Assembly: GCA_043800725.1 (NCBI GenBank) | Contig: JAZDMR010000024.1 | Coordinates: 1 to 53,838, forward strand | Source of the DNA: a bacterium | Lineage (GTDB): Bacteria; Patescibacteriota; Patescibacteriia; HK-STAS-PATE-3 | DNA length: 53,838 nucleotides | Reading direction: 5' to 3' | In this document: positions 1-53,838 of the stretch, one piece after another | How positions within the stretch are numbered: the first letter of the stretch is position 1 | Layout: each line of letters starts with the position of its first letter | Notes under the pieces: model-generated | Told to the model about the DNA's origin: nothing | Seen by the model: only the letters and a program-made list of their open reading frames with translations | The model's database searches: none | Program-made: the position numbers and the translations under genes

Positions 1-86
1 ACCCACTCTCCTGATCGCCTCCCCAAGCTGTCTGAGTCTTGCATATCAGCATTGTTTAGAAACTTCCTTAGTGTTTTTCTGTCTAT

Positions 87-115
87 ATTGTACCACTTAT
101 TATCTGGAATATCAA
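87..115 (-). promoter_or_regulatory. sigma70-type promoter pointing out of the left window edge
   Basis: Minus strand TTGATA-17 nt-TACAAT with extended -10 TG; shares ATAAGTGGTACAAT with the promoter at 7358-7386. Confidence 0.55.
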
Positions 116-165
116 CGTTCTGTTCAAACGAACAGGGCGGCAGGGCTTCGCTTACGGCTCGCGGG

Positions 166-205
166 CAAAAAGAACCCCTAATTGCACAGATGACAATTAG
201 GGGTT
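166..205 (-). terminator. intrinsic terminator after methyltransferase
   Basis: 12-bp stem AACCCCTAATTG (173-184)/CAATTAGGGGTT (194-205) followed by CTTTTT on the minus strand. Confidence 0.75.
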
Positions 206-1034
206 AGTGCCTCTTACGATGGTGAATCTTTCTCACCACTAAGAAGCCATCAATCTGCCGAAGAAATCCATTCCTCCCACGGATATAATCCAGTATCGAA
301 TCACGAATCTCGGCCGGAATGTCTTTCCAATTTGTGTTGAGAAGAAATTCCACAACCGAGATTACATCTTGCATAACGTCAGGATATGGCAGATGTAACT
401 TCGCTTTGACGCTGAACTTTTCAATCCGCAACGGCAATTGCTCGGCAATCTTTTGGAGCAGCGCCTCGGCGTCGTCAATGGTCAGAGAGTAATAGTCTCG
501 GCCCATGATTTTAGTCTTGAAGCGGGTTCTGAACTGGTGAATGTCGTCTTTTCCTCTGAGGACAATGACCAAGTGGCCGTCGGGTTTAAGGAGTTTTAAC
601 ATCCTGAGGTAAATCACCGGCAACCTGGCAATGTTATCTTTTGCCAGAGGCACGTGGGACGCCAAAATGATATCAAACAGCGTGGCGGTCGTGAAATTCT
701 CAAAGGTATCGCCGACGATATCCACGGACACGGTACGAGGGAAAAGATTTCTGGCACTACGCAGTTTTCCTGCTAAATCCTGGCTTGGTTCCAGAAGTGT
801 TGCGGATACCCCCTTGAGATCTCTCACCTTGCTTAGCGCTAGGCGCAGATATTCACCGGTGCCGCTGCCGATATCAAGCAAGGTCATCTTTTCTCTGACA
901 AGCAACCTAGACAGGATTTTCCCAAGAATTCCCGACGACTTTTCCTTTTCATCGGAGTAATTCAGGAAAATCACAAATGGCACTTCCTCGCCCGCGATGC
1001 CTTTACGATACTCAAAGCCAATTCTCTTTTTCAT
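204..1034 (-). CDS. class I SAM-dependent methyltransferase
   Basis: Motif I LLDIGSGTG, FDIILASH, LLKPDGHLVIV; start placed at ATG 1034 behind a GGAGGT SD. Confidence 0.85.
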   Translation of the reverse strand: MKKRIGFEYRKGIAGEEVPFVIFLNYSDEKEKSSGILGKILSRLLVREKMTLLDIGSGTGEYLRLALSKVRDLKGVSATLLEPSQDLAGKLRSARNLFPRTVSVDIVGDTFENFTTATLFDIILASHVPLAKDNIARLPVIYLRMLKLLKPDGHLVIVLRGKDDIHQFRTRFKTKIMGRDYYSLTIDDAEALLQKIAEQLPLRIEKFSVKAKLHLPYPDVMQDVISVVEFLLNTNWKDIPAEIRDSILDYIRGRNGFLRQIDGFLVVRKIHHRKRH

Positions 1035-1065
1035 GTTGTCATTTACCTCCGCTCTCGTAAGAGCA

Positions 1066-1106
1066 AAGAAAAAGGGGTTGCGCCATCCGCCTGACAACGC
1101 AACCCC
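1066..1106 (-). terminator. intrinsic terminator between radical SAM gene and methyltransferase
   Basis: Stem GGGGTTGCG (1074-1082)/CGCAACCCC (1098-1106) followed by TTTTTCTTT on the minus strand. Confidence 0.7.
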
Positions 1107-1118
1107 GGTGAAAAGAAG

Positions 1119-2213
1119 TTAAGGTGTCCGAATCCCATGGAGCTCCTCCTTGGCGAAGGTTAAGAACCACAGGCTTCGGTAATCCTCCCAGACAAGCGGT
1201 CTCATGTTGGTATGTCCGAAGATCCGCTCGAGAATCTGCCGAGCGTTTAGGTAGTACTCAAGACGATGTGCCTCAGGATCCCGCAAGGTTGTTTGGTGAT
1301 ACTTGTGCAGCTGCAATGTGTTGATGGTAGGGAACTTGTTAATACGTTCCCCAAGGCAGTTGAAGTGATACTCCATCACTCGCAACGGCTCCATCCCCAC
1401 AATGTAGGAGAAATTCACCTCGTGTCCTAAGCTCCGGGCGAAATCCATTAACTCACAAGCGTCCTGCAGACTGAGTGCCCTCTTGTCTTTTCTCAGCAGT
1501 TCGCGGCGTTCAAACGTCTCCAGCGAGAAGCAAATACCGAACGGCTGAATCTCGGTAACGCTTCTTAGCTGCTCTTGTGTCGCGATTTGCGAACCAAGAT
1601 AGAATATCTTCCCGGCGAATCGGTATTCCCGCAACACTTTCTTTAGTGTGATCAGGAAATGGCAAACCGCTTCGCCACTCTCATAACAGCCGGTCACTAC
1701 CGATATCTGGATCAGATGAGACAGGTCGGTCAAGCCGTACTTGGCCATCCAATCCTCGAAAAATTCCCTGAGATCAGAATCGCTTTTCAGACGCTTCCGG
1801 TCATAGGGAATTTGGTACGCCGTGTAGCAGAATTGGCAGCCGTGACACGATGTTCGAGAATTCGGGTTGATATTCAGCGACGATCCCTTTCTGCGCGGGT
1901 AGTGGGAATCGCAGATGTCCTCAGTTGGCCCGATTGCCTGACCGATAACTGTATTCTGCAAGAGCAGAGTGTTATCGACGATGACAAAGGGGCTGTCTTG
2001 GTTCACCGGCAGGGCGAAGTAGTAGTCAAGTTCGCCTCGTTGCTTGGCGTACTCGAACAACTTGCCGTCAGTTAGCCGGAAAGCCATCCGCATTCTGTTG
2101 TAATCGCACTCAAGATTAACGCCGTTGATATTGAGAGCGATGAAAAGAACGTCTTCCAGAGGTAAGTGATAACGCTCTGCAAGACGGGTCACGTACTCTA
2201 TGGTGAGCATCAC
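1119..2213 (-). CDS. radical SAM protein with non-canonical CX2CX2C motif (possibly NikJ/PolH-like)
   Basis: CHGCQFC (C123, C126, C129) followed by radical SAM-like barrel strands (ISVVTGC, FSLETF, YIVGME); start overlaps the upstream stop. Confidence 0.75.
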   Translation of the reverse strand: MMLTIEYVTRLAERYHLPLEDVLFIALNINGVNLECDYNRMRMAFRLTDGKLFEYAKQRGELDYYFALPVNQDSPFVIVDNTLLLQNTVIGQAIGPTEDICDSHYPRRKGSSLNINPNSRTSCHGCQFCYTAYQIPYDRKRLKSDSDLREFFEDWMAKYGLTDLSHLIQISVVTGCYESGEAVCHFLITLKKVLREYRFAGKIFYLGSQIATQEQLRSVTEIQPFGICFSLETFERRELLRKDKRALSLQDACELMDFARSLGHEVNFSYIVGMEPLRVMEYHFNCLGERINKFPTINTLQLHKYHQTTLRDPEAHRLEYYLNARQILERIFGHTNMRPLVWEDYRSLWFLTFAKEELHGIRTP

Positions 2214-3052
2214 TTACCTCCTTTTGGATTGGCGATGGCGTGAAGAAAACCGCTTTTCTTCTTGCAGACGATCAGGGTAGTGAGAACGGGCACAGCAATC
2301 GCGCCATGCTGTCCCACAATCTCCGAAATCCGCGCGAAGAATTTCTTGCGTTGCTCCTCAGGTACTTCCACGACCTTCGGGAAAGTGTTGAGGAGTTTTG
2401 GATACGTCTCGGCGCAGTAATTGTACACCGTGTAGTACTTGCGCAAGGCGACGGTGTAAAGCAGGGAGTTTTGAACCACTTCCTGCTCCCGGCGGTGGAG
2501 TTTGGTGAGCACTCCTTCATTCACCTCCGCAACGGATGACTCGTCAGGATATGCGTCCGGAAGGTACTCGCTGTAGGCCTTGTTCACCTCGGCGGTCACC
2601 GCCGAGTCCGAAAGAAAGAAGCTGTTCCAGACGAGCACCAGACTACCGGCGTCATCCAAGAGACCAAGAACCTTGCGGTGCTTGATACCTTCGTCGATCC
2701 AGTGGTAGGCCGTGAACGCCAGAATTGCGTCGAAACAATCCGACGACTCAAAACTCTCGAAGGTTCCTTCTAGAATCTCAACGTTCTGCAGTCCCTCGGT
2801 CTGTTTTCTAGCGATTGCCGCGAGATGACTGCCGGGTTCTAGGCCTACGATCCTGCCGCCGAGTTTGGCAAGTTCAACCGTGGCGATACCGCTGCCAGCA
2901 CCAATCTCGAGAAGTCGCGATGCGCTGTCGAGACCACACAGTTCCTTGATATCCGCGTAGAGTTGCGCAGGATATCCGGGACGAACCGAGTGGTATGTCT
3001 CGGCGAACACGTCAAACGACGCGTTGAAGATGTTTTTGCCTTTGAACATCAT
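2210..3052 (-). CDS. class I SAM-dependent methyltransferase
   Basis: Y..RPGYP, LLEIGAGSG, FDAILAFTAYHW; ATGA overlap with the upstream gene. Confidence 0.9.
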   Translation of the reverse strand: MMFKGKNIFNASFDVFAETYHSVRPGYPAQLYADIKELCGLDSASRLLEIGAGSGIATVELAKLGGRIVGLEPGSHLAAIARKQTEGLQNVEILEGTFESFESSDCFDAILAFTAYHWIDEGIKHRKVLGLLDDAGSLVLVWNSFFLSDSAVTAEVNKAYSEYLPDAYPDESSVAEVNEGVLTKLHRREQEVVQNSLLYTVALRKYYTVYNYCAETYPKLLNTFPKVVEVPEEQRKKFFARISEIVGQHGAIAVPVLTTLIVCKKKSGFLHAIANPKGGK

Positions 3053-3624
3053 AGTTGATCTCCTTGTGTTTGCCGCGCGAAGAACAGCATAAATCCGCTC
3101 TTGATCGCGGCGAGTTCCAGTGGACGGTGGAAATCACGACGGCCGCCGAGTTCAATCTTTGTAAGAATGAATCCGGGACCTCGTCCAAATTTCATTATAG
3201 CACGCTTCAGGCCGTCTTGACTATCTACCGCGCGTACGTATTGATAGCCAACTTCGCCCGCCAGCACGTCGAGTTTGGCGGTTTTGGACATTGATCGTTC
3301 CTCGCTGCACGAAGCATAAGCTCCGTTATCGAGGACAATGTGAAGCAAGTTTGTCGGCTGCTTGTGCCCGACAGTGACAGCGGATCCTAGGTTCATGAGG
3401 AGACTTGCGTCTCCATCAATCACCACCACTCTTTTTGTAAGTTGCGCCATAGCAAGCCCGAGTCCGATTGAAGACGCAAGCCCCATGGAACCGGGGACGT
3501 AGATGTTCCTCTCCGAATCGAATTTCTCGAAGATTTCTCGAGAGATCAATCCGGTGGTGGAAACAACCGCGTCTTGTGCGTCGATCGTTGTCATGATGAC
3601 TTCGATTGCTTCTTGTCTGTTCAT
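3049..3624 (-). CDS. ThDP-dependent decarboxylase beta subunit (sulfopyruvate/phosphonopyruvate decarboxylase, ComE-like)
   Basis: GSMGLASSIGLG and ThDP motif GDAS...LDN; ATG 3624 overlaps the alpha-subunit stop (ATGA). Confidence 0.85.
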   Translation of the reverse strand: MNRQEAIEVIMTTIDAQDAVVSTTGLISREIFEKFDSERNIYVPGSMGLASSIGLGLAMAQLTKRVVVIDGDASLLMNLGSAVTVGHKQPTNLLHIVLDNGAYASCSEERSMSKTAKLDVLAGEVGYQYVRAVDSQDGLKRAIMKFGRGPGFILTKIELGGRRDFHRPLELAAIKSGFMLFFARQTQGDQL

Positions 3625-4160
3625 CTGTGCCACCCCCTTTTGATAAGAAGGAAAGTCGGGAGCTCTGCCTTGCGCATCGTCTCAAACAGCGACCGCGTGA
3701 GATTTTCCAGATTTTGATTTCCTAAAACCTCAAACGGAAGGCCGAATGATTCGAGTAGGCGTTCGGTTGCCCGACCAGTGGTCAGGTGCTGCACGGCGTC
3801 TTCCCCTTCGCAACCGCGATAGGACACTACGAAAAAGATCGGCATTCTATAGGGGACGAGAAGAGACGCGATGTCGTTTGAAGCGGAGAAAAGACCGGAG
3901 TTCTGCATATAGATCACCGGGATTTTCCCGCCGAAGTACGCGCCGGCGGCTAGACCGACTGCTTCCGATTCTCGATTTGCGATCACGTGGATCATCGCGG
4001 CATCATCTTCAAAATTTTTGATGATGTGCCGCAGAACACCGCACGGGACTCCGGATGCGAAATTCACGCCGAGCTTCCGGAAAACTTCGTGAAGTAAATC
4101 GGCTTTCTCGCTCCGGTCGCCAACCAAGGAATTGAAGACACCCTTGTCGATTTGGCTCAT
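3621..4160 (-). CDS. ThDP-dependent decarboxylase alpha subunit (ComD-like, PYR domain)
   Basis: GVPC, RESEAVGLAAG, MQNSG, SYRG motifs; GGAGGT SD. Confidence 0.85.
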   Translation of the reverse strand: MSQIDKGVFNSLVGDRSEKADLLHEVFRKLGVNFASGVPCGVLRHIIKNFEDDAAMIHVIANRESEAVGLAAGAYFGGKIPVIYMQNSGLFSASNDIASLLVPYRMPIFFVVSYRGCEGEDAVQHLTTGRATERLLESFGLPFEVLGNQNLENLTRSLFETMRKAELPTFLLIKRGWHR

Positions 4161-4236
4161 GACTGGTTACCTCCAGCTTATTGTTTTATCAAAGAGCGAT
4201 ATTTCGCATCCTTGAGACCATCCCAAGGAATTCACT

Positions 4237-4250
4237 ACCTTAGCACTTAT
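4237..4250 (-). promoter_or_regulatory. putative extended -10 promoter of the decarboxylase operon
   Basis: ATAAGTGCTAAGGT on the minus strand, similar to ATAAGTGGTACAAT at 7358-7371; no good -35. Confidence 0.4.
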
Positions 4251-4322
4251 TGGTCTTTTTTTCCGGCCCGCTTTGGATAATAAACACGAAATCCCTAAAA
4301 TTCATCTTATTAATGGAATACT

Positions 4323-4349
4323 TGAAATATTTAAACATTTCGACATGTT
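4323..4349. promoter_or_regulatory. ArsR-type operator-like box, copy 1
   Basis: TGAAATATTTAAACATTTCGACATGTT, 23/27 identical to 7443-7469. Confidence 0.65.
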
Positions 4350-4417
4350 TATGCCAAATTATTAATCTTGGTTGATTTGCCGGTATGCCTTCAATTACCA
4401 AGACTATTTCCCGTCTG

Positions 4418-5473
4418 TTAAAAGACTTCATGACTGGTCTTTTGCAAAAGAAAACGCCATATCAACAATCCTGGTTCTGTTTCCCGGGCAACTGGTTCTT
4501 GAGATATCAGTTCAAGCCCTATCTTGCTAACCAGAATATTTTGAACAAACTCCGGTGTCCAAACTCTAATTATTTTTTCTTGGAAAATAACCAGATTAGA
4601 CCCCAGGAATCGTCCGCGCGAAACGGTCAAATCATTCGTTCCGCGCCCTTCAATTACGAACTGTCCCCCGATTTTCATTTTCTTGCGGATTTGATTAATT
4701 AAAAAGAAAGTTTTTGTGTCTGATAAATTCAATGTTCCGGGCGCATAAAACAAATCCACTGACTCGGGAATATCTTCATCAATCAGATTTTCTATTACCC
4801 TCGGGCATATCTTAATATGATCAGCAATATTGTTGTTAGCTTGATACGTAATTTTACCATAAGCTTTAACAATCAGTAGTTGGCAATCCCTTGTGAACAT
4901 ACTGGGAATCGAAGCTGGTGCGGCGCCGAATATCACCGCTGTTTGCCAATGGGGCAGATCCCGAGAATCCCGACCTTTTACAAGCACGACTTCTGATAAT
5001 TTTCCCAAATCCGGCATCCCGTCATCATAAGGCAACCAGGGCTTCAGATTACTGAATTGAACAGAGGGGTTTAAAAGTATAGCTTGTTCGTGGCTGTTTA
5101 AAAAATACTGCTCCTCCTTGTGCTGAAGCGACCCCAATGCATCGGCCCATGAAACCCAGACGTAATTCTGGTCATGATCAAATGAAAATCCCTCGCCATC
5201 CATCAGATAGTATAAAATTATCTTATCGACTTTTTCTCCGTCGGGTTCCGTTCCGGTTCGATTAACCTGTCCAAGTTGTGCGACAATGCGCGGGCTTATC
5301 ACGCCAACCTCTTCTCCGAGCTCTCTGACGGCCGCTTGTTCGGCTGATTCAAGGGGTCCAATGTGTCCTTTTGGCAGTGCCAACTTTCCATTCTTGGTAG
5401 TGAGACAGAGTAATTCAATCTGATTGTTTTTATTGCGGGTGATAACTCCGCCTGCGGAATTTACTATATGCAT
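4418..5473 (-). CDS. NUDIX hydrolase fused to a degenerate class I methyltransferase-like domain
   Basis: Full Nudix box GHIGPLESAEQAAVRELGEEVG; C-terminal SVDLFYA...KMKIGGQFVI resembles methyltransferase strands. Confidence 0.75.
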   Translation of the reverse strand: MHIVNSAGGVITRNKNNQIELLCLTTKNGKLALPKGHIGPLESAEQAAVRELGEEVGVISPRIVAQLGQVNRTGTEPDGEKVDKIILYYLMDGEGFSFDHDQNYVWVSWADALGSLQHKEEQYFLNSHEQAILLNPSVQFSNLKPWLPYDDGMPDLGKLSEVVLVKGRDSRDLPHWQTAVIFGAAPASIPSMFTRDCQLLIVKAYGKITYQANNNIADHIKICPRVIENLIDEDIPESVDLFYAPGTLNLSDTKTFFLINQIRKKMKIGGQFVIEGRGTNDLTVSRGRFLGSNLVIFQEKIIRVWTPEFVQNILVSKIGLELISQEPVARETEPGLLIWRFLLQKTSHEVF

Positions 5474-5488
5474 CTGTGTATTTGATTG

Positions 5489-6145
5489 TTAACTTTCAGC
5501 CATCGACTGTTTCAATTCAATATCGATTTGGTCTAAAAAACTGCGTAAATAAGCCGTCCTCTGACTGGCGATTTTTTTGCCGGTATCGGTATTCATTCCA
5601 GTCTCAATCCTCAACATGCGCGTAAAAATAAAATCTAAGCCATATCGCCTTTGATTCGGATTTCGTCTCCTACAAAAAGGGTCGTTGTCGTGAAAAAGCG
5701 GAATTTGCAATTGTCCTGTTGTAGCAAAAGCTCTCATAATTCCGATGGCTCCGATGGCATCAAGTCTGTCGGCATCCTGGATTATTTTCCCTTCAAGAAA
5801 CCCGACATTTCCTCCAAAGGTGTACGAACATTCCCTGATGGCGGCAGACACCTTGACGATTTTATTCGACGGATAATTGTTTATGCCCGAAAGTACTTTC
5901 TTGGCAAACTTTGCGCTCCTTATGGTGTCCGACCGCGCCCGAGGATCATTTTTTCTGGAGACGACTGAATCGTGGAACATTGCCGCGGGGATTAATATTT
6001 CCAAGTCCGTCCTTTCCTCAATTCCGATCTTTTCTGATATCTGTACGACTCTTTGCGTGTGATTGAAATCATGCGAAGCATCCGCAAAACGACTCTGGGC
6101 TTTTGCAATAAGTGACAGTTTTCTTTTTAGGCTTGTGGGTGCCAT
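5489..6145 (-). CDS. HD-domain phosphohydrolase (YedJ/YpgQ-like)
   Basis: HDFNH...HD...QDADRLDAIGAIGIMRAF. Confidence 0.9.
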   Translation of the reverse strand: MAPTSLKRKLSLIAKAQSRFADASHDFNHTQRVVQISEKIGIEERTDLEILIPAAMFHDSVVSRKNDPRARSDTIRSAKFAKKVLSGINNYPSNKIVKVSAAIRECSYTFGGNVGFLEGKIIQDADRLDAIGAIGIMRAFATTGQLQIPLFHDNDPFCRRRNPNQRRYGLDFIFTRMLRIETGMNTDTGKKIASQRTAYLRSFLDQIDIELKQSMAES

Positions 6146-6179
6146 GCTTCATGTTTTTAATATGCGCTAATTTATATAA

Positions 6180-7243
6180 CTTGGAGTCAAACATCTAGCG
6201 CAACGGATATGAGTATACTATCCGTATGCACACAACATCATACCGGCGGCTTACATCCGCCGAGCGCGAGGATATCAGCCGAGGCCTGGCGCAGAAAGAC
6301 AGTTTGTCGGCGATAGCGGATCGTTTAGGACGGAACGTGAGCACCATTTCCCGTGAGGTATGTTTCAACGGTGGAAAAAGCGGGTATCGCGCTCTTTTAG
6401 CCAGTCACCGTGCGCGAGCGAGCGCATCTTCTCGGAAACACGGTAAGAGTCGTTTGGCGCGTGAAGATCGTCTGCGGCAATATGTTCAGGAGAAGCTTGT
6501 AAAGCACTGGTCGCCCCGGGAAATCGTCAAACGGCTTAAAAAAGAGTATTCTGATGATATGACGATGCGGGTTTCACACGAAGCGATCTATCGATATATC
6601 TACGTACTGCCCCGCGGGTCCTTGAAACGGACACTGATCCAAGCCTTGAGGCAGGAACGGAAGTACCGCAGAACCAAGCGGAGGGGAGAGAATACCGGGG
6701 AAACACGGGGGAAAATCGCTGATATGCTCTCGATTGAAGAACGGCCAAAAGAAGTTGCCGACCGGACCGTTCCCGGCCACTGGGAAGGAGATCTTATCAT
6801 GGGCAAGTACAAACTAACGGCCTTAGGTACTCTGGTGGAGCGCATCACCCGCTACACGATCCTGGTGCCGCTTCAGGCGAAGGATGCGGTCAGCGTACGG
6901 AAAGCGTATGCCCGGGCACTGCGGTCTGTGCCTAAAGAGCTGGCGAAAACCCTCACCTATGATCAGGGAAAAGAGATGAGCGAACACAAACAGTTTACGA
7001 TTGATACCGGAATCCGGGTCTACTTCGCCCATCCCGGCTCTCCCTGGGAACGCGGTACGAATGAGAATACTAATGGTCTGATTCGCCAGTATTTTCCAAA
7101 GGGGACCGAGTTTGACACAGTGCCGGTCAGGGAAGTTAAACGCGTACAGCGGCAGCTCAATGACAGGCCGAGAGCGGCATTGGATTTCTCCAAACCCGAT
7201 GAGGTATTTAACAAACTTGTTGCGTTAAAAGTTTGAAACCAAG
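6180..7243 (+). mobile_element. IS30-family insertion sequence
   Basis: 25-bp terminal inverted repeats (6180-6204 and 7219-7243, 20/25 match), flanking AA dinucleotide as possible 2-bp target duplication, intact transposase. Confidence 0.9.
6226..7236 (+). CDS. IS30-family transposase
   Basis: N-terminal HTH (IADRLGRNVSTISRE), GHWEGD, TYDQGKE, PWERGTNENTNGLIRQYFPKG. Confidence 0.97.
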   Translation: MHTTSYRRLTSAEREDISRGLAQKDSLSAIADRLGRNVSTISREVCFNGGKSGYRALLASHRARASASSRKHGKSRLAREDRLRQYVQEKLVKHWSPREIVKRLKKEYSDDMTMRVSHEAIYRYIYVLPRGSLKRTLIQALRQERKYRRTKRRGENTGETRGKIADMLSIEERPKEVADRTVPGHWEGDLIMGKYKLTALGTLVERITRYTILVPLQAKDAVSVRKAYARALRSVPKELAKTLTYDQGKEMSEHKQFTIDTGIRVYFAHPGSPWERGTNENTNGLIRQYFPKGTEFDTVPVREVKRVQRQLNDRPRAALDFSKPDEVFNKLVALKV

Positions 7244-7357
7244 AACAAAATAGCAATTCCCATATCTCGGTTTGATCGCCACCTTTTGTGTCCATTCTAT
7301 AAAGAATGCCTAATTTGTCAATTTCAACTCAAACTCTGATATTCAAACTAGATTCAG

Positions 7358-7386
7358 ATTGTACCACTTATCAGCCAATATTCCAA
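7358..7386 (-). promoter_or_regulatory. sigma70-type promoter, probably the native promoter of the HD-NUDIX genes
   Basis: TTGGAA-17 nt-TACAAT with extended TG, now separated from the HD gene by IS30. Confidence 0.55.
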
Positions 7387-7442
7387 CACCAATTATGTTA
7401 AAAAGTAAAAGACTAATAATTAAGCATATATCACTTTGATTC

Positions 7443-7469
7443 TGAAATATCTAGATATTTCGATATGTT
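7443..7469. promoter_or_regulatory. ArsR-type operator-like box, copy 2
   Basis: TGAAATATCTAGATATTTCGATATGTT, contains perfect 18-bp palindrome 7444-7461. Confidence 0.65.
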
Positions 7470-7481
7470 ATTAATATAACT

Positions 7482-7739
7482 TTAAAGGGTAATTTGCTTA
7501 AGAAGCTTCGAGGTACTCAAGCTAGGTGAAATAGAATAAATCGTAAACCTGCTTTTACGCAATTCCTTAATATATCCCTCTCTTTTCAGCTTAGAAAGAT
7601 GGTATGAGACAGTGTTTTGAGATACCCCCAAATGATCGGCAATCTCATTAACGCAACATGATTTACTGTTCAATTGCTTAAGAATAGCCAGTCTCCGAAT
7701 ACTGCCTAGAGCTTTTAGGTTAGATACGATTTTTTCCAT
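7482..7739 (-). CDS. ArsR/SmtB-family winged-helix regulator
   Basis: LKALG..RRLAIL, CVNEIADHLGVSQNTVSYHLSKL. Confidence 0.9.
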   Translation of the reverse strand: MEKIVSNLKALGSIRRLAILKQLNSKSCCVNEIADHLGVSQNTVSYHLSKLKREGYIKELRKSRFTIYSISPSLSTSKLLKQITL

Positions 7740-7771
7740 AAAAAAATAGCGATCTCGATCGCCACAAGCTG

Positions 7772-7799
7772 ACTATATCACTCAAACAAACCTTGTCAA
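7772..7799 (-). promoter_or_regulatory. promoter of the ArsR gene
   Basis: TTGACA-16 nt-TATAGT with extended TG. Confidence 0.6.
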
Positions 7800-7820
7800 C
7801 ACTTAATCATTATTTGTATA

Positions 7821-7847
7821 CAACATATCTAGACAATTCGACAGGTC
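7821..7847. promoter_or_regulatory. ArsR-type operator-like box, copy 3 (autoregulatory position)
   Basis: CAACATATCTAGACAATTCGACAGGTC, 19/27 identical to copy 2. Confidence 0.55.
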
Positions 7848-7999
7848 AAACATTAATTAAAGCATCATGCAACCCAAGCCAGGGCCAGTGGCATCTTTTT
7901 TTTACGCTTAAAACGAGCCAAAAAAACCAAAGCAGAGCCTAAGGGACAATTAATTAAATATCGCGCATTGTCCCTCTGTTAGGGCTACGCTTAAGGCTC

Positions 8000-8027
8000 T
8001 TGACAGATTCTTTAGCAGGAATATACT
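8000..8027 (+). promoter_or_regulatory. sigma70-type promoter
   Basis: TTGACA-16 nt-TATACT upstream of ORF 8104. Confidence 0.6.
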
Positions 8028-8103
8028 CGAATCAGAAGGTGGCGATCTTCTCTCCCTGCGGGAGAGACGCCGCTTATTTTGTATAAACTAACCAACAAAG
8101 ACC

Positions 8104-8712
8104 ATGGACAACAATCAAACAAATCAGCAATCAGCCAACCCGAAGCAGACATCCCTCTTCCTGTGGGTTGTTTTGGCCGCTGTTGTACTGGCGGTGGGAG
8201 GGATGGTATGGTGGCAAATTTCTAAAAACACCAATGAAAATCAAAAAAACAATATAAATACCTTGGACTGGAAAACATTCGAAACTTCTTATGGAGGATA
8301 TATGCAATATTCATTTCAGTATCCTCCCTATCTCTCGCCACGTAAGAATTATCCAAGTGATTTGATCTCCGAAGGACCGAGGTCATGGATCGAGTCAGCG
8401 CAGAGTGGTTTTATTAGTGATAATTTTCTTCAGGAGAATGGGGGTGAATTGGAATATCTTCAAGGAGTTTCTCTAGAATTTGGAGGTTATTTTCGTGAGA
8501 TTTCAGTCGGCGAAGTGACCTATGGAAAAAATAACGCTTTAGAACGCCGTATTGAATATTCAGACACGCTCGACGGTCCGATGACGAAGATTGCCCTAGT
8601 GATATTGATGCCAACTTATGATCCGGGCTTTTTTCTTTTATTCGAAATTAGAGGCAAGAATACTACTGAGTTCAATCAAGACGTCTCTCGTTTGATCGAG
8701 ACGGTCCAATAA
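8104..8712 (+). CDS. hypothetical single-pass membrane-anchored surface protein
   Basis: N-terminal TM helix, Asn-rich linker, WKTF...YSFQYP motif of a kind common in CPR surface proteins. Confidence 0.7.
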   Translation: MDNNQTNQQSANPKQTSLFLWVVLAAVVLAVGGMVWWQISKNTNENQKNNINTLDWKTFETSYGGYMQYSFQYPPYLSPRKNYPSDLISEGPRSWIESAQSGFISDNFLQENGGELEYLQGVSLEFGGYFREISVGEVTYGKNNALERRIEYSDTLDGPMTKIALVILMPTYDPGFFLLFEIRGKNTTEFNQDVSRLIETVQ

Positions 8713-8748
8713 ACCCAAAACAGTACCTTAACAAACTGGAGGTAAGTC

Positions 8749-10293
8749 ATGAAGAAGTTTTTGATGTCTGGAGTTTGGACAATGGCATCCCTGTTCGCTT
8801 TCGTGGCTCATGCAGCAATGCCGATCAGCAGTCCGTGGCTTGCTGGGGATACCTGGCAAGGTGCTGGAAGTTGTGGGGGGTCATACTACCACGAAGGAGA
8901 CTATCATCACGGAGCAAGCGATTATGCGATCGACTTCAATCGTTACCCAGGTTGTACGAGTGATCGAGGGTGCCCACTTATAGCAGTTAAATCTGGAGTT
9001 GTCGTTTTCGCGGGTTCAAGCGGCGGATTCGGCAATTGTGTCAAGATTGATCACGGCTACTATAACGGAAAACAGACTACTACCTTTTATGCTCATCTGC
9101 TTAACGGAGGGCCCTTCGTGGTTCTCGGTGAACAGGTCGAACAAGGCTGTGTCGTCGGATTATGCGGTAATACAGGTGGAACTTCAACTGGCGAACATCT
9201 GCACTTCGAGGAACGGGAAAATAACCGGTCTGTGAGAATCAGTTCTATGGATTCATACAACTGGTGCGACTCACAATCCTGCGACGGCCATGTATTAACT
9301 TCGAAGAACGTAAAGCTCCTCGACCTCGCCTACGACCGCAACGGCGGCTCCTACTGGATCGGCAATCGTGAGTATCAGATGTGGGATCTGACCCAGGCTC
9401 GGTCCGCGAACCCAAACCATCCCTGGTACAATGCCTGGAACCAGAACGATCTCTACCGCTCAGACAAGACTCCTAAGAACTGCGTCATCCAGCACTTGAA
9501 CGGCGGGTATTGGTGGGATTCGGCCATTGTCTACGACGGCCTGGGAGGAGCCAGACGAGCCTATGTCCTGCATTCCGGATTCTGGATTAATTGGACTAAC
9601 AATGGCGGGCCTCTTTGTTGGCTGGGCATGCCTGTAACGGACGAATACAGCCAAGGGACAGGGAAGGCGCGTCAGGACTTTCAGCGAGGCTACTTTTATT
9701 ACAACCAGGGCGCCAATCCGCAGATCTCGTTTAACCACTATCCGGTTTGCGCTCCGGGCATGACCGCCTCAGGCTGGAATCCTCGGGTCAGCTACCGCCT
9801 AGCCGACATCTACGCTTCGAGAAGCAACCCTCGCAGCTACTGGGGCGAAGCCAGCCAGTTCGCCTACAAAACCGGCTCGGTCTGGCGCCAGCGCTTTCAG
9901 TCTGGACGGACCATTGAAGTGCAGGATACCTACAACCAGAACTTTGGCGGTGAAAACCCCGACCCCAGCATCGACTTGGGAAATGATGGAGAAGAGAAAA
10001 ACACTCCCTCTCTCCAGCCTTTCTCACTCAAGGTCTTACCTAACCCCATGACTGCTGATTGCACGATCTTGCTGGATCTGTCCGCGCCTCAAACCGTGTC
10101 GCTGTCGGTCTTTGATGTGTCCGGACGGCGAATCCGACTTCTCGCCCCACTTGCCTTCCGTCTTCCTGGCCAGCATACCCTGACCTGGGACGGCCGGGAC
10201 GAGAACGGCCGCTTAAGCCCCACGGGCATCTACTATCTCCGTCTGGTCACTGCCAATGAACGGCTGACCCGGCCGATCACGGTGATACGGTGA
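8749..10293 (+). CDS. secreted M23 metallopeptidase with LGFP-like repeat and C-terminal FlgD-Ig/T9SS type-A-like domain
   Basis: Signal peptide; H....YAIDF, YAHL, STGEHLHFE; LGMPVTDE; PNP...VFDVSGRRIR...WDGRDENG...TGIYY. Confidence 0.85.
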   Translation: MKKFLMSGVWTMASLFAFVAHAAMPISSPWLAGDTWQGAGSCGGSYYHEGDYHHGASDYAIDFNRYPGCTSDRGCPLIAVKSGVVVFAGSSGGFGNCVKIDHGYYNGKQTTTFYAHLLNGGPFVVLGEQVEQGCVVGLCGNTGGTSTGEHLHFEERENNRSVRISSMDSYNWCDSQSCDGHVLTSKNVKLLDLAYDRNGGSYWIGNREYQMWDLTQARSANPNHPWYNAWNQNDLYRSDKTPKNCVIQHLNGGYWWDSAIVYDGLGGARRAYVLHSGFWINWTNNGGPLCWLGMPVTDEYSQGTGKARQDFQRGYFYYNQGANPQISFNHYPVCAPGMTASGWNPRVSYRLADIYASRSNPRSYWGEASQFAYKTGSVWRQRFQSGRTIEVQDTYNQNFGGENPDPSIDLGNDGEEKNTPSLQPFSLKVLPNPMTADCTILLDLSAPQTVSLSVFDVSGRRIRLLAPLAFRLPGQHTLTWDGRDENGRLSPTGIYYLRLVTANERLTRPITVIR

Positions 10294-10345
10294 CCCGAAA
10301 CCAAAACGAAAAGTGTAAAATCGAACTTCTTTTCTGCACTTCAAC

Positions 10346-10390
10346 GGAAGCCTGGTCAATTCATTGACTGGGCTTCCTTTATATCTTTTT
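10346..10390 (+). terminator. intrinsic terminator after the M23 gene
   Basis: GGAAGCCTGGTCAAT/ATTGACTGGGCTTCC stem followed by a T-rich tract. Confidence 0.75.
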
Positions 10391-10713
10391 AATATTCCTC
10401 TTTGCCTTTAATAAAATAAATAACTAATATACAATTCCAATGTTATCTTGCTGGCTTTTCAAATTAAGGATATGAACCACATAAAGGGAGAGATGTCTAT
10501 ACAGCCTGCCTGTGCTATTCACTGCCAATGGTATGCCCCAACTATCGTATCCCGTAAGAAAAAACTATTTGCCGTTCCCCTGCCCCTGTCACCCTAAATC
10601 ATGAAACCCACACCTGTTAATAAGTCTCGCTTCTTGTCATACATAAAAAATTCTACTAAGACATATTTGGAGTAATTCTTTTGGCTAGCTCTTTCACTCG
10701 TAGGAGGTCGTGC

Positions 10714-10965
10714 ATGAGCAACAAGGAAGTTGTCCGGGTTGGTACTGTTTCGGGTCGGCGGTGGCTTGGCAAGCAAACTATTCTGACCACTGGACCAATC
10801 TCTCCTGGCAATCTGATCCGATTCGGTACTTCTGATCCTTGTTCGCCCACCTTTATGCTCTGTGAATCTGACTTTGCCTCGCCCAGCCGGGATGGCGAGA
10901 TCAGGATCCATATGCCCTTCAAGAAGATCCACTCCGGTACGCCGGTATTTGTGGTCAGCTCTTGA
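10714..10965 (+). CDS. small hypothetical protein
   Basis: ATG 10714 preceded by GGAGGT SD; 83-aa ORF, no recognised domain. Confidence 0.5.
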   Translation: MSNKEVVRVGTVSGRRWLGKQTILTTGPISPGNLIRFGTSDPCSPTFMLCESDFASPSRDGEIRIHMPFKKIHSGTPVFVVSS

Positions 10966-11233
10966 CCAGCACGCTTAGAGCCCTATCTGAAACCAATTCA
11001 GCAGGGCTTTCTCTTCGCCTTATTTATTAATGCCAAATACTTGCTTTTAATACGATTATCTGATACTTTATCTAACGTTTACAGGTCTTTTAATATATCT
11101 TAAATCCCCCACCTAGCAGATGACGTGCGCAGGAACGAGCAGGCATCTGCGAGGAAAGGAGGACGCGAGCGAAAGCTGAAGTATTCTACGGCTACAGAAT
11201 ACGGAGGCTGAAGCACGCGAACGACGCCGACGA

Positions 11234-11308
11234 GGGTCCATAGCTCAATGGTAGAGCAACTGCCTTTTAAGCAGTGGGTTGCAGGTTCGATCCCTGCTGG
11301 ACCCACCA
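11234..11308 (+). tRNA. tRNA-Lys(TTT)
   Basis: Acceptor stem GGGTCCA/TGGACCC, anticodon arm ACTGC-CTTTTAA-GCAGT, GGTTCGA T-loop, encoded CCA. Confidence 0.97.
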
Positions 11309-11440
11309 CGGGCCAATCAGCCCTTCACCCTACGTTTCCCGTCGAGAGATGAAAGCCCTAGTAAATGACAGATTAATTGACAGCTAAATTTGAGAAAGAT
11401 ATACTTGTCCTGACATTTCTGGTGGCCCAAGGATAAAAAC

Positions 11441-11719
11441 ATGAACCAACCTCTAACTAAACATGACCTAAAACAAGCAGTTCAGGAGATTGTTGCACAT
11501 TTTAATAAAGGTCAAGGGCTTCAAAATGAACAGATAAAGGAGGTAAATGTTGAAATGAAAGATATAAAAAATGATCTTAGCGAGGTTAAACAAGACGCGT
11601 CAAAAATCAAGCTGGCCGTGGTTGACCTGATGGATACTTACCGCCGCCTGCATAATCCGGTAAGCGTTTTTAAGTGTGAGGAAATCAAACTAACCGAACG
11701 GAAAATATTCTCCAACTAA
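11441..11719 (+). CDS. hypothetical coiled-coil protein
   Basis: Heptad pattern; TTGACA-17-TATACT promoter at 11377-11405. Confidence 0.65.
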   Translation: MNQPLTKHDLKQAVQEIVAHFNKGQGLQNEQIKEVNVEMKDIKNDLSEVKQDASKIKLAVVDLMDTYRRLHNPVSVFKCEEIKLTERKIFSN

Positions 11720-11720
11720 C

Positions 11721-12254
11721 TTATTTTGCCTGCCTGGCCCGCTCAATCAGTTTTAATAGCACCTGCCGGGTAACATCCACGTCAGCCAGGGCGCGGTGGG
11801 CTTCGGGTTGCGACACTTTCAGATAAGCGGCAACGTTTTTCAGGCTGTAACTGGGAATTATTAAATACCGTTTGGCTAATGCCAGAGTATCCAGGGTTTC
11901 ATTTTCCAAATGAGGCTGTTCCAAGCGCGAATATTCCGAATTGATAAAACTCATGTCAAAGCCAATGTTATGGCCTACTAATACGCAGCCATTGGTAAAT
12001 TCACGAAACTCGTTAAACACATCCAGGACGGGCCGGCCTGATTCAGCCAGCATCTCGTCAGTAATGCCATGGATGGCCTGACTTTCAGCCGGCAATAGTT
12101 TGGATATTCGGATCAGCGATTCAAAAGTGCTTAATATTTCTTCACCCTGGATTTTTTGGCCGGCAACCTCAATCACGCTATGACCCTCATTTGGATTCAT
12201 GCCCGTGGTTTCGACATCGACTATTACTAATTGTAGTTTTTTAAAATCTTCCAT
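11721..12254 (-). CDS. DEDDh 3'-5' exonuclease (DNA polymerase III epsilon-like)
   Basis: DVETTG, GHNIGFD, HRALAD; start placed at ATG 12254. Confidence 0.92.
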   Translation of the reverse strand: MEDFKKLQLVIVDVETTGMNPNEGHSVIEVAGQKIQGEEILSTFESLIRISKLLPAESQAIHGITDEMLAESGRPVLDVFNEFREFTNGCVLVGHNIGFDMSFINSEYSRLEQPHLENETLDTLALAKRYLIIPSYSLKNVAAYLKVSQPEAHRALADVDVTRQVLLKLIERARQAK

Positions 12255-12376
12255 AATGCGCTTAACCCTACCGAATTTGGCGTTTTCTGGCAAGTTTCAT
12301 GCTAATTGGGGATAGATTGTGGAGCTTTATGCCCTTGTCAGAATGCTTGTTGACTCATAAGATAATGGGGCTACTT

Positions 12377-13744
12377 ATGGCTGAAACAACCACTAATCTA
12401 AAAGAAAAAGTACCGCCTCAGAATACTGATGCTGAACAGACTACTCTGGGCAGTTTATTAATAGATAAAGACGCTATCGTTAAAATAGCTGATCAGCTCA
12501 AGCCTGAGGATTTTTATCGCGATATTCATGGCATCATCTACCAGGCCATGCTGGAAATTTACGGCCAGCAAGAGCCGATTGATATACTTTCGCTGACCAA
12601 CCGGCTTAGTGAAAAAAAGCAGCTGGAAAAAATTGGCGGCCGGACATATTTGGCTGAATTGTCCAGCAGCATTGCCACGGCATCCAATGTAGTAAATCAC
12701 GCTCATATTATTCAGCGCAAAGCCACCCTGCGCCGTTTGATTCAGGCTTCCCAGGAAATTAATGCGCTGGGTTATAAAGAAACGGATGAGGTTGATATCG
12801 TGCTGGATCAAGCCGAGCAGCGGTTGTTTGAAGTTTCGCAAAAATATCTCAAGCAGAATTTCATTTCAATCCAGAGCGCCCTAACTGAAGCATTTGAAAG
12901 AATTGACGATTTGCATCAGCAGACCGGCAAGATGCGCGGCCTGCCTACCGGCTATACTGACCTGGATGCTATCTTGGCCGGCTTGCAGAGATCAGACCTG
13001 ATTGTTATTGCCGCCCGCCCTTCCCTGGGTAAGACTACTCTTGCTTTAGATCTGGCCAGGCAAGTGGCTATTAATTCAAAAACCACAGTAGGCATTTTCA
13101 GCTTGGAAATGTCCAAGGAGCAATTAATCGACCGCTTGCTTTGCGCGCAAGCTAATGTGAGCTTATGGAAAATGCGTACGGGTAAATTATCCTCCACTGA
13201 GGATGACGATGATTTTCCCAGGATTGGCAATGCCATGGGTATTTTATCCGAGGCGCCAATTTTTATAGACGATTCAGCTATCACCTCAGTCATGGAAATG
13301 CGCACCAAGGCCCGGCGGCTGAAGTCCGAGCATGGCCTGGGCTTGTTGGTTGTCGACTATTTGCAGCTAATGGAAGGCCGACTCGAATCAGAAAGCCGGG
13401 TCCAGCAAGTCACGGAAATTACCCGGGCGCTAAAAGGCTTGGCCAAAGAGTTGGATGTGCCGGTAATTGCCATTTCCCAGCTCTCCCGCGCTACCGAAGC
13501 CCGCAACCCGCCTATCCCAAAGCTGGCCGACCTGCGCGAATCAGGCTCTATCGAACAGGACGCTGACGTGGTCATGTTCATCTACCGCGAGGCGGTTTAT
13601 AGGCCGGACACGGAAAAGCGCCATATTGCTGAAATACACATTGCCAAACATCGCAACGGACCGACCGGCATTATTCAGCTTTATTTTGACGAGAACTCAG
13701 TCAGCTTCAAGAACTTAGAAACCAAGGTCGACCCCGGGTTTTAA
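12377..13744 (+). CDS. dnaB: replicative DNA helicase
   Basis: PPQN..AEQ, AARPSLGKT, DYLQL, DLRESGSIEQDAD, KHRNGP; start placed at ATG 12377. Confidence 0.97.
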   Translation: MAETTTNLKEKVPPQNTDAEQTTLGSLLIDKDAIVKIADQLKPEDFYRDIHGIIYQAMLEIYGQQEPIDILSLTNRLSEKKQLEKIGGRTYLAELSSSIATASNVVNHAHIIQRKATLRRLIQASQEINALGYKETDEVDIVLDQAEQRLFEVSQKYLKQNFISIQSALTEAFERIDDLHQQTGKMRGLPTGYTDLDAILAGLQRSDLIVIAARPSLGKTTLALDLARQVAINSKTTVGIFSLEMSKEQLIDRLLCAQANVSLWKMRTGKLSSTEDDDDFPRIGNAMGILSEAPIFIDDSAITSVMEMRTKARRLKSEHGLGLLVVDYLQLMEGRLESESRVQQVTEITRALKGLAKELDVPVIAISQLSRATEARNPPIPKLADLRESGSIEQDADVVMFIYREAVYRPDTEKRHIAEIHIAKHRNGPTGIIQLYFDENSVSFKNLETKVDPGF

Positions 13745-13873
13745 CTTAAATTGTGATAGCCAAGCTCCCATGCTTGTCGTTCGTAAAGGACCCTGGTCAG
13801 GCATGGAAGTCCAACCAAGCTATTTAAAATTGCTATTCCCCATCTCCCTCTTTTTCTGCTAAACTAATCCCAT

Positions 13874-14170
13874 ATGTTTGACAAACTTAAACAAATCAAA
13901 GACCTGCGAGATCAAGCCAAGGCTTTGCAGGATATACTTGCCCAAGAAACCATTAACCACGATGTTAAGGACGGCAAATTAAGCATGGTTATGGACGGCA
14001 ATCAAAAAGTCTTATCCCTTTCAATTGATCCGGAGTATTTAACTTCGGAGAAAAAAGAAGACTTGGAGCAGGGTTTGAAAGAACTCATGACTGAAACCAC
14101 TGAAAAGGCCCAACAGCAAGTAGCCCTTAAAATGCGCTCTTCCGGAATGAGCTTGCCGGGAATGGGCTAA
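13874..14170 (+). CDS. ybaB: YbaB/EbfC nucleoid-associated protein
   Basis: Size, MDGNQKVLSLSIDP, position directly upstream of recR. Confidence 0.85.
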   Translation: MFDKLKQIKDLRDQAKALQDILAQETINHDVKDGKLSMVMDGNQKVLSLSIDPEYLTSEKKEDLEQGLKELMTETTEKAQQQVALKMRSSGMSLPGMG

Positions 14171-14180
14171 GGAGTAAGTC

Positions 14181-14798
14181 ATGACCAGATACCCTGAACC
14201 GATTAAGGCTTTGATCGAGGCTTTTTCCCAGCTGCCCGGCGTGGGCCAGAAAACGGCCGAACGCTATGTTTTTTATTTGCTGGCCCAGCCCAAACAATCG
14301 CTTGAAGGCTTGGGGCAGGCTGTCGTTCACTTACGCGATAAAATTACCACTTGTTCAATCTGCAGCACTTTTACGGAAACTGATCCGTGCGATATTTGCT
14401 CAGACAGCCAGCGTTCAAAAACCGAGGTTTGTATTGTGGCTCAAACACCCGACCTGCTAGCCATCGAAGCCACCAGCGAATTCAAAGGCCGCTACCATGT
14501 CTTGGGCGGGGTGCTGAACCCAATTGAGGGTATTACCCCGGATCAGCTCAACACCAAGTCGCTTCTTGATCGAATTACCAAAGACTCGGTTGCTGAAGTT
14601 TTGATTGCCACTAACCCGGACATGGAGGGTGAGGCCACGGCTTTGTATCTGTACAAATTACTAAAGCCGACAAATGTAAAAATCACCCGCCTTGCCCGCG
14701 GCCTGCCTATGGGCAGCAACTTAGAATATGCTGATGAAGCCACGCTCGGCAATGCCATTAAGGGCCGTCGAGATATGAACAATGGCATAGCAGACTAA
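14181..14798 (+). CDS. recR: recombination mediator RecR
   Basis: LPGVGQKTAER, C4 zinc finger, YHVLGG, TRLARGLP. Confidence 0.97.
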   Translation: MTRYPEPIKALIEAFSQLPGVGQKTAERYVFYLLAQPKQSLEGLGQAVVHLRDKITTCSICSTFTETDPCDICSDSQRSKTEVCIVAQTPDLLAIEATSEFKGRYHVLGGVLNPIEGITPDQLNTKSLLDRITKDSVAEVLIATNPDMEGEATALYLYKLLKPTNVKITRLARGLPMGSNLEYADEATLGNAIKGRRDMNNGIAD

Positions 14799-14897
14799 TA
14801 ATCAAATTCCAAAAAGTAAACAATAATCAAAACTCAAATTCTTTTGATCAATTGATTATTGGAATTTGTTTGCTATTTGTAAATTGTACCTTAGTAC

Positions 14898-15215
14898 CTA
14901 TCCTGTTGGTGCTGTGATTTTGGAAATCTTCAGCTCAACAATGGACTGGCGATGGCCGGTCTTTTTCCGATAGCGAGTCTTGGACTTGTATTTTTGAACA
15001 ATGACTTTCTTGTCTTTGCCTTCTTTGACCACTTCAGCCGTGACTGAAGCGCCTTTGACTATGGGCTTGCCTACCAGGGTTTTCTTACCATCGTTAATAA
15101 GCAGGACATCCTTAAGCTCGATTGTCTTGCCTTTTACGGGAAATTTATTAACCTTGATTGTCTTGTTTGGGCTGACTTTGAACTGTCGGCCGCTGTGTCT
15201 GATTACTGCAAACAT
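14898..15215 (-). CDS. rplU: 50S ribosomal protein L21
   Basis: MFAVI..GRQFKV, GHRQ. Confidence 0.97.
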   Translation of the reverse strand: MFAVIRHSGRQFKVSPNKTIKVNKFPVKGKTIELKDVLLINDGKKTLVGKPIVKGASVTAEVVKEGKDKKVIVQKYKSKTRYRKKTGHRQSIVELKISKITAPTG

Positions 15216-15358
15216 TGTCTTTATTTAATATTGATAACGCGAGTATGCTAGCATGTTAACTTGGGGTAGTCAACATTATCCCACAGCGCAGACTAGAAAG
15301 CATTCGTTGTGTATATTTTTTAATACAGCGCATCCTTTCTAAGGTGCGCTGGGTAAAA

Positions 15359-15856
15359 TCACTCAACCACCACTTCATCCCCCACTTCGATGCTGTTTGA
15401 CGCGCAAAAGCCAGCCTCCACCTCCAGCACCAGATCGATAATCTGACTGGGACGATAAATGGCCAGGTCCATATTGTTTTCCGAGGGTAATACATTTTCA
15501 AATATCTCCACTACTCTACCCTGATATATCCAGATGAAATCTATGGCAAACTTCATATCTTTCATCCAAAATGACGGCTGCTGGGCAGTCTCGTAAACAA
15601 ACAACATGCCGGCATTCGGCTCCAAGCTGTCGCGTCCGCTTAATCCCAAGGCTTGAGTATCAGAACTGGTAGCCAAATCTACAGTAATGACTATGTTATC
15701 AATAGTAACCGTGGCCTGCCCGTCGTTTAAGTCTGGCTCCAGCTCAGAGGTAAAATATGCCTGATAAACCAACCAAGCAAACACTGCTAATAAAGCGGCG
15801 CCAATCACTACGACAAAGGCAGCAGTAAGGGTCTGGTTTTTTAGGTTTTTAGCCAT
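15359..15856 (-). CDS. DUF192 domain membrane-anchored protein
   Basis: GLSGR, GMLFVY, FWMKDMKFAID, VLEV.AG. Confidence 0.9.
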   Translation of the reverse strand: MAKNLKNQTLTAAFVVVIGAALLAVFAWLVYQAYFTSELEPDLNDGQATVTIDNIVITVDLATSSDTQALGLSGRDSLEPNAGMLFVYETAQQPSFWMKDMKFAIDFIWIYQGRVVEIFENVLPSENNMDLAIYRPSQIIDLVLEVEAGFCASNSIEVGDEVVVE

Positions 15857-16967
15857 TAGTTGTATTATTTTGCTGATTAATTTTTTGATAGCGCATTACT
15901 AACCAAACGCCTAGGCCAACCATCACCACGGCTAAAACAATCAAAGCATACAGCTTCTCTAATCCACGAAAAAACAATGTAGTGCTGCCAAAAATTAAAG
16001 TAAGCAAATAAAGAAATAGGACAGCGCTGCGATGGCTAAAGCCCACGTCCAGTAAGCGAAAATGCAAATGCTTGCGGTCAGTGCTAAAGGCCGATCTTTT
16101 TTCAATAAACAGTCTGCGCGTAATCACCCAAATTACGTCTAATATTGGAATACCCATAATCAATAGGGCTGTGGCGATTTTACCGCCACTGACAATCGCC
16201 AGACTGCCCAGCAAAAAACCGACTAACAGACTGCCGCCTTGGCCTAGAAATATTTTAGCCGGTGTAAAATTATAAATCAGGAAGCCGGCGCAACTGCCCG
16301 CCAAGGCTAAGGCAATCAAACCGGTACCCATTTGATTGACATCGGTCATTTGAGTGACCCCGAATATTATTATCGCGCCAATCATGGTAATTCCACTAAC
16401 TAAACCATCCAAACCGTCCAGCAGTTTGGTTGTATACATCATACCCATCAGCCAGATAAAAGTAATTAAATCAGCCAGTAGGGTTAACTGATAACCAATT
16501 CCTTCCATGGAAAAAACCGTGACCTTCCAAGTATCCAGCTTGATAATTCCGCCCAAGGGATTAGTAATAAAATCCATGCCCAGGCCGGAGATAATCACAA
16601 TTCCGCAAGCTAAAATCGACCAGATTAACTGTTTGGCCGGCTTAAAATTAAATTTATCATCCAAACTACCCCCAATCATAATCAATAAGCCGGCAATCAG
16701 CAGCCCATAAACCACCTTGGGGGCAATTGAATCAGAGGTTAACTGATTAGTCAGCATTAAAGTTAAAACAACGCCGGTAAAAGCCAGATATATTGCCCAG
16801 CCGCCCAGCAGTGGTTTGGGTTGAATATGGATTTTCCGGTCTCTATCGTGGCCGGGGTAGTCTAATACATTGAGCTTCTTGGCCAAGCGCTTGATTACTA
16901 AAGTTAGCAGCACGGCAATTACAAAGGCTCCCCCGAATGAAAAGATAATTAAGCCTAGGTCGCTCAT
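15849..16967 (-). CDS. glycosyltransferase family 4 (WecA/TagO-like undecaprenyl-phosphate GlcNAc-1-P transferase)
   Basis: RKIH..P.P.LGG, DD, DGLDGL, PAKIFLG, DRKHLH; multiple TM helices. Confidence 0.92.
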   Translation of the reverse strand: MSDLGLIIFSFGGAFVIAVLLTLVIKRLAKKLNVLDYPGHDRDRKIHIQPKPLLGGWAIYLAFTGVVLTLMLTNQLTSDSIAPKVVYGLLIAGLLIMIGGSLDDKFNFKPAKQLIWSILACGIVIISGLGMDFITNPLGGIIKLDTWKVTVFSMEGIGYQLTLLADLITFIWLMGMMYTTKLLDGLDGLVSGITMIGAIIIFGVTQMTDVNQMGTGLIALALAGSCAGFLIYNFTPAKIFLGQGGSLLVGFLLGSLAIVSGGKIATALLIMGIPILDVIWVITRRLFIEKRSAFSTDRKHLHFRLLDVGFSHRSAVLFLYLLTLIFGSTTLFFRGLEKLYALIVLAVVMVGLGVWLVMRYQKINQQNNTTNG

Positions 16968-17371
16968 AATCGTAAACGACGGTCGAGATATGATTGAAGA
17001 ATTAACTTGGCTGCTGTTTCATCGTCTTTCTGTTTTTTTCCGGCTACTCGATCTAAACGCGCTCCTGCTTGTGAACTAAGCCGCTCTTCTTCAAACTCCA
17101 AAGGTAGGGCCGTTTCTTTGCGAATTATTTCAGCTGCTTCACGAACAAACTTTTCTTGCTCGCTAATTTTTGAACTCTGGGTCATGGGTATTGGCAAACC
17201 GACAACTAACCGGTTTACTTCTTCTTCTTGGATTAGCTGATTAATTTGCTTGATTACCACCCTCAGGTCTCCGGTAACGCTGCCCCGACCAAAAGCCCAG
17301 CGCTGTTCCGGATCAGAAATTGCCAGACCGGTATATTTTTTTCCTAAATCAATAGCTAAAATTCTCGGCAT
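16964..17371 (-). CDS. ruvX: RuvX/YqgF family nuclease
   Basis: ILAIDLG...GLAISD, VVGLP, EERLSS, AA.LILQSYL. Confidence 0.92.
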   Translation of the reverse strand: MPRILAIDLGKKYTGLAISDPEQRWAFGRGSVTGDLRVVIKQINQLIQEEEVNRLVVGLPIPMTQSSKISEQEKFVREAAEIIRKETALPLEFEEERLSSQAGARLDRVAGKKQKDDETAAKLILQSYLDRRLRL

Positions 17372-17373
17372 AA

Positions 17374-18120
17374 TTATTTGGTTAATACTTTCACGCCCTG
17401 GCCAGTCACGGCAATGGTATGCTCAAAATGAGCGCTAATTTTTCTGTCTGCGGTCACCACGGTCCAGCCGTCGTCTAAGGTTTTCACTTGCCAGTCTCCT
17501 AATGTCAGCATGGGTTCAATAGCCAAGACCATGCCCGCTTGAACAATCGGCCCCTGGCTAGCTGGGCCAAAATTGGGAATTGATGGATCTTCGTGCAGCA
17601 TATGCCCCACCCCATGACCGCTTAAGTCGCGTACCACGCCGTAACCCTGCTGTTCGGCAAATTCTTGTACTGCGGCGCCTACCCGGCCCAATGGCTGGCC
17701 CGCCTGAATGGCGGCAATCCCTAAGCTTAGAGCTTGTTTGGTAGTGCTAATCAATTTCTCAGCTGATTGCGAAACCCGGCCGATGGGAATTGTCCTGGCC
17801 ATATCAGTGATTAGATTTTTATATTTTATCCCAATGTCAATACTTAGTACATCACCCTCCCTAAGTACGGTTTTTTGATCAGGAATGCCATGAACCACCT
17901 GATGATTAATCGAAGTGCAGATTGCTCCGGGATATCCGCGATAGCCGAAAAAAGCCGATTCTACCTGGGCCTGTTTCATTAATGCCCTGGCCTGTTTATC
18001 CAGCTCTTCTGTTGAAACGCCGGGCCGGGATAGCCTGACCAGCTCATTTAAAATACCGGCCAAAATATGCCCGCCCTGCTGAAGATTTTCAATCTCTTGC
18101 TCTGTTTTTAATCGACTCAT
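17374..18120 (-). CDS. map: methionine aminopeptidase type I
   Basis: VHGIP, GHGVG..LHEDP, IEPM, SAHFEHT. Confidence 0.97.
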   Translation of the reverse strand: MSRLKTEQEIENLQQGGHILAGILNELVRLSRPGVSTEELDKQARALMKQAQVESAFFGYRGYPGAICTSINHQVVHGIPDQKTVLREGDVLSIDIGIKYKNLITDMARTIPIGRVSQSAEKLISTTKQALSLGIAAIQAGQPLGRVGAAVQEFAEQQGYGVVRDLSGHGVGHMLHEDPSIPNFGPASQGPIVQAGMVLAIEPMLTLGDWQVKTLDDGWTVVTADRKISAHFEHTIAVTGQGVKVLTK

Positions 18121-18791
18121 TCTTTCAAAGCGGCAATAATATCCTGATGAACCTGCTCAATCGACTGCGATCCATTGATCAGTTTAACAAGACCTTTGTC
18201 AGTATAGTAATCGATCACCGGCTGGGTCATTTTATGATACTCAGCCAAGCGAGCTTTGATGACATCTGGCTTGTCATCTTCGCGATGAATCACTTTTCCT
18301 CCGCACTTGGGGCAGGAATCAGACTCAGACCGGATATCTTTGCCCAAGATCAAGGGGGTGCTGTCAGTAACGCAAATCCGGCGCTTGCTTAACCGCTCGA
18401 TTGTTTCTTGTTCGCTTAAGGTAATGGCGATCACGTGAGTGAATGAGCGTTTCAGCTTGGGCAATTCCTGATCCCAATATTCAATTTCCGGCAAGCGCCT
18501 TGGCGTACCATCGAAAATAATTCCCTGATCAGCAGGCACCTTTTCTACCTCGGCCGTATATATCTGCATGGCAATATCAAACGGCACCAGCACTCCCTGA
18601 TCATGTATGATATGGTTAATCTGCTTGCCCAACTCAGTCGGCTGCTTAGCCGCTAGTCGCAAAAGATTACCCATTTCCAAATGCTTGAGCTGAAACGCGT
18701 CCGCTAACAACTTCGCCTGCGTACCCTTGCCCGAGGCCTGGGGGCCAAGCAAAATTATATTCCAAGCTGGCGTGTTTTGAGTTCCGGACAT
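18117..18791 (-). CDS. adk: adenylate kinase
   Basis: GPQASGKGTQA, DGTPR, REDD; follows secY. Confidence 0.95.
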   Translation of the reverse strand: MSGTQNTPAWNIILLGPQASGKGTQAKLLADAFQLKHLEMGNLLRLAAKQPTELGKQINHIIHDQGVLVPFDIAMQIYTAEVEKVPADQGIIFDGTPRRLPEIEYWDQELPKLKRSFTHVIAITLSEQETIERLSKRRICVTDSTPLILGKDIRSESDSCPKCGGKVIHREDDKPDVIKARLAEYHKMTQPVIDYYTDKGLVKLINGSQSIEQVHQDIIAALKE

Positions 18792-18811
18792 GTTTTAAAA
18801 AGTTTAGTTTT

Positions 18812-20086
18812 TTAAAAACCTTCATAATCGCGAACTGTCAGCTGCGCGTCGATTTGTTTAACAGTTTCAATAACCACGCTGACCACGATCAGCAAGCTGG
18901 TGCCGCCCACAATCAATGATTGAGTCGGCGTAAATTGCTGCATTATGCTGGGCAAGACAGCTACCACACCTAAAAATAAAGCGCCGCCTAAGATAATGCG
19001 ATTAGACACATAGCTTAAATAGTCCATGGTATTGCGGCCAGGCCTGATTCCAGGTATGAAGCCTCCTTGTTTCTGCAAATTTTCAGCTATCTGGTTGGGA
19101 TGAAAAACCACTGAGGTATAAAAATAGGTAAAAGCAAAAACTAAGATAAAGTAGAAAATGGCATAAACCGGACCTTTCTGGTAGGAACTAACAAACCAGT
19201 TGGCAATATTGGCAATATTTGGCGAAGTTGAACTGACAAAAAACTGAGCAATCAAAGATGGAATCAATACCAAGGAAACCGCAAAAATTATCGGAATTAC
19301 TCCGGCCTGGTTTACGCGCAAGGGCAGGTGCGTATTTACTCCGCCGTAAACCCGCGTGCCTCTGACCCGGCGCGCATAGGATACCGGTATATTTCTCTGC
19401 GCCTCGGTTACAAAGACGACTCCGGCCACGGTTACTAGAGCGATAAATATGAAGATAGCAAAGGTAAAAATTTGCGCCGGATCAAACGTGGCAATTGACT
19501 GCTGAATTTGCAGGGGTATCTGCGCCACGATACCGGCAAAAATGATCAAGGAAATACCATTGCCCACTTTCTGTTCGGATATCAACTCTCCCAGCCACAT
19601 TAAAAAGACGGTGCCGGCGGTAATCGTGATAAGGGCAGTGGCCAAATCAAAAGCTGATAAATCGCCGATAATGCCCTGGCCCTGCTGGCGCAATAAAATT
19701 ATTGTGCTATAGCCCTGGAGCACGGCCAGGGGGATGGTTAGTAAGCGCGTCCATTGATTAATCATCTTCTGTCCCCGCTCGCCTTCCTGCTGTATCGCTT
19801 GCAGTTTTGGAATAATCATGGTCAGCAGCTGAAAAATAATCGAAGCGGTAATATAAGGACCGACTCCCAGCATGACAATAGAAAAGTTTTCCAAAGCGCC
19901 GCCGGAAAATATATTTAACAGTCCTAAAAACTGATTAGAGCCGAAAAAGTCCTTTAACTCGCCCACGTTAACGCCAGGTATGGGGATATGGGCAGCAATC
20001 CTAAAAACAACCAGAATCCCCAGAACGATTAGGATTTTTTTACGAACCTCTCTAATCCGCCAAATTTGTGATATTTTTTCCCACAT
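18812..20086 (-). CDS. secY: preprotein translocase SecY
   Basis: LGVGPYITASII, GNGISLII, GIRPG, GGTSLLIVV. Confidence 0.98.
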   Translation of the reverse strand: MWEKISQIWRIREVRKKILIVLGILVVFRIAAHIPIPGVNVGELKDFFGSNQFLGLLNIFSGGALENFSIVMLGVGPYITASIIFQLLTMIIPKLQAIQQEGERGQKMINQWTRLLTIPLAVLQGYSTIILLRQQGQGIIGDLSAFDLATALITITAGTVFLMWLGELISEQKVGNGISLIIFAGIVAQIPLQIQQSIATFDPAQIFTFAIFIFIALVTVAGVVFVTEAQRNIPVSYARRVRGTRVYGGVNTHLPLRVNQAGVIPIIFAVSLVLIPSLIAQFFVSSTSPNIANIANWFVSSYQKGPVYAIFYFILVFAFTYFYTSVVFHPNQIAENLQKQGGFIPGIRPGRNTMDYLSYVSNRIILGGALFLGVVAVLPSIMQQFTPTQSLIVGGTSLLIVVSVVIETVKQIDAQLTVRDYEGF

Positions 20087-20089
20087 GGG

Positions 20090-20566
20090 CTATGATTGGT
20101 GTTTTTTGGGCTGAGGGCCCTTGGGAGCGGGTAAGTTGACTGCTGAGCCGCCTGCTTTTGTTATAGCACGCGCTGCTGTTTGCGAGAAGTAATGAGCTTT
20201 GACTGTTAAGCGGGTTTTCAATTCACCTTGACCGAGAATCTTTACCAGTCGAGGTGATTTAATGTATTTACGGGATACTAGAATTTCCGGGGTGATCAGC
20301 TCGCCTTCGGTAAAATCATTCAACTGGCCAATATTAACAACCTGAGCCGGTAATTTAAACGAGGTAAAGCCCCGGCTTTTGGGAATCCGCGCAATTAACT
20401 GTTTAATGGTCCGGCGCTGAATACCCTGACGGCCGCCGCTTCTGGATCTCTGTCCTTTTTGGCCTCGTCCGGAATAAGTGCCATGTCCCGAAGAGTCGCC
20501 CCGACCCACTCTTTTTCTGCGCTTCTGGCTTCTGGCTTTTATTAAATTGTGCATGCCTTTTGCCAT
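20090..20566 (-). CDS. rplO: 50S ribosomal protein L15
   Basis: RVGRG.SSG.G..SGRGQKGQ, VKILG.G. Confidence 0.96.
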   Translation of the reverse strand: MAKGMHNLIKARSQKRRKRVGRGDSSGHGTYSGRGQKGQRSRSGGRQGIQRRTIKQLIARIPKSRGFTSFKLPAQVVNIGQLNDFTEGELITPEILVSRKYIKSPRLVKILGQGELKTRLTVKAHYFSQTAARAITKAGGSAVNLPAPKGPQPKKHQS

Positions 20567-21135
20567 TATTTCTTGTCTTCCTGGTTAGTTGATTTTTCTT
20601 CGGTCTGTTCTGCCGGTTCGCTTATTTTCTCTGTTTTTTTCACCGAGCCTTTTTTGCCTTTACGAGGCGGCCGAAGCGCTTTCAAAGCCACAAAAGTAGC
20701 TTTAACATTATTGTGCTTATTTTGCGAGCCCAGCATTTTAGTGACCACGTCTTTGATGCCTACCAGCTCCATGACCATGCGCACGGGACCTCCAGCAATA
20801 ATCCCCGTACCTGCCGGAGCGGGCTTTAACAATACCCGGGCTGCGCCAAACTTGACCCTCACCTCATGCGGTATGGTGCTGCCTTCCATGGGCACTTGAA
20901 TCATTGTCTTACGGGCAGCTGTGGACGCTTTGCTCACTGCGGCGCTAACGTCTGCGCCTTTTTTTACGCCATAACCGACCTTGCCCTTGCCGTCACCCAA
21001 AATAACTGTCGCTCGAAAACGCATTCGCTTGCCGCCGGCTACTACGCGGGTAACCCGGTTGATATCAACAACCTTTTGATCAAATTCTCGATCTTTAATG
21101 TTATGGTCTTTTCTGTTGCGTTGTGGTCTGGGCAT
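20566..21135 (-). CDS. rpsE: 30S ribosomal protein S5
   Basis: RVTRVVAGG, PAPAGTGIIAGG. Confidence 0.97.
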   Translation of the reverse strand: MPRPQRNRKDHNIKDREFDQKVVDINRVTRVVAGGKRMRFRATVILGDGKGKVGYGVKKGADVSAAVSKASTAARKTMIQVPMEGSTIPHEVRVKFGAARVLLKPAPAGTGIIAGGPVRMVMELVGIKDVVTKMLGSQNKHNNVKATFVALKALRPPRKGKKGSVKKTEKISEPAEQTEEKSTNQEDKK

Positions 21136-21147
21136 ATTTAATATTTT

Positions 21148-21507
21148 TTAAAACTTTAATCCGGCTTGACGAGCAGCGTCCGCTAGTGCTTTAACTCGCC
21201 CATGATACAATCGTCCGCCACGGTCAAATACTACATTGGTAATTTTCTGAGCTTTGGCTTTTTCAGCAATCAGCTTTCCAAGAGCGACCGCCCGATCGCT
21301 TTTGCTGCCCTTGACATCTTTAATCTCCAGATCAGAAGCGCTAACTAGGGTTTTATCAGCTTGATCGTTAATCAACTGTGCTGAGATGTGCTTAAGGCTT
21401 CGAAATACAGATAACCTGGGACGCTCAGCCGTGCCGGAGATTTTGGCTCTAGTACGGTTCTTACGCCGCAGATAATGGGCTCTTTTATTGCGAGTATCTT
21501 CTTTCAT
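21148..21507 (-). CDS. rplR: 50S ribosomal protein L18
   Basis: [23 protein letters not shown]. Confidence 0.97.
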
Positions 21508-21512
21508 ATAAT

Positions 21513-22064
21513 TTATTCAGAGGATGTACCTGACGCTTGCTTGCCAGCCTTGCGCCTAATGACTTCATCAAGATATTTAATGCCTTTGCCTTTGTAGGGT
21601 TCGGGCTTGCGAAGGCCTCTTATTTGAGCAGCCACTTCTCCGACTTTTTGCTTTTCAATGCCTGTCACGGTGAGTAGATTCTTTTCCACAGAAATTGTAA
21701 TGCCCTCAGGAATAGGAAAATCAATCGGGTGGGAATAACCTAGGTTTAAAACTAAATTATTGCCCTTGACGGTCGCTTGAAATCCTACGCCGTTAATTTC
21801 CAGCTTTTTTTCAAATCCTTGGACCACGCCAATAACCATATTATTAATCAATCGCTGGAAAAGACCCCAAATAGCCCGATTAGATTTTTCATCCGGATTC
21901 GCTACGCTAACCTTCAAAATTTGATCCTCATTAACAACTTTAACCATAGCCGGAATATTCTGGTTTAATTCGCCTTTTGGGCCTTTAACGCCCACCCGGC
22001 CATCTTCCAAGGTTACCTGGACTGTTTCGGGGATAGGGATAGGTTGTTTACCAATACGTGACAT
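21513..22064 (-). CDS. rplF: 50S ribosomal protein L6
   Basis: [15 protein letters not shown]. Confidence 0.98.
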
Positions 22065-22067
22065 AAA

Positions 22068-22454
22068 TTAGGTTACTTCACAAATTACTTCTCCACCCAA
22101 GGCTTTTTTCCTGGCCTCTCGGTCGGTCATTAAACCTTGAGAAGTGGAAATTATCGCCACACCATACTCATTCATAACCCTGGGCACAGCAGAGCGTTTT
22201 ACGTAAATTCGCCGACCTGGCGAGCTGATTCGCTTAATAGTTTTCAAAACCGGCAAATCTTGTTCGGTCTTTTGCAAATTTATTACTAATTCCTGGCCTT
22301 CTTGTTCAAAACTCTCAAGATAACCTTCACGAGCTAATATTTCCAGGATAGCTTTTTTTAACTTGGAATAAGGAATGCGCAGCTGCCATTGCTTAATCAA
22401 AGCGGCATTGCGTAGTCGTGTGAGTAAATCTGCGATAGGATCTGACATTGACAT
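22068..22454 (-). CDS. rpsH: 30S ribosomal protein S8
   Basis: [25 protein letters not shown]. Confidence 0.97.
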
Positions 22455-22466
22455 AAGTTTGGATGA

Positions 22467-22661
22467 TTACCAGGATGACTTAGTTATTCCGGGTATTTCG
22501 CCCCGGCTGGCAAGTTCTCGGAAACAAATTCGGCAAAGAGCGAACTTGCGCATATAGCCTCTTTGTCGGCCGCAGCGCCAGCAACGTCGGACCTTTCGAG
22601 TCGAATACTTCTGTTTTCTGCCCGTGCGGTTAGATTTTGCGATTTGAGATACTTTTGCCAT
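22467..22661 (-). CDS. rpsN: 30S ribosomal protein S14 (zinc-binding type Z)
   Basis: [21 protein letters not shown]. Confidence 0.96.
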
Positions 22662-22667
22662 AGATGT

Positions 22668-23207
22668 TTATTGTTGAAAGGGAAAGCCTAAGCCTTTTAG
22701 CAGCGCCAAGCCTTGTTCAGCGTTCTTGGTGCTGGTCACAACGGTTATTTCCATACCAAATGCCTTGTCTAGATCGTCTGATTGAGTTTCTGGAAATACC
22801 GTATGTTCTTTAATTCCCATGGTGTAATTACCAGACTGACCAAAGCTTGCCGGGTCAAGGCCGCGAAAATCGCGTACTCTAGGCAAGGTTATGTTGACTA
22901 AACGATCAATAAACTCTTCCATGCGCGATCCCCGTAAAGTTACTTGCAGGCCTACGGTCATGCCTTGTCGGATTTTAAAGCCTGACACAGACTTTTTTGC
23001 TTTCCTGATTATTGGATGTTGGCCAGTAATTCTTTCCAATCCACTTGTGACCATTTCAATGAATTTGGAATTGTTCAGGGCTTTTCCGACTCCGGAATTG
23101 ACTACCACCTTTTGCAGTCTTGGCACTTCTAAATCGTTAGACAAATTAAAGTTCTTTTTTATGGCTGGCACTACTGTCTCTTGATATTTTTTGCGAATAT
23201 TAGTCAT
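22668..23207 (-). CDS. rplE: 50S ribosomal protein L5
   Basis: KVVVN.GVG, VTLRG, LPRVRDFRG. Confidence 0.98.
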   Translation of the reverse strand: MTNIRKKYQETVVPAIKKNFNLSNDLEVPRLQKVVVNSGVGKALNNSKFIEMVTSGLERITGQHPIIRKAKKSVSGFKIRQGMTVGLQVTLRGSRMEEFIDRLVNITLPRVRDFRGLDPASFGQSGNYTMGIKEHTVFPETQSDDLDKAFGMEITVVTSTKNAEQGLALLKGLGFPFQQ

Positions 23208-23222
23208 ATGATTTAAAACAGC

Positions 23223-23531
23223 CTAGTCCAATGCTTCCTTTAACTTATGAGAATAGCGGGTCTTTTTCTTCCCAGCCACTTGATAACCCACCCGGGTAGG
23301 CTTACCGGATTTGGAGCTAATCAGCATTACATTGGAAGCGTTTAATGGCGCGTTATATTTTACAATCTGGCCTTTTTCTCGAGACCTTCGAGGGCGCACA
23401 TTCTTGGTCATCATATTAATACCGTCAACCACCACTTTGTTCGCCTTGGGCAAGACTTGAATAATCTTGCCTTTTTTGCCGCGGTCTTTGCCAGTGAGTA
23501 TTTGAACGTTGTCGCCTTTTTTGAATTTCAT
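23223..23531 (-). CDS. rplX: 50S ribosomal protein L24
   Basis: KGD.V.ILTGKDRGK.G KOW motif. Confidence 0.97.
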   Translation of the reverse strand: MKFKKGDNVQILTGKDRGKKGKIIQVLPKANKVVVDGINMMTKNVRPRRSREKGQIVKYNAPLNASNVMLISSKSGKPTRVGYQVAGKKKTRYSHKLKEALD

Positions 23532-23536
23532 AATCT

Positions 23537-23908
23537 TTAGAGTACTTCAGGTGCTAATGAGGCAATCTTGCTATAGCCTAGTAGTTTAATTTCTCGGCCA
23601 ATCGGCCCGAAAATACGAGTAGAGCGAGGCTCTTTGGTTTTGGGATCGACAATTACTGCGGCATTGTCATCAAAACGGATTGAGGTGCCGTCCTGGCGGC
23701 GGGTTTCTTTTCTGGTGCGAACAATTATTGCCCTAACCACTTCACCTTTCTTAATCAGCGAATGCGGTACTGCTTCGATCACCGAAGCGGTGATAACGTC
23801 GCCCAGCCGTCCATAGCGTTTGCGATAGCCGCCAGTCACCCGTATCACCCTTAGCTTGCGAGCCCCGGAATTATCAGCGAGAATTAATATTGAACGTGGT
23901 TGTACCAT
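23537..23908 (-). CDS. rplN: 50S ribosomal protein L14
   Basis: ADNSGA, FDDNAAV, SLAPEVL. Confidence 0.98.
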
Positions 23909-23913
23909 AGAAA

Positions 23914-24168
23914 TTATTGATCAATTACTTGCCAGCGCTTATTTTTGGATAGCGGCCTAATTTCTTTAAAACTTACTTGGTCGCCTGGCTTAAAAGAATT
24001 CTTGGGATCGTGGACTAAATATTTTTTACTTTCCTTAAAACGCTTCTGATATTTCGGATGCACTTTTGTTCGGTCGACTTGAACCACAACAGTCTTATTC
24101 ATAGAATTTGACACTACTTTTCCTGAGAGGATTCGTAAGAGTTGTTTTTTATCCTGTTCTTGGGTCAT
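23914..24168 (-). CDS. rpsQ: 30S ribosomal protein S17
   Basis: [20 protein letters not shown]. Confidence 0.97.
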
Positions 24169-24173
24169 GGTTT

Positions 24174-24371
24174 TTAGACTTTCTTATCCGGCTGATTATT
24201 TAAAAAGGTATGAAGCTGGGCAATTGTTCGCCTGGTACTGCGAATCTCGCGAACGTCCTTGTGCTGGCCCTGGGAAATTTTGAAGCGCAATTCACGCAAG
24301 CGGGCCTGGTTTTCTGCCAACAGCTTTTTCAATTCAGTCACTGGTTTAATTTTTAGCTCAGAATATTTCAT
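24174..24371 (-). CDS. rpmC: 50S ribosomal protein L29
   Basis: ELRF, IR..RR.IA; position between rplP and rpsQ. Confidence 0.93.
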   Translation of the reverse strand: MKYSELKIKPVTELKKLLAENQARLRELRFKISQGQHKDVREIRSTRRTIAQLHTFLNNQPDKKV

Positions 24372-24374
24372 GGC

Positions 24375-24782
24375 TTAGCCCTTTTCTATGAACTTTGTCA
24401 ATACCGGCAACTTATGCGAAGCGCGCCGCATGGCTTCTTTGGCGGCATCTTTTTCCACGCCGCTGATTTCAAAGATGATTGTGCCGGGTCTGATAACAGC
24501 CACATAATGGTCAACTGCTCCTTTACCGCCGCCCATACGCACTTCAGAGCCTTTTAAGGTAACCGGTTTATCGGGAAATACCCGAATCCAGATCTTGCCG
24601 CCTTTTTGCACAAATCGAGTAATAGACCGGCGCGCTGCTTCAATTTGACGAGCTGTCATCCAAGCCGCGGTCTGAGCTTTGATACCGTACTGGCCAAAGC
24701 TTAAGGAGGTCTTACGGCAAGCCTTGCCTCGGACCCGGCCTCTTTGCCATTTGCGGTGTTTTACTTTTCTGGGAGTTAGCAT
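24375..24782 (-). CDS. rplP: 50S ribosomal protein L16
   Basis: [25 protein letters not shown]. Confidence 0.98.
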
Positions 24783-24788
24783 AAGTCT

Positions 24789-25463
24789 TTATTTAAACGG
24801 TTTTTTGCCTGGTTCTGATTCTTTATTTTCAAAAACCTCACCTTTATAAATCCAGACCTTTACTCCGATTGCGCCATAGGTGGTCCTGGCCGTACCTCGG
24901 CTGTAGTCAATATTCGCGCGGATGGTTTGCAAGGGCAGTTTGCCCCAGCTTAAATACTCGGTCCGGGCGATTTCCGCGCCGTTTAACCGGCCTGAAACCA
25001 TTACTTTTACGCCTAGGCCGCCAGCTCGCTTAACCTGCTCGTTGGTCATGCGCAAGACTCTGCGGAAAGGCATTCTCTTTTCTAGCTGTTCAATCATGTT
25101 CTGAACCACGATATTGGCATCCAGTTCCGGCTTACTGACCTCTTGGATTGTCAGTTTTAACTCCACTTTTCTATTTTTTAGAAAATCTTGCTTAATCTTT
25201 TTCTTCAGATCGTCTGTACCAGCACCGCCTCGGCCGATCACCATGCCGGGCTTGGAAGTATGGATAGTAATCGTCATAGTGCCGGAAGAGCGCTCAACTT
25301 CAATCATGGAAATACCAGAATTTTTAAGCTTGATAGATAAAAACTTGCGGATTTCAATATCTTCTTTTAAGAATTGGCGGTAATTTCTCTGGGAATACCA
25401 TTTTGATTTCCAGAACTTGTTAATACCGATTCGATAGCTGATTGGATGTACTTTTTGTCCCAT
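24789..25463 (-). CDS. rpsC: 30S ribosomal protein S3
   Basis: MGQKVHP, SGRLNGAEIARTE, GVKVWIY. Confidence 0.98.
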   Translation of the reverse strand: MGQKVHPISYRIGINKFWKSKWYSQRNYRQFLKEDIEIRKFLSIKLKNSGISMIEVERSSGTMTITIHTSKPGMVIGRGGAGTDDLKKKIKQDFLKNRKVELKLTIQEVSKPELDANIVVQNMIEQLEKRMPFRRVLRMTNEQVKRAGGLGVKVMVSGRLNGAEIARTEYLSWGKLPLQTIRANIDYSRGTARTTYGAIGVKVWIYKGEVFENKESEPGKKPFK

Positions 25464-25465
25464 AA

Positions 25466-25951
25466 TTATTTCTTAGCCGGCTTGGCAGGTTTGGTCGATT
25501 TAGCTAATTCCACTTTTTTAGGCTCTTTTTTGGCTGTCCTATCTGATTTTACAACTTCTTTTACAGTTTTGGCTTTAATCTTGGATTTAGACTTGGAAAG
25601 CTTATCAGATTTTTTATCCTCTTTTTTATCGGTTAAAATTAACGTGATATGCGATGATCTCTTTAAAATTTCACTAGCTCGACCAAAGGCCCGGGGTCGA
25701 TAGCGCTTAAGCTTCGGACCCTCATTAACATAAATTGATTTAATAAACAAGTCTTCAGCCTTTTTTTCTTGGGCCTTTGCGCCGGCTACTGCCGAGCTGA
25801 CTAGCTTGCGGATAGGTCGAGCCGAGATTTTAATTGAAACATTTAGCTGGGCTAAGGCACTGGGAACGGATAAACCTTTAATCTGTTCTGCGACTAGCCG
25901 AACTTTCCGTGGAGCAATCTTTAAAAATAAAACTGAAGCTCGAAAATCCAT
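25466..25951 (-). CDS. rplV: 50S ribosomal protein L22 with Lys-rich C-terminal extension
   Basis: APRKVRLVA, GPKLKR..PRAFGRA, SHIT. Confidence 0.96.
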   Translation of the reverse strand: MDFRASVLFLKIAPRKVRLVAEQIKGLSVPSALAQLNVSIKISARPIRKLVSSAVAGAKAQEKKAEDLFIKSIYVNEGPKLKRYRPRAFGRASEILKRSSHITLILTDKKEDKKSDKLSKSKSKIKAKTVKEVVKSDRTAKKEPKKVELAKSTKPAKPAKK

Positions 25952-25952
25952 A

Positions 25953-26297
25953 TTATTTCTTGTCTCCGCTTAATTTAGTCTGAGCTGTTTCAGTTTGCTT
26001 TTTCTGAGCTACGGCCGCGGCTTGCTCTGTTTCGCGCTGCATCTTACCGCCGTGTTTAACAAACTTTCGAGTTGGAGAAAATTCTCCTAAACGATGACCA
26101 ACCATGTTTTCCACCACAAAGACATTAATATGATCTTTGCCATTATGGACGCCAAAAGTGAAGCCGACCATTTCCGGGGTAATTACCGAGGGTCGCGACC
26201 AGGTTTTAATAACCGTATTATCGCCCTTTTTCAGGTTGTGAATCTTCTTGATCAGTTTGTGATCGGTCCAGGGACCCTTTTTTAAGCTTCTCGACAT
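25953..26297 (-). CDS. rpsS: 30S ribosomal protein S19
   Basis: [25 protein letters not shown]. Confidence 0.98.
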
Positions 26298-26301
26298 ATG
26301 A

Positions 26302-27132
26302 TTATTTCTTTCTTCGTTTGAGTATTAAACGATCGCTGTATTTGGGACGGCGAGTATGTACGCCTAAAGCTGGCTTGCCCCAGGGTGTTTTGGGGTGCTT
26401 TAAGCCGATGGGCTGAACGCCTTCACCGCCGCCATGGGGATGATCTACCGGATTCATAGCTTTGCCTCGGACGGTGGGACGGACACCTCTCCAGCGCATA
26501 CGGCCGGCTTTACCTAAGCGAATATTACTATGGTCAGTGTTGCCTACCTGGCCGATTGAAGCCCGCGACATCTTGGGAACCAGGCGAATTTCGCCTGAGG
26601 GCATTTTCAGCTGAGCATTATCGCCCTCGACAGATAAAAGCGTCGCCATTAAACCGGCTGAGCGAACAATCTTTCCGCCGTTGCCCGGCATGAGTTCGAT
26701 ATTATGCACTAATAATCCGGTTGGGATCAGAGCCAAAGGCATGCGGTTGCCATTCTTGATATCCACCCTTTTTTGTGAAGAGACAACTGTGTCCCCTGCT
26801 TTCATATCCATGGGGGCCAGAATATAGCTTTTTACTCCGTCAGAATATTCAATTAAGGCAATATTGGCTGAACGGTTTGGATCGTATTCTATAGACTTGA
26901 TAGTTGCCGGCATATCCAGCCTGTCTTGCAAAAAGTCAACCAGGCGATAAAAGCGCTTGGCTCGTCCGCCTTTGTGGCGCACAGTGATCTTGCCCTGGCT
27001 GTTGCGTCCGGCATTGGATTTCAATGCGCTAATCAAGCGTTTTTCTGGACGCTTTTTTGACAGCTCTCGCGTATCAACCACTGAGGCGTGGCGGCGGCTG
27101 GGCGTTGTTGCTTTGTATTTACGAATTGCCAT
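26302..27132 (-). CDS. rplB: 50S ribosomal protein L2
   Basis: [22 protein letters not shown]. Confidence 0.98.
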
Positions 27133-27134
27133 AT

Positions 27135-27683
27135 TTAAGCTTCATATAGATCAATTGATTTGCCTTCCGGCAGAGTGACAATCGCTTTTCTCCAAAACTT
27201 GGTAGAGCCTGTGGTACGGCCGTAGCGAACGTGTCTGCCTCGGACATTGATGATGTTTATTCTAGTGGGTTTGATTCCGTAAACCGTTTCAATTGCTTTA
27301 TAAATAGTCGGTTTATTGGCTCGAGGATGAACTTCGAATACATACTGCCTCTGAGTGCCGAGCATGCCCGTCTTTTCCGTAATTATGGGACGTAGCAATA
27401 GGCGATGCGATTCATGAAGATCTTCCGGTTTGCGTCCGGATTTAGCCTTGGCAGGCTTTGGCTTGTCCCTGTCTGGAGTGGCCTTTTTATCGTCTTTCAG
27501 TTCGTCTTTTTTGCCCTCGCTAGTCCGGCCAGCTGAAGGAACAGACTGAAATTGCTTTTTTTTCTCTTCCTCTTTTTTATCCTTGGCTTTTTTATTAGCC
27601 TCAGACTCAGCCACGTGGCGGGGCTTTTTCTGGCCCAGCTTCTTGGCATCTTCCTTTTTGCGAAAGCGATCAAAAAATCCCAT
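27135..27683 (-). CDS. rplW: 50S ribosomal protein L23 with ~90-aa N-terminal extension
   Basis: Core RPIITEK...ANK...KAIVTL; position between rplD and rplB. Confidence 0.95.
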   Translation of the reverse strand: MGFFDRFRKKEDAKKLGQKKPRHVAESEANKKAKDKKEEEKKKQFQSVPSAGRTSEGKKDELKDDKKATPDRDKPKPAKAKSGRKPEDLHESHRLLLRPIITEKTGMLGTQRQYVFEVHPRANKPTIYKAIETVYGIKPTRINIINVRGRHVRYGRTTGSTKFWRKAIVTLPEGKSIDLYEA

Positions 27684-27687
27684 ATGC

Positions 27688-28326
27688 TTATTTAGACACG
27701 AGAGTCTTGTCTATTACTGCTAAGGAAGTCTTGGCCATTAATAATTTGCCGGCCTGAAGAGTATCTACTACGTTTAAACTGTCAGCTCGAGCTACTGAGA
27801 CTTTTTCTAAATTCTTGCACATTCTTTTTAGGTCAGCATTGTTAGCGGACGGCACTATCAATACCCGACCGGCCAATTTATGTTTCTTTAAATAATCTGA
27901 CAATGTTTTGGTTTTGACTGGAGTTAAATCCAGACTGTCTACTAAATAAATTTTTTGCTCGGCCAGTTTCGCGGATAAGACCATGGCTAAAGCTTTGCGC
28001 TTAGCCTTGATATTAATTTTTTTTGAAAAATTACGGGTATTGCGGGGACCAAAGGTCACACCGCCGCCGATCCAAATCGGCGATCGACTGGAGCCATGTC
28101 GAGCTCGGCCCGTGCCTTTTTGCTTCCAAGGTTTGGCGCCGCCGCCTCGGACATCGGCTCGCGTTTTGGTATGTGCGATCGGGGCGCGCTTATTCGACTG
28201 CTGAATTGTCACGGTTTGATGCACTAAATCATTGTTCCATTTGATATCAAACACCTTAGGATTAACTTTTACAGTTTCCGTTTGCTTGCCTTCTGCATCG
28301 TGTACTGATAGTTCTAATTTGGCCAT
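27688..28326 (-). CDS. rplD: 50S ribosomal protein L4
   Basis: KPWKQKGTGRARHGS, GGGVTFGP. Confidence 0.98.
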   Translation of the reverse strand: MAKLELSVHDAEGKQTETVKVNPKVFDIKWNNDLVHQTVTIQQSNKRAPIAHTKTRADVRGGGAKPWKQKGTGRARHGSSRSPIWIGGGVTFGPRNTRNFSKKINIKAKRKALAMVLSAKLAEQKIYLVDSLDLTPVKTKTLSDYLKKHKLAGRVLIVPSANNADLKRMCKNLEKVSVARADSLNVVDTLQAGKLLMAKTSLAVIDKTLVSK

Positions 28327-28679
28327 TAGTCTATGTCCTCTTCTTCTATGGGGTCAGTTTTAATTAAAAATATCTTTTTTTTAAATCCGCCTCGTTCATT
28401 GCGTTTCTTTTCCTGCAAATCGATCAGCTCGCTGTGGCGGAAACCATGGAATTTTTCCATAGCGTACAAAACTTCGTATAAATCAATTATTTCATTTTTT
28501 ATGGCATTCTCATCAGGAGCATTTACTAGTTCTTTTGCCTCTTCAACAAGTTTTTCATTTAACGCTTTGACATAATCAATATCATCCAGGATTTTCACTT
28601 CCGCCCGCATGCCATCTTCTTTGACGATCTCAGGGATAAAGTCGCGCACTAATTTGTTGTAAGTAATGCTTTTACCCAT
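28326..28679 (-). CDS. MazG-like nucleoside triphosphate pyrophosphohydrolase
   Basis: YNKLVRD.IP, KLVEEA.E, EIIDLYEV, KR.ERGGF; start placed at ATG 28679 overlapping the rplC end. Confidence 0.85.
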   Translation of the reverse strand: MGKSITYNKLVRDFIPEIVKEDGMRAEVKILDDIDYVKALNEKLVEEAKELVNAPDENAIKNEIIDLYEVLYAMEKFHGFRHSELIDLQEKKRNERGGFKKKIFLIKTDPIEEEDID

Positions 28680-29424
28680 TGCCAACCTCTGGTTTGCTGT
28701 CTGCCTTAGGCGCAGATTCTTTTTTAAGCTGATCAACGTACTGTTCTTTCTCGGGCTTTTTCTTGGCTTTAGTTTTTTCCTCAGCAACTACTTCTTCCTT
28801 AACCGGCTCGGGCATGTCGCCAGCGCCAGTAATAATTACCAGGCCATTGCGAGCGCCAGGTACAGCTCCGGCTACTAAAAGCTCATTGTCAGCTTCGTTT
28901 ACTCCTACGATTTCTAAATTATCAGTAGTATCTTTGATATTGCCGTGCCGGCCAGCCATGCGCCGGCCCTTGAAAACGCGAGCCGCATCTGTAGCGCCGA
29001 TCGAACCGGGCATTCTAAGCTGATCTTTATGTCCGTGGGTCTTGGGGCTGCCTTTGAAATGATGGCGCTTAACCACGCCGGTAAAGCCGCGGCCCTTGGA
29101 CCAGCCCGATACTTTTACCTTGTCGCCCGGCTGAAAAGCATTAACAGTAAATTTCTGGCCTCGTTCAAACTTGCTGGCATCTTCGACAATAAATTCCTTA
29201 AATCGATTTAATTTACCCAAATCTTTGGTGTGCCCAACTTGGGCTTTGGCGATTTTCTTGGAACCCACGGTGCCTACCTGGACTGCCGCATAACCGTCTT
29301 TGGTCTGGTTCTTGACCTGGGTAACTATCAGGGGCTCAGCCTGGACATGAGTCACCGCCACCTTGCGACCGTCTGGTCGCCAGCGTTGGGACATTCCGAG
29401 TTTTTTACCGAGGATGAATTTCAT
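28672..29424 (-). CDS. rplC: 50S ribosomal protein L3 with C-terminal extension
   Basis: GKKLGM, SKGRGF.G.VKRH, PGSIG, GAVPG. Confidence 0.98.
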   Translation of the reverse strand: MKFILGKKLGMSQRWRPDGRKVAVTHVQAEPLIVTQVKNQTKDGYAAVQVGTVGSKKIAKAQVGHTKDLGKLNRFKEFIVEDASKFERGQKFTVNAFQPGDKVKVSGWSKGRGFTGVVKRHHFKGSPKTHGHKDQLRMPGSIGATDAARVFKGRRMAGRHGNIKDTTDNLEIVGVNEADNELLVAGAVPGARNGLVIITGAGDMPEPVKEEVVAEEKTKAKKKPEKEQYVDQLKKESAPKADSKPEVGNG

Positions 29425-29682
29425 GTGTCTATAAGCTGATTAAACTAAACAAAAAAACCGTTGAGCTGCCAATTCGCTTTTTAGGGGACTTATGGCCATG
29501 CCACGGTATGAAAAGCGTCATTTAGCAAAAGGTTATCTCGGGATTATCGCTTTTTGGCCATGACAGGTATTGTCATCCCGAGAACGCATTTACCAATTAA
29601 GGTTGTTATGCGAGATATGATGTAAGGTAATCGACAATTGACTGATAATTATTGACGATATACTGAGTGAATAACATAATGT

Positions 29683-30039
29683 TTACATTTTTATTTCTAT
29701 GTCCACGCCAGCCGGCAGGCTCAGACTCATCAGAGAATCAACAGTCTTTGGTGTGGGGTCAAGAATATCGAGAAGTCTTTTATGAACTCGCATCTCATAC
29801 TGATCGCGGGCGTTTTTATGCACAAACGTAGAACGTAAAACCGTATATTTGGTCTTTTCGGTGGGCAGAGGCACGGGGCCTTTTACCCGAGCGCCGGTTT
29901 TCTCAGCTGTTTCAATAATTGTCCGCGTTGATTGATCAACAATTTTGTGATCATAGGCGCGAATTTTAATACGAATCCGCTGTGAACCGACTTCTGTCTC
30001 GGTTTCTGCTGTCTTGGCTGGCTTCTTGATATCCGCCAT
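29683..30039 (-). CDS. rpsJ: 30S ribosomal protein S10
   Basis: [21 protein letters not shown]. Confidence 0.98.
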
Positions 30040-30112
30040 AACTTGAAGGTTGCGATTGAATGATCAGTTTATAAGAAATCCCTTAAGGCGTGACCCAAAG
30101 GGCTTAGGTGAA

Positions 30113-31297
30113 TTATTTAATAATTTTTGTTACCACTCCCGCTCCGACAGTATGTCCGCCTTCTCGGATAGCAAAACGCTGCTTCTCTTCCAGGGCGATT
30201 GGATCGGTCAGGGTAATTTTTAGATTAACAGTATCTCCGGGCATAACCATTTCAGTTCCTTCTGGTAACATCACTTCACCGGTCACGTCAGTAGTTCGAA
30301 TATAGAACTGGGGCTTGTAGCCCTTGAAAAACGGGGTATGGCGGCCGCCTTCATCCTTGGTCAGGATATAAACTTCGCTGTCAAATTCGGTATGAGGAGT
30401 AATCGTGCCTGGCTTGGCCATAACCTGTCCTCGTTCCACATCTTCTTTTTTCGTGCCTCGAAGCAATAAACCGGCATTATCGCCAGCCTGACCCTGATTC
30501 AGAGTTTTATTGAACATTTCCACTCCAGTGACGATTGTTTTGGATGTTTCTCTGATCCCGACAATTTCAATTTCTTCATTGACTTTGACAGTTCCTCTTT
30601 CAATACGGCCGGTAACCACTGTCCCGCGGCCTTCAATTGAGAAAATATCTTCAATCGGCATTAAGAAATCTTTGTCAATATCACGCTTTGGTTCAGGAAT
30701 ATACTCATCTATCGCCTTCATTAAATCATTAATTGATTTAACAGCCTCTTCATCGCCTTCCAAAGCCTTTAAAGCGGAACCGCGGATTATCGGCACTTCA
30801 TCGCCAGGGTATTTGTACTTTTTTAGCAAATCTCGAATTTCAACCTCAACCAGTTCAATTAATTCTTTATCCTGAACTTGGTCGATTTTATTCAAATAAA
30901 CCACAATATGGGGCACACCCACCTGATAAGCCAGTAAAATATGTTCGCGGGTCTGAGGCATCGGGCCGTCAGTGGCGGAAACAACCAAAATAGCGCCGTC
31001 CATCTGAGCGGCTCCAGTGATCATATTTTTAACATAATCAGCGTGTCCCGGGCAGTCTACGTGGGCATAGTGGCATTTTTCAGTCTCATACTCAACATGA
31101 GTTGTAGCAATGGTAATACCGCGAGCCTTTTCTTCTGGCGCATTGTCGATTTCATCCACTGTTTTGGATTGGGATTTCATGCCCTGATCGCTTAAAACCT
31201 TTAAAATCGCGGCCGTTAGGGTGGTTTTACCATGATCTACGTGACCAATAGTACCAATATTCTTGTGTGGTTTATTTCGTTCAAATATCTCTGCCAT
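30113..31297 (-). CDS. tuf: elongation factor Tu
   Basis: [21 protein letters not shown]. Confidence 0.99.
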
Positions 31298-31369
31298 ATT
31301 GAATTATTTCCTAAAAATTAGAATATTTAATTAGTTATAAACGCATTCCTTAAGTAGAATGCACTCGCG

Positions 31370-31398
31370 AGTATAGCAGTAGAGTCTTAGATTTGCAA
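31370..31398 (-). promoter_or_regulatory. tuf promoter
   Basis: TTGCAA-17 nt-TATACT with extended TG. Confidence 0.6.
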
Positions 31399-31490
31399 GG
31401 GTTAAAAGGTAGATATTAAAAAGGTGTAATATTTGGCTAATATTAGCTTATTTATAAAATTTTGCATAAACACTTGGCAATGTGGAAAAG

Positions 31491-32834
31491 TTAACTTGAA
31501 ACCCCTAAGAATAAGCGAAATGAATCACCCACGCTGTTTAACCCCGTGCCTTCGCTTAACATCGACTGACTAACCAGCTGATAAGTGCTGTTTGATTCAA
31601 TTTCATAAGAAAAGATAGTATATTCGCCTGTTCCTTCATAATCCACTGTTTCAAACATGAAAAAACGACTGTCTGGGCTCCAGGATAAAAAATTACCTTC
31701 ATTAGTCAGTCTTGTTAACGTGTCTGCCTGAATATCCCATAATACCAGCCCGGGATTTTTTTGATCCATTGATTCAAACATAATCAACCGCCCATTAGGA
31801 CTCAAAGGATCAGCAAGCGGATTAAGGGGTATCCCTAGGCCAGTTTGTTCGGTCCAATTCGATAACTGTCCGTCATTTAAATCTATCTTGGCAAACATTA
31901 TTTTGGGCAGATCAATTGCTGGATCAGTCAAGCTGGCACTATCAAATAAATCAACCAGAGCAAATCCTTGATCAGGATACACGCCAATCAAGGTATAATA
32001 CTTGTCAGCTTCAGGCTCGCCCTTGTCTTGGAAGAAGGGGGTTGCCATATTATCAGCCAATAATACGCGGAATAAGGCATAAGCCGTAGCGGGATTCTGA
32101 TCATCCAATAAAGCTTGAACAAATAATTCACTGCTATCTTGATTAAAAGCCCACGGCCTAATAACTGGGAACTGCAAGTCATCAATCCAAAAATCAGAAT
32201 TGGCAATTGTCGTCCGATTATTATCTGCCAGATTAACAATTATTAAATCATCACCGCCGATTTCATTGTCACTTATTTCTACAAAGGATAACTTGGTGCG
32301 ATCCTGGCTGTAAACAGATCCTTGAAAACGGAACGGCGGAATTACTTGATCAACCGGCTGTCCCTGGAAATCAATTAATCGATCCTGGCTGGAATCCGTT
32401 TCATGATAAATGGCTATTCGATCTTTATCTAATAAAACAATCGGCTCATACGCCAATTGATCTGTTTCGTAAAACTTAAACTTTTTAGCTCCGGTAAAAT
32501 CTGTCAGATAAAAAGTATACTGATATTTATTATTCCCCTGTCCATCTACCTCAATCACTTCTCGATCAGCCATGACCACCCGGCTTTCGGAAATATCAGC
32601 AACGCCTTTTACCTCTTCCGTGGTGACAGTCACTTGTTCAGACTCTAAGAAAGGCAGGCTGGCCACTACCGAGGCTTGATTATCTTGATCTCGATAAATC
32701 AAGAACGCGCCTCCGACAATAATTACCACTAACAGCAGCCCAACCCAAATTCGTCCGGCGCTGAATCTACTTATATTGCTCTTTGATATATGTCTCCCGT
32801 AGGAAGAGTGCTGGTTGCTTAGCCCCTGGTCCAT
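31491..32834 (-). CDS. hypothetical membrane-anchored beta-propeller (TolB/PD40-like) protein
   Basis: N-terminal TM; repeats YSQDRT, LSPNGR, WSPDSR; acidic. Confidence 0.7.
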   Translation of the reverse strand: MDQGLSNQHSSYGRHISKSNISRFSAGRIWVGLLLVVIIVGGAFLIYRDQDNQASVVASLPFLESEQVTVTTEEVKGVADISESRVVMADREVIEVDGQGNNKYQYTFYLTDFTGAKKFKFYETDQLAYEPIVLLDKDRIAIYHETDSSQDRLIDFQGQPVDQVIPPFRFQGSVYSQDRTKLSFVEISDNEIGGDDLIIVNLADNNRTTIANSDFWIDDLQFPVIRPWAFNQDSSELFVQALLDDQNPATAYALFRVLLADNMATPFFQDKGEPEADKYYTLIGVYPDQGFALVDLFDSASLTDPAIDLPKIMFAKIDLNDGQLSNWTEQTGLGIPLNPLADPLSPNGRLIMFESMDQKNPGLVLWDIQADTLTRLTNEGNFLSWSPDSRFFMFETVDYEGTGEYTIFSYEIESNSTYQLVSQSMLSEGTGLNSVGDSFRLFLGVSS

Positions 32835-32853
32835 TATTGAATTATTTTAATAA

Positions 32854-34941
32854 TTATTTAACCTGGGCTTTTTCTTTACTGCCCTTGATTTCCTCGGCTA
32901 CGTGGCTAGGCACAATAGCATAGTGGGAGAATTCCATTGAATAGGAGGCGCGGCCCTGGGTCATTGAGCGCAAAGAAGTAGCATAACCGAACATTTCCGC
33001 CAGGGGCGTTTCCGCATCAATAATTTTTTGGCTGCCACGATCGCGCATTTCATTTATAGTAGAGCGCTTAGCATTAAGATCGCCGATTACATCGCCCATG
33101 AACTGCTCCGGAGTCACAACTTCAATTTTCATAACCGGCTCCAGCAGCACGGGCTTGGCTTTGCTTACCGCGTCTTTCAGTCCCATCGAACCGGCAATTT
33201 TAAAAGCCGCTTCAGATGAGTCAACTTCATGATAGCTGCCGTCATAAACAGTCACTGATAAATCAACCAGAGGATAGCCGGCCACTACACCATTATCAGC
33301 CGCTCCCCGAATACCCTTTTCAATGGCTGGCACGTATTCTCTGGGAATATTGCCGCCTTTAATCTTGTCAATAAACTCAACATCGGTCCCGCGTTCCTTC
33401 GGCGCTACCCGCAAGAAACAATGACCATACTGTCCGCGTCCGCCTGACTGTCGTATGTATTTGCCTTCGCCTTGGGCTTCAGCAGTAATAGTCTCACGAT
33501 AAGCCACCTGGGGCTTGCCTACGTTGGCTCCTACTTTAAACTCGCGCTTCATGCGATCGACAAGAATATCCAAGTGAAGCTCGCCCATGCCCGAGATAAC
33601 TGTCTGGCCCGTTTCCGCGTCCGACTTGACTATGAAGGTCGGGTCTTCTTCACTTAATCGAGTCAAAGCCATGCCCATTTTTTCCTGATCTATCTTGGTC
33701 TTTGGCTCAATAGCCACGGAAATAACCGGAGCCGGAAAAGTGATTGATTCCAAAACAATGGGGTTATCTTTTTCGCAGATGGTGTCGCCGGTCCGGGTGC
33801 CTTTTAAGCCTACCGCTGCGGCAATATCTCCGGCATAAACTTCACTTATTTCTTCGCGATGATTTGCATACATCCGCACGATTCGTCCGACTCGTTCGTT
33901 GTCCTGAGTAGCTGGATTAAAAACATATGAGCCGGCTTTCAAGGTGCCGGAATAAACCCGGAAAAAAATCAGCTTGCCGACAAACGGATCAGCGGCAACT
34001 TTAAAAGCCAAAGCCGATAACGGAGCGTCGTCTTCAGTCGCACGCTCAATTTCCTCTTCGGTCTTGGGGTCCAAGCCTTTGACCGGCGGAACGTCAATCG
34101 GCGAAGGCAAATAGTCATTAATCCCGTCCATGAGAAACTGCACGCCCTTATTTTTTAAAGCTGAGCCAACAAAAACTGGTACTAGCTTATTATTAATGCA
34201 GGCCTGTCGCAAAACCTTTTTTAACTCTTCAATCGGCGGTTCTTTGCCTTCCAAATACTGGTTCAGCATTGATTCATCATTTTCCACAATCGCTTCAATC
34301 AGCTGATGGCGGTATTTTTCAACTTTCTCTTTCAGGTCTTCCGGAACTTCCTCTTCTTTCCATTCTTTCCCCATTTCATCGGTGTAAATCGTGGCTGTGC
34401 GAGTAAATAGATCAACCACGCCCAGAAAAGATTCGGCCGAGCCAATCGGCAATTGAACCGGATGAGCCCGCTTAGTTAAGCGTTCATGGATTGAATCAAG
34501 GTCCGAATAAAAGTCAGCGCCAATGCGATCCATTTTATTGATAAAGCAAATTCGAGGTACACCAAATTTTTCAGCTTGATTCCAAACAGTTTCTGATTGA
34601 GGCTCCACCCCAGCCACGCCGTCAAACACCACCACCCCCCCGTCCAGCACTCGCAAACTGCGCTGTACTTCGACTGTGAAATCAATATGCCCTGGAGTAT
34701 CGATTATATTAATGCGATGGCCTTTCCAAAAACAAGTAGTGGCGGCCGAGGTAATGGTAATGCCCCGTTCTCGCTCCTGCTCCATCCAGTCCATTTCCGC
34801 TTCGCCTTCGTGCACCTCGCCGATTTTATGCTTCTTTCCGGTGTAAAATAAAATCCGCTCGGTGACTGTAGTCTTGCCAGCGTCAATGTGCGCGATGATA
34901 CCGATATTTCTGTTCTTTCCTAAACTATATTCCCTAGGCAT
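32854..34941 (-). CDS. fusA: elongation factor G
   Basis: [25 protein letters not shown]. Confidence 0.99.
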
Positions 34942-34955
34942 GTATTATTTAAAAA

Positions 34956-35357
34956 TTATACTACTTGTTTTTTAATCTCTTTATTAAGCTGGAGTAGCTG
35001 TTCAGTAGCTTCAACCAAGAATCTTTCGGCTTCATCTAGCTGATCTTCAGTGCCGTCAAATCCGTCAAGTATTCCCTGAACATGGTCAATCATATTTTCA
35101 AGAGAATAAGCAAGTATTGATTGGCCCATGGCTTCGACTGCATCAGTAATAGCCTGCTCAGTTATACCTTCAGCTTGTTCACGAAAACCCGCTGAATCAG
35201 CAATTTGTCCAATATTTGTTTCGATATCATCATTAACCTGGCCCAACTGGTCAAAGGCCGTTCTGATTCTCTGCAGTTTTTCTTTTGGATTCTCGTCCTT
35301 GTGTTGATCTCCGATTTTATCGTGTTTACCCAAGGAGTAGCTGCGTTCAATGCCCAT
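34956..35357 (-). CDS. hypothetical acidic helical protein with EF-G-like N-terminus
   Basis: ORF between rpsG and fusA; start placed at ATG 35357. Confidence 0.65.
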   Translation of the reverse strand: MGIERSYSLGKHDKIGDQHKDENPKEKLQRIRTAFDQLGQVNDDIETNIGQIADSAGFREQAEGITEQAITDAVEAMGQSILAYSLENMIDHVQGILDGFDGTEDQLDEAERFLVEATEQLLQLNKEIKKQVV

Positions 35358-35462
35358 ATGTTTAAGCAAAATAGGTAAAAACGCGACTGCCGGTCTGCCT
35401 TAGCGATTTAATTGTATTTGTACCTCGCAATAGAAATTTAACCATATTTTATTAAGGTTTAT

Positions 35463-35927
35463 TTAAGCAAAATGCGCAAAGGCGCGATTTGACTCAGCCA
35501 TGCGATGCACATCTTCGCGTTTTTTAATGGCTTCGCCTTCTTTTTTTGCCGCGGCCATTAATTCATCGGCTAGCTTATCCTGCATGGCTCTGCCCTTTTT
35601 CGCGCGGGCCGCACCGAGGATCCAGCGCATGGCCAGGGTGCTCTTTCGATCGCCGCGCACTTCAATCGGCACTTGGTAGTTGGCGCCACCAATTCTTTTT
35701 GATTTGACTTCCAGAACAGGCGCCACGTTGCGCAAAGCCAGATCAAAAGTTTCAATTGGGTCTTTCTGGGTTTTTTCCTTGATAATATCCAAGGCGCCGT
35801 AAACCACTCGGTTAGCCGTGCTTTTCTTGCCTCGGCGCATAACTTGATTTATAAATTTGGCCAAGACTACGTTTTGGAATCTTGATTCTGCTTCTATTTT
35901 CCTTTTAACAGCTCGTTTGTGTCTCAT
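35463..35927 (-). CDS. rpsG: 30S ribosomal protein S7
   Basis: GKKS.A, RIGGANYQVP, HRMAESNRAFAH. Confidence 0.98.
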   Translation of the reverse strand: MRHKRAVKRKIEAESRFQNVVLAKFINQVMRRGKKSTANRVVYGALDIIKEKTQKDPIETFDLALRNVAPVLEVKSKRIGGANYQVPIEVRGDRKSTLAMRWILGAARAKKGRAMQDKLADELMAAAKKEGEAIKKREDVHRMAESNRAFAHFA

Positions 35928-35938
35928 TTATATTAAAT

Positions 35939-36355
35939 CTATTTAGGTTTTTTAGTACCGTATAAGCTACGACTGCGCTTCCGCTCGGCCGTACCTTGGG
36001 TATCATAAACTCCGCGCACAATGTGATAACGTACGCCAGGCAAATCTTTAACCCGGCCGCCACGGATCAAAACCACTGAGTGCTCTTGCAGGTTGTGACC
36101 AATCCCCGGAATATAAGCGGTAACTTCCATGCCATTGGACAAACGGACCCGGGCGATCTTGCGAAGGGCCGAATTAGGCTTTTTCGGAGTGGTGGTAGTC
36201 ACTTTAACGCAAACTCCCCGTTTAAACGGACTGCCCTTTTTCAGAGCAGTGCGCTTCCTTTTTAAGGCATTTAACACCGTTTCTAAGGCAGGAGTCTTTG
36301 ACTTGCGTTTTTCGTTGGTTCGTCCTTTCCGGACTAACTGATTGACTGTGGGCAT
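35939..36355 (-). CDS. rpsL: 30S ribosomal protein S12
   Basis: [21 protein letters not shown]. Confidence 0.99.
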
Positions 36356-36413
36356 TTAACTATGTAAATAAATGAAAATCGCTCGTACTGCGATATTTTT
36401 TGAATTCAAACGA

Positions 36414-36442
36414 AACGTACCACAAGCAAGCATTAGCGTCAA
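36414..36442 (-). promoter_or_regulatory. rpsL (str operon) promoter
   Basis: TTGACG-17 nt-TACGTT with extended TG. Confidence 0.55.
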
Positions 36443-36445
36443 CCC

Positions 36446-37072
36446 TTAAATTAGAGAAAAAATCATATCAGCCATACCGCTGAACAGGTAGCGTAAAAAT
36501 CCTATACCGGAAAAACGCTCCAAAATAATCAAACCCAGCAAGAGCATTGGGCCTATTTTTTCAAATCTAGCTTGCGATTCCGATGAAATATTGATAAAGC
36601 CGAATAATACCTTGGATCCATCAAGGGGCGGAATCGGGATAAGATTAAAAACCATTAATATGATATTTATCTGTACCAATGCTATTAAAAAGATGCTTAA
36701 TAGGTTGTTAGAACCCAAAGATGGGTAAAGTATCTTTAGCAATAAGCCGAAAAAGATAATCATTATTAAATTTGAAATCGGGCCGGCCGCAGCCACCAAG
36801 ACAGTACCCCAACGAGTATTTCTTAGATTAAATGGATTAAAGGGGGTGGGTTTGCCCCAGCCAAACCCGGCGATAAGCAGCAGGATAATGCCCAGCGGAT
36901 CAATATGAGCCAAAGGATTAAAAGTCAGCCGGCCCATGGACTTCGGGGTAGGGTCGCCCTGAATCGTGGCGGCAAAAGCATGGGCAAACTCATGTAAAGC
37001 AATCGGTATTATAATTGCCGCCAGCCAGATGATAAAAATTATTGGATTTTCAAATAATGTTTCTAAGATCAT
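36446..37072 (-). CDS. site-2 protease (M50 family)
   Basis: HEFAH, AGP.SN, NLIPIPPLDG. Confidence 0.95.
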   Translation of the reverse strand: MILETLFENPIIFIIWLAAIIIPIALHEFAHAFAATIQGDPTPKSMGRLTFNPLAHIDPLGIILLLIAGFGWGKPTPFNPFNLRNTRWGTVLVAAAGPISNLIMIIFFGLLLKILYPSLGSNNLLSIFLIALVQINIILMVFNLIPIPPLDGSKVLFGFINISSESQARFEKIGPMLLLGLIILERFSGIGFLRYLFSGMADMIFSLI

Positions 37073-37165
37073 GAATTTAAGTGATTCTTGACGATGATTG
37101 AATAAATTGCTAGTTTAGTTGGAGTTAACTAGTATAACTTAAGTTTAATTGTAACACCTCTACCT

Positions 37166-37339
37166 ATGGCCCGCACCTGTGCGATCTGTGGCCGCGGCGC
37201 GAATAATGCAGTCAGCCGAAGCCACTCGAAAGTTGCTACCAAGAGAAAACAGTATCTTAACCTGCAAACCATGATGGTAAAAGATAGGCGGATTAAGGCT
37301 TGCTCTTCATGTTTGCGCAATCATTCGCGCCAGTATTAG
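37166..37339 (+). CDS. rpmB: 50S ribosomal protein L28 (57 aa, below the ORF-track cutoff)
   Basis: Hand translation MARTCAICGRGANNAVSRSHSKVATKRKQYLNLQ...KACSSCLR. Confidence 0.93.
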   Translation: MARTCAICGRGANNAVSRSHSKVATKRKQYLNLQTMMVKDRRIKACSSCLRNHSRQY

Positions 37340-37433
37340 GCTCAGTTTCGACAAAATTTCTATGGAACGAATACGACCCTGACTATGGGGTCGCTTTGCT
37401 ATTGTAGCGAATTATCCCTTTATTAACAACTTT

Positions 37434-37461
37434 GCAGACGAGTAAACGTTTGCTCGCCTGC
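37434..37461. repeat. 28-bp imperfect palindrome, copy 1
   Basis: GCAGACGAGTAAACGTTTGCTCGCCTGC; related to 38468-38488. Confidence 0.7.
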
Positions 37462-37488
37462 ATGAAATGATTGTTGTATGATTAATTC

Positions 37489-38325
37489 ATGCGAATCAGA
37501 AAATCCACTGGCCAATACCAGCCATTTGATCTAAGAAAATACCAGCGTTCTTTGCGCAAATCCGGAGTTCCTACGGTCGAAATTAGCCGGCTGGCAAGCT
37601 TGGCAGCAAAAAGACAGGCTCAATTAAGCAGCACTAACCGCCTGGCCAGCTTTACTGAACAGCAATTAGCCCGCTCCCATAAAAAATCAGCCATGCGCTA
37701 CGGTCTGCGCCAGGCTATCATGCGCTTGGGCCCCACCGGCTTCCCCTTTGAGCAGTTTGTGGCCCGCGTGCTTAACCACTTAGGCTATCAAACCCAAACC
37801 GGAATCTTTATCCGGGGTTATTGTGTTTCTCATGAAGTCGATATCCTGGCTAATAAAGACGGCCAGCGACATTTTTTTGAATGCAAGTTTCACAACCGCC
37901 GAGGCATTAAAACCCACATCCAAACAGCACTCTATGTCAAAGCTCGCTTTGAAGACCTTGATCGCGGCTTCCGGGACCGGACCGATGAAAGCCGGCTGGC
38001 GCCCAAACTTAACGTCAGCCAGGCCTGGCTGGTGACTAATACCAAGTGCACCAGCGAAGCAGTCAAGTATGCGGCCTGTTCGGGCATAAATATCCTTAGC
38101 TGGGGTTACCCTCAAAATCAGGGATTGGAACGAATTATTGAAAAAAATAAGCTCTACCCGGTTACAGTTTTAATGAACCTGGATAATAATCTAAAAACCA
38201 GGCTGTTTAATCTAGGTATTATTACTATCCAGGATCTAATTAAATTTACTGATTGGAACAGTCTGAACAGGCAAGATGCTAACCGCATCAAACAGCTCCG
38301 CCAACAAGCTCTGATATTCAAATAG
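37489..38325 (+). CDS. ATP-cone-like domain fused to Mrr-like PD-(D/E)xK restriction endonuclease domain
   Basis: IRKSTG..QPFD..K N-terminus; LGPTGFPFE, HEVD, ECKFH, LVTNT. Confidence 0.8.
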   Translation: MRIRKSTGQYQPFDLRKYQRSLRKSGVPTVEISRLASLAAKRQAQLSSTNRLASFTEQQLARSHKKSAMRYGLRQAIMRLGPTGFPFEQFVARVLNHLGYQTQTGIFIRGYCVSHEVDILANKDGQRHFFECKFHNRRGIKTHIQTALYVKARFEDLDRGFRDRTDESRLAPKLNVSQAWLVTNTKCTSEAVKYAACSGINILSWGYPQNQGLERIIEKNKLYPVTVLMNLDNNLKTRLFNLGIITIQDLIKFTDWNSLNRQDANRIKQLRQQALIFK

Positions 38326-38467
38326 TAATGAATCCCTGACACCCAAGGCAAAGGGAGATCCTTCGCAGGCTCAGGAATAGCCTCGAATCCCTAACGCGAG
38401 TCATCGAGAGGAAGGGTCTCCCCCGGCACCCAGGTGGCAAGGGGAGATGTTCCGTCCGCCATTCAAC

Positions 38468-38488
38468 GCAGGCGAGCAAACGTTTGCT
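38468..38488. repeat. palindromic motif, copy 2
   Basis: GCAGGCGAGCAAACGTTTGCT; 38468-38485 is the exact reverse complement of 37444-37461. Confidence 0.7.
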
Positions 38489-38499
38489 AGACTCTTTGT

Positions 38500-38537
38500 A
38501 AATAAAAACCGGCTGACACTGTAATTGTGCCAACCGG
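38500..38537 (-). terminator. intrinsic terminator
   Basis: Minus strand CCGGTTGGCAC/GTGTCAGCCGG followed by TTTTTATTT. Confidence 0.65.
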
Positions 38538-38559
38538 CTGGCTCAAGGTGCGTGATAAT

Positions 38560-38772
38560 CTATCTTTTTAAGGGACAACCGAAACTGTCTCTCAGGGGAA
38601 GGCCCATACTGTCCGTTATTGGATGATTCGGAAACATCTTCTTGATGTACCTCCAGTGACAACGGGCTTTCCATCTCCAGTAGGTGATCATGGTTACGTA
38701 AGCGAATTGTCCTAGTAACCCTAGAATCCCTAGTGTCCATATAACAATCCACGCGACAGGATGTATTTCAAT
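38560..38772 (-). CDS. possible small membrane protein lacking a canonical start (frameshifted or ATT/ATA start)
   Basis: Open frame IEIHPVAWIVIWTLGILGLLGQFAYVTMITYWRWKAR..., a TM helix followed by basic residues, upstream of a terminator. Confidence 0.35.
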   Translation of the reverse strand: MEIHPVAWIVIWTLGILGLLGQFAYVTMITYWRWKARCHWRYIKKMFPNHPITDSMGLPLRDSFGCPLKR

Positions 38773-38798
38773 CCCTCCTCATTTAGGCTCTGGGCCAT

Positions 38799-39320
38799 TT
38801 ACCAATCCAAAGCATTGTCACTTGGTAAGTTCTCATAAAATATCTGAAGCATCTCCTGTCCTTCACTCCTGTTGTACTCCTCGCGTATCGTCAGATACGC
38901 TAGGGCCGAATCGGGCCGGTCAACCAGCGGATTATAGTTGTACGCTTTGGCTATCTGGCAGGCAAGCGCTAATCCCCTTTCCTTTAAATCACCTTCTGAT
39001 ATGAAGAGTTGAATTGCTTCGGGGTTATAGGAATACGCGTCTTCATCGCCTGGTAGAAATACCTGGACCGGTAAGTAGTGCTCGTTTGCGGGGTGCATAA
39101 CCGGAACAAACTTACCTGCATCGTTTTGTATCGTTAGAACTGCGCATTCACGATACCTAATCATGAGACTATACGCAGTCGTACTTTTCTGGGCTACATG
39201 CTCAAGTCCTTCTTCGTACGACGCGATAACCATCTCTTCCATGTCATGACTGTCAGCACAACCAGCCACAAAAAAGATGGCTGCTGCAATAAGCAACAAA
39301 ACCAATGACTTTGTTAACAT
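38799..39320 (-). CDS. hypothetical lipoprotein-like secreted protein
   Basis: MLTKSLVLLLIAAAIFFVAGC signal with lipobox; purine-rich SD before ATG 39320. Confidence 0.7.
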   Translation of the reverse strand: MLTKSLVLLLIAAAIFFVAGCADSHDMEEMVIASYEEGLEHVAQKSTTAYSLMIRYRECAVLTIQNDAGKFVPVMHPANEHYLPVQVFLPGDEDAYSYNPEAIQLFISEGDLKERGLALACQIAKAYNYNPLVDRPDSALAYLTIREEYNRSEGQEMLQIFYENLPSDNALDW

Positions 39321-39477
39321 ATCCTTTCCCCCTTCTATTCCTGTGAACACACCTTAATTTTTCAAAGGTCGCTTACCTATTTCTAAACATAAGAAGATAA
39401 CACTTTTATTAGTTGTTGTCAACGATAATAATTTTCTCCACTTTCACAATCCCAAAAAAGCCCTATAATACGATAAT

Positions 39478-40155
39478 ATGCTCAGATCACTCCATCGCTC
39501 TCTAACCAAAGAGGTATTAAAAGAATTTGGCTATTCCAAACACACCCAGAAGATTGTTGGGGAAACTGTGTGCTGGCCTGACTGGTACCGCTGGGAAGCT
39601 TGCGCCCCTCATGCAGAAACACCTCACCAAGAAAACGGCCAACCCCTCGACCCGGCCCAGGCCAGCTTGGAAACTGTAAAAGCGCTAAGAACTTACCTAA
39701 ATAGAATTGAAACGACCAATCCAAATGAACGCTTGGTTTGGCTGGGGTTTGCCTTGCACTTAGTGCAGGACATAGCCACCCATGAAGGCATGACTAATCC
39801 CGAACACTCGATGCGTGTGTTTTTAGTTTGGAGTAATCCTGATTATTCGCGCAAGTCTTACCAGGGCGGCTATCGTTACAGCCGGCGGTTTATGAAAGAA
39901 ATCGAGCAGCGCTTTGATCCTGACCTGTTGGCTGATTTAAAATCCGGTAAAGAGGCTCGTCTGCTAACTCAGCAGGAAAGAAAGCAACTCTTGGGCAAGC
40001 CGGACATAACCATAGTATTCCTGTTGGATTTTATTAGAACGGCTTTTATATATTTGAAACTTAAGAATCCAAAAAAACGCGTTCGTTGGGATGTGGATAA
40101 TGTTTTACGTTTGGGATTACAAAAAACCGATCAAGACTTAGGCGAGTCCGGCTAA
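39478..40155 (+). CDS. putative zinc-dependent phospholipase C / P1 nuclease superfamily protein
   Basis: N-terminal His, WPD, PHA, LGFALHLVQD..TH metal-ligand pattern. Confidence 0.6.
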   Translation: MLRSLHRSLTKEVLKEFGYSKHTQKIVGETVCWPDWYRWEACAPHAETPHQENGQPLDPAQASLETVKALRTYLNRIETTNPNERLVWLGFALHLVQDIATHEGMTNPEHSMRVFLVWSNPDYSRKSYQGGYRYSRRFMKEIEQRFDPDLLADLKSGKEARLLTQQERKQLLGKPDITIVFLLDFIRTAFIYLKLKNPKKRVRWDVDNVLRLGLQKTDQDLGESG

Positions 40156-40159
40156 TAGT

Positions 40160-40813
40160 CTATTGGGATTGTTTCAAAACCGCTTTCTTTTCCCAGTAAG
40201 CTCGGATATTCCGATCGCAAAAAACAAACAGGGCATAGGCAATTACCATTCCGCCAATCACGTCCGCAGTATAATGGGCTCGGGTAACCAGCATGCCGAT
40301 CGAGAAAATTATCAAAACAATAAAAAACCATAAACGCATTTTTTGAGTGGGCAAAAATAACACCATAATAGTGGTCAGACCCACATGTCCGCTGGGAAAG
40401 TAAGCATAGGGCGGATATAAATGAAACCGATCTTCAAACAGAGGCGCATCAATGGGGTGGCCAATGGGCATGAATAATAAAAATATCGGGCGGATGATAT
40501 AAAACAGCCCAATAACGAAAATTATGTAATTGAAATCAACCTGCTTATTGCGCCAGAGTAAAAAAAATAAAATTGCTAAAAAAACCCAGAATATCATTTC
40601 CCCTATAAAATACAGATCATAATAGGGCAGCCGATCCAATATCAGGTCATTGATACTGGGAAGATTCCCCCAATGCGTGCTGGTAAAGCCCGCCACTACC
40701 ACGGACAAAATAATGCCGATCGCCCAGGTCCCGGCGCTTATCAGCCAACGGGTAATGGAAAAGCTAAATTTCTTAGGTTGGTTAATTTGATTTTCTTGAG
40801 TAGAGTTTCTCAT
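40160..40813 (-). CDS. PAP2 family (sphingomyelin synthase/Aur1-like) integral membrane phosphatase or phosphotransferase
   Basis: YFPSGH and RAHYTADV motifs, about six TM helices; start uncertain (40813-40828). Confidence 0.85.
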   Translation of the reverse strand: MRNSTQENQINQPKKFSFSITRWLISAGTWAIGIILSVVVAGFTSTHWGNLPSINDLILDRLPYYDLYFIGEMIFWVFLAILFFLLWRNKQVDFNYIIFVIGLFYIIRPIFLLFMPIGHPIDAPLFEDRFHLYPPYAYFPSGHVGLTTIMVLFLPTQKMRLWFFIVLIIFSIGMLVTRAHYTADVIGGMVIAYALFVFCDRNIRAYWEKKAVLKQSQ

Positions 40814-40838
40814 GTATATTCTCATCACCAGTCGGAAC

Positions 40839-40968
40839 TGTACTATATTAGTATACTAAAAAACTCCGAGTATGTCTTATAAGGGCCAGGATAAATTGGA
40901 TAATTTCTCTTTTTTTTCGTACGCTGTTATTGAGTCAAGTTAATCAATACTTCAACGTCGGGGGGTAG
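40839..40968 (+). repeat. imperfect direct repeat copy 1 (tRNA-Pro upstream region plus tRNA 5' end)
   Basis: Shares TTAGTATACTAAAA, AAATTGGA, TTTTTTCGTACGCTGTT and CAAC.TCGGGG.GTAG with 42439-42557. Confidence 0.8.
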
Positions 40969-41063
40969 GAATAACAAATTCCCGCCCTGCTCTCTCTTTT
41001 CCGCAGCCACTGAATTTCGTGCCAACGAAGTTGATGCTCCGTATTCAGTTTTTTAATCTACTC

Positions 41064-42410
41064 CTACGATTCTAACAATCTTCGTATTGTCTTTGGCCAA
41101 TCAGTTAATGGTTTATCGGTTAAAAGGGCGGTTGCTTCTTGCGTTGAGTACTTACCTTTATTTACCAATTCCGAATACGAACTAACCGCACTTTCAACAG
41201 TCATTCTGTATTCCTGCACCAGCATTCTTTGCGCAGTTTCTTGATAAAAAGGATCATCCTTAAATTCTTCCCAATATCGCAGATGGCCAAGAAAATCATA
41301 TGATACTAGATCGCCACCAAAGAATATTTCTTTGAGTTGTTTTTGTAAAGTTGGTAAATCCCTGTCGTACAAAGAGGCGGTAAACTCATCCTTTACTTGT
41401 TCAAGTGCTGCTGCTCTGCTGGCACTAAAAAAATCCTCAAGAATTACTTTCCTAATTTCGGGGTCTTGCTCTCCTTCATAACCCACGAGTTCTGTTGGGG
41501 CATCTTTATGCTCAAAAACTGCTTGAAAAAGAGTATTCTTTTGGTGCTCGTATTCATGTCCTCGCAACATTTGCCCGCTGAGATCGCCAAATCGTCCTGT
41601 ACTTCCCCGCTTATCCGTGTTGACCACAGTAAAATAAACGGGATTCTCACCAATAGATTGTGAGGCGAAAGCAGTATAATTAAATCTGATTATTGGTATA
41701 TCTGCTCCTTCGGATAATCTTTTCGAAAAAATATTACCGGTCTCAATATCTATAGTCATTGGGCCAACCGAAACATCAATCTCTTCGTCTCTTTTAATCT
41801 TTATTCCGGTTAGCTTATTTACAAGCTCGTGGTCATCTGTAAATTGCTGTCTAATTTCTAAAGCTTTCTGGCGATTTTCATAATATCCGTCTATAAGTTG
41901 CTCGGTAATTTGTTTTTGTCTATCGTCAAAACCATATTGTGAGCTAAATTGTTCAACCAACCCGATCAGCTTTTCTCTTGGAATATCGTGATTAAACTCT
42001 ATTGTTCTCTCAATAAAAACACGACAGGCCGCCAATGCCTTACGTTGTCGCATTAAATTCTCCTTGAAAGTTGCGATAGACTCTCTCCTCTGCTCTTTCG
42101 GTAAACTTTTTATTTTAGCCAGCTCATCTTCTGGGGAAAACACTCCTTCTATCGGTGGATTGTCCTGCAACTGTTCTTGAAAGTCAAAAGATATAAGTTG
42201 GTCAAAATCTTCTTGGTTAAGCTGTCCGAAATATTCTTTTATTTTAAAACGTTTATATTTAAGGTAGGAGAATACTTTTTCTTTTGCTTTTTCAAAAACT
42301 CCTTTCATTTTAGAAGGCGTTGGGATATCTTTGTCTTGCTCATCCGCTGAGCTCGAAAACTCAGGCTGGTTTTCTGGATTGAATTTTGATGGAGATTCAA
42401 AATCTCTCAT
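41064..42410 (-). CDS. hypothetical protein with HExxH motif
   Basis: 448-aa AT-rich ORF; HEYEH with downstream DE suggests a zincin-like site. Confidence 0.7.
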   Translation of the reverse strand: MRDFESPSKFNPENQPEFSSSADEQDKDIPTPSKMKGVFEKAKEKVFSYLKYKRFKIKEYFGQLNQEDFDQLISFDFQEQLQDNPPIEGVFSPEDELAKIKSLPKEQRRESIATFKENLMRQRKALAACRVFIERTIEFNHDIPREKLIGLVEQFSSQYGFDDRQKQITEQLIDGYYENRQKALEIRQQFTDDHELVNKLTGIKIKRDEEIDVSVGPMTIDIETGNIFSKRLSEGADIPIIRFNYTAFASQSIGENPVYFTVVNTDKRGSTGRFGDLSGQMLRGHEYEHQKNTLFQAVFEHKDAPTELVGYEGEQDPEIRKVILEDFFSASRAAALEQVKDEFTASLYDRDLPTLQKQLKEIFFGGDLVSYDFLGHLRYWEEFKDDPFYQETAQRMLVQEYRMTVESAVSSYSELVNKGKYSTQEATALLTDKPLTDWPKTIRRLLES

Positions 42411-42438
42411 AGCTATATTCGCTTAAGTCCCCCATAAA

Positions 42439-42557
42439 TGTACATTTAGTATACTAAAATAACCCGGGGGTGTCTCCGGTTGCAATAAAATTGGACAAAT
42501 CCCTTCTTTTTTCGTACGCTGTTGTTGGGTAAAGAAATATGCAACATCGGGGTGTAG
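42439..42557 (+). repeat. imperfect direct repeat copy 2, containing the tRNA-Pro promoter region and first 10 nt
   Basis: Matches 40839-40968. Confidence 0.8.
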
Positions 42558-42624
42558 CGCAGTTGGCTAGCGCGTACGCATGGGGTGCGTGAGGTCGCGG
42601 GTTCGAGTCCCGCCACCCCGACCA
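42548..42624 (+). tRNA. tRNA-Pro(GGG)
   Basis: CGGGGTG/CACCCCG acceptor stem, anticodon arm TACGC-ATGGGGT-GCGTG, GGTTCGAG T-loop, encoded CCA. Confidence 0.96.
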
Positions 42625-42837
42625 TAACAAAACGGTTACGCAGGAATGCGACGACAGCACTCTTTGGGGTCCGGAGCTTTTTAGTGTTCTAGCCAAGCCA
42701 AGAATCTAGACAACAGCCCAATCAGGCTTCTCAAGTCTCCACGGGTCTGAGCCCCAGGATTCCTTCGAAGACTTATTTAGTAATATTAAAATTCTATTCA
42801 ACTCATGAGCGGAACCAACGATATGTCCCGACAGCTA

Positions 42838-43440
42838 TTACTCAAACATAGTCTGTTCGTCCGTACGCTTGTAGTCGTGAATTTCAGCCTCGTGAAACCA
42901 CAATTGTGCTTCGTAGATAGCCTCTTCCTCATTACCTGATGCATGGATGATGTTTCTGACCGTTCGTTTTCTTTGATTGGCTAAAGCTGGTGAATCAATC
43001 GAATAATCCCCGCGAATCGTTCCTGGTTCCGCAAAAACGGGCAAAGTATGCCCCGCCATCATCCGGACATTGTCAATCGCATGATTTCCTTCCATCAGAA
43101 TCGCTACCACCGGACCGGAAGTTAAAAAATCCATGTTCCAGTTATTTACCATTTTGCCAATCTCCAAAGGCTCCATGGTTCCCAATTCTTCATTGGGGTC
43201 CATACCGTATTTCTTGTAGGCATCAAGGGTCTTGTTGCCAATACCGATTAAAAGCTCTGTCCGGTCATCCGGATAATGTTTTGCAGCCATGTCTTTATCT
43301 ATCCAAACCATTTTCATGGCAATGATTTTTAAACCGACTTTTTCAAACCGCTGGGTCACTTCGCCGACCAATCCCCTTTTTACTCCGTCCGGCTTAATTA
43401 ATACGACAGTTCGCTCTTTGTGAAATTCTTTTTTTGCCAT
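42838..43440 (-). CDS. ndk: nucleoside diphosphate kinase
   Basis: ERT.VLIKPDGV, PGTIRGDY, RNIIHAS. Confidence 0.96.
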   Translation of the reverse strand: MAKKEFHKERTVVLIKPDGVKRGLVGEVTQRFEKVGLKIIAMKMVWIDKDMAAKHYPDDRTELLIGIGNKTLDAYKKYGMDPNEELGTMEPLEIGKMVNNWNMDFLTSGPVVAILMEGNHAIDNVRMMAGHTLPVFAEPGTIRGDYSIDSPALANQRKRTVRNIIHASGNEEEAIYEAQLWFHEAEIHDYKRTDEQTMFE

Positions 43441-43444
43441 ATTG

Positions 43445-43825
43445 TTACTTTCCTAAAATTGATTTTACTTTATCAACGATTTCGGAAGGGCTATGATTAG
43501 ATTTGACATAATAGTCTGTCGCGCCCATCTCTTTGCCTTTTTTTACATCGTCGTCTTGGCCCAAGTTGGTTAATAATACTGTAGGAATATTTTTACAGCT
43601 ATTGTCAGCTTTTAGCTCTTTCAAGACGGCAAAGCCATCCATCTTGGGCATAATCACGTCCAGTAGGATTATATCCGGCTTCACCTCTTTGGCTATGCGA
43701 AGTCCATCCGCGCCATTATTCGCTTTCTCAACTTTATACCCCTCCATGGTAAATTTTGTGGCATACATTTCTGCCAGCATTTTTTCATCTTCTACGATAA
43801 GAACGGTTCCTTTTGAGTCGGGCAT
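43445..43825 (-). CDS. single-domain response regulator
   Basis: VLIVEDE, LLDVIMPKMDG, LTN, YVKS. Confidence 0.95.
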   Translation of the reverse strand: MPDSKGTVLIVEDEKMLAEMYATKFTMEGYKVEKANNGADGLRIAKEVKPDIILLDVIMPKMDGFAVLKELKADNSCKNIPTVLLTNLGQDDDVKKGKEMGATDYYVKSNHSPSEIVDKVKSILGK

Positions 43826-43889
43826 ATGTTTATTGGCTAATTCAGGCCTTAGTTTAACATAATTTTTATATCTTGCAAGGGGTATTTAC

Positions 43890-45365
43890 CTACTTAACTG
43901 CTGTCATATCAGGATATTGCTCAGTCCAATCCGTTTCCTGCTCATATTGATAAGCCAGGCTAAAAATATCACTTTCTGAAAATGGCTGGCCAATTATCTG
44001 AAGTCCGACCGGTAAGCTATCCACAAAGCCACAAGGAATTGAAACAGCGGGTAGGCCCGCAAGATTTACTGCACAAAGATTTATATCGGATAAATACATT
44101 AGCAAGGGATCCTGTACTTCGTTAATATGAAATGCGACGTTGGGGGAAGTTGGGGTAAGGAGCAAGTCCACTCTACTAAAAGCATTTGAAAAATCCTGGA
44201 TTAATAAAGTACGAACACGCTGTGCCTGTAGATAATATTTATCAGCATAACCGCGCGATAGGGCAAAGGTGCCGAGCATGATTCGACGCTTTGATTCAGG
44301 GCCAAAGCCCTCATCTCGAGAACGCTCAAAAACTTCACTCAGGGAATTAACTTCGCCTTGTTTAAGTACTGAATGACCATATCTGATACCATCGTATCTG
44401 GCTAAATTTGATGATACCTCCGAGGGATTAATCAGATAGTATGTTGGCAGGGCCGCTTCAGCATGAGGCAAGGAAATCTCTACTACTTCATGGCCCAGCC
44501 CTCTGATAGTCTGAATGGCGTTTTCAACAGTCTTGGCCACGTCGCTGTTCATTCCTTTTTGAAAATACTCTTTAACAACTCCAATTTTTAACTTCCGTCT
44601 GTTCTTCTTGCTTGCTCCAGGATAATCAGGGACTGGCTCCTCAATTGAAGTCGCGTCCCCAGAATCTGCTCCGGCAATAACTTGTAATAGCAGCGCGGCA
44701 TCCAATACTGTCTTTCCAAATACTCCGATGGTGTCGGCTGATGAAGTTGAGGCGATTAATCCCCTCCGGCTAACTCGGCCATAAGTAGGCTTGACTCCCA
44801 CCAGGCTAGTAAAAGCCGCCGGGAGCCTGACAGAGCTTCCTGTGTCCGTACCCAGGGACCCAAGCGCCAAGCCGGCTGCCACTGCCGCAGCTGACCCCGA
44901 AGAGGACCCTCCGGGTACTCGGGAGGTATCCCAAGGATTCCGAGTTGCTCCGTATGCTGAATTTTCTCCGGATGAGCCTAGCCCGAATTCATCACAGTTT
45001 GTTTTTCCGATAATTACGGCTCCGGCTTTTTTAAGTTTTGTAATTACCGTAGCATCATAGCTTGGTTGATAATTCTCAAGCATCTTCGATCCAGCAGTGG
45101 TTTTGGAATCTTTGGTTACAATTATATCTTTTATAGCGATTGGTATTCCCGCAAGTGCTGACAAAGACTTGCCTGCTTTTCTATCCGTATCAATGGATTT
45201 AGCTTGCTTAATCGCCGATTGTGACTCTACAGAAATGTAAGCGTTCAAGGAAGGATTAAACTGATTAATTCGATCCAAATACGCCTCTGTTAATTCTTCA
45301 GAAGACACTTCTCCATCGCACATTGCTTGACTGGCTTGTGAGATTGTCAGCTTTAAGAGGTCCAT
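43890..45365 (-). CDS. gatA: Asp/Glu-tRNA amidotransferase subunit A
   Basis: KD, PGGSSSGSAA, GTDTGSSVR, SNLARYDGIRYG. Confidence 0.95.
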   Translation of the reverse strand: MDLLKLTISQASQAMCDGEVSSEELTEAYLDRINQFNPSLNAYISVESQSAIKQAKSIDTDRKAGKSLSALAGIPIAIKDIIVTKDSKTTAGSKMLENYQPSYDATVITKLKKAGAVIIGKTNCDEFGLGSSGENSAYGATRNPWDTSRVPGGSSSGSAAAVAAGLALGSLGTDTGSSVRLPAAFTSLVGVKPTYGRVSRRGLIASTSSADTIGVFGKTVLDAALLLQVIAGADSGDATSIEEPVPDYPGASKKNRRKLKIGVVKEYFQKGMNSDVAKTVENAIQTIRGLGHEVVEISLPHAEAALPTYYLINPSEVSSNLARYDGIRYGHSVLKQGEVNSLSEVFERSRDEGFGPESKRRIMLGTFALSRGYADKYYLQAQRVRTLLIQDFSNAFSRVDLLLTPTSPNVAFHINEVQDPLLMYLSDINLCAVNLAGLPAVSIPCGFVDSLPVGLQIIGQPFSESDIFSLAYQYEQETDWTEQYPDMTAVK

Positions 45366-45643
45366 AAAGTTCTTACTGAGGGTATCTGATAATTCTTTGT
45401 CTGTTTATTTTGCTTGATGATCAATTTACTGTCCTGGCTGGCCACCTGATCAGACCGAGTAATATTTTCGCTGCCCAAAACATGGTCAGTAGGCGGCGTT
45501 GAATCAGTATCAATTTTTTTCAGCTTGTCCATGTATTTTAAAATGTCACCAAACTCCGCCTCAAGCTCTTTGCTCTCCTGCTTGGTTAAGCCTAAGCGGG
45601 CTAATTGGGATATTTTCTCGATATTAAACTTCTGATCAGTCAT
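45353..45643 (-). CDS. gatC: Asp/Glu-tRNA amidotransferase subunit C
   Basis: LARL, ILKYMDKL, directly upstream of gatA. Confidence 0.88.
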   Translation of the reverse strand: MTDQKFNIEKISQLARLGLTKQESKELEAEFGDILKYMDKLKKIDTDSTPPTDHVLGSENITRSDQVASQDSKLIIKQNKQTKNYQIPSVRTLWTS

Positions 45644-45672
45644 GTATTTTTATCTTAACATAGAGAAGTAAT

Positions 45673-47724
<2,052 letters not shown>

Positions 47725-47730
47725 TTAGGT

Positions 47731-48603
47731 ATGAAACTCTTTATTAAATCGATATTTATCCTGATAGTAATACTTAGTTTGGGCATTTTGGCTTATCTAG
47801 GTTTTTCTTTTTTCAGATTATTTGGAGACCCGACTGCCTCCGACGACTTAAGCGTAAACATTAATCAGGTCGATGGTTTCCAATTTATTGTAATGGGTGA
47901 TAATGAGGGCGATACGGCGGTTTTCCAAGAATTGGTTGACCAAGCGTCTGATATTCCAGCGGCCTTATTTATGCATTTAGGGGATCTCACCCCCAATGCC
48001 CAGGAGGCTGATTTTGCCAATGTCCAGGCTAGGCTTAAAACATTACCTTATCCTTATTATACCGCAGTTGGCAATAACGATATATATAAAGATCCGGACA
48101 AGTTAAAATACCAAAAATACTTTTCTCAATCGCAGTTAGGCCTTGGAATGGGCGAAAATGCCTATTATAGCTTTGATTACAAAAACGCCCACTTCATCGT
48201 GCTGGATAATTCCGACCGCCGAGTCGGTTTTGGAGACGAGCAGCTAAACTGGCTGGAATCTGATTTGTCGAATAATGATTCTCAGTGGACTTTTCTAATA
48301 GCTCATCGCCCGATAGATGTGCCTTTTTCCGACGTTTTTGGAGATGATGAAACTCCCGCCTCCAGAGAATCAAACGAGCGTTTCACTTCTATTATAAAAA
48401 AATACCCAATTACCAGGATGTACGTGGGGCATATCCATACTCTTTTTTCCTATTCCATCGGAGAAATACCCGTAACAATATCCGGAGGCGGAGGAGCGGC
48501 GCCCCAAGAAGCTTTGGAAGATTTTTTAGGACCGCAGTTTCACTTCCTGGAAGTGACTGTAACAGACTCCCAGGTGACCCAAACGGTTCACCGCTTGGAA
48601 TAG
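47731..48603 (+). CDS. membrane-anchored calcineurin-like metallophosphoesterase
   Basis: MGD, HLGD, GNND, H, GHIH, SGGGG; N-terminal TM; start 47713 or 47731. Confidence 0.9.
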   Translation: MKLFIKSIFILIVILSLGILAYLGFSFFRLFGDPTASDDLSVNINQVDGFQFIVMGDNEGDTAVFQELVDQASDIPAALFMHLGDLTPNAQEADFANVQARLKTLPYPYYTAVGNNDIYKDPDKLKYQKYFSQSQLGLGMGENAYYSFDYKNAHFIVLDNSDRRVGFGDEQLNWLESDLSNNDSQWTFLIAHRPIDVPFSDVFGDDETPASRESNERFTSIIKKYPITRMYVGHIHTLFSYSIGEIPVTISGGGGAAPQEALEDFLGPQFHFLEVTVTDSQVTQTVHRLE

Positions 48604-48607
48604 CCTG

Positions 48608-49492
48608 TTAGGTGCGCTTATCCAGGGTTTGTTCGCTGAATAATACATAGTCAAATATGCCTGAAGCCGGAGCCTGCCAAGGCACGGAAGCGGATAAGCC
48701 TATTTGATTCGAGCCCAGTTTGCCCGTAGAACGGATTAATATCCGATTAGGAATCGGCCTGGTGCAGCTGTATGCTGGAGCACAATCACCTGGATTAGTA
48801 TTACTAAAAGCAGTGATCCTGACATTTTTCAAATCATCAAATAAGGCTTTTACTCTGAGGCGATAGTTTTTGGATATATTTAGATCATTAAAAATCGCGG
48901 GAGCGTTTGGCTTGGTTTCAGTTACCGAGCGAAGCCTTTTGGCTACCTTATTATCTTCCCATTCTAACCCCATACCAGGTACAATCGTCCAGGGAAAATA
49001 GCTTATTTCCAGCCAGGCCGTATCGGTTTGCGGATTAGCATCAAGCGCTTCCACGCCAAAACTGGCAAAACCACCATTCATATTATAAGGATCTGACGGA
49101 TCGTATAAATCCATCACCAGAGTTTTATTCTTTTTTAACAGGGTGATAGCATACTCTTCATTTGTGTCGCTGTTTCCGGTGCTCCAGCTTGTATCATTTT
49201 CAAGAGCAATATTATTTTGGTCTTTAATGTCATTAATAATACTATCTAATAGGTCACCGTCGCGGCGAGCCTGTTTTACCATGAATAAGCTTTTTTCTAT
49301 GCCCGTTTCAGCCGCGTAAAAAGCCAGCTGAGACCGGTCAACATCAGAGGACTGTTTTACCTCCTTGATAATAAGAGCTGCCATGCTGACAGCCACTGCC
49401 GTAGTGGCGCTCAATACCAATAGCGCCAAAAGCATGACGACTCCTTTGGGAGCTTGATTATCCGATTGTTTTTGTGGTTTAAAATATTTCAT
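48608..49492 (-). CDS. PilX-like minor pilin
   Basis: G-VVMLLAL hydrophobic helix, AFYAAETGIE, C-terminal IRSTG. Confidence 0.8.
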   Translation of the reverse strand: MKYFKPQKQSDNQAPKGVVMLLALLVLSATTAVAVSMAALIIKEVKQSSDVDRSQLAFYAAETGIEKSLFMVKQARRDGDLLDSIINDIKDQNNIALENDTSWSTGNSDTNEEYAITLLKKNKTLVMDLYDPSDPYNMNGGFASFGVEALDANPQTDTAWLEISYFPWTIVPGMGLEWEDNKVAKRLRSVTETKPNAPAIFNDLNISKNYRLRVKALFDDLKNVRITAFSNTNPGDCAPAYSCTRPIPNRILIRSTGKLGSNQIGLSASVPWQAPASGIFDYVLFSEQTLDKRT

Positions 49493-50301
49493 CTTCCGTA
49501 ATATCTCGATCCAATCGCGGTTTGGATATAATTAGTTTTTCGCTCATCTTCGCTATCTCCCAGGCCTTTGGTAACCAGATTTATCCTGACAAAAGGCTGC
49601 TTATAGGCCGCATACTCACCTTCTATCGGATCAGAAATACGAAAAGGATCCTCTTCCGGAATAATAAAAAACTTCAAACCATAGGGCTCACCCGGATATT
49701 GCGAGCCTCCGGTGAGCCTGACATTATCAGGAGTAATATCGCTCCAGCTCTGATAAAAATTGCAAGATAGTTCGCAGCTTTCTGATTCAGCGCAATCCAG
49801 ATTAGAATTGCACTCATTTTTATTGCCGCCGTAGTTGGGTGTAACACATATGCTGGTTTCTAGGCAGATTTCTACTTTATCACCCAACTCTGGCAAATTA
49901 TTATCATCTGATACATTTTTACCCCAAGGATCGAATTCCGGATTCAAGCTTCTCCTTCTGATGATTGTCCTGTTGCCGTCCTGATCAAGCAGTGCTAGAA
50001 CGTGCAGAGGGTCAACCGGATTATTTAAAAAATAGACTTGCTCTATTGAAATATAATCTGTTCTTCCCTTGTAAAAATCATAGTCAACCGTGCCCATCCT
50101 AACGGATCTGGCCATCGTCTCCATGGTATAGCGAGCATCCCTGGTCAGCCTTTGCGATAATAATGTCCGTCTTTGAAGATTGGCAGAGGTGGTAAAGATA
50201 TTCATGACCAACAGCAATGACGTGGAAAAAATTCCCAAAACCAAAACAATTTCCATAAGAGTGAAGCCGCGGCGGTTGTTAATTCGTTTAAATATGGTCA
50301 T
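49489..50301 (-). CDS. prepilin-type protein (PilW/GspJ-like)
   Basis: RRG-FTLMEI cleavage/methylation site; ATGA overlap. Confidence 0.85.
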   Translation of the reverse strand: MTIFKRINNRRGFTLMEIVLVLGIFSTSLLLVMNIFTTSANLQRRTLLSQRLTRDARYTMETMARSVRMGTVDYDFYKGRTDYISIEQVYFLNNPVDPLHVLALLDQDGNRTIIRRRSLNPEFDPWGKNVSDDNNLPELGDKVEICLETSICVTPNYGGNKNECNSNLDCAESESCELSCNFYQSWSDITPDNVRLTGGSQYPGEPYGLKFFIIPEEDPFRISDPIEGEYAAYKQPFVRINLVTKGLGDSEDERKTNYIQTAIGSRYYGR

Positions 50302-50903
50302 GTTTTCCAATTATAAAGATGCTCTATTAGAGTTGAGTTATAAAGGGTGCCTTTTTCTTCCCATTCCACATCAGCCTTAACTGAAAAATAGTCAGCTGAA
50401 TCGCAGTCGGTAACAAGCTGCGATTCAGCATTCATTGGAATAACAGTTAACAAGCGCCGAAAAGGAGTATCTTGCGCTCCTTCGGGAGTAATAAATTCAC
50501 TAGTTTGAAGATAATAAGCATACTTTTCGCCAGAATCTTTGCCTTCTTCTAAAAATATTCTGGCTTGCGGTTGATCCATACTATCAAAGTTAAAATTCAG
50601 ATTCCAGTCTGATACAATGGGATTGTATTCAAGGATTGCTGTATAGTCCGTAAGTATTGGACAGAGCTGATCATGCCAATCAACAGGACTGTTCAGCCAA
50701 TTAGTGTCGCGAATGTGGCGGACATGCTCAATGCCTTCTCTGGCCAGATTATCAGCGATTGTCCTGTTTTGAGCAGCCTGACCGGCCCGGATAGTAGTAA
50801 CGCCCAAAACCACCGTGGTAACCACTCCGGTAACTAAAATTGCTACGGCAATAATGGCTTCTACCATGCCTTGTCCTGAGCGATTTTTTATTAACAATTT
50901 CAT
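50298..50903 (-). CDS. prepilin-type protein (PilV-like)
   Basis: SG-QGMVE, LAREGIE..R.IRD, terminal LYNW. Confidence 0.85.
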   Translation of the reverse strand: MKLLIKNRSGQGMVEAIIAVAILVTGVVTTVVLGVTTIRAGQAAQNRTIADNLAREGIEHVRHIRDTNWLNSPVDWHDQLCPILTDYTAILEYNPIVSDWNLNFNFDSMDQPQARIFLEEGKDSGEKYAYYLQTSEFITPEGAQDTPFRRLLTVIPMNAESQLVTDCDSADYFSVKADVEWEEKGTLYNSTLIEHLYNWKT

Positions 50904-50912
50904 ATTATTCGT

Positions 50913-51614
50913 TTAGGGAGAAGTCCCGGAAATCACGCTTATTTGGCCGGAGGCACCTATAACCTTAACAATTTTTTCCAACCCCGTCACGTTATGCGTC
51001 AAGGTTATCTCAACATTATCAACAATCACTTCAGTGATCCCGCAGGGAACCTCCCTGCCTAAGCGCACCCGGGATTGCGGCGGGAAAAAGGTAATATCGA
51101 CAATCTGTTGTTGAACGTCAGGGATACCAGCAAATTCGATCTTTGAAATTACGATATCTTTCGGCAAGGAAATAACCGGGGGAGGTAAGGCATAATCGCT
51201 GTTATCCGTATCTTCGGTACAGTCATCACTACAATATCCATAATTGTAGCGAAAGTCTCTGATCGTTTCGCAACCCATAGCCGTATACCTTTCACGGTCG
51301 GCGAATATCAAATATTTATTATCACCCATACCAGGTATATCAAAATGCACGCCATAGCCCCCGATCGGGACTGACTCGGATTCATCAGTGCCGACCTGAA
51401 CTGTTTTTCCGGAAAAGGCATTGGTCTGAGCGGTCCGAATATCTTGGGCCAAGTTTTCAGCAGCCGATCTGAGATTGTCGTTCTGCTTGTATCGGTCAAA
51501 ATTCCAGATTAATATTCCCACCAACAGGCCGAATATTACAAAAACAATTAAAAGCTCTATCAGGGTCATGCCTGATTGGTTTTTTTTCAAATTATGTGAA
51601 GTAAGGAATTGCAC
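50913..51614 (-). CDS. prepilin-type protein (FimT/GspH-like)
   Basis: SG-MTLIEL, DIRTAQ..A, GYGVHF. Confidence 0.85.
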   Translation of the reverse strand: MQFLTSHNLKKNQSGMTLIELLIVFVIFGLLVGILIWNFDRYKQNDNLRSAAENLAQDIRTAQTNAFSGKTVQVGTDESESVPIGGYGVHFDIPGMGDNKYLIFADRERYTAMGCETIRDFRYNYGYCSDDCTEDTDNSDYALPPPVISLPKDIVISKIEFAGIPDVQQQIVDITFFPPQSRVRLGREVPCGITEVIVDNVEITLTHNVTGLEKIVKVIGASGQISVISGTSP

Positions 51615-52338
51615 TGTCCCCGTATAAGTGAACTATGATAGTCGCGCCCGTCAAAAAAGTTCCAAAAGGTATGGTGCTTTGCCAGCTTTTTCGCCTGGCT
51701 ATCACCAGCCCCGACCCGACCAATGATCCGATTACATAAGCGGCAATCAGGGCAATAAATATTCCGGGCCAGCCCAAGAATGCACCCATCAACAGCCCCA
51801 GCCTGATATCACCGCCGCCAATCCATTGCCCTCTAGAAATAATAAATTGCAAACCAAAAAAACCTGCTCCAATTATAGCACTGATTGCCAGATTCCAGAA
51901 GGAAATACCAAGCAATAAATTGCCGATTAAAGCTAGGACAAATCCGGGCAGAGAAACTCTATCCAGGATTAATGACTCCTTGGCGTCGTAAACAAAAATA
52001 ATTATTAGAAAGGGAAAAACAACCAGATCCAGGAAAAAAGCCCCGGTCCAGCCGAATTTCAGCCAGCTTAGAATAAATACTAACGCCATGGCCAGCTCAA
52101 CAATCGGATACCAGACGGAAATCGATTTATGGCAATGGCGACAGCGGCCTTTTTGAACCAGCCAGCTGACTACCGGAATAAGCTCGCCGGCGCTAAGAGT
52201 TTTTTTACAGCGAGGGCACATTGATCGCCCACGTAAAAACGTTTTTTTTACTTTAATCCGCCAAATGATCGCGTTTAAAAAACTGCCGATAATCAGCCCG
52301 AATATTCCGATAGCAATCAGCCAAATTATTTTTTCCAT
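51592..52338 (-). CDS. pilD: prepilin peptidase
   Basis: GSFLN, RSMCPRC, GRCRHC, GGGD, IPFGTFL. Confidence 0.95.
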   Translation of the reverse strand: MEKIIWLIAIGIFGLIIGSFLNAIIWRIKVKKTFLRGRSMCPRCKKTLSAGELIPVVSWLVQKGRCRHCHKSISVWYPIVELAMALVFILSWLKFGWTGAFFLDLVVFPFLIIIFVYDAKESLILDRVSLPGFVLALIGNLLLGISFWNLAISAIIGAGFFGLQFIISRGQWIGGGDIRLGLLMGAFLGWPGIFIALIAAYVIGSLVGSGLVIARRKSWQSTIPFGTFLTGATIIVHLYGDSAIPYFT

Positions 52339-52506
52339 ACACTCACTATATCATAATAACCGGTAATCTTCCTTAGATAATCGCCGAGCATTGAGCAAAC
52401 AATATAAGCACTGGCGAAGATGGCCATCTTCGCCTCTGGGCAGTTGAATAAAAATTCCAAGCCGTAGCTAAATAGATCGCCATATTTGGCAGCTACTTAG
52501 TACCTT

Positions 52507-52923
52507 CTACTGTATCCCCGCCTCGGTCAGGATATGCTTGCCGGCTGCCAAGGTGCCATACTGACGCTCAAGCGTGAATTGTACGCGGTAATTATCCTCA
52601 TCCGGCACTTGTGTAATCGTATAGGCAAACCTGCTGGGATCTTTCAAGCTGTCAGCGCCTGATAAATACCTGCCCAGCCCGCAATCATTGATATCCGCTC
52701 CCGCCTCACTGCAGCCTTGCGCCGCTTCCAAATAGCTGCCTTTTTCAAAGATTAATAATTGGAAAGCCGCCTGGACCTTGGTCATATCGGCAATCCTTTG
52801 GCTGTCCCTGGCTCTGGCCCGCTCATTGCCAAGCATGACCACCCCAATAACAATTACCAAACCAAAAATTCCTATTACGATTATTAGCTCGATTAACGAT
52901 AATCCTTGTTGCTTTTTTTTCAT
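52507..52923 (-). CDS. type IV pilin / pseudopilin
   Basis: QG-LSLIEL, ARDSQRIAD; start placed at ATG 52923. Confidence 0.88.
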   Translation of the reverse strand: MKKKQQGLSLIELIIVIGIFGLVIVIGVVMLGNERARARDSQRIADMTKVQAAFQLLIFEKGSYLEAAQGCSEAGADINDCGLGRYLSGADSLKDPSRFAYTITQVPDEDNYRVQFTLERQYGTLAAGKHILTEAGIQ

Positions 52924-52928
52924 AAATA

Positions 52929-53465
52929 TTACCAGGTACAAGTATCAGCTACTTCGCATTTAGCGTTAATATGGGTATCATCATTATCCTGCCTGCCATT
53001 GTCGCCCGTACTGTCGATCCAGTACCAGTCAGTACTAATGCCCTCTAAATGAGTATACAAAATATAAGCAGTTTTTGCACTATTGGTATCATACCAATAT
53101 TGATATTCTGGATCATCCGTGGGCGATTCAAGTGTTTGGGATAAATACTCCGGGACAAGCTCATTATTTGCCTCTACAGGATCAAAAATACCTACGTCAG
53201 TCGTTGAGCCGTCTGGAGCGCCGCCTGCAGCAACAGTGCTTGGATAGATAAAATCATTATCATCATAATAATTAAGCAGAGCCGTACGAATGCTGGCTAA
53301 GTCAGACTTTCTCTGGGCATCGCGGGCTTTTTCTTTTGATTGGTTATACGAAGCCAAACCGATTGCTGAAAGAATTCCAATCACGGCGATAGTGACCAAT
53401 AACTCAACCAAGGTAAATCCCTTGGCTGTTTTAGTAAAATTTAATTTTTGACAGTCCTGTGACAT
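52929..53465 (-). CDS. type IV pilin / GspG-like pilin
   Basis: KG-FTLVELL, KARDAQRKSDL. Confidence 0.92.
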   Translation of the reverse strand: MSQDCQKLNFTKTAKGFTLVELLVTIAVIGILSAIGLASYNQSKEKARDAQRKSDLASIRTALLNYYDDNDFIYPSTVAAGGAPDGSTTDVGIFDPVEANNELVPEYLSQTLESPTDDPEYQYWYDTNSAKTAYILYTHLEGISTDWYWIDSTGDNGRQDNDDTHINAKCEVADTCTW

Positions 53466-53838
53466 TGTTTAAATATGGTATCGCCCAGATTAATATCAGG
53501 GTTACGGGAAGAATGTAGGGCGTGATGATTAAACGGAATACTTCTTGTTTTTGCTTGCTGGCTATCAGCCGAACTATGCTGGCGAAAACTCCGACGATAA
53601 AAATCGCCACCAAACTGATCAATACCCCCGGCCAATTACTCACCAGAGCGCTGATGGTTAACAAATATATGTCGTCCGTGCCATATTGCTCAAGTCTAAA
53701 GATTTTTTTACATCCGGCAAAAGCCACAAACACTATCGAAGCGGTAATCAATCCGACCATCAGGGGCTGGGCCAGCCTGGCAATATGTCCGTAAATAATC
53801 GTTGAATGAGGCGGCAGCCAGTACTGAGAAACCTCATT
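53431..53838 (-). CDS. partial membrane protein, possibly a degenerate A24 peptidase-like paralog
   Basis: Frame open to the window edge; TM helices, YGTDD where PilD has GGGD, then WP and PY. Confidence 0.5.
   Translation of the reverse strand, partial: NEVSQYWLPPHSTIIYGHIARLAQPLMVGLITASIVFVAFAGCKKIFRLEQYGTDDIYLLTISALVSNWPGVLISLVAIFIVGVFASIVRLIASKQKQEVFRLIITPYILPVTLILIWAIPYLNNVTGLSKIKFY

Follow-up and report, generated by a model that had tools for sequence, protein, structure and literature searches.

The 53,838-nt window comprises the entire contig JAZDMR010000024.1, base 1 being the contig end, and carries near this end a horizontally acquired, self-contained block of DNA (163–4270) equipped with a promoter, a leader and terminators of its own. 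We consider it probable that the region as a whole is a mosaic of three units: a host ArsR-type regulator with operator-like boxes, a host HD/Nudix-methyltransferase operon, and this acquired cassette, which would make or detoxify a small methylated acid. The cassette is the piece of interest, a short, horizontally mobile operon found in ultra-small bacteria and encoding a predicted radical SAM-type enzyme that has not previously been studied. An earlier note had placed the DNA in the CPR, an origin consistent with the genome size of 1.15 Mb and with the Patescibacteria/Paceibacterota labels of homologues. The features of the cassette and of its left flank are listed here.

163–4270, minus strand: whole mobile cassette, a single blastn block (promoter, leader, ComD, ComE, MT1, rSAM, terminator, MT2, terminator)
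4161–4262, minus strand: cassette promoter and ~70-nt leader with a conserved CTTTGA(C/T)AA motif (aligned upstream regions of 33 distinct loci)
3621–4160, minus strand: ThDP decarboxylase alpha subunit (PYR domain), ComD/RhiE-like (TIGR03845, 109.1 bits, cut-off 147.95; RhiE, PDB 9IZ3_A, E 2.1e-19)
3049–3633, minus strand: ThDP decarboxylase beta subunit (PP domain), ComE/RhiF-like (RhiF, 9IZ3_B, E 9.6e-29)
2210–3052, minus strand: MT1, small-molecule carboxyl-type methyltransferase, HvrF/trans-aconitate methyltransferase-like (profile against PDB; AF2/Foldseek)
1119–2213, minus strand: rSAM, radical-SAM-fold protein of an unnamed family with an extra N-terminal domain of ~110 aa (AF2, pLDDT 84.9; Foldseek)
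1074–1106, minus strand: strong intrinsic-terminator-like hairpin between rSAM and MT2 (14 pairs, 8 of them G-C, then a T run)
204–1034, minus strand: MT2, optional second class I methyltransferase with a weak BioC-like match (PF13489, E 8e-9; TIGR02072, E 2e-4)
173–205, minus strand: terminator-like hairpin closing the cassette after MT2 (13 pairs; cassette homology ends at 163)
1–115, minus strand: separate promoter-like site (115–87, TTGATA-17-TACAAT) and start of a further gene (ATG at ~52) running off the contig

The cassette is shared with loci on contigs that are otherwise unrelated (blastn identity 95.2% at L021, 87.6% at L022 and 86.9% at L025), and the homology ends sharply at 163/166 and 4269/4270. 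Its GC content is 0.519 (1074–4262) versus 0.448 in the remainder of the contig (8000–53838). A pattern scan of one genome per species (185,579 species) located the rSAM gene in only 13 loci, and this gene is absent from all 60 of the relatives searched; the flanks of the cassette differ at every locus, with tRNA genes at L001 and L012 and IS30 at L003. The leader has no match in Rfam, and RNAalifold gives no consensus structure for it. The ComD/ComE, ComE/MT1 and MT1/rSAM genes overlap by 1–13 nt according to the start codon chosen, in agreement with the overlapping stop and start codons described previously from the ComD-like to the radical SAM gene. The rSAM start is probably the ATG at 2210, and for MT2, whose open reading frame spans 204–1097 from a TTG at 1097, the ATG at 1034 is the more probable start. 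The minus-strand promoter-like site at 115–87, where the gene set had been thought possibly to continue, is real (10/12 matches), and the gene that follows it lies outside the cassette.

The four core genes ComD, ComE, MT1 and rSAM keep a colinear arrangement in 28 of the 44 distinct loci (from a total of 75) whose sequence reaches 2.1 kb or further upstream of rSAM. The 16 exceptions are 14 loci without ComDE (most of them phosphoketolase-type; L064 has neither), L005 with truncated ComD and ComE pieces, and L078 in which MT1 is present and ComDE absent. Where 1 kb or more of downstream sequence exists (40 distinct loci), MT2 is full-length in 15 cases. Relatives of rSAM at or below ~55% identity are accompanied instead by a phosphoketolase-family ThDP protein (25/26 loci, plasmids included and not de-duplicated), so that a triad of rSAM, ThDP enzyme and class I methyltransferase recurs with two unrelated ThDP enzymes. 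The genes co-occur strongly, and their homologues are not scattered; full-text literature searches, NCBIfam and PADLOC yielded no pathway matching the rSAM/ThDP/methyltransferase gene set, and the earlier note had likewise recognized no described pathway for its eight genes.

To the right of the cassette lie the following features.

4323–4349, minus strand: operator-like box, variant copy between Nudix-MT and the cassette (repeat family search and pattern match)
4418–5473, minus strand: Nudix hydrolase fused to a divergent class I methyltransferase-fold domain, Nudix-MT (PF00293, 47.2 bits, residues 9–112)
5489–6145, minus strand: HD-domain phosphohydrolase, YedJ/PRK10119-like (PF01966, 28.8 bits; NF007515, 148 bits, under its cut-off of 286)
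6178–7243, plus strand: IS30-family insertion sequence, polymorphic (transposase 6226–7236; NF033563, 304.8 bits, E 6.4e-91)
7294–7321, minus strand: promoter-like site TTGACA-16-TAGAAT (11/12 matches)
7443–7469, minus strand: operator-like box, best copy, 13 nt past the ArsR stop (repeat family search and pattern match)
7482–7739, minus strand: ArsR/SmtB-family winged-helix regulator, 85 aa (PF01022, E 1.8e-16; NF033788, 68.8 bits, cut-off 55)
7821–7847, minus strand: operator-like box upstream of ArsR, most diverged copy (repeat family D1; pattern match with 2 mismatches)

The earlier family assignments of ArsR, HD and Nudix agree with the matches to NF033788, PF01966 and PF00293, and the eight minus-strand reading frames reported as one co-oriented run are in place, but the run is split between ArsR and the HD gene by a plus-strand IS30 transposase that had been overlooked, and which cuts ArsR off from HD. 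The element has 25-nt inverted repeats (6180–6204 and 7219–7243, 80% complementary) and is single-copy in the assembly; an IS-free allele is represented by one contig of run X2, from another groundwater sample, in which position 6177 is followed directly by 7244, with the intervening 1066 nt absent. The insertion has recently parted the HD/Nudix-MT operon from its promoter, the probable original being the now severed site at 7294–7321, which, by coordinate arithmetic, the IS-free allele would place ~82 nt upstream of the HD start. The 4418–5473 product contains a recognizable Nudix box. Its C-terminal half has no match in Pfam, and the Atlas structure of residues 135–351 superimposes on TehB/TPMT-type methyltransferases with TM 0.72–0.75; as modelled, this half is a class I methyltransferase fold at the structure level only. 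Full-length Nudix-MT homologues occur in two of 300 class genomes (G002 and G242) and adjoin an HD homologue in both, and HD and Nudix-MT are a conserved pair in their own right.

The ArsR protein has a Cys-Cys pair preceding the recognition helix and a paralogue (46% identical) at C8:94582–94830. The operator-like box is present in three copies in the window versus none expected (100 shuffles, with a pattern derived from these very copies), and independent copies with at most one mismatch are on contigs C8, C20 and C37. The copy at 7821–7847 is ~22 nt upstream of the −35 of a promoter at 7799–7772, and the copy at 7443–7469 recurs exactly over 25 nt on C8 ahead of a 137-aa Nudix gene; elsewhere in the genome the box precedes a Nudix gene, a thioredoxin-like/LOG-like pair and a P-type ATPase operon (names read from translations). 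The boxes previously noted before three of the units are thus real, but they are located in host DNA, and the copy at 4323–4349 is 53 nt beyond the boundary at 4270 where cassette homology to other loci ends. With Nudix-MT on one side of this copy and the cassette promoter on the other, the cassette and the host genes may be co-regulated locally.

These boxes, standing ahead of ArsR, the HD operon (before the IS insertion) and the cassette, are the starting point for an alternative in which one ArsR-repressed eight-gene regulon builds or modifies a nucleotide-derived small molecule, the HD and Nudix enzymes trimming a nucleotide handle off a cassette intermediate. A nucleotide-derived product has indirect support: clusters of the phosphoketolase-type relatives include phosphoribosyltransferase, YrdC/Sua5-like, creatininase-family and HAD genes, a Streptomyces version has Nudix genes, a Nocardia version has a nucleoside hydrolase and pyrF, and three rSAM relatives are GrpB-rSAM fusions. 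Nudix genes within ~2.5 kb of the cassette at two further independent loci (L005/L049 and L009/L037) weakly favor a functional link with nucleotide hydrolases. However, in none of the 75 distinct loci does the rSAM gene have HD, Nudix-MT or ArsR as a neighbor, the HD–Nudix-MT pair is present in G002 where a search for rSAM gave no match, and the same box stands ahead of unrelated genes. The cassette, moreover, is foreign in GC content and has its own promoter and terminators, with the nearest box outside it. The eight-gene pathway under ArsR does not survive these comparisons, and we regard a single regulon as unlikely.

Within the cassette, family and profile matches locate the ComD-like, ComE-like, MT1 and MT2 proteins where they had been described. 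The ComE-like subunit scores 157.6 bits with TIGR03297 and 136.3 bits with TIGR03846, both under cut-off, and its cofactor motif GDA-X27-N spans residues 74–103 (read from the translation); the ThDP subunits fall under the curated cut-offs of sulfopyruvate and phosphonopyruvate decarboxylase models alike. Profile comparison of MT1 with the PDB returns HvrF (9E72, E 2.9e-16, positions 11–267) and yeast Tmt1 (3G5T, E 1.5e-7), and 9E72 is also the top Foldseek match (TM 0.69/0.77) of its AF2 model (pLDDT 85.7). The rSAM model has 72 Foldseek matches with E≤0.001; all ~40 listed are radical SAM enzymes, and the best among those listed is lipoyl synthase (TMq 0.45). A CxGCxFC motif (C123/C126/C129) is invariant in 27/27 aligned relatives, and the family has nine or more conserved arginines. 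The earlier radical SAM call is upheld by fold, but sequence support is weak (PF04055, E 0.0096, 16.6 bits, under the 29.5 cut-off), and the protein has no NCBIfam match and no PDB sequence match; 1119–2213 is predicted to be a radical SAM-type enzyme by fold only.

We infer the following order of steps. The heteromeric ComDE/RhiEF-type ThDP enzyme would decarboxylate a pyruvate whose C3 bears an anionic substituent (a sulfonate, a phosphonate or a carboxylate), or alternatively form a C2-ThDP adduct from it. The radical-SAM-fold enzyme, with its unusual CxxCxxC and many invariant arginines, may perform a radical step on the anionic intermediate, which the HvrF/trans-aconitate-type MT1, and in some versions also MT2, would methylate, probably at a carboxylate. 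The outcome would be a small methylated acid, made or detoxified as an accessory trait.

It is barely credible that rRNA, tRNA or protein is the macromolecular target of the methyltransferases and rSAM, with the ThDP enzyme as unrelated baggage. In NCBIfam, MT1 weakly matches the Erm, KsgA and protein isoaspartate methyltransferase models (E 6e-8 to 2e-6), but these matches span the SAM-binding core only and the best full-length matches are small-molecule enzymes. The ThDP genes translationally overlap MT1 and are kept in those 28 loci, and their replacement in remote clusters by a ThDP enzyme of another family argues for shared small-molecule chemistry.

A detoxification or catabolic cassette is decidedly unlikely; in this reading, decarboxylation and methyl-esterification would destroy or mask a sulfonate or phosphonate antimetabolite, an anionic 2-oxo acid taken up from the host or the surroundings. 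The cassette is short, mobile and rare, like resistance cassettes, and trans-aconitate methyltransferases, which are regarded as detoxifying, are also close to MT1. HvrF, the best MT1 match, is discussed in a preprint (10.1101/2022.11.22.517531) as conferring resistance to an unwanted isomer. An Ldh_2-family dehydrogenase in the genome could turn sulfolactate into sulfopyruvate, although its gene is on another contig and the family has many other substrates, and a search for ComA did not find it. For simple detoxification, radical SAM chemistry is an uncommon and expensive component, and the ABC exporter directly upstream of the cassette at L009 fits product export equally well.

The closest solved relatives of two parts are phosphonate-cluster enzymes, RhiEF (rhizocticin) and HvrF (pantaphos, with which it was crystallized), and the best NCBIfam match of the ComE-like subunit is the phosphonopyruvate decarboxylase model. 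These likenesses suggest a classical phosphonate route, in which PEP mutase forms phosphonopyruvate, the ComDE/RhiEF-like enzyme decarboxylates it, and rSAM and the methyltransferases tailor the product like Fom3 and HvrF. PEP mutase, which the earlier note had proposed to look for beyond base 1, is not found by PF13714 anywhere in this genome (G000, 91.8% complete) or in four of five other cassette genomes, and the failure to find it in five of these six makes the route very unlikely. In the sole positive (G064) it is encoded away from the cassette on a separate contig, as a fusion with a cytidylyltransferase and beside its own single-chain decarboxylase, and PEP mutase is in no flank of any cassette locus clustered. 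For the acquired cassette of the preferred mosaic, the closest solved relative of MT1 is HvrF, the best match both by profile and by fold, and rSAM departs from the canonical radical SAM motif in the CxxCxxC spacing of its cysteines.

The window is the entire contig C15 of the genome G000 (1.15 Mb in 41 contigs, 91.8% complete). Eight minus-strand genes and one IS30-family transposase gene lie near its left end, with the following features:

7482-7739 (-): ArsR (NF033788 68.8 bits, cut-off 55; PF01022 60.2 bits, cut-off 22)
6226-7236 (+): IS30-family transposase, between ArsR and HD (NF033563 304.8 bits, cut-off 80, E 6e-91)
5489-6145 (-): HD phosphohydrolase (PF01966)
4418-5473 (-): Nudix protein (PF00293)
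3621-4160 (-): ComD-like ThDP subunit (TIGR03845, under cut-off)
3049-3633 (-): ComE-like ThDP subunit (TIGR03297 and TIGR03846, under cut-off)
2210-3052 (-): MT1, class I methyltransferase
1119-2213 (-): rSAM, radical-SAM-like protein (PF04055 at E 0.0096 only)
1106-1074 (-): terminator-like hairpin of 14 pairs in the gap between rSAM and MT2
204-1097 (-): MT2, class I methyltransferase
205-173 (-): terminator-like hairpin after MT2
115-87 (-): promoter-like site at the start of another gene that runs off the contig, not belonging to the cassette

The probable start of MT2 is the ATG at 1034, which is preceded by GGAGG. From ComD to rSAM, each gene overlaps the next by 1-13 nt, the extent varying with the start codon chosen. 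The earlier note had read all eight genes as one ArsR-controlled pathway at 204-7847; its gene list, gene overlaps and boxes are borne out, the single regulon is not, and the IS30 element and the two terminator-like hairpins had been overlooked.

Contig-end overlaps gave no leftward extension of the window. A contig of the public metagenome run X1 carries the first 8200 bases of the window as its positions 2045-10244, so that it holds 2,044 nt to the left of base 1, and contigs of runs X2 and X3 reach 228-240 nt past base 1; the public runs listed included no RNA run. Further to the right, a gene at 8749-10293 (+) encodes a 514-aa secreted-looking protein. It has a metallopeptidase-like HxH stretch, and its C-terminal segment may resemble a gliding/T9SS-type sorting domain; it sits where GC is raised (0.54 at 9001-10000), an oddity in a CPR genome.

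The segment at 163-4270, from the promoter ahead of ComD to the terminator after MT2 (hereafter the cassette), recurs as a single DNA block at the loci L021 (95.2%), L022 (87.6%) and L025 (86.9%), and alignment to these places the block ends at 163/166 and 4269/4270. GC content is 0.519 in 1074-4262, 0.435 in the HD-Nudix region and 0.448 elsewhere in the window. The rSAM gene is absent from all 60 relatives searched (two share the family and 58 the class, and nearly all are 90% complete or better), and a pattern scan of one genome per species across 185,579 species gave 13 loci, labeled Patescibacteria, Paceibacterota, Komeilibacteria, Saccharibacteria or, for two MAGs, Gammaproteobacteria. 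Flanking genes vary from locus to locus, with tRNA genes just upstream at two loci and an IS30 element at L003. These comparisons argue that the cassette is foreign and mobile.

Together with metagenomes, 92 loci were fetched (13 from genomes and 79 from metagenomes), of which 75 are distinct. Upstream of the rSAM gene, 44 of the distinct loci extend for 2.1 kb or more, and in 28 of these 44 ComD, ComE and MT1 are colinear; L005 has pieces of ComD and ComE only, L078 has MT1 and no ComDE, and 14 have no ComDE, with rSAM proteins of at most about 55% identity. Where 1 kb or more lies downstream (40 distinct loci), MT2 is full length in 15; it persists only as remnants in L001 and L010, and L026 (7245-8000), L027 and L029 have an additional UbiE/TehB/TPMT-type methyltransferase of ~250 aa between MT1 and the rSAM gene. 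HD, Nudix-MT (the Nudix-methyltransferase fusion) and ArsR are beside rSAM in none of the 75 distinct loci. The core cassette stands as an operon that is real, conserved, mobile and uncharacterised, and the regulon suggested by the gene neighborhood of one genome is not backed by comparison across genomes.

The HD and Nudix genes have a distribution of their own. The Nudix protein matches PF00293 with 47.2 bits (cut-off 21.1), and a Nudix box (consensus GX5EX7REUXEEXGU) can be read in the translation as GHIGPLESAEQAAVRELGEEVGV. Its C-terminal 215 residues have no Pfam match and form a class I methyltransferase fold in an Atlas model (TM 0.72-0.75). Among 300 genomes of the class, only G002 and G242 have full-length Nudix-MT relatives. 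Both carry an HD homologue (51-55% identity) immediately upstream in the same orientation; G002, with this pair, has no rSAM match. HD and Nudix-MT form an independent two-gene module.

Inverted repeats of 25 nt, at 6180-6204 and 7219-7243, enclose the IS30 element upstream of this pair. The insertion is polymorphic, since a contig from X2, a run from another groundwater metagenome, joins 6177 to 7244 and lacks exactly 6178-7243 (1066 nt), and it is probably recent. It cuts HD off from a strong promoter-like site at 7321-7294 (11/12 matches).

The operator-like box is a real repeat, as previously noted, with copies at 4323-4349, 7443-7469 and 7821-7847 (three matches versus zero expected in shuffles, for a pattern derived from these same copies). 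The copy at 4323-4349 falls outside the shared block 163-4270. Three further contigs of G000 carry copies that depart from the consensus at no more than one position, at genes named from translation only:

C8:151284-151739: box copy ahead of a 137-aa Nudix gene
C20:3884-3908: box copy between divergent thioredoxin-like and LOG-like genes
C37:4555-4579: box copy ahead of an unknown gene and a P-type ATPase

Because of these copies at other loci, the boxes are read as one family of operators, spread over the genome, for small wHTH regulators. The window ArsR may bind them, and the near-perfect copies on C8, C20 and C37 may outline its regulon. Ahead of the recognition helix, ArsR has only a Cys-Cys pair (SCCVNE, read in translation), for which the R773 ArsR site is the point of comparison; known metal sites of ArsR/SmtB proteins are a CXC in helix 3 or a helix 5 site. 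An ArsR paralogue (46% identical) at C8:94477-94882 has the box variant AACATTTCGACATTTCGAGAAATCT on both sides and is followed by a gene resembling arginyl-tRNA synthetase.

The promoter and ~70-nt leader of the cassette (window 4161-4262) are conserved across loci, and the leader contains a near-invariant motif, CTTTGACAA, 25-35 nt ahead of the start codon. Rfam gave no family for the leader at E up to 10, and nothing except two tRNAs in the entire window. A riboswitch was considered and dropped because RNAalifold found no consensus structure in 21 leaders; such hairpins as can be picked out by eye are clade-specific. At L010:5386-5483 the promoter and leader occur a second time (98 nt, 88% identity), ahead of two other radical SAM genes, one of which is similar to 'radical SAM mobile pair protein B' (TIGR04470 at E 4e-65, under cut-off). 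Mobile cassettes may use the leader as a portable signal for expression.

Assignment of rSAM to the radical SAM fold comes from structure prediction. The AF2 model (pLDDT 84.9, pTM 0.86) has 72 Foldseek matches in the PDB at E<=0.001, and among the matches listed (~40) every chain is a radical SAM enzyme, led by lipoyl synthase, biotin synthase and HydE, with TM scores of only 0.37-0.47. The model predicts the partial TIM-barrel core of the superfamily, with ~110 N-terminal residues extra to the fold. By sequence, rSAM scores 16.6 bits against PF04055 (E 0.0096), below the gathering cut-off of 29.5, and some family members carry a precomputed PF04055 match. The superfamily binds its SAM-cleaving 4Fe-4S cluster through a CX3CX2C triad; the rSAM cysteines differ in being CX2CX2C (C123-X2-C126-X2-C129, CxGCxFC), such that the last two and the aromatic residue fit the usual CxFC and the first is one residue closer. 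All 27 aligned relatives share CxGCxFC without variation, across both architectures, namely those with ComDE-type and those with phosphoketolase-type ThDP partners. Many arginines are also invariant, and an anionic substrate would fit for this reason.

The rSAM family is small: in a set of 1.84 billion representatives it comprises 299 clusters (50% identity) at E<=0.001, of which 90 reach E<=1e-30. NCBIfam gave no match for rSAM, and its profile has no PDB match by sequence at E<=1; the named relatives are all 'hypothetical', and ten remote cluster members gave 'hypothetical protein' only. It is thus a family with an invariant, non-canonical cysteine motif and no specific Pfam model, NCBIfam model or solved sequence relative. 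Exhaustive profile search found three remote clusters (P0146, P0148 and P0168; 522-531 aa) with GrpB (PF04229, E 6e-28 to 1e-42) as their N-terminal domain, a fusion that may point to a substrate linked to a nucleotide. Among longer proteins, a word-index search, which is weak evidence, found no rSAM fusion.

Homologues of rSAM are present on 39 plasmids (30 Clostridium, 5 Streptomyces, 3 Nocardia and 1 Mycobacterium), and the Clostridium plasmids among the matches listed are all from C. perfringens (70-77 kb). A ~700-aa phosphoketolase-family ThDP protein (PF09364 and PF03894) lies beside rSAM in 25 of 26 remote or plasmid loci, which were not de-duplicated; 20 of the 26 have a class I methyltransferase and 14 a HAD hydrolase. 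Variable genes include YrdC/Sua5-like, creatininase-family, enolase-C-like, phosphoribosyltransferase, GGDEF and further radical SAM genes, and large serine recombinases adjoin four of the loci. The 315-aa rSAM of L010 and the 318-aa rSAM of these clusters have no significant similarity. Since both architectures carry all three, the invariant triad is an rSAM-like protein, a ThDP enzyme and a methyltransferase, and gene content indicates that the ThDP enzyme has been swapped by non-orthologous replacement.

In the CPR cassettes the ThDP enzyme is split. The pair matches PF02776 with 27.3 bits (cut-off 26.8) and PF02775 with 42.7 bits (cut-off 21.9), and the ThDP-Mg motif of the PP domain reads in translation as G74-D75-A76...N103 (GDA-X27-N; standard, GDG-X24-27-N). 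The closest relatives are RhiEF (E 2.1e-19 and 9.6e-29). Scores against the models for the sulfopyruvate decarboxylase ComDE are 109.1 bits for alpha (TIGR03845, cut-off 147.95) and 136.3 for beta (TIGR03846, cut-off 221.5), both below; against TIGR03297, the model for phosphonopyruvate decarboxylase (cut-off 312.5), they are 109.2 and 157.6 bits, each subunit spanning just half of the single-chain model. MT1 is closest to HvrF (PDB 9E72, crystallized with pantaphos; profile E 2.9e-16, fold TM 0.69/0.77), followed by trans-aconitate methyltransferases (3G5T and 2P35).

PEP mutase (PF13714) was not found in G000 or in four of the five other cassette genomes. The fifth, G064, has one on a separate contig, at locus L020 (G064:C5:63596-67366), where PEP mutase is fused to a cytidylyltransferase (441 aa, EDKxxxxxNS) and neighbors a phosphonopyruvate decarboxylase of the single-chain form (401 aa) and a glycosyltransferase; L020 is a phosphonate locus of the ordinary kind, apart from the cassette. 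No ComA was found in G000, which has an Ldh_2-family dehydrogenase on C8, the family being a broad one. What the cassette does is a matter that we infer. A long shot, which we consider very improbable, is that the CxxCxxC rSAM family and its ThDP enzyme (ComDE- or phosphoketolase-like) carry out undescribed radical/carbanion chemistry, in the boldest form with rSAM itself forming a C-P, C-S or C-As bond. By this route a phosphonate- or sulfonate-like acid would arise independently of PEP mutase, and the Ppd-like decarboxylase and HvrF-like methyltransferase would then act on the acid. If true, such a bond would account for two phosphonate-like parts without PEP mutase in five of six cassette genomes.

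CPR bacteria have very little biosynthesis of their own, and because of this the cassette likely matters to their ecology; a compact mobile small-molecule operon in these organisms is likely to be important for dealings with hosts or competitors. In PADLOC 2.0, rSAM, ComD, ComE and HD match no defense-system models, MT1 and MT2 match just the mad2 methyltransferase domain, and ArsR matches generic wHTH models. Literature listings and abstracts, covering sulfopyruvate decarboxylase with radical SAM and methyltransferase genes, phosphoketolase with radical SAM, and phosphonopyruvate decarboxylase in Patescibacteria, held no paper on a cluster of this kind. New here are the exact cassette boundaries, the polymorphism of the IS30 insertion, the HD-Nudix pair as a module apart, the link of MT1 to HvrF, the phosphoketolase-type sister clusters that plasmids of cultured bacteria carry, the fusions with GrpB and the absence of PEP mutase.

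Several known systems resemble parts of the cassette. The fosfomycin pathway employs the cytidylyltransferase Fom1, the radical SAM enzyme Fom3 and the nucleotide hydrolase FomD, such that the radical SAM step takes place on a nucleotide-tagged anionic C2/C3 acid and the tag is later hydrolyzed; a similar logic would give roles to the Nudix and HD proteins and to the GrpB fusions. However, Fom3 is a cobalamin-dependent class B enzyme and rSAM has no cobalamin domain by Pfam, the cassette has no nucleotidyltransferase, and HD and Nudix are not conserved with it. RhiE/RhiF of rhizocticin (PDB 9IZ3/9IZ4) and the sulfopyruvate decarboxylase ComD/ComE of the coenzyme M pathway share with the cassette the placement of PYR and PP domains on two small subunits encoded by overlapping genes, although the pair here scores under both equivalog cut-offs and the PEP mutase and ComA of those pathways are missing as described. 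To our knowledge, neither pathway includes a radical-SAM-fold protein and an HvrF-like methyltransferase as partners. RhiEF is a split phosphonopyruvate decarboxylase (PMC12141560).

HvrF, from the pantaphos (HiVir) cluster of Pantoea ananatis, and the trans-aconitate methyltransferases are small-molecule enzymes acting on polyanionic acids, as MT1 may be, judged from sequence and model. In 10.1101/2022.11.22.517531, HvrF is described as an O-methyltransferase whose role is unclear, possibly for resistance, and its cluster includes PEP mutase, phosphonomethylmalate synthase and dehydratase subunits. None of the latter three is at the cassette, and HvrF and MT1 have only 18-19% identity in structural alignment.

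The phosphoketolase-type clusters (on pCPF5603-type C. perfringens, Nocardia, Mycobacterium and Streptomyces plasmids and on metagenome contigs) are annotated as hypothetical or by family name only. They differ from the cassette in having the 700-aa XFP-family enzyme instead of the ComDE-like pair and in their extra genes (HAD, YrdC-like, creatininase-family, enolase-C-like, phosphoribosyltransferase and further radical SAM). Like the cassette, they encode the rSAM family with CxGCxFC, at 28-34% identity on plasmids and 44-55% on metagenome contigs, adjoined by a ThDP enzyme and a class I methyltransferase. The association of rSAM with ThDP enzymes of two families, in CPR cassettes and on plasmids of four genera, points to an unrecognized enzyme partnership.

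Follow-up and report, generated by a model that had tools for sequence, protein, structure and literature searches.

Within the 53,838-nucleotide stretch of DNA analysed here (the window), one open reading frame is likely to encode a genuine, highly divergent radical-SAM enzyme, which would act by the mechanism and in the mobile pathway proposed below; its family comprises about 300 sequence clusters and is uncharacterised. The protein is predicted to adopt the radical-SAM fold (AlphaFold, Foldseek and VIA-align) and carries a conserved CX2CX2C motif, which supports the assignment to the radical-SAM enzymes made in the original prediction. Its gene belongs to a small cassette that also encodes thiamine-diphosphate-binding proteins and class I SAM methyltransferases (Table 1).

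Table 1 Coordinates of the cassette features in the window
Feature	Positions	Strand	Remarks
MT_A, second class I SAM methyltransferase	204..1097	-	297 aa from TTG, a later ATG being likely; Pfam Methyltransf_23
Radical-SAM-fold protein gene	1119..2213	-	364 aa from GTG 2213; probably 363 aa from ATG 2210
C123-H-G-C126-Q-F-C129 codons	1827..1847	-	Proposed ligands of a site-differentiated [4Fe-4S] cluster
MT_B, class I SAM methyltransferase	2210..3052	-	280 aa; Pfam Methyltransf_25/11
Shine-Dalgarno sequence AAAGGAGGT	2216..2224	-	5' of GTG(2213)-ATG(2210); read from the sequence
Beta subunit (TPP_enzyme_C, thiamine-diphosphate-binding) of a split Ppd/ComDE-like decarboxylase	3049..3633	-	Pfam
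Alpha subunit (TPP_enzyme_N) of the same split decarboxylase	3621..4160	-	Pfam

Gene layout and predicted fold

The true start of the radical-SAM gene is probably the ATG rather than the GTG in front of it, because a Shine-Dalgarno sequence precedes the GTG-ATG pair and the homologs, of which 185 were found, are almost all 363 aa long. Residue numbers are nevertheless counted from the GTG here, and the ATG start would lower each of them by 1. The stop codon of MT_B (TGA, 2210-2212) overlaps the radical-SAM start, which indicates translational coupling. In the translated frame, the motif C123-HG-C126-QF-C129 lies in the string SCHGCQFCY; this motif, the extra cysteines at 101 and 176 (the latter in VVTGCYESG) and the C-terminal string RPLVWEDYRSLWFLTFA, which begins at residue 338, are all present as originally described. 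The full set of cysteines comprises residues 36, 101, 123, 126, 129, 176, 184, 228, 253 and 286. In the protein, an N-terminal alpha/beta domain (residues ~1-110) precedes the barrel core (~112-300), which is followed by a closing segment at the C-terminus, RPLVWEDYRSLW. Where close homologs are named, they belong to Patescibacteria, consistent with the CPR host setting assumed at the outset.

The AlphaFold2 model reached a pLDDT of 90.1 and a pTM of 0.90, with the cluster loop as its least confident region (pLDDT 68 and 54 for residues 121-140). The best Foldseek match was LipA (5exj, E 8.5e-7), and every row listed at E <= 1e-3 was a radical-SAM entry except 4iqd, a phosphorylmutase at rank 34. 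When the model was compared with 48,161 chains by VIA-align, ranks 1-34 were occupied by radical-SAM or related entries, including MqnE (Z 13.5), HydG (13.4), LipA (13.3), PylB (13.0), NosL (12.8), viperin (12.2) and BioB (12.1), and no single family stood out; the fold matches were middling, with TM scores of 0.35-0.56 and an rmsd of 4-5 Å.

At the sequence level, the Pfam Radical_SAM profile PF04055 gave 16.6 bits for this protein, below the cut-off of 29.5. Several relatives with a CX3CX2C motif are at or near this threshold (34.2 bits for P0250), PF04055 appears in the precomputed annotation of some homologs, and the corresponding clusters of the ESM Atlas are labelled 'radical SAM / hypothetical'. 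An NCBIfam scan of the protein returned no match, scans of ten distant relatives gave chance-level matches only, and PDB sequence searches with the single protein and with the family profile yielded nothing meaningful. The only fusions seen were GrpB-rSAM proteins; a search for fused forms of 638-2000 aa, which is weak evidence, found none.

Conservation of the cysteine motif

The CX2CX2C motif is invariant in all 31 aligned close homologs, and the pattern C.GC.FC is matched by 118 of the 120 close homologs listed. Among the family representatives of at least 335 aa (n = 73), 61 have CX2CX2C, nine have CX3CX2C (P0145, P0159, P0218, P0221, P0233, P0250, P0261, P0269 and P0270) and three have neither, namely P0214, P0232 and P0264, which are without the Cys motif. 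The CX3CX2C of the nine relatives aligns with CX2CX2C across a one-residue gap; given this equivalent site, CX2CX2C looks like a SAM-cluster motif shortened by one residue. CX2CX2C is also the classical spacing of ferredoxins, so that cluster binding by itself is no proof of SAM chemistry.

C123, C126 and C129 sit after the predicted strand 112-115 and are the only universal cysteines of the family (69 of 71 aligned members), with no fourth universal Cys among the 71. C176 is kept in 51 of these members (72%) and C101 in 33, and the conservation of C36 and C228 is limited to the CPR clade. An auxiliary Fe-S cluster built from C36, C101, C176 and C228 was rejected, as only C176 and C101 persist outside this clade. 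F128, the aromatic residue before the last motif Cys, is found in 65 of 71 members, and T174, G175, E232, R237, K244, Y270 and G273 are individually conserved in 62 or more. By secondary structure, T174-G175-(C176), S230/E232 and Y270/G273/E275 are located at the ends of the predicted barrel strands 2, 4 and 5. We take these as candidate SAM-binding sites, with T174-G175 at the GGE position (which reads TGC in this protein), S230/E232 as the ribose motif and Y270/G273/E275 as GxIxGxxE.

Cassette genes and their distribution

MT_B is the constant neighbour of the radical-SAM gene, located directly upstream of it in 24 of the 31 loci fetched; its distant PDB matches are 3hnr (E 2e-9) and the O-methyltransferase HvrF (9e72, E 5e-8). 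A complex prediction for the radical-SAM protein and MT_B, run without controls, gave no verdict (score 0.00) and speaks neither for nor against binding. The pairing with a 2-oxo-acid decarboxylase that had been noted earlier is borne out by Pfam, NCBIfam and the other loci, since the adjacent genes encode a split thiamine enzyme of this type. The beta subunit scored 157.6 bits with TIGR03297 and 136.3 bits with TIGR03846 (cut-off 221.5), both below cut-off, and matched 9iz3_B at E 1e-28; the alpha subunit scored 109.1 bits with TIGR03845 (cut-off 148) and matched 9iz3_A at E 2e-19. The two subunits gave 157.6 and 109.2 bits with TIGR03297, the cut-off of which (312.5) is set for the fused enzyme. 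MT_A is an accessory member, being present downstream of the radical-SAM gene at full length in four of the 31 loci and as short remnants in two. The eight neighbours scanned comprised methyltransferases, thiamine-enzyme subunits, Nudix and HD proteins and an IS30-type transposase.

The order TPP-alpha, TPP-beta, MT_B, rSAM, on one strand, was found in 20 of the 31 loci; one further locus has TPP-alpha/beta close by. A phosphoketolase-like (XFP) enzyme takes the place of the decarboxylase in six of the 31 and in all four plasmid loci inspected; such cassettes, often with a HAD hydrolase alongside, occur in Clostridia, in Treponema and on actinomycete and C. perfringens plasmids. The order in uncultured Clostridia is XFP, MT_B, rSAM, suggesting that the thiamine enzyme was swapped in place. 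Altogether, a thiamine enzyme of one type or the other is encoded in 27 of the 31 loci; in three of the four loci lacking it the contig is short or breaks off close to the gene, and locus L029 has none within 8 kb on either side. The XFP-type loci branch at the base of the tree, in which the split-decarboxylase CPR loci make up a single derived clade (19 rows, support 100/100).

The hosts of the cassette, which contains 3-5 genes, are CPR bacteria, DPANN archaea, gut Clostridia, Treponema and plasmids of actinomycetes and C. perfringens, and the CPR copies are 54-96% identical. The family occurs on 39 plasmid records. Plasmids that harbour the cassette come from Clostridium perfringens, Nocardia, Mycobacterium and Streptomyces, that of Streptomyces goshikiensis NBC_00909 being one example. 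The distribution is sporadic, the flanks vary between loci, and the radical-SAM profile was found in 2 of the 401 genomes sampled from the phylum, the host genome counted. The GC content of the cassette is 51.1%, versus 44.7 ± 1.5% (maximum 48.3%) in equal-size windows elsewhere on the contig. Some distant versions of the cassette contain accessory genes related to nucleotides (GrpB fusions, GGDEF-domain proteins, pyrF and nucleoside hydrolase), wider versions contain HAD, enolase-superfamily, adenylation and PHP enzymes, and ABC or MFS transporter genes adjoin some copies.

Phosphonate biosynthesis was considered unlikely, because PEP mutase (PF13714), which would have to provide the phosphonopyruvate, had no match in the host genome (91.8% complete). 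Counted over the whole genome, this profile was matched in one of five other cassette genomes, and it is unspecific, with matches in 11 of 14 control genomes as well.

Proposed function

We propose C123, C126 and C129 as the ligands of a [4Fe-4S] cluster with a fourth iron that would bind SAM. The CX2CX2C loop would thus be the canonical CX3CX2C loop minus one residue, and the residues conserved throughout the family, which are predicted to lie in the barrel strands or immediately behind them, would occupy the places of the SAM-binding motifs of known radical-SAM enzymes. Once the cluster is reduced, SAM would be cleaved to a 5'-deoxyadenosyl radical, which may abstract hydrogen from, or add to, a small anionic substrate probably held by R42, R107, R237, K244 and R325; C176, beside the predicted SAM site, is a candidate H-atom donor. 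Synteny further points to a short mobile pathway that would combine the radical-SAM enzyme with a thiamine-diphosphate enzyme and a class I SAM methyltransferase in a putative order of steps, and whose output would be a small methylated metabolite. This metabolite is probably exported by some hosts, because transporter genes adjoin some cassette copies, and the nucleotide-related accessory genes of some distant cassettes leave room for a nucleotide-derived substrate.

The split decarboxylase and the phosphoketolase-like enzyme are unrelated and may be interchangeable in the pathway, their common feature being a thiamine-bound two-carbon acyl-anion equivalent. This feature leads to a more specific reading, in which radical chemistry is coupled to a thiamine-derived C2 unit and gives an undescribed methylated, possibly nucleotide-derived, bioactive metabolite in a minimal three-enzyme pathway that crosses phyla; we regard this as a speculative and rather unlikely outcome.

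A search of the full-text literature, with most subscription journals outside its coverage, turned up neither a CX2CX2C radical-SAM enzyme nor a cluster of phosphoketolase, radical-SAM and methyltransferase genes. If confirmed, CX2CX2C would be a new cluster-motif spacing for the radical-SAM superfamily, and the occurrence of both spacings in one family would serve as a natural experiment on the dependence of SAM binding on loop length. The cassette itself is small, highly conserved and horizontally mobile, and is found in CPR bacteria and DPANN archaea, which are thought to be nearly without secondary metabolism; should the C2-unit reading be true, it would represent the first such biosynthetic capability in ultra-small symbionts. 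The product, once found, would be a metabolite gained by gene transfer in very different anaerobes and in actinomycetes, and would explain how two unrelated thiamine enzymes serve one pathway.

Alternative explanations

The protein could instead be an Fe-S protein on a radical-SAM-like barrel that has lost SAM cleavage and uses its cluster for electron transfer or Lewis-acid catalysis, for example in a dehydratase-type step on the substrate or product of the thiamine enzyme. CX2CX2C has been termed a ferredoxin motif (PMC9431491), and the Pfam score below threshold and the replacement of GGE by TGC also fit such a protein. This explanation nevertheless appears quite improbable to us, given the canonical CX3CX2C relatives inside and next to the family, the retention of F128 and of conserved residues where the ribose and GxIxGxxE motifs would be expected, and the lack of a fourth conserved Cys to close the cluster, which leaves one iron open, as in SAM-binding clusters. 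Modification of a macromolecule (rRNA, tRNA or protein), with the methyltransferases forming part of a mobile resistance or modification module, would be in keeping with the mobility of the cassette, its presence on plasmids and the weak matches of MT_B to Erm, KsgA and PCMT-type models (E 6e-8 to 1e-6, far below cut-offs). It is, in our view, very unlikely: the decarboxylase or phosphoketolase-like enzyme accompanies the gene in 27 of the 31 loci and in all four plasmid loci, the HAD, enolase-superfamily, adenylation and PHP enzymes of the wider cassettes indicate small-molecule chemistry, Pfam and NCBIfam detected no RNA-binding or peptide-recognition (RRE, SPASM) domain, and a precursor-peptide gene was not noticed on unsystematic inspection.

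Two further explanations start from nucleotide chemistry, and both draw on the nucleotide-related accessory genes of some cassettes. The protein might be an antiviral enzyme of the viperin type, producing a modified nucleotide in a mobile defence island, as the fold matches include viperin (Foldseek E 1e-4), the mobile cassette has a sporadic distribution and variable flanks, and several of the conserved Arg/Lys residues could bind a triphosphate. Against this, PADLOC models match neither the radical-SAM protein nor the thiamine enzymes, the NCBIfam viperin models are unmatched, and no match was found among 50,697 phage records; a role as a defence system was rejected on the PADLOC and phage results. 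To our knowledge, thiamine enzymes and methyltransferases are not parts of known viperin systems, and an exported product is suggested by the transporters encoded next to some copies, so we give the viperin-like alternative a very small chance indeed. The other possibility is the one named in the original prediction, that is, an octosyl-acid synthase of the NikJ/PolH type that cyclises an enolpyruvyl nucleotide in nucleoside-antibiotic synthesis. A catalytic Cys has been proposed as the H donor of NikJ/PolH, and the conserved C176 near the presumed SAM site would suit this role; the predicted radical-SAM fold and the nominal top rank of MqnE, which acts on an enolpyruvyl ether but is tied with six others within 1.5 Z, agree with it as well. 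The resemblance is, however, unsupported by motif type, motif position and gene context, and membership was rejected on these three grounds, which makes this reading extremely improbable. A thiamine enzyme and a methyltransferase, the constant partners of the gene, are not known from the octosyl-acid route; no enolpyruvyl transferase, aminotransferase or other nikkomycin/polyoxin-type gene was present among the eight neighbours scanned, and the family is without NCBIfam match. The motif of PolH is reported to be a canonical C225XXXC229XXC232 (PMC5365060), as opposed to CX2CX2C at residue 123. A divergent radical-SAM enzyme in a short mobile pathway is the explanation that we prefer.

Comparison with known systems

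The partner enzyme of the CPR cassettes belongs to the same subfamily as the split phosphonopyruvate decarboxylase 9iz3 (chains A and B) and the sulfopyruvate decarboxylase ComD/ComE, which are likewise two-subunit thiamine-diphosphate decarboxylases. It differs from phosphonopyruvate and sulfopyruvate decarboxylases in falling below every NCBIfam equivalog cut-off, and from 9iz3 and ComDE in being replaceable by a phosphoketolase-like enzyme. The radical-SAM protein has in common with NikJ/PolH the superfamily and small-molecule substrates, but its context contains a thiamine enzyme and methyltransferases and is without an enolpyruvyl transferase. PolH is described with CX3CX2C at about residue 225 behind an N-terminal part of about 220 residues (PMC5365060), some 100 residues further in than CX2CX2C, which is at residues 123-129 here. 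The likeness to the viperin fold (Z 12.2) is no better than that to other radical-SAM families.

The barrel fold is shared with MqnE (6xi9), HydG (4rtb), LipA (4u0p, 5exj), PylB (3t7v), NosL (4r33), BioB (1r30, 8vcw), ThiH (7pd1) and HydE, which act on small metabolites; in these full-barrel enzymes, too, the cluster loop follows the first strand, and the structures align with Z 11.8-13.5 over 224-248 residues. Compared with them, the protein shows only 8-14% identity, has no sequence-level match and carries CX2CX2C instead of CX3CX2C, and its family possesses an N-terminal domain of its own and a conserved C-terminal RPLVWE[DN]YRSLW segment. LipA, BioB, HydG and HydE have cysteines for an auxiliary cluster, whereas the present family has no conserved set. 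Non-canonical Cys spacings are found in the radical-SAM enzymes ThiC (CX2CX4C), HmdB (CX5CX2C) and QueE (CX14CX2C), which, like the protein described here, retain the superfamily fold despite an altered length of the Cys loop. In contrast to these enzymes, the shortening in the present family amounts to a single residue, and both spacings coexist within it.

Gene start and predicted fold

The rSAM gene (coordinates in the table below) encodes 364 aa when begun at GTG, the start from which residues are numbered here. Three observations make the ATG at 2210 the likelier start: a strong Shine-Dalgarno sequence (AAAGGAGGT) is placed in front of the GTG-ATG, the gene upstream ends in a stop codon that overlaps the rSAM start, and homologs nearly all have 363 aa. 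The sequence features named in the original prediction were all found in the protein: SCHGCQFCY provides C123, C126, and C129, the extra cysteines C101 and C176 lie within EDICDS and VVTGCYESG, respectively, and the C-terminal string RPLVWEDYRSLWFLTFA begins at residue 338.

By sequence alone, the radical SAM assignment is weak: the protein scored 16.6 bits against the Pfam Radical_SAM cut-off of 29.5, matched no NCBIfam family, and retrieved nothing from the PDB in sequence searches with either the protein or the family profile. The AlphaFold2 model (31-row alignment) reached a pLDDT of 90.1 and a pTM of 0.90, its only weak part being the loop 121-140. The Foldseek matches listed for this model at E ≤ 1e-3 were radical SAM enzymes with one exception (4iqd, a phosphorylmutase, at rank 34), and the best was LipA (5exj; E 8.5e-7, TM 0.43-0.54). 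An exhaustive alignment against 48,161 chains gave the leading Z scores to MqnE (13.5), HydG (13.4), LipA (13.3), human LIAS (13.1), PylB (13.0), NosL (12.8), viperin (12.2), and BioB (12.1); these scores are tied, and thus no radical SAM family is singled out. Although the sequence case is weak, the model makes a clear case for a radical SAM fold, and this part of the original prediction stands.

Features of the window and of related loci. L numbers denote fetched loci.
Feature	Location	Strand	Remarks
TPP-alpha	3621..4160	-	Split thiamine-diphosphate decarboxylase
TPP-beta	3049..3633	-	Split thiamine-diphosphate decarboxylase
MT_B	2210..3052	-	Class I SAM methyltransferase
rSAM	1119..2213	-	Radical SAM protein
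MT_A	204..1097	-	Second methyltransferase
Nudix protein	4418-5473	-	351 aa; N-terminal Nudix domain (residues 9-112)
HD-domain phosphohydrolase	5489-6145	-	NCBIfam PRK10119, 148 bits vs cut-off 286
IS30-type transposase	6226-7236	+	HTH_38 + rve; GC 53.3%, unlike the contig's 44.7%
Split or truncated rSAM	L032:1500-2415		Two overlapping ORFs
Split or truncated rSAM	L018:8001-8585		Partial tblastn match
Split or truncated rSAM	L028:8001-8447		Partial tblastn match
Free GrpB gene	L029:11276-11845		2 kb from the Micrarchaeota rSAM copy
148-176-aa protein	L023:4892-5347		~3.7 kb downstream of rSAM, opposite strand
148-176-aa protein	L025:262-708		Directly upstream of rSAM
148-176-aa protein	L026:84-614		Directly upstream of rSAM
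C. perfringens plasmid version	L033 (NZ_CP075989.1 1-13824)		HAD, adenylation-domain protein, rSAM homolog (annotated hypothetical), phosphoketolase family, PHP, methyltransferase
Streptomyces plasmid version			XFP-like, enolase-superfamily protein, HAD, methyltransferase, creatininase-family, PhyH, Sua5-family
Mycobacterium plasmid version			XFP-like, GGDEF, enolase-like, HAD, MFS transporter, methyltransferase
Nocardia plasmid version			XFP-like, pyrF, nucleoside hydrolase, MR/MLE, HAD, GGDEF, two more radical SAM genes, two methyltransferases

Cysteine motif and conserved residues

Conservation was counted over 71 aligned family members of near-full length. Because only C123, C126, and C129 are universal (69/71 each), neither a second cluster nor a fourth ligand is conserved, and therefore one iron of the predicted cluster would be open. 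C176 is retained in 51/71 members and C101 in 33/71, while C36 and C228 are limited to the CPR clade. The motif is CX2CX2C in 61, CX3CX2C in nine, and neither in three of the 73 representatives with 335 or more residues. The nine CX3CX2C motifs share alignment columns with CX2CX2C, the latter being gapped by one residue between the first two cysteines; since the columns coincide with this single gap, we read CX2CX2C as the standard SAM-cluster loop, probably shortened by one residue. Two of the nine carriers, P0145 and P0159, are full-length members (profile E 3.6e-78 and 4.9e-67). Three near-full-length representatives without any Cys motif (P0214, P0232, and P0264) may be inactive or repurposed.

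An aromatic residue precedes the last motif cysteine (F128 in 65/71). T174-G175, E232, and Y270/G273 are conserved family-wide on or just past predicted barrel strands, presumably the sites where SAM-binding motifs sit in other radical SAM enzymes, and the conserved R42, R107, R237, K244, and R325 point to the substrate being anionic. In three CPR rows of the homolog alignment (P0075, P0080, and P0102), C101 is replaced by Ser together with C176 by Asn, and this joint replacement hints that the two cysteines act as a pair in the clade having both. The segment after the cluster motif is also changed in these rows, to TSHL/TSRL instead of TAYQ.

Gene cassette and its surroundings

The split decarboxylase and MT_B genes are co-oriented with rSAM and lie 5' of it, their stops and starts overlapping, and MT_A lies downstream. 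This decarboxylase most resembles the phosphonopyruvate and sulfopyruvate decarboxylases, although it falls below every NCBIfam equivalog cut-off; the best relative with a solved structure is 9iz3, a split 'putative phosphonopyruvate decarboxylase'. TPP-alpha, TPP-beta, MT_B, and rSAM follow one another in this order in 20 of the 31 loci compared, with both subunits nearby in one more. MT_B is found in 24/31, and MT_A is full-length in four and a remnant in two. Other flanking genes vary (recombinase, tRNA ligase, NrdD/NrdG, glycosyltransferase, and ABC transporter). The rSAM gene is apparently split or truncated in L032, L018, and L028, which may reflect frameshifts, decay, or assembly errors.

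The cassette (204-4160), whose left edge is cut by the contig end, has a GC content of 51.1% versus 44.7 ± 1.5% (maximum 48.3%) in equal-sized windows across the rest of the contig. The adjoining Nudix and HD genes have a contig-like GC (43-44%) and for this reason are not counted in the cassette; the Nudix gene is probably outside it. The ~230 C-terminal residues of the Nudix protein matched no Pfam or NCBIfam family. A 37%-identical copy of the IS30-type transposase lies ~700 bp upstream of the L005 cassette.

Distribution and alternative versions

A word-indexed search (1568 candidates) gave 185 rSAM homologs at E ≤ 0.001, the best 120 of which are 53-96% identical, the named ones being mostly Patescibacteria 'hypothetical protein'. 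When all 1.84 billion cluster representatives were scanned in HMMER with a profile of 31 sequences, only 303 clusters matched at E ≤ 0.001, and therefore the family is rare; the profile matched 2/401 sampled genomes of the window's phylum, including the window's own. A scan limited to one genome per species yielded 30 loci, hosted by Patescibacteria, Aenigmatarchaeota, Micrarchaeota, 'Candidatus Calidifonticultor', uncultured Clostridia, and Treponema lecithinolyticum. By tblastn, 39 of 72,556 plasmids carried a homolog (30 Clostridium perfringens of ~70-77 kb, 5 Streptomyces, 3 Nocardia, and 1 Mycobacterium), and none of 50,697 phage records matched.

In 6/31 loci, the split decarboxylase is replaced by a 680-750-aa phosphoketolase-family protein (XFP_N, XFP), which a HAD hydrolase gene (cluster 8) adjoins in L023 and L031. 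Three uncultured Clostridia have the order XFP, MT_B, rSAM, which mirrors the CPR order, and the thiamine enzyme was therefore exchanged in place. In a maximum-likelihood tree of 33 rSAM copies, rooted at the midpoint only and with several long branches, XFP-type loci are basal and paraphyletic, and the CPR loci with a split decarboxylase group in a single clade of 19 rows (support 100/100).

An XFP-like gene was present in all four plasmid loci inspected. About 30 C. perfringens plasmid records of 70-77 kb (L033 and 29 others) bear a cassette version, including NC_007773.1, which we take to be pCPF5603; the largest version is that of the Nocardia farcinica plasmid NZ_CP133581.1 (L036). A GrpB nucleotidyltransferase-fold domain is fused N-terminally in three representative clusters (P0146, P0149, and P0167), and one free GrpB gene was seen. 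L023, L025, and L026 also encode a conserved 148-176-aa protein without a Pfam match, bearing the motifs YCxxMPRDPxP, EDGA(I/V)LIQ, and GSGYNSxxDFS.

Likely function and comparison with known systems

Most likely, rSAM is a radical enzyme, predicted to cleave SAM, that acts with the thiamine enzyme and a methyltransferase in a short pathway, and this pathway would yield a small methylated metabolite. MT_B distantly matches HvrF (9e72, E 5e-8) and trans-aconitate methyltransferase (3g5t, E 0.002), and HvrF is termed an O-methyltransferase in bioRxiv 10.1101/2022.11.22.517531. This remote similarity to O-methyltransferases of small acids points weakly to a carboxylate substrate, and a nucleotide-derived one is likewise faintly suggested by the nucleotide-related accessory genes in cassette versions. 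A role in phosphonate synthesis is improbable, because PEP mutase had no match in the window's own genome (92% complete); it had one in 1/5 other cassette genomes, counted genome-wide irrespective of cassette location. The rSAM gene is not part of a listed defence system: neither its product nor the thiamine enzymes had a PADLOC match.

The literature searched in full text, mostly outside subscription journals, described neither a CX2CX2C/CxxCxxC radical SAM enzyme nor a cluster with this gene combination. The top fold matches of rSAM are small-molecule radical SAM enzymes with a complete barrel. The kinship with the octosyl-acid synthases NikJ/PolH suggested in the original prediction is unsupported by the evidence available: the gene context is different, and PolH, as described in PMC5365060, is set apart by its canonical CX3CX2C motif (C225XXXC229XXC232) from the CX2CX2C of rSAM.

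Follow-up and report, generated by a model that had tools for sequence, protein, structure and literature searches.

The uL23 ribosomal protein encoded by rplW in the patescibacterial genome analyzed here carries, ahead of a normal core, a long charged extension that opens with a short conserved peptide, MGFFDRFRKK, of the type heading FtsY and the sugar-transport protein EIIA. On comparative grounds the extension appears to be translated and selected, and the peptide in particular is, judging from sequence comparison, under selection. We prefer the reading that the extension may serve as a ribosome-borne membrane-targeting peptide, although we give this slightly less than an even chance. Binding of the peptide to membranes would follow from its likeness to known membrane-targeting N-termini, from which we infer that it may also tether ribosomes and contribute to targeting.

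The gene was identified in a stretch of 53,838 nucleotides (the window) from contig JAZDMR010000024.1 of assembly GCA_043800725.1, and the relevant features are collected in Table 1. The surrounding genes follow the standard S10 operon, i.e., tuf, rpsJ, rplC, an extra 117-aa ORF, rplD, rplW, rplB, rpsS, rplV, and rpsC onward, with rplW in its expected place between rplD and rplB and all three on the minus strand. The Pfam model PF00276 matches residues 95-178 of the product with 94.7 bits (cut-off 30.8), NCBIfam L23 models cover residues 92-181 (NF004363, 95.7 vs. 81), and a Pfam search of the protein at E up to 0.01 returned no other family. The ORF call and the position of the Pfam core thus confirm the description in the earlier note of a 182-residue L23 beginning with MGFFDRFRKK and continuing into a long charged stretch. 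The placement of its ATG four nucleotides after the rplD stop can likewise be read in the sequence, where the junction is TAA-GCAT-ATG. The same note had seen no other methionine before the core, and this stands, since the first one after residue 1 is M106, inside the L23 core; non-ATG starts are nevertheless present in frame, a GTG (codon 24) and a TTG (codon 96). No candidate start of rplW is preceded by an evident Shine-Dalgarno sequence, and the same holds for rplB. Methionine aminopeptidase removes the initiator from proteins that begin with M-G, so Met1 is predicted to be cleaved, leaving an N-terminal glycine. SecY, whose gene belongs to the same ribosomal cluster, is the likely destination of a membrane-tethered ribosome.

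Table 1. Positions in the window of rplW, the parts of its product and the neighboring genes considered in the text.
Feature	Position	Strand	Remarks
rplW (uL23)	27135..27683	-	182 codons + stop; PF00276 and NCBIfam L23 equivalogs
rplW codons 1-10, MGFFDRFRKK	27654..27683	-	conserved FtsY/EIIA-type N-terminal peptide; candidate membrane-targeting sequence
rplW codons 11-88, charged linker	27420..27653	-	net +9; predicted disordered
rplW codons 42-52, KKQFQSVPSAG	27528..27560	-	second short conserved motif within linker
rplW codons 89-182, canonical L23 core	27138..27419	-	pLDDT 87-96; includes invariant Glu103 (TEK motif)
rplD stop TAA (27688-27690) and 4-nt spacer ahead of rplW ATG	27684..27690	-	
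rplD	27688-28326	-	PF00573, 201 bits
rplB	26302-27132	-	2 nt past rplW stop
secY (424 aa), same ribosomal gene cluster	18812..20086	-	PF00344, 353 bits
methionine aminopeptidase gene	17374..18120	-	PF00557, 156.8 bits

The protein is built in three parts, comprising the 10-residue N-terminal peptide, a linker of about 78 residues and the core. An AF2 model based on a 28-row alignment gave block means of 87-96 for the core and of 46-59 for residues 1-80; within the extension it predicted low-confidence helical turns (residues 3-5 and 9-12) as well as a helix rich in K/E (29-44). The peptide has a net charge of +3, three aromatic residues at i, i+1 and i+4, and the highest hydrophobic moment of the extension (0.52 in an 11-residue window, 0.64 over nine residues). 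The candidate helix is very short, with about two turns and three hydrophobic residues. Among 123 motif-bearing N-termini of L23 relatives (see below), the helical moment averaged 0.44 as compared to 0.31 in shuffled sequences, but only 14% exceeded the 95th percentile of their own shuffles, so that the amphipathic signal is modest. The linker in relatives has a median length of 53 residues (range 16-80) and carries a net positive charge in 90% of them (median +6), while extensions as short as 20-28 residues still bear the N-terminal motif. The linker has 55% charged residues, yet the extension is more than a low-complexity stretch, as a second conserved motif sits within it. This motif reads KKQFQSVPSAG in our protein and S-M-K-D-L-Y in other clades, and the patterns F..VP[SGA] or M..LY[SGA] are present in 37 of 179 extended L23s. 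In the core, Glu103 of the TEK motif is invariant in the alignment of relatives; we take it to be the glutamate with which E. coli uL23 docks trigger factor and SRP. Lysine-rich tails are also found on L22, S19, and L3 of the same window, and a charged tail on S10.

A word-index search retrieved 75 L23 relatives, many of 118-187 aa, whose N-termini repeat the succession M-G/S/A, two hydrophobics, D/N, K/R, F, K/R, K, and in which the stretch after the motif varies in both length and sequence. An exhaustive HMMER search of 1.84 billion representatives then gave 5840 matches at E up to 0.001, and N-termini were scored in 151 sequences, i.e., the query and the best 150 of the 5840, as representatives at 50% identity. 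In this set M-[GSA]-[ILFVW]-[ILFWM] opens 123 of the 151; five more contain the motif within 30 residues of an annotated start that was probably mis-called, and the remaining 23 are mostly shifted variants or have no extension. The per-position consensus of the 123 is M-G-[LI]-F-D-[KR]-F-K-K-K, with a small residue after the methionine and hydrophobics at positions 3, 4, and 7 flanked by basic residues, and past position 11 of the extension only the K/E/D composition is kept. The matched DNA strings of five genomes use differing codons for the same residues. In our genome the motif pattern has two matches, the second being an internal TTG 169 codons into a frame, and no other plausible gene there starts with it. 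The peptide, whose lack of conservation would have told against the proposal of the earlier note, is therefore conserved, and its conservation supports translation from the upstream ATG rather than from a downstream start.

The distribution of the extension was assessed in a phylum sample of 301 genomes from 248 genera, 283 of which gave an L23 match. Calling by first-ATG anchoring on the best 30 of these 283 loci identified 13 proteins with 35-83 extra residues, each of them bearing the motif, and 17 proteins with no extension, so that within these 30 the trait is bimodal: either there is none or there is an extension together with the motif. Among genomes of the same class, 16 of 16 examined (this genome, G000, as well as G025, G058, G260, and 12 more) have an extension headed by the motif or by a sequence close to it. 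Stop-to-stop frames at 150 loci listed were up to 110 aa in 58, 111-124 aa in 14 and at least 125 aa in 78. Open-frame length was rejected as a proxy, since it overstates the extension where long frames are non-coding upstream; genomes G207, G059, G325, G111, and G183, for example, have ordinary L23s of 93-97 aa. Named carriers include Candidatus Nomurabacteria (56% identical, the closest among the matches listed), Candidatus Kerfeldbacteria and entries labeled "Patescibacteria group," and relatedness based on SecY agrees with these L23-named carriers. A broadened pattern scan within the phylum, which is insensitive, had matches in seven of the 301 genomes, and five of these seven exact matches were L23 N-termini. 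In the relative G116, the L23 N-terminus is short and lysine-rich and has no aromatic motif; in the same genome the motif heads a 91-aa Met-rich ORF directly after secF, which is a single case.

The resemblance of the peptide to the N-terminus of FtsY was examined beyond the phylum. The motif M-G-[LIF]-F-D-x-F-x-K, written as a degenerate DNA pattern, was matched against 185,579 species genomes of bacteria and archaea, one per species, and yielded at least 120 loci (an arbitrary subset) holding 121 ORFs that start at the motif; 102 of these had at least 80 aa and no more than 70 open codons upstream and were retained, the other 19 being dropped. Pfam assigned PF00448 to 34 of the 102 motif-headed ORFs listed, SRP54_N to 29 and PTS_EIIA_1 (PF00358) to six, while 62 were neither FtsY nor EIIA and represented many families of mixed and mostly unknown localization. 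With phmmer, 35 ORFs of at least 30 aa among the 121 listed were FtsY-like, coming from both bacteria and archaea. Many of the listed FtsY proteins are built in the same way, with the motif, a long charged A-domain and the NG domain. In Anaerolineales, where proteins were chosen by the NG domain and not by the motif, 13 of 13 FtsY examined begin with a close variant. The FtsY-like character of the N-terminus, as proposed in the earlier note, is thus borne out, both by the 34 SRP54-type GTPases among the 102 motif-headed ORFs listed and by the Anaerolineales proteins. A single L23 (L077, 37% identical to the query) occurred among the 121 ORFs listed, and a PF00448 search of its 1.0-Mb genome gave no match. 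Together with the five L23 N-termini among the seven matches inside the phylum, this speaks for a complementary placement of the motif.

Experiments have established that FtsY and E. coli EIIA-Glc are anchored to the membrane by their N-terminal helices. FtsY and the extended L23 share the starting peptide M-G-[LFI]-F-D-[KR]-F-[KR]-K, followed by a charged low-complexity stretch and then a functional domain. They differ in that L23 has no NG domain (SRP54_N plus GTPase), its cargo being uL23 itself, and in the charge of the middle part, which is net negative in 18 of 19 FtsY A-domains among those listed and mostly net positive in the L23 linkers. The net-positive arms speak against a simple transplant of an FtsY A-domain. 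In short forms of FtsY, moreover, the helix runs on into the N domain, unlike in L23. The likeness to EIIA-Glc consists of the same N-terminal motif, found on the six of the 102 listed ORFs with PF00358; EIIA, however, has a short linker between helix and domain, and is a sugar-transport and regulatory protein rather than a ribosomal one.

In addition, the genome was searched for the SRP system. PF00448, which detects both Ffh and FtsY, had no match here while 14 of 14 control genomes were positive; TIGR00959 scored 13 bits (cut-off 473) and TIGR00064 18 bits (cut-off 261), and neither phmmer and tblastn on all six-frame ORFs nor the motif scan revealed an SRP-type GTPase in this genome, whose sequence has no masked bases and whose completeness is 91.8%. 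The SRP RNA model RF00169 was not found in it either. With this genome counted, RF00169 was found in none of 41 class genomes and RF01854 in none of 40, and PF00448 rose above its cut-off in none of 41, including closed genomes rated 99-100% complete; sub-threshold matches in 15 of the 41 (18-22 bits) covered the P-loop region alone. Across the phylum only two of 301 genomes exceeded the PF00448 cut-off. The match in G208 was rejected as a CPR FtsY and classed as a contaminant: it shares 82-97% identity with FtsY of Anaerolineales, sits where a contig ends, and continues in frame from a P-loop N-terminus of foreign origin; that in G105 (25.9 bits) spans model positions 3-56 alone and is a P-loop match. 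Two published leads were also set aside: the CPR accessions in PMC8321541 are SecA rather than Ffh, and the SRP genes in PMC10768705, with APY09 locus tags and XH001n host-only comparisons, were read as belonging to the host rather than to TM7x. That conserved proteins are visible to the same search is indicated by SecA, which it detected (E about 1e-120) in 18 of the 21 genomes covered, all 18 being among the 20 relatives. SecA and SecF were not found in this genome; the absence is likely an assembly gap, given that 18 of 20 relatives have SecA. SecY, methionine aminopeptidase, YidC (266 aa) and trigger factor are encoded. The search for ffh, ftsY, and ffs that the earlier note had called for therefore detected none of them in this genome or in about 40 class relatives, and PF00448 stayed below its cut-off in 299 of the 301 phylum genomes.

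SRP loss in this group is already in print, Moreira et al. being named alongside Nelson and Stegen (2015). The text of the latter, as far as it was available (PMC4508563), reports that ffh and ffs were undetected in every Parcubacteria genome, and proposes that a YidC variant and small cell volume allow SRP-less insertion, the one explanation encountered in the literature surveyed. The earlier note had gone further, suggesting that the L23 extension substitutes for SRP/FtsY targeting and should anticorrelate with SRP genes. Such an anticorrelation cannot be shown, as the sample holds no SRP-positive members and SRP is missing with or without the extension; among the best 30 loci, 17 have a plain L23. 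The idea of a substitute is partly supported: the conserved peptide of FtsY type and the failure to find SRP speak for it, and the 17 of 30 best loci with no extension speak against it. The latter, lying in SRP-less genomes, indicate that the extension is neither a necessary nor a general replacement for SRP, and, with a plain L23 in many SRP-less relatives, it cannot be the sole SRP-independent route. Co-distribution of the extension and SRP loss may reflect one evolutionary event.

If the preferred membrane-targeting reading is correct, the peptide would, once it meets the membrane, adopt a short amphipathic helix of basic and aromatic residues and partition into the interface of an anionic bilayer. 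A flexible, net-positive linker of about 30-90 residues would join it to the L23 core at the rim of the exit tunnel, where uL23 normally docks SRP, trigger factor and SecY. As the peptide hangs from uL23, the ribosome would be kept near the membrane with its exit port facing the bilayer, and nascent signal or transmembrane segments would then be more apt to meet SecYEG or YidC without SRP, Ffh or FtsY. What suggests this reading is the combination of an FtsY/EIIA-type peptide, its position as the sole sharply conserved element at the free end of the arm, and the anchoring of that arm at the tunnel exit. A positive arm would favor anionic lipid, and equally rRNA. A bolder version holds that, after the loss of Ffh, FtsY, and SRP RNA, many Patescibacteria moved an FtsY-type peptide and arm onto uL23, thereby leashing their ribosomes constitutively, with the exit port turned toward the translocon. 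It would amount to a receptor-free, third mode of co-translational targeting, the bacterial counterpart of the mL45-tethered mitoribosome, and we regard it as possible but on the doubtful side. Where a lineage has a plain L23, other proteins linked to export may carry this peptide instead, as with the ORF after secF in G116.

Among the alternatives, the lysine-rich arm and its two motifs could lie on the ribosome surface and stabilize or assemble the reduced CPR large subunit, with no role at the membrane, which we consider unlikely. N-terminal extensions of eukaryotic and archaeal uL23 do bind rRNA, and the predominance of net-positive linkers, the second conserved motif inside the linker and the charged tails on L22, S19, L3, and S10 in the same window are all in keeping with such a strap. 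In the text of Tsurumaki et al. (2022; PMC9297842) that was available, uL23 is among the CPR ribosomal proteins with lineage-specific extra regions, and rRNA stabilization is cited for regions of this kind. However, the length (16-80 residues) and sequence of the linker vary freely while only the extreme N-terminus is fixed, a pattern that a tethered ligand fits better than a surface-bound strap. Furthermore, the AF2 model shows no ordered contact, the other charged tails in the window never end in an aromatic motif, and the fixed peptide heads FtsY and EIIA, which are not rRNA binders. The peptide could also dock on a protein partner at the membrane (SecY loops, YidC or SecA) rather than on lipid, but its occurrence on unrelated proteins, EIIA and many others, argues for a generic target such as lipid. 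Docking would agree with the likeness to FtsY, whose N-terminus and A-domain are reported to contact SecY, with the presence of SecY, YidC, and trigger factor in this genome and with the motif-headed small Met-rich ORF adjoining secF in G116; nonetheless, we hold it to be quite unlikely.

There is also a small chance that the basic-aromatic peptide folds back into the tunnel vestibule of idle ribosomes, in the service of hibernation or quality control, much as the mL45 tail of mitoribosomes is reported to fold into the tunnel. The peptide is anchored beside the exit, the linker is long enough to reach and an rRNA-lined vestibule would presumably attract a basic peptide, but the match to FtsY and EIIA N-termini would be left unexplained. 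Least probable, and by a very slight chance only, is that the extension is an annotation artefact, with translation initiated at the GTG of codon 24 or the TTG of codon 96 and nothing made from the frame ahead of it. Alternative in-frame starts do exist with no Shine-Dalgarno sequence, some long frames upstream of the L23 of relatives (G207, G059) are non-coding, and Tsurumaki et al. (2022; PMC9297842), in the text available, caution that starts of this kind are no more than predictions. Against this, the reading frame stays open over 95 codons, hundreds of clusters share the first ten residues despite synonymous codon change, the ATG is coupled four nucleotides behind the rplD stop, and lengths are bimodal, with the motif on all 13 extended forms among the best 30 loci.

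With regard to known systems, mitoribosomal mL45 and yeast Mba1 provide a built-in membrane tether at the exit tunnel in a translation system poor in SRP. The extended L23 would resemble them in that an element residing on the ribosome, next to uL23, uL24, and uL29, keeps the exit port against the membrane. It differs in that mL45 is a separate Tim44-like protein, while L23 contains no such domain (only PF00276), so that the relation would be one of analogy and not of homology. We thus regard mL45/Mba1 as the closest functional analogue and the FtsY N-terminus as the closest sequence analogue. Another comparison is offered by the ribosome-binding C-terminal tails of YidC, which can stand in for part of what the SRP receptor does (Seitl et al., 2014, cited by Nelson and Stegen, 2015, in the text available; PMC4508563). 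Both would form an SRP-independent bridge between ribosome and membrane by means of a charged flexible tail, but with reversed polarity: YidC extends from the membrane toward the ribosome, and L23 would extend from the ribosome toward the membrane. This genome encodes, moreover, a short YidC (266 aa).

Tsurumaki et al. (2022; RNA 28:1041; PMC9297842), in the text available, describe uL23 as having an amino-terminal region, with an unverified start codon, in some of the CPR bacteria, and our protein answers to that description, with a region ahead of the L23 core that occurs in part of the CPR (13 of the best 30 loci, 16 of 16 same-class genomes). The same available text gives no motif, function or link to SRP, and the words "signal recognition" occur in it zero times. 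Already published, therefore, are the loss of SRP in Parcubacteria and the mere fact that uL23 has an N-terminal region in some CPR. The literature surveyed, consisting mostly of open main texts exclusive of supplements, yielded no report on the conserved peptide, its likeness to FtsY and EIIA or a link to SRP loss.

A peptide of FtsY type on uL23 offers a molecular handle on membrane-protein insertion in an SRP-less phylum. SRP and its receptor rank with the few cellular machines regarded as universal. Should the membrane-targeting reading prove false, a core ribosomal protein would still bear a short linear motif, widespread and sharply conserved, whose function needs an explanation. If it is true, bacterial ribosomes can bear their own membrane address, as mitoribosomes do.

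Beyond the N-terminal peptide of the extended L23, which reads MGFFDRFRKK in the source genome of the window, the extension carries a second short conserved motif, present in 37 of the 179 extended L23s. It takes the form K-K-x-F-x-x-V-P-S-A-G in the L23 of the window and S-M-K-D-L-Y in other clades. It was also observed that some 118-aa L23s start just upstream of it. Among neighbouring ribosomal proteins, L22, S19 and L3 have lysine-rich tails and S10 an N-terminal extension that is not lysine-rich, and none of these four ends in a hydrophobic motif.

The aromatic-basic peptide of L23 is not confined to that protein. In the phylum relative G116, whose own L23 is without the aromatic motif, the same motif (M-G-I-L-D-K-F-K-K) heads a methionine-rich ORF of 91 aa that belongs to no known family and for which no counterpart was found in the source genome. 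Neither SecF nor SecA (PF07517) was matched in the whole assembly of the latter (91.8% complete); the SecA search covered 21 genomes and found the protein in 18, all of them among the 20 relatives. The missing SecA and SecF are probably assembly gaps.

Only one strong match to the SRP54-type GTPase domain was obtained among the 301 phylum genomes, namely a fragment in G208. It shares 82-97% identity with Anaerolineales FtsY, and a P-loop N-terminus of foreign origin is joined to it in frame. Given these features and its position at a contig end, the sequence points to contamination of the G208 bin or a chimeric assembly. An extended L23 of the CPR type that bears the motif was also detected in a 1.0-Mb genome (G336, locus L077), from which an SRP54-type GTPase is absent. 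The record is titled "uncultured Gammaproteobacteria bacterium", a taxonomic label that looks wrong.

Coordinates of the features discussed
Feature	Location	Strand	Remarks
Second motif in L23 extension	window 27528-27560	-	L23 residues 42-52
L22 gene, with tail	window 25466-25951	-	~55 extra C-terminal residues, lysine-rich
S19 gene, with tail	window 25953-26297	-	C-terminal, lysine-rich
L3 gene, with tail	window 28672-29424	-	C-terminal, lysine-rich
S10 gene, with extension	window 29683-30039	-	N-terminal, ~17 residues, not lysine-rich
ORF, 117 aa	window 28329-28679	-	between rplC and rplD, within S10 operon
Met-rich ORF, 91 aa	L177:1255-1527 (G116:C1)	-	directly downstream of secF
secF (PF02355)	L177:1603-2502		upstream neighbour of Met-rich ORF
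SRP54-type fragment L017	G208:C4:458-1042		at contig end

Finally, the rplC-rplD intervening ORF, which would be 153 aa long if read from an upstream TTG, matched no NCBIfam family and gave weak Pfam matches to DUF5376 (17 bits) and PRA-PH (16.8 bits), the latter standing for phosphoribosyl-ATP pyrophosphohydrolase. The weak PRA-PH match hints that this S10 operon product may adopt a MazG/PRA-PH-like fold.
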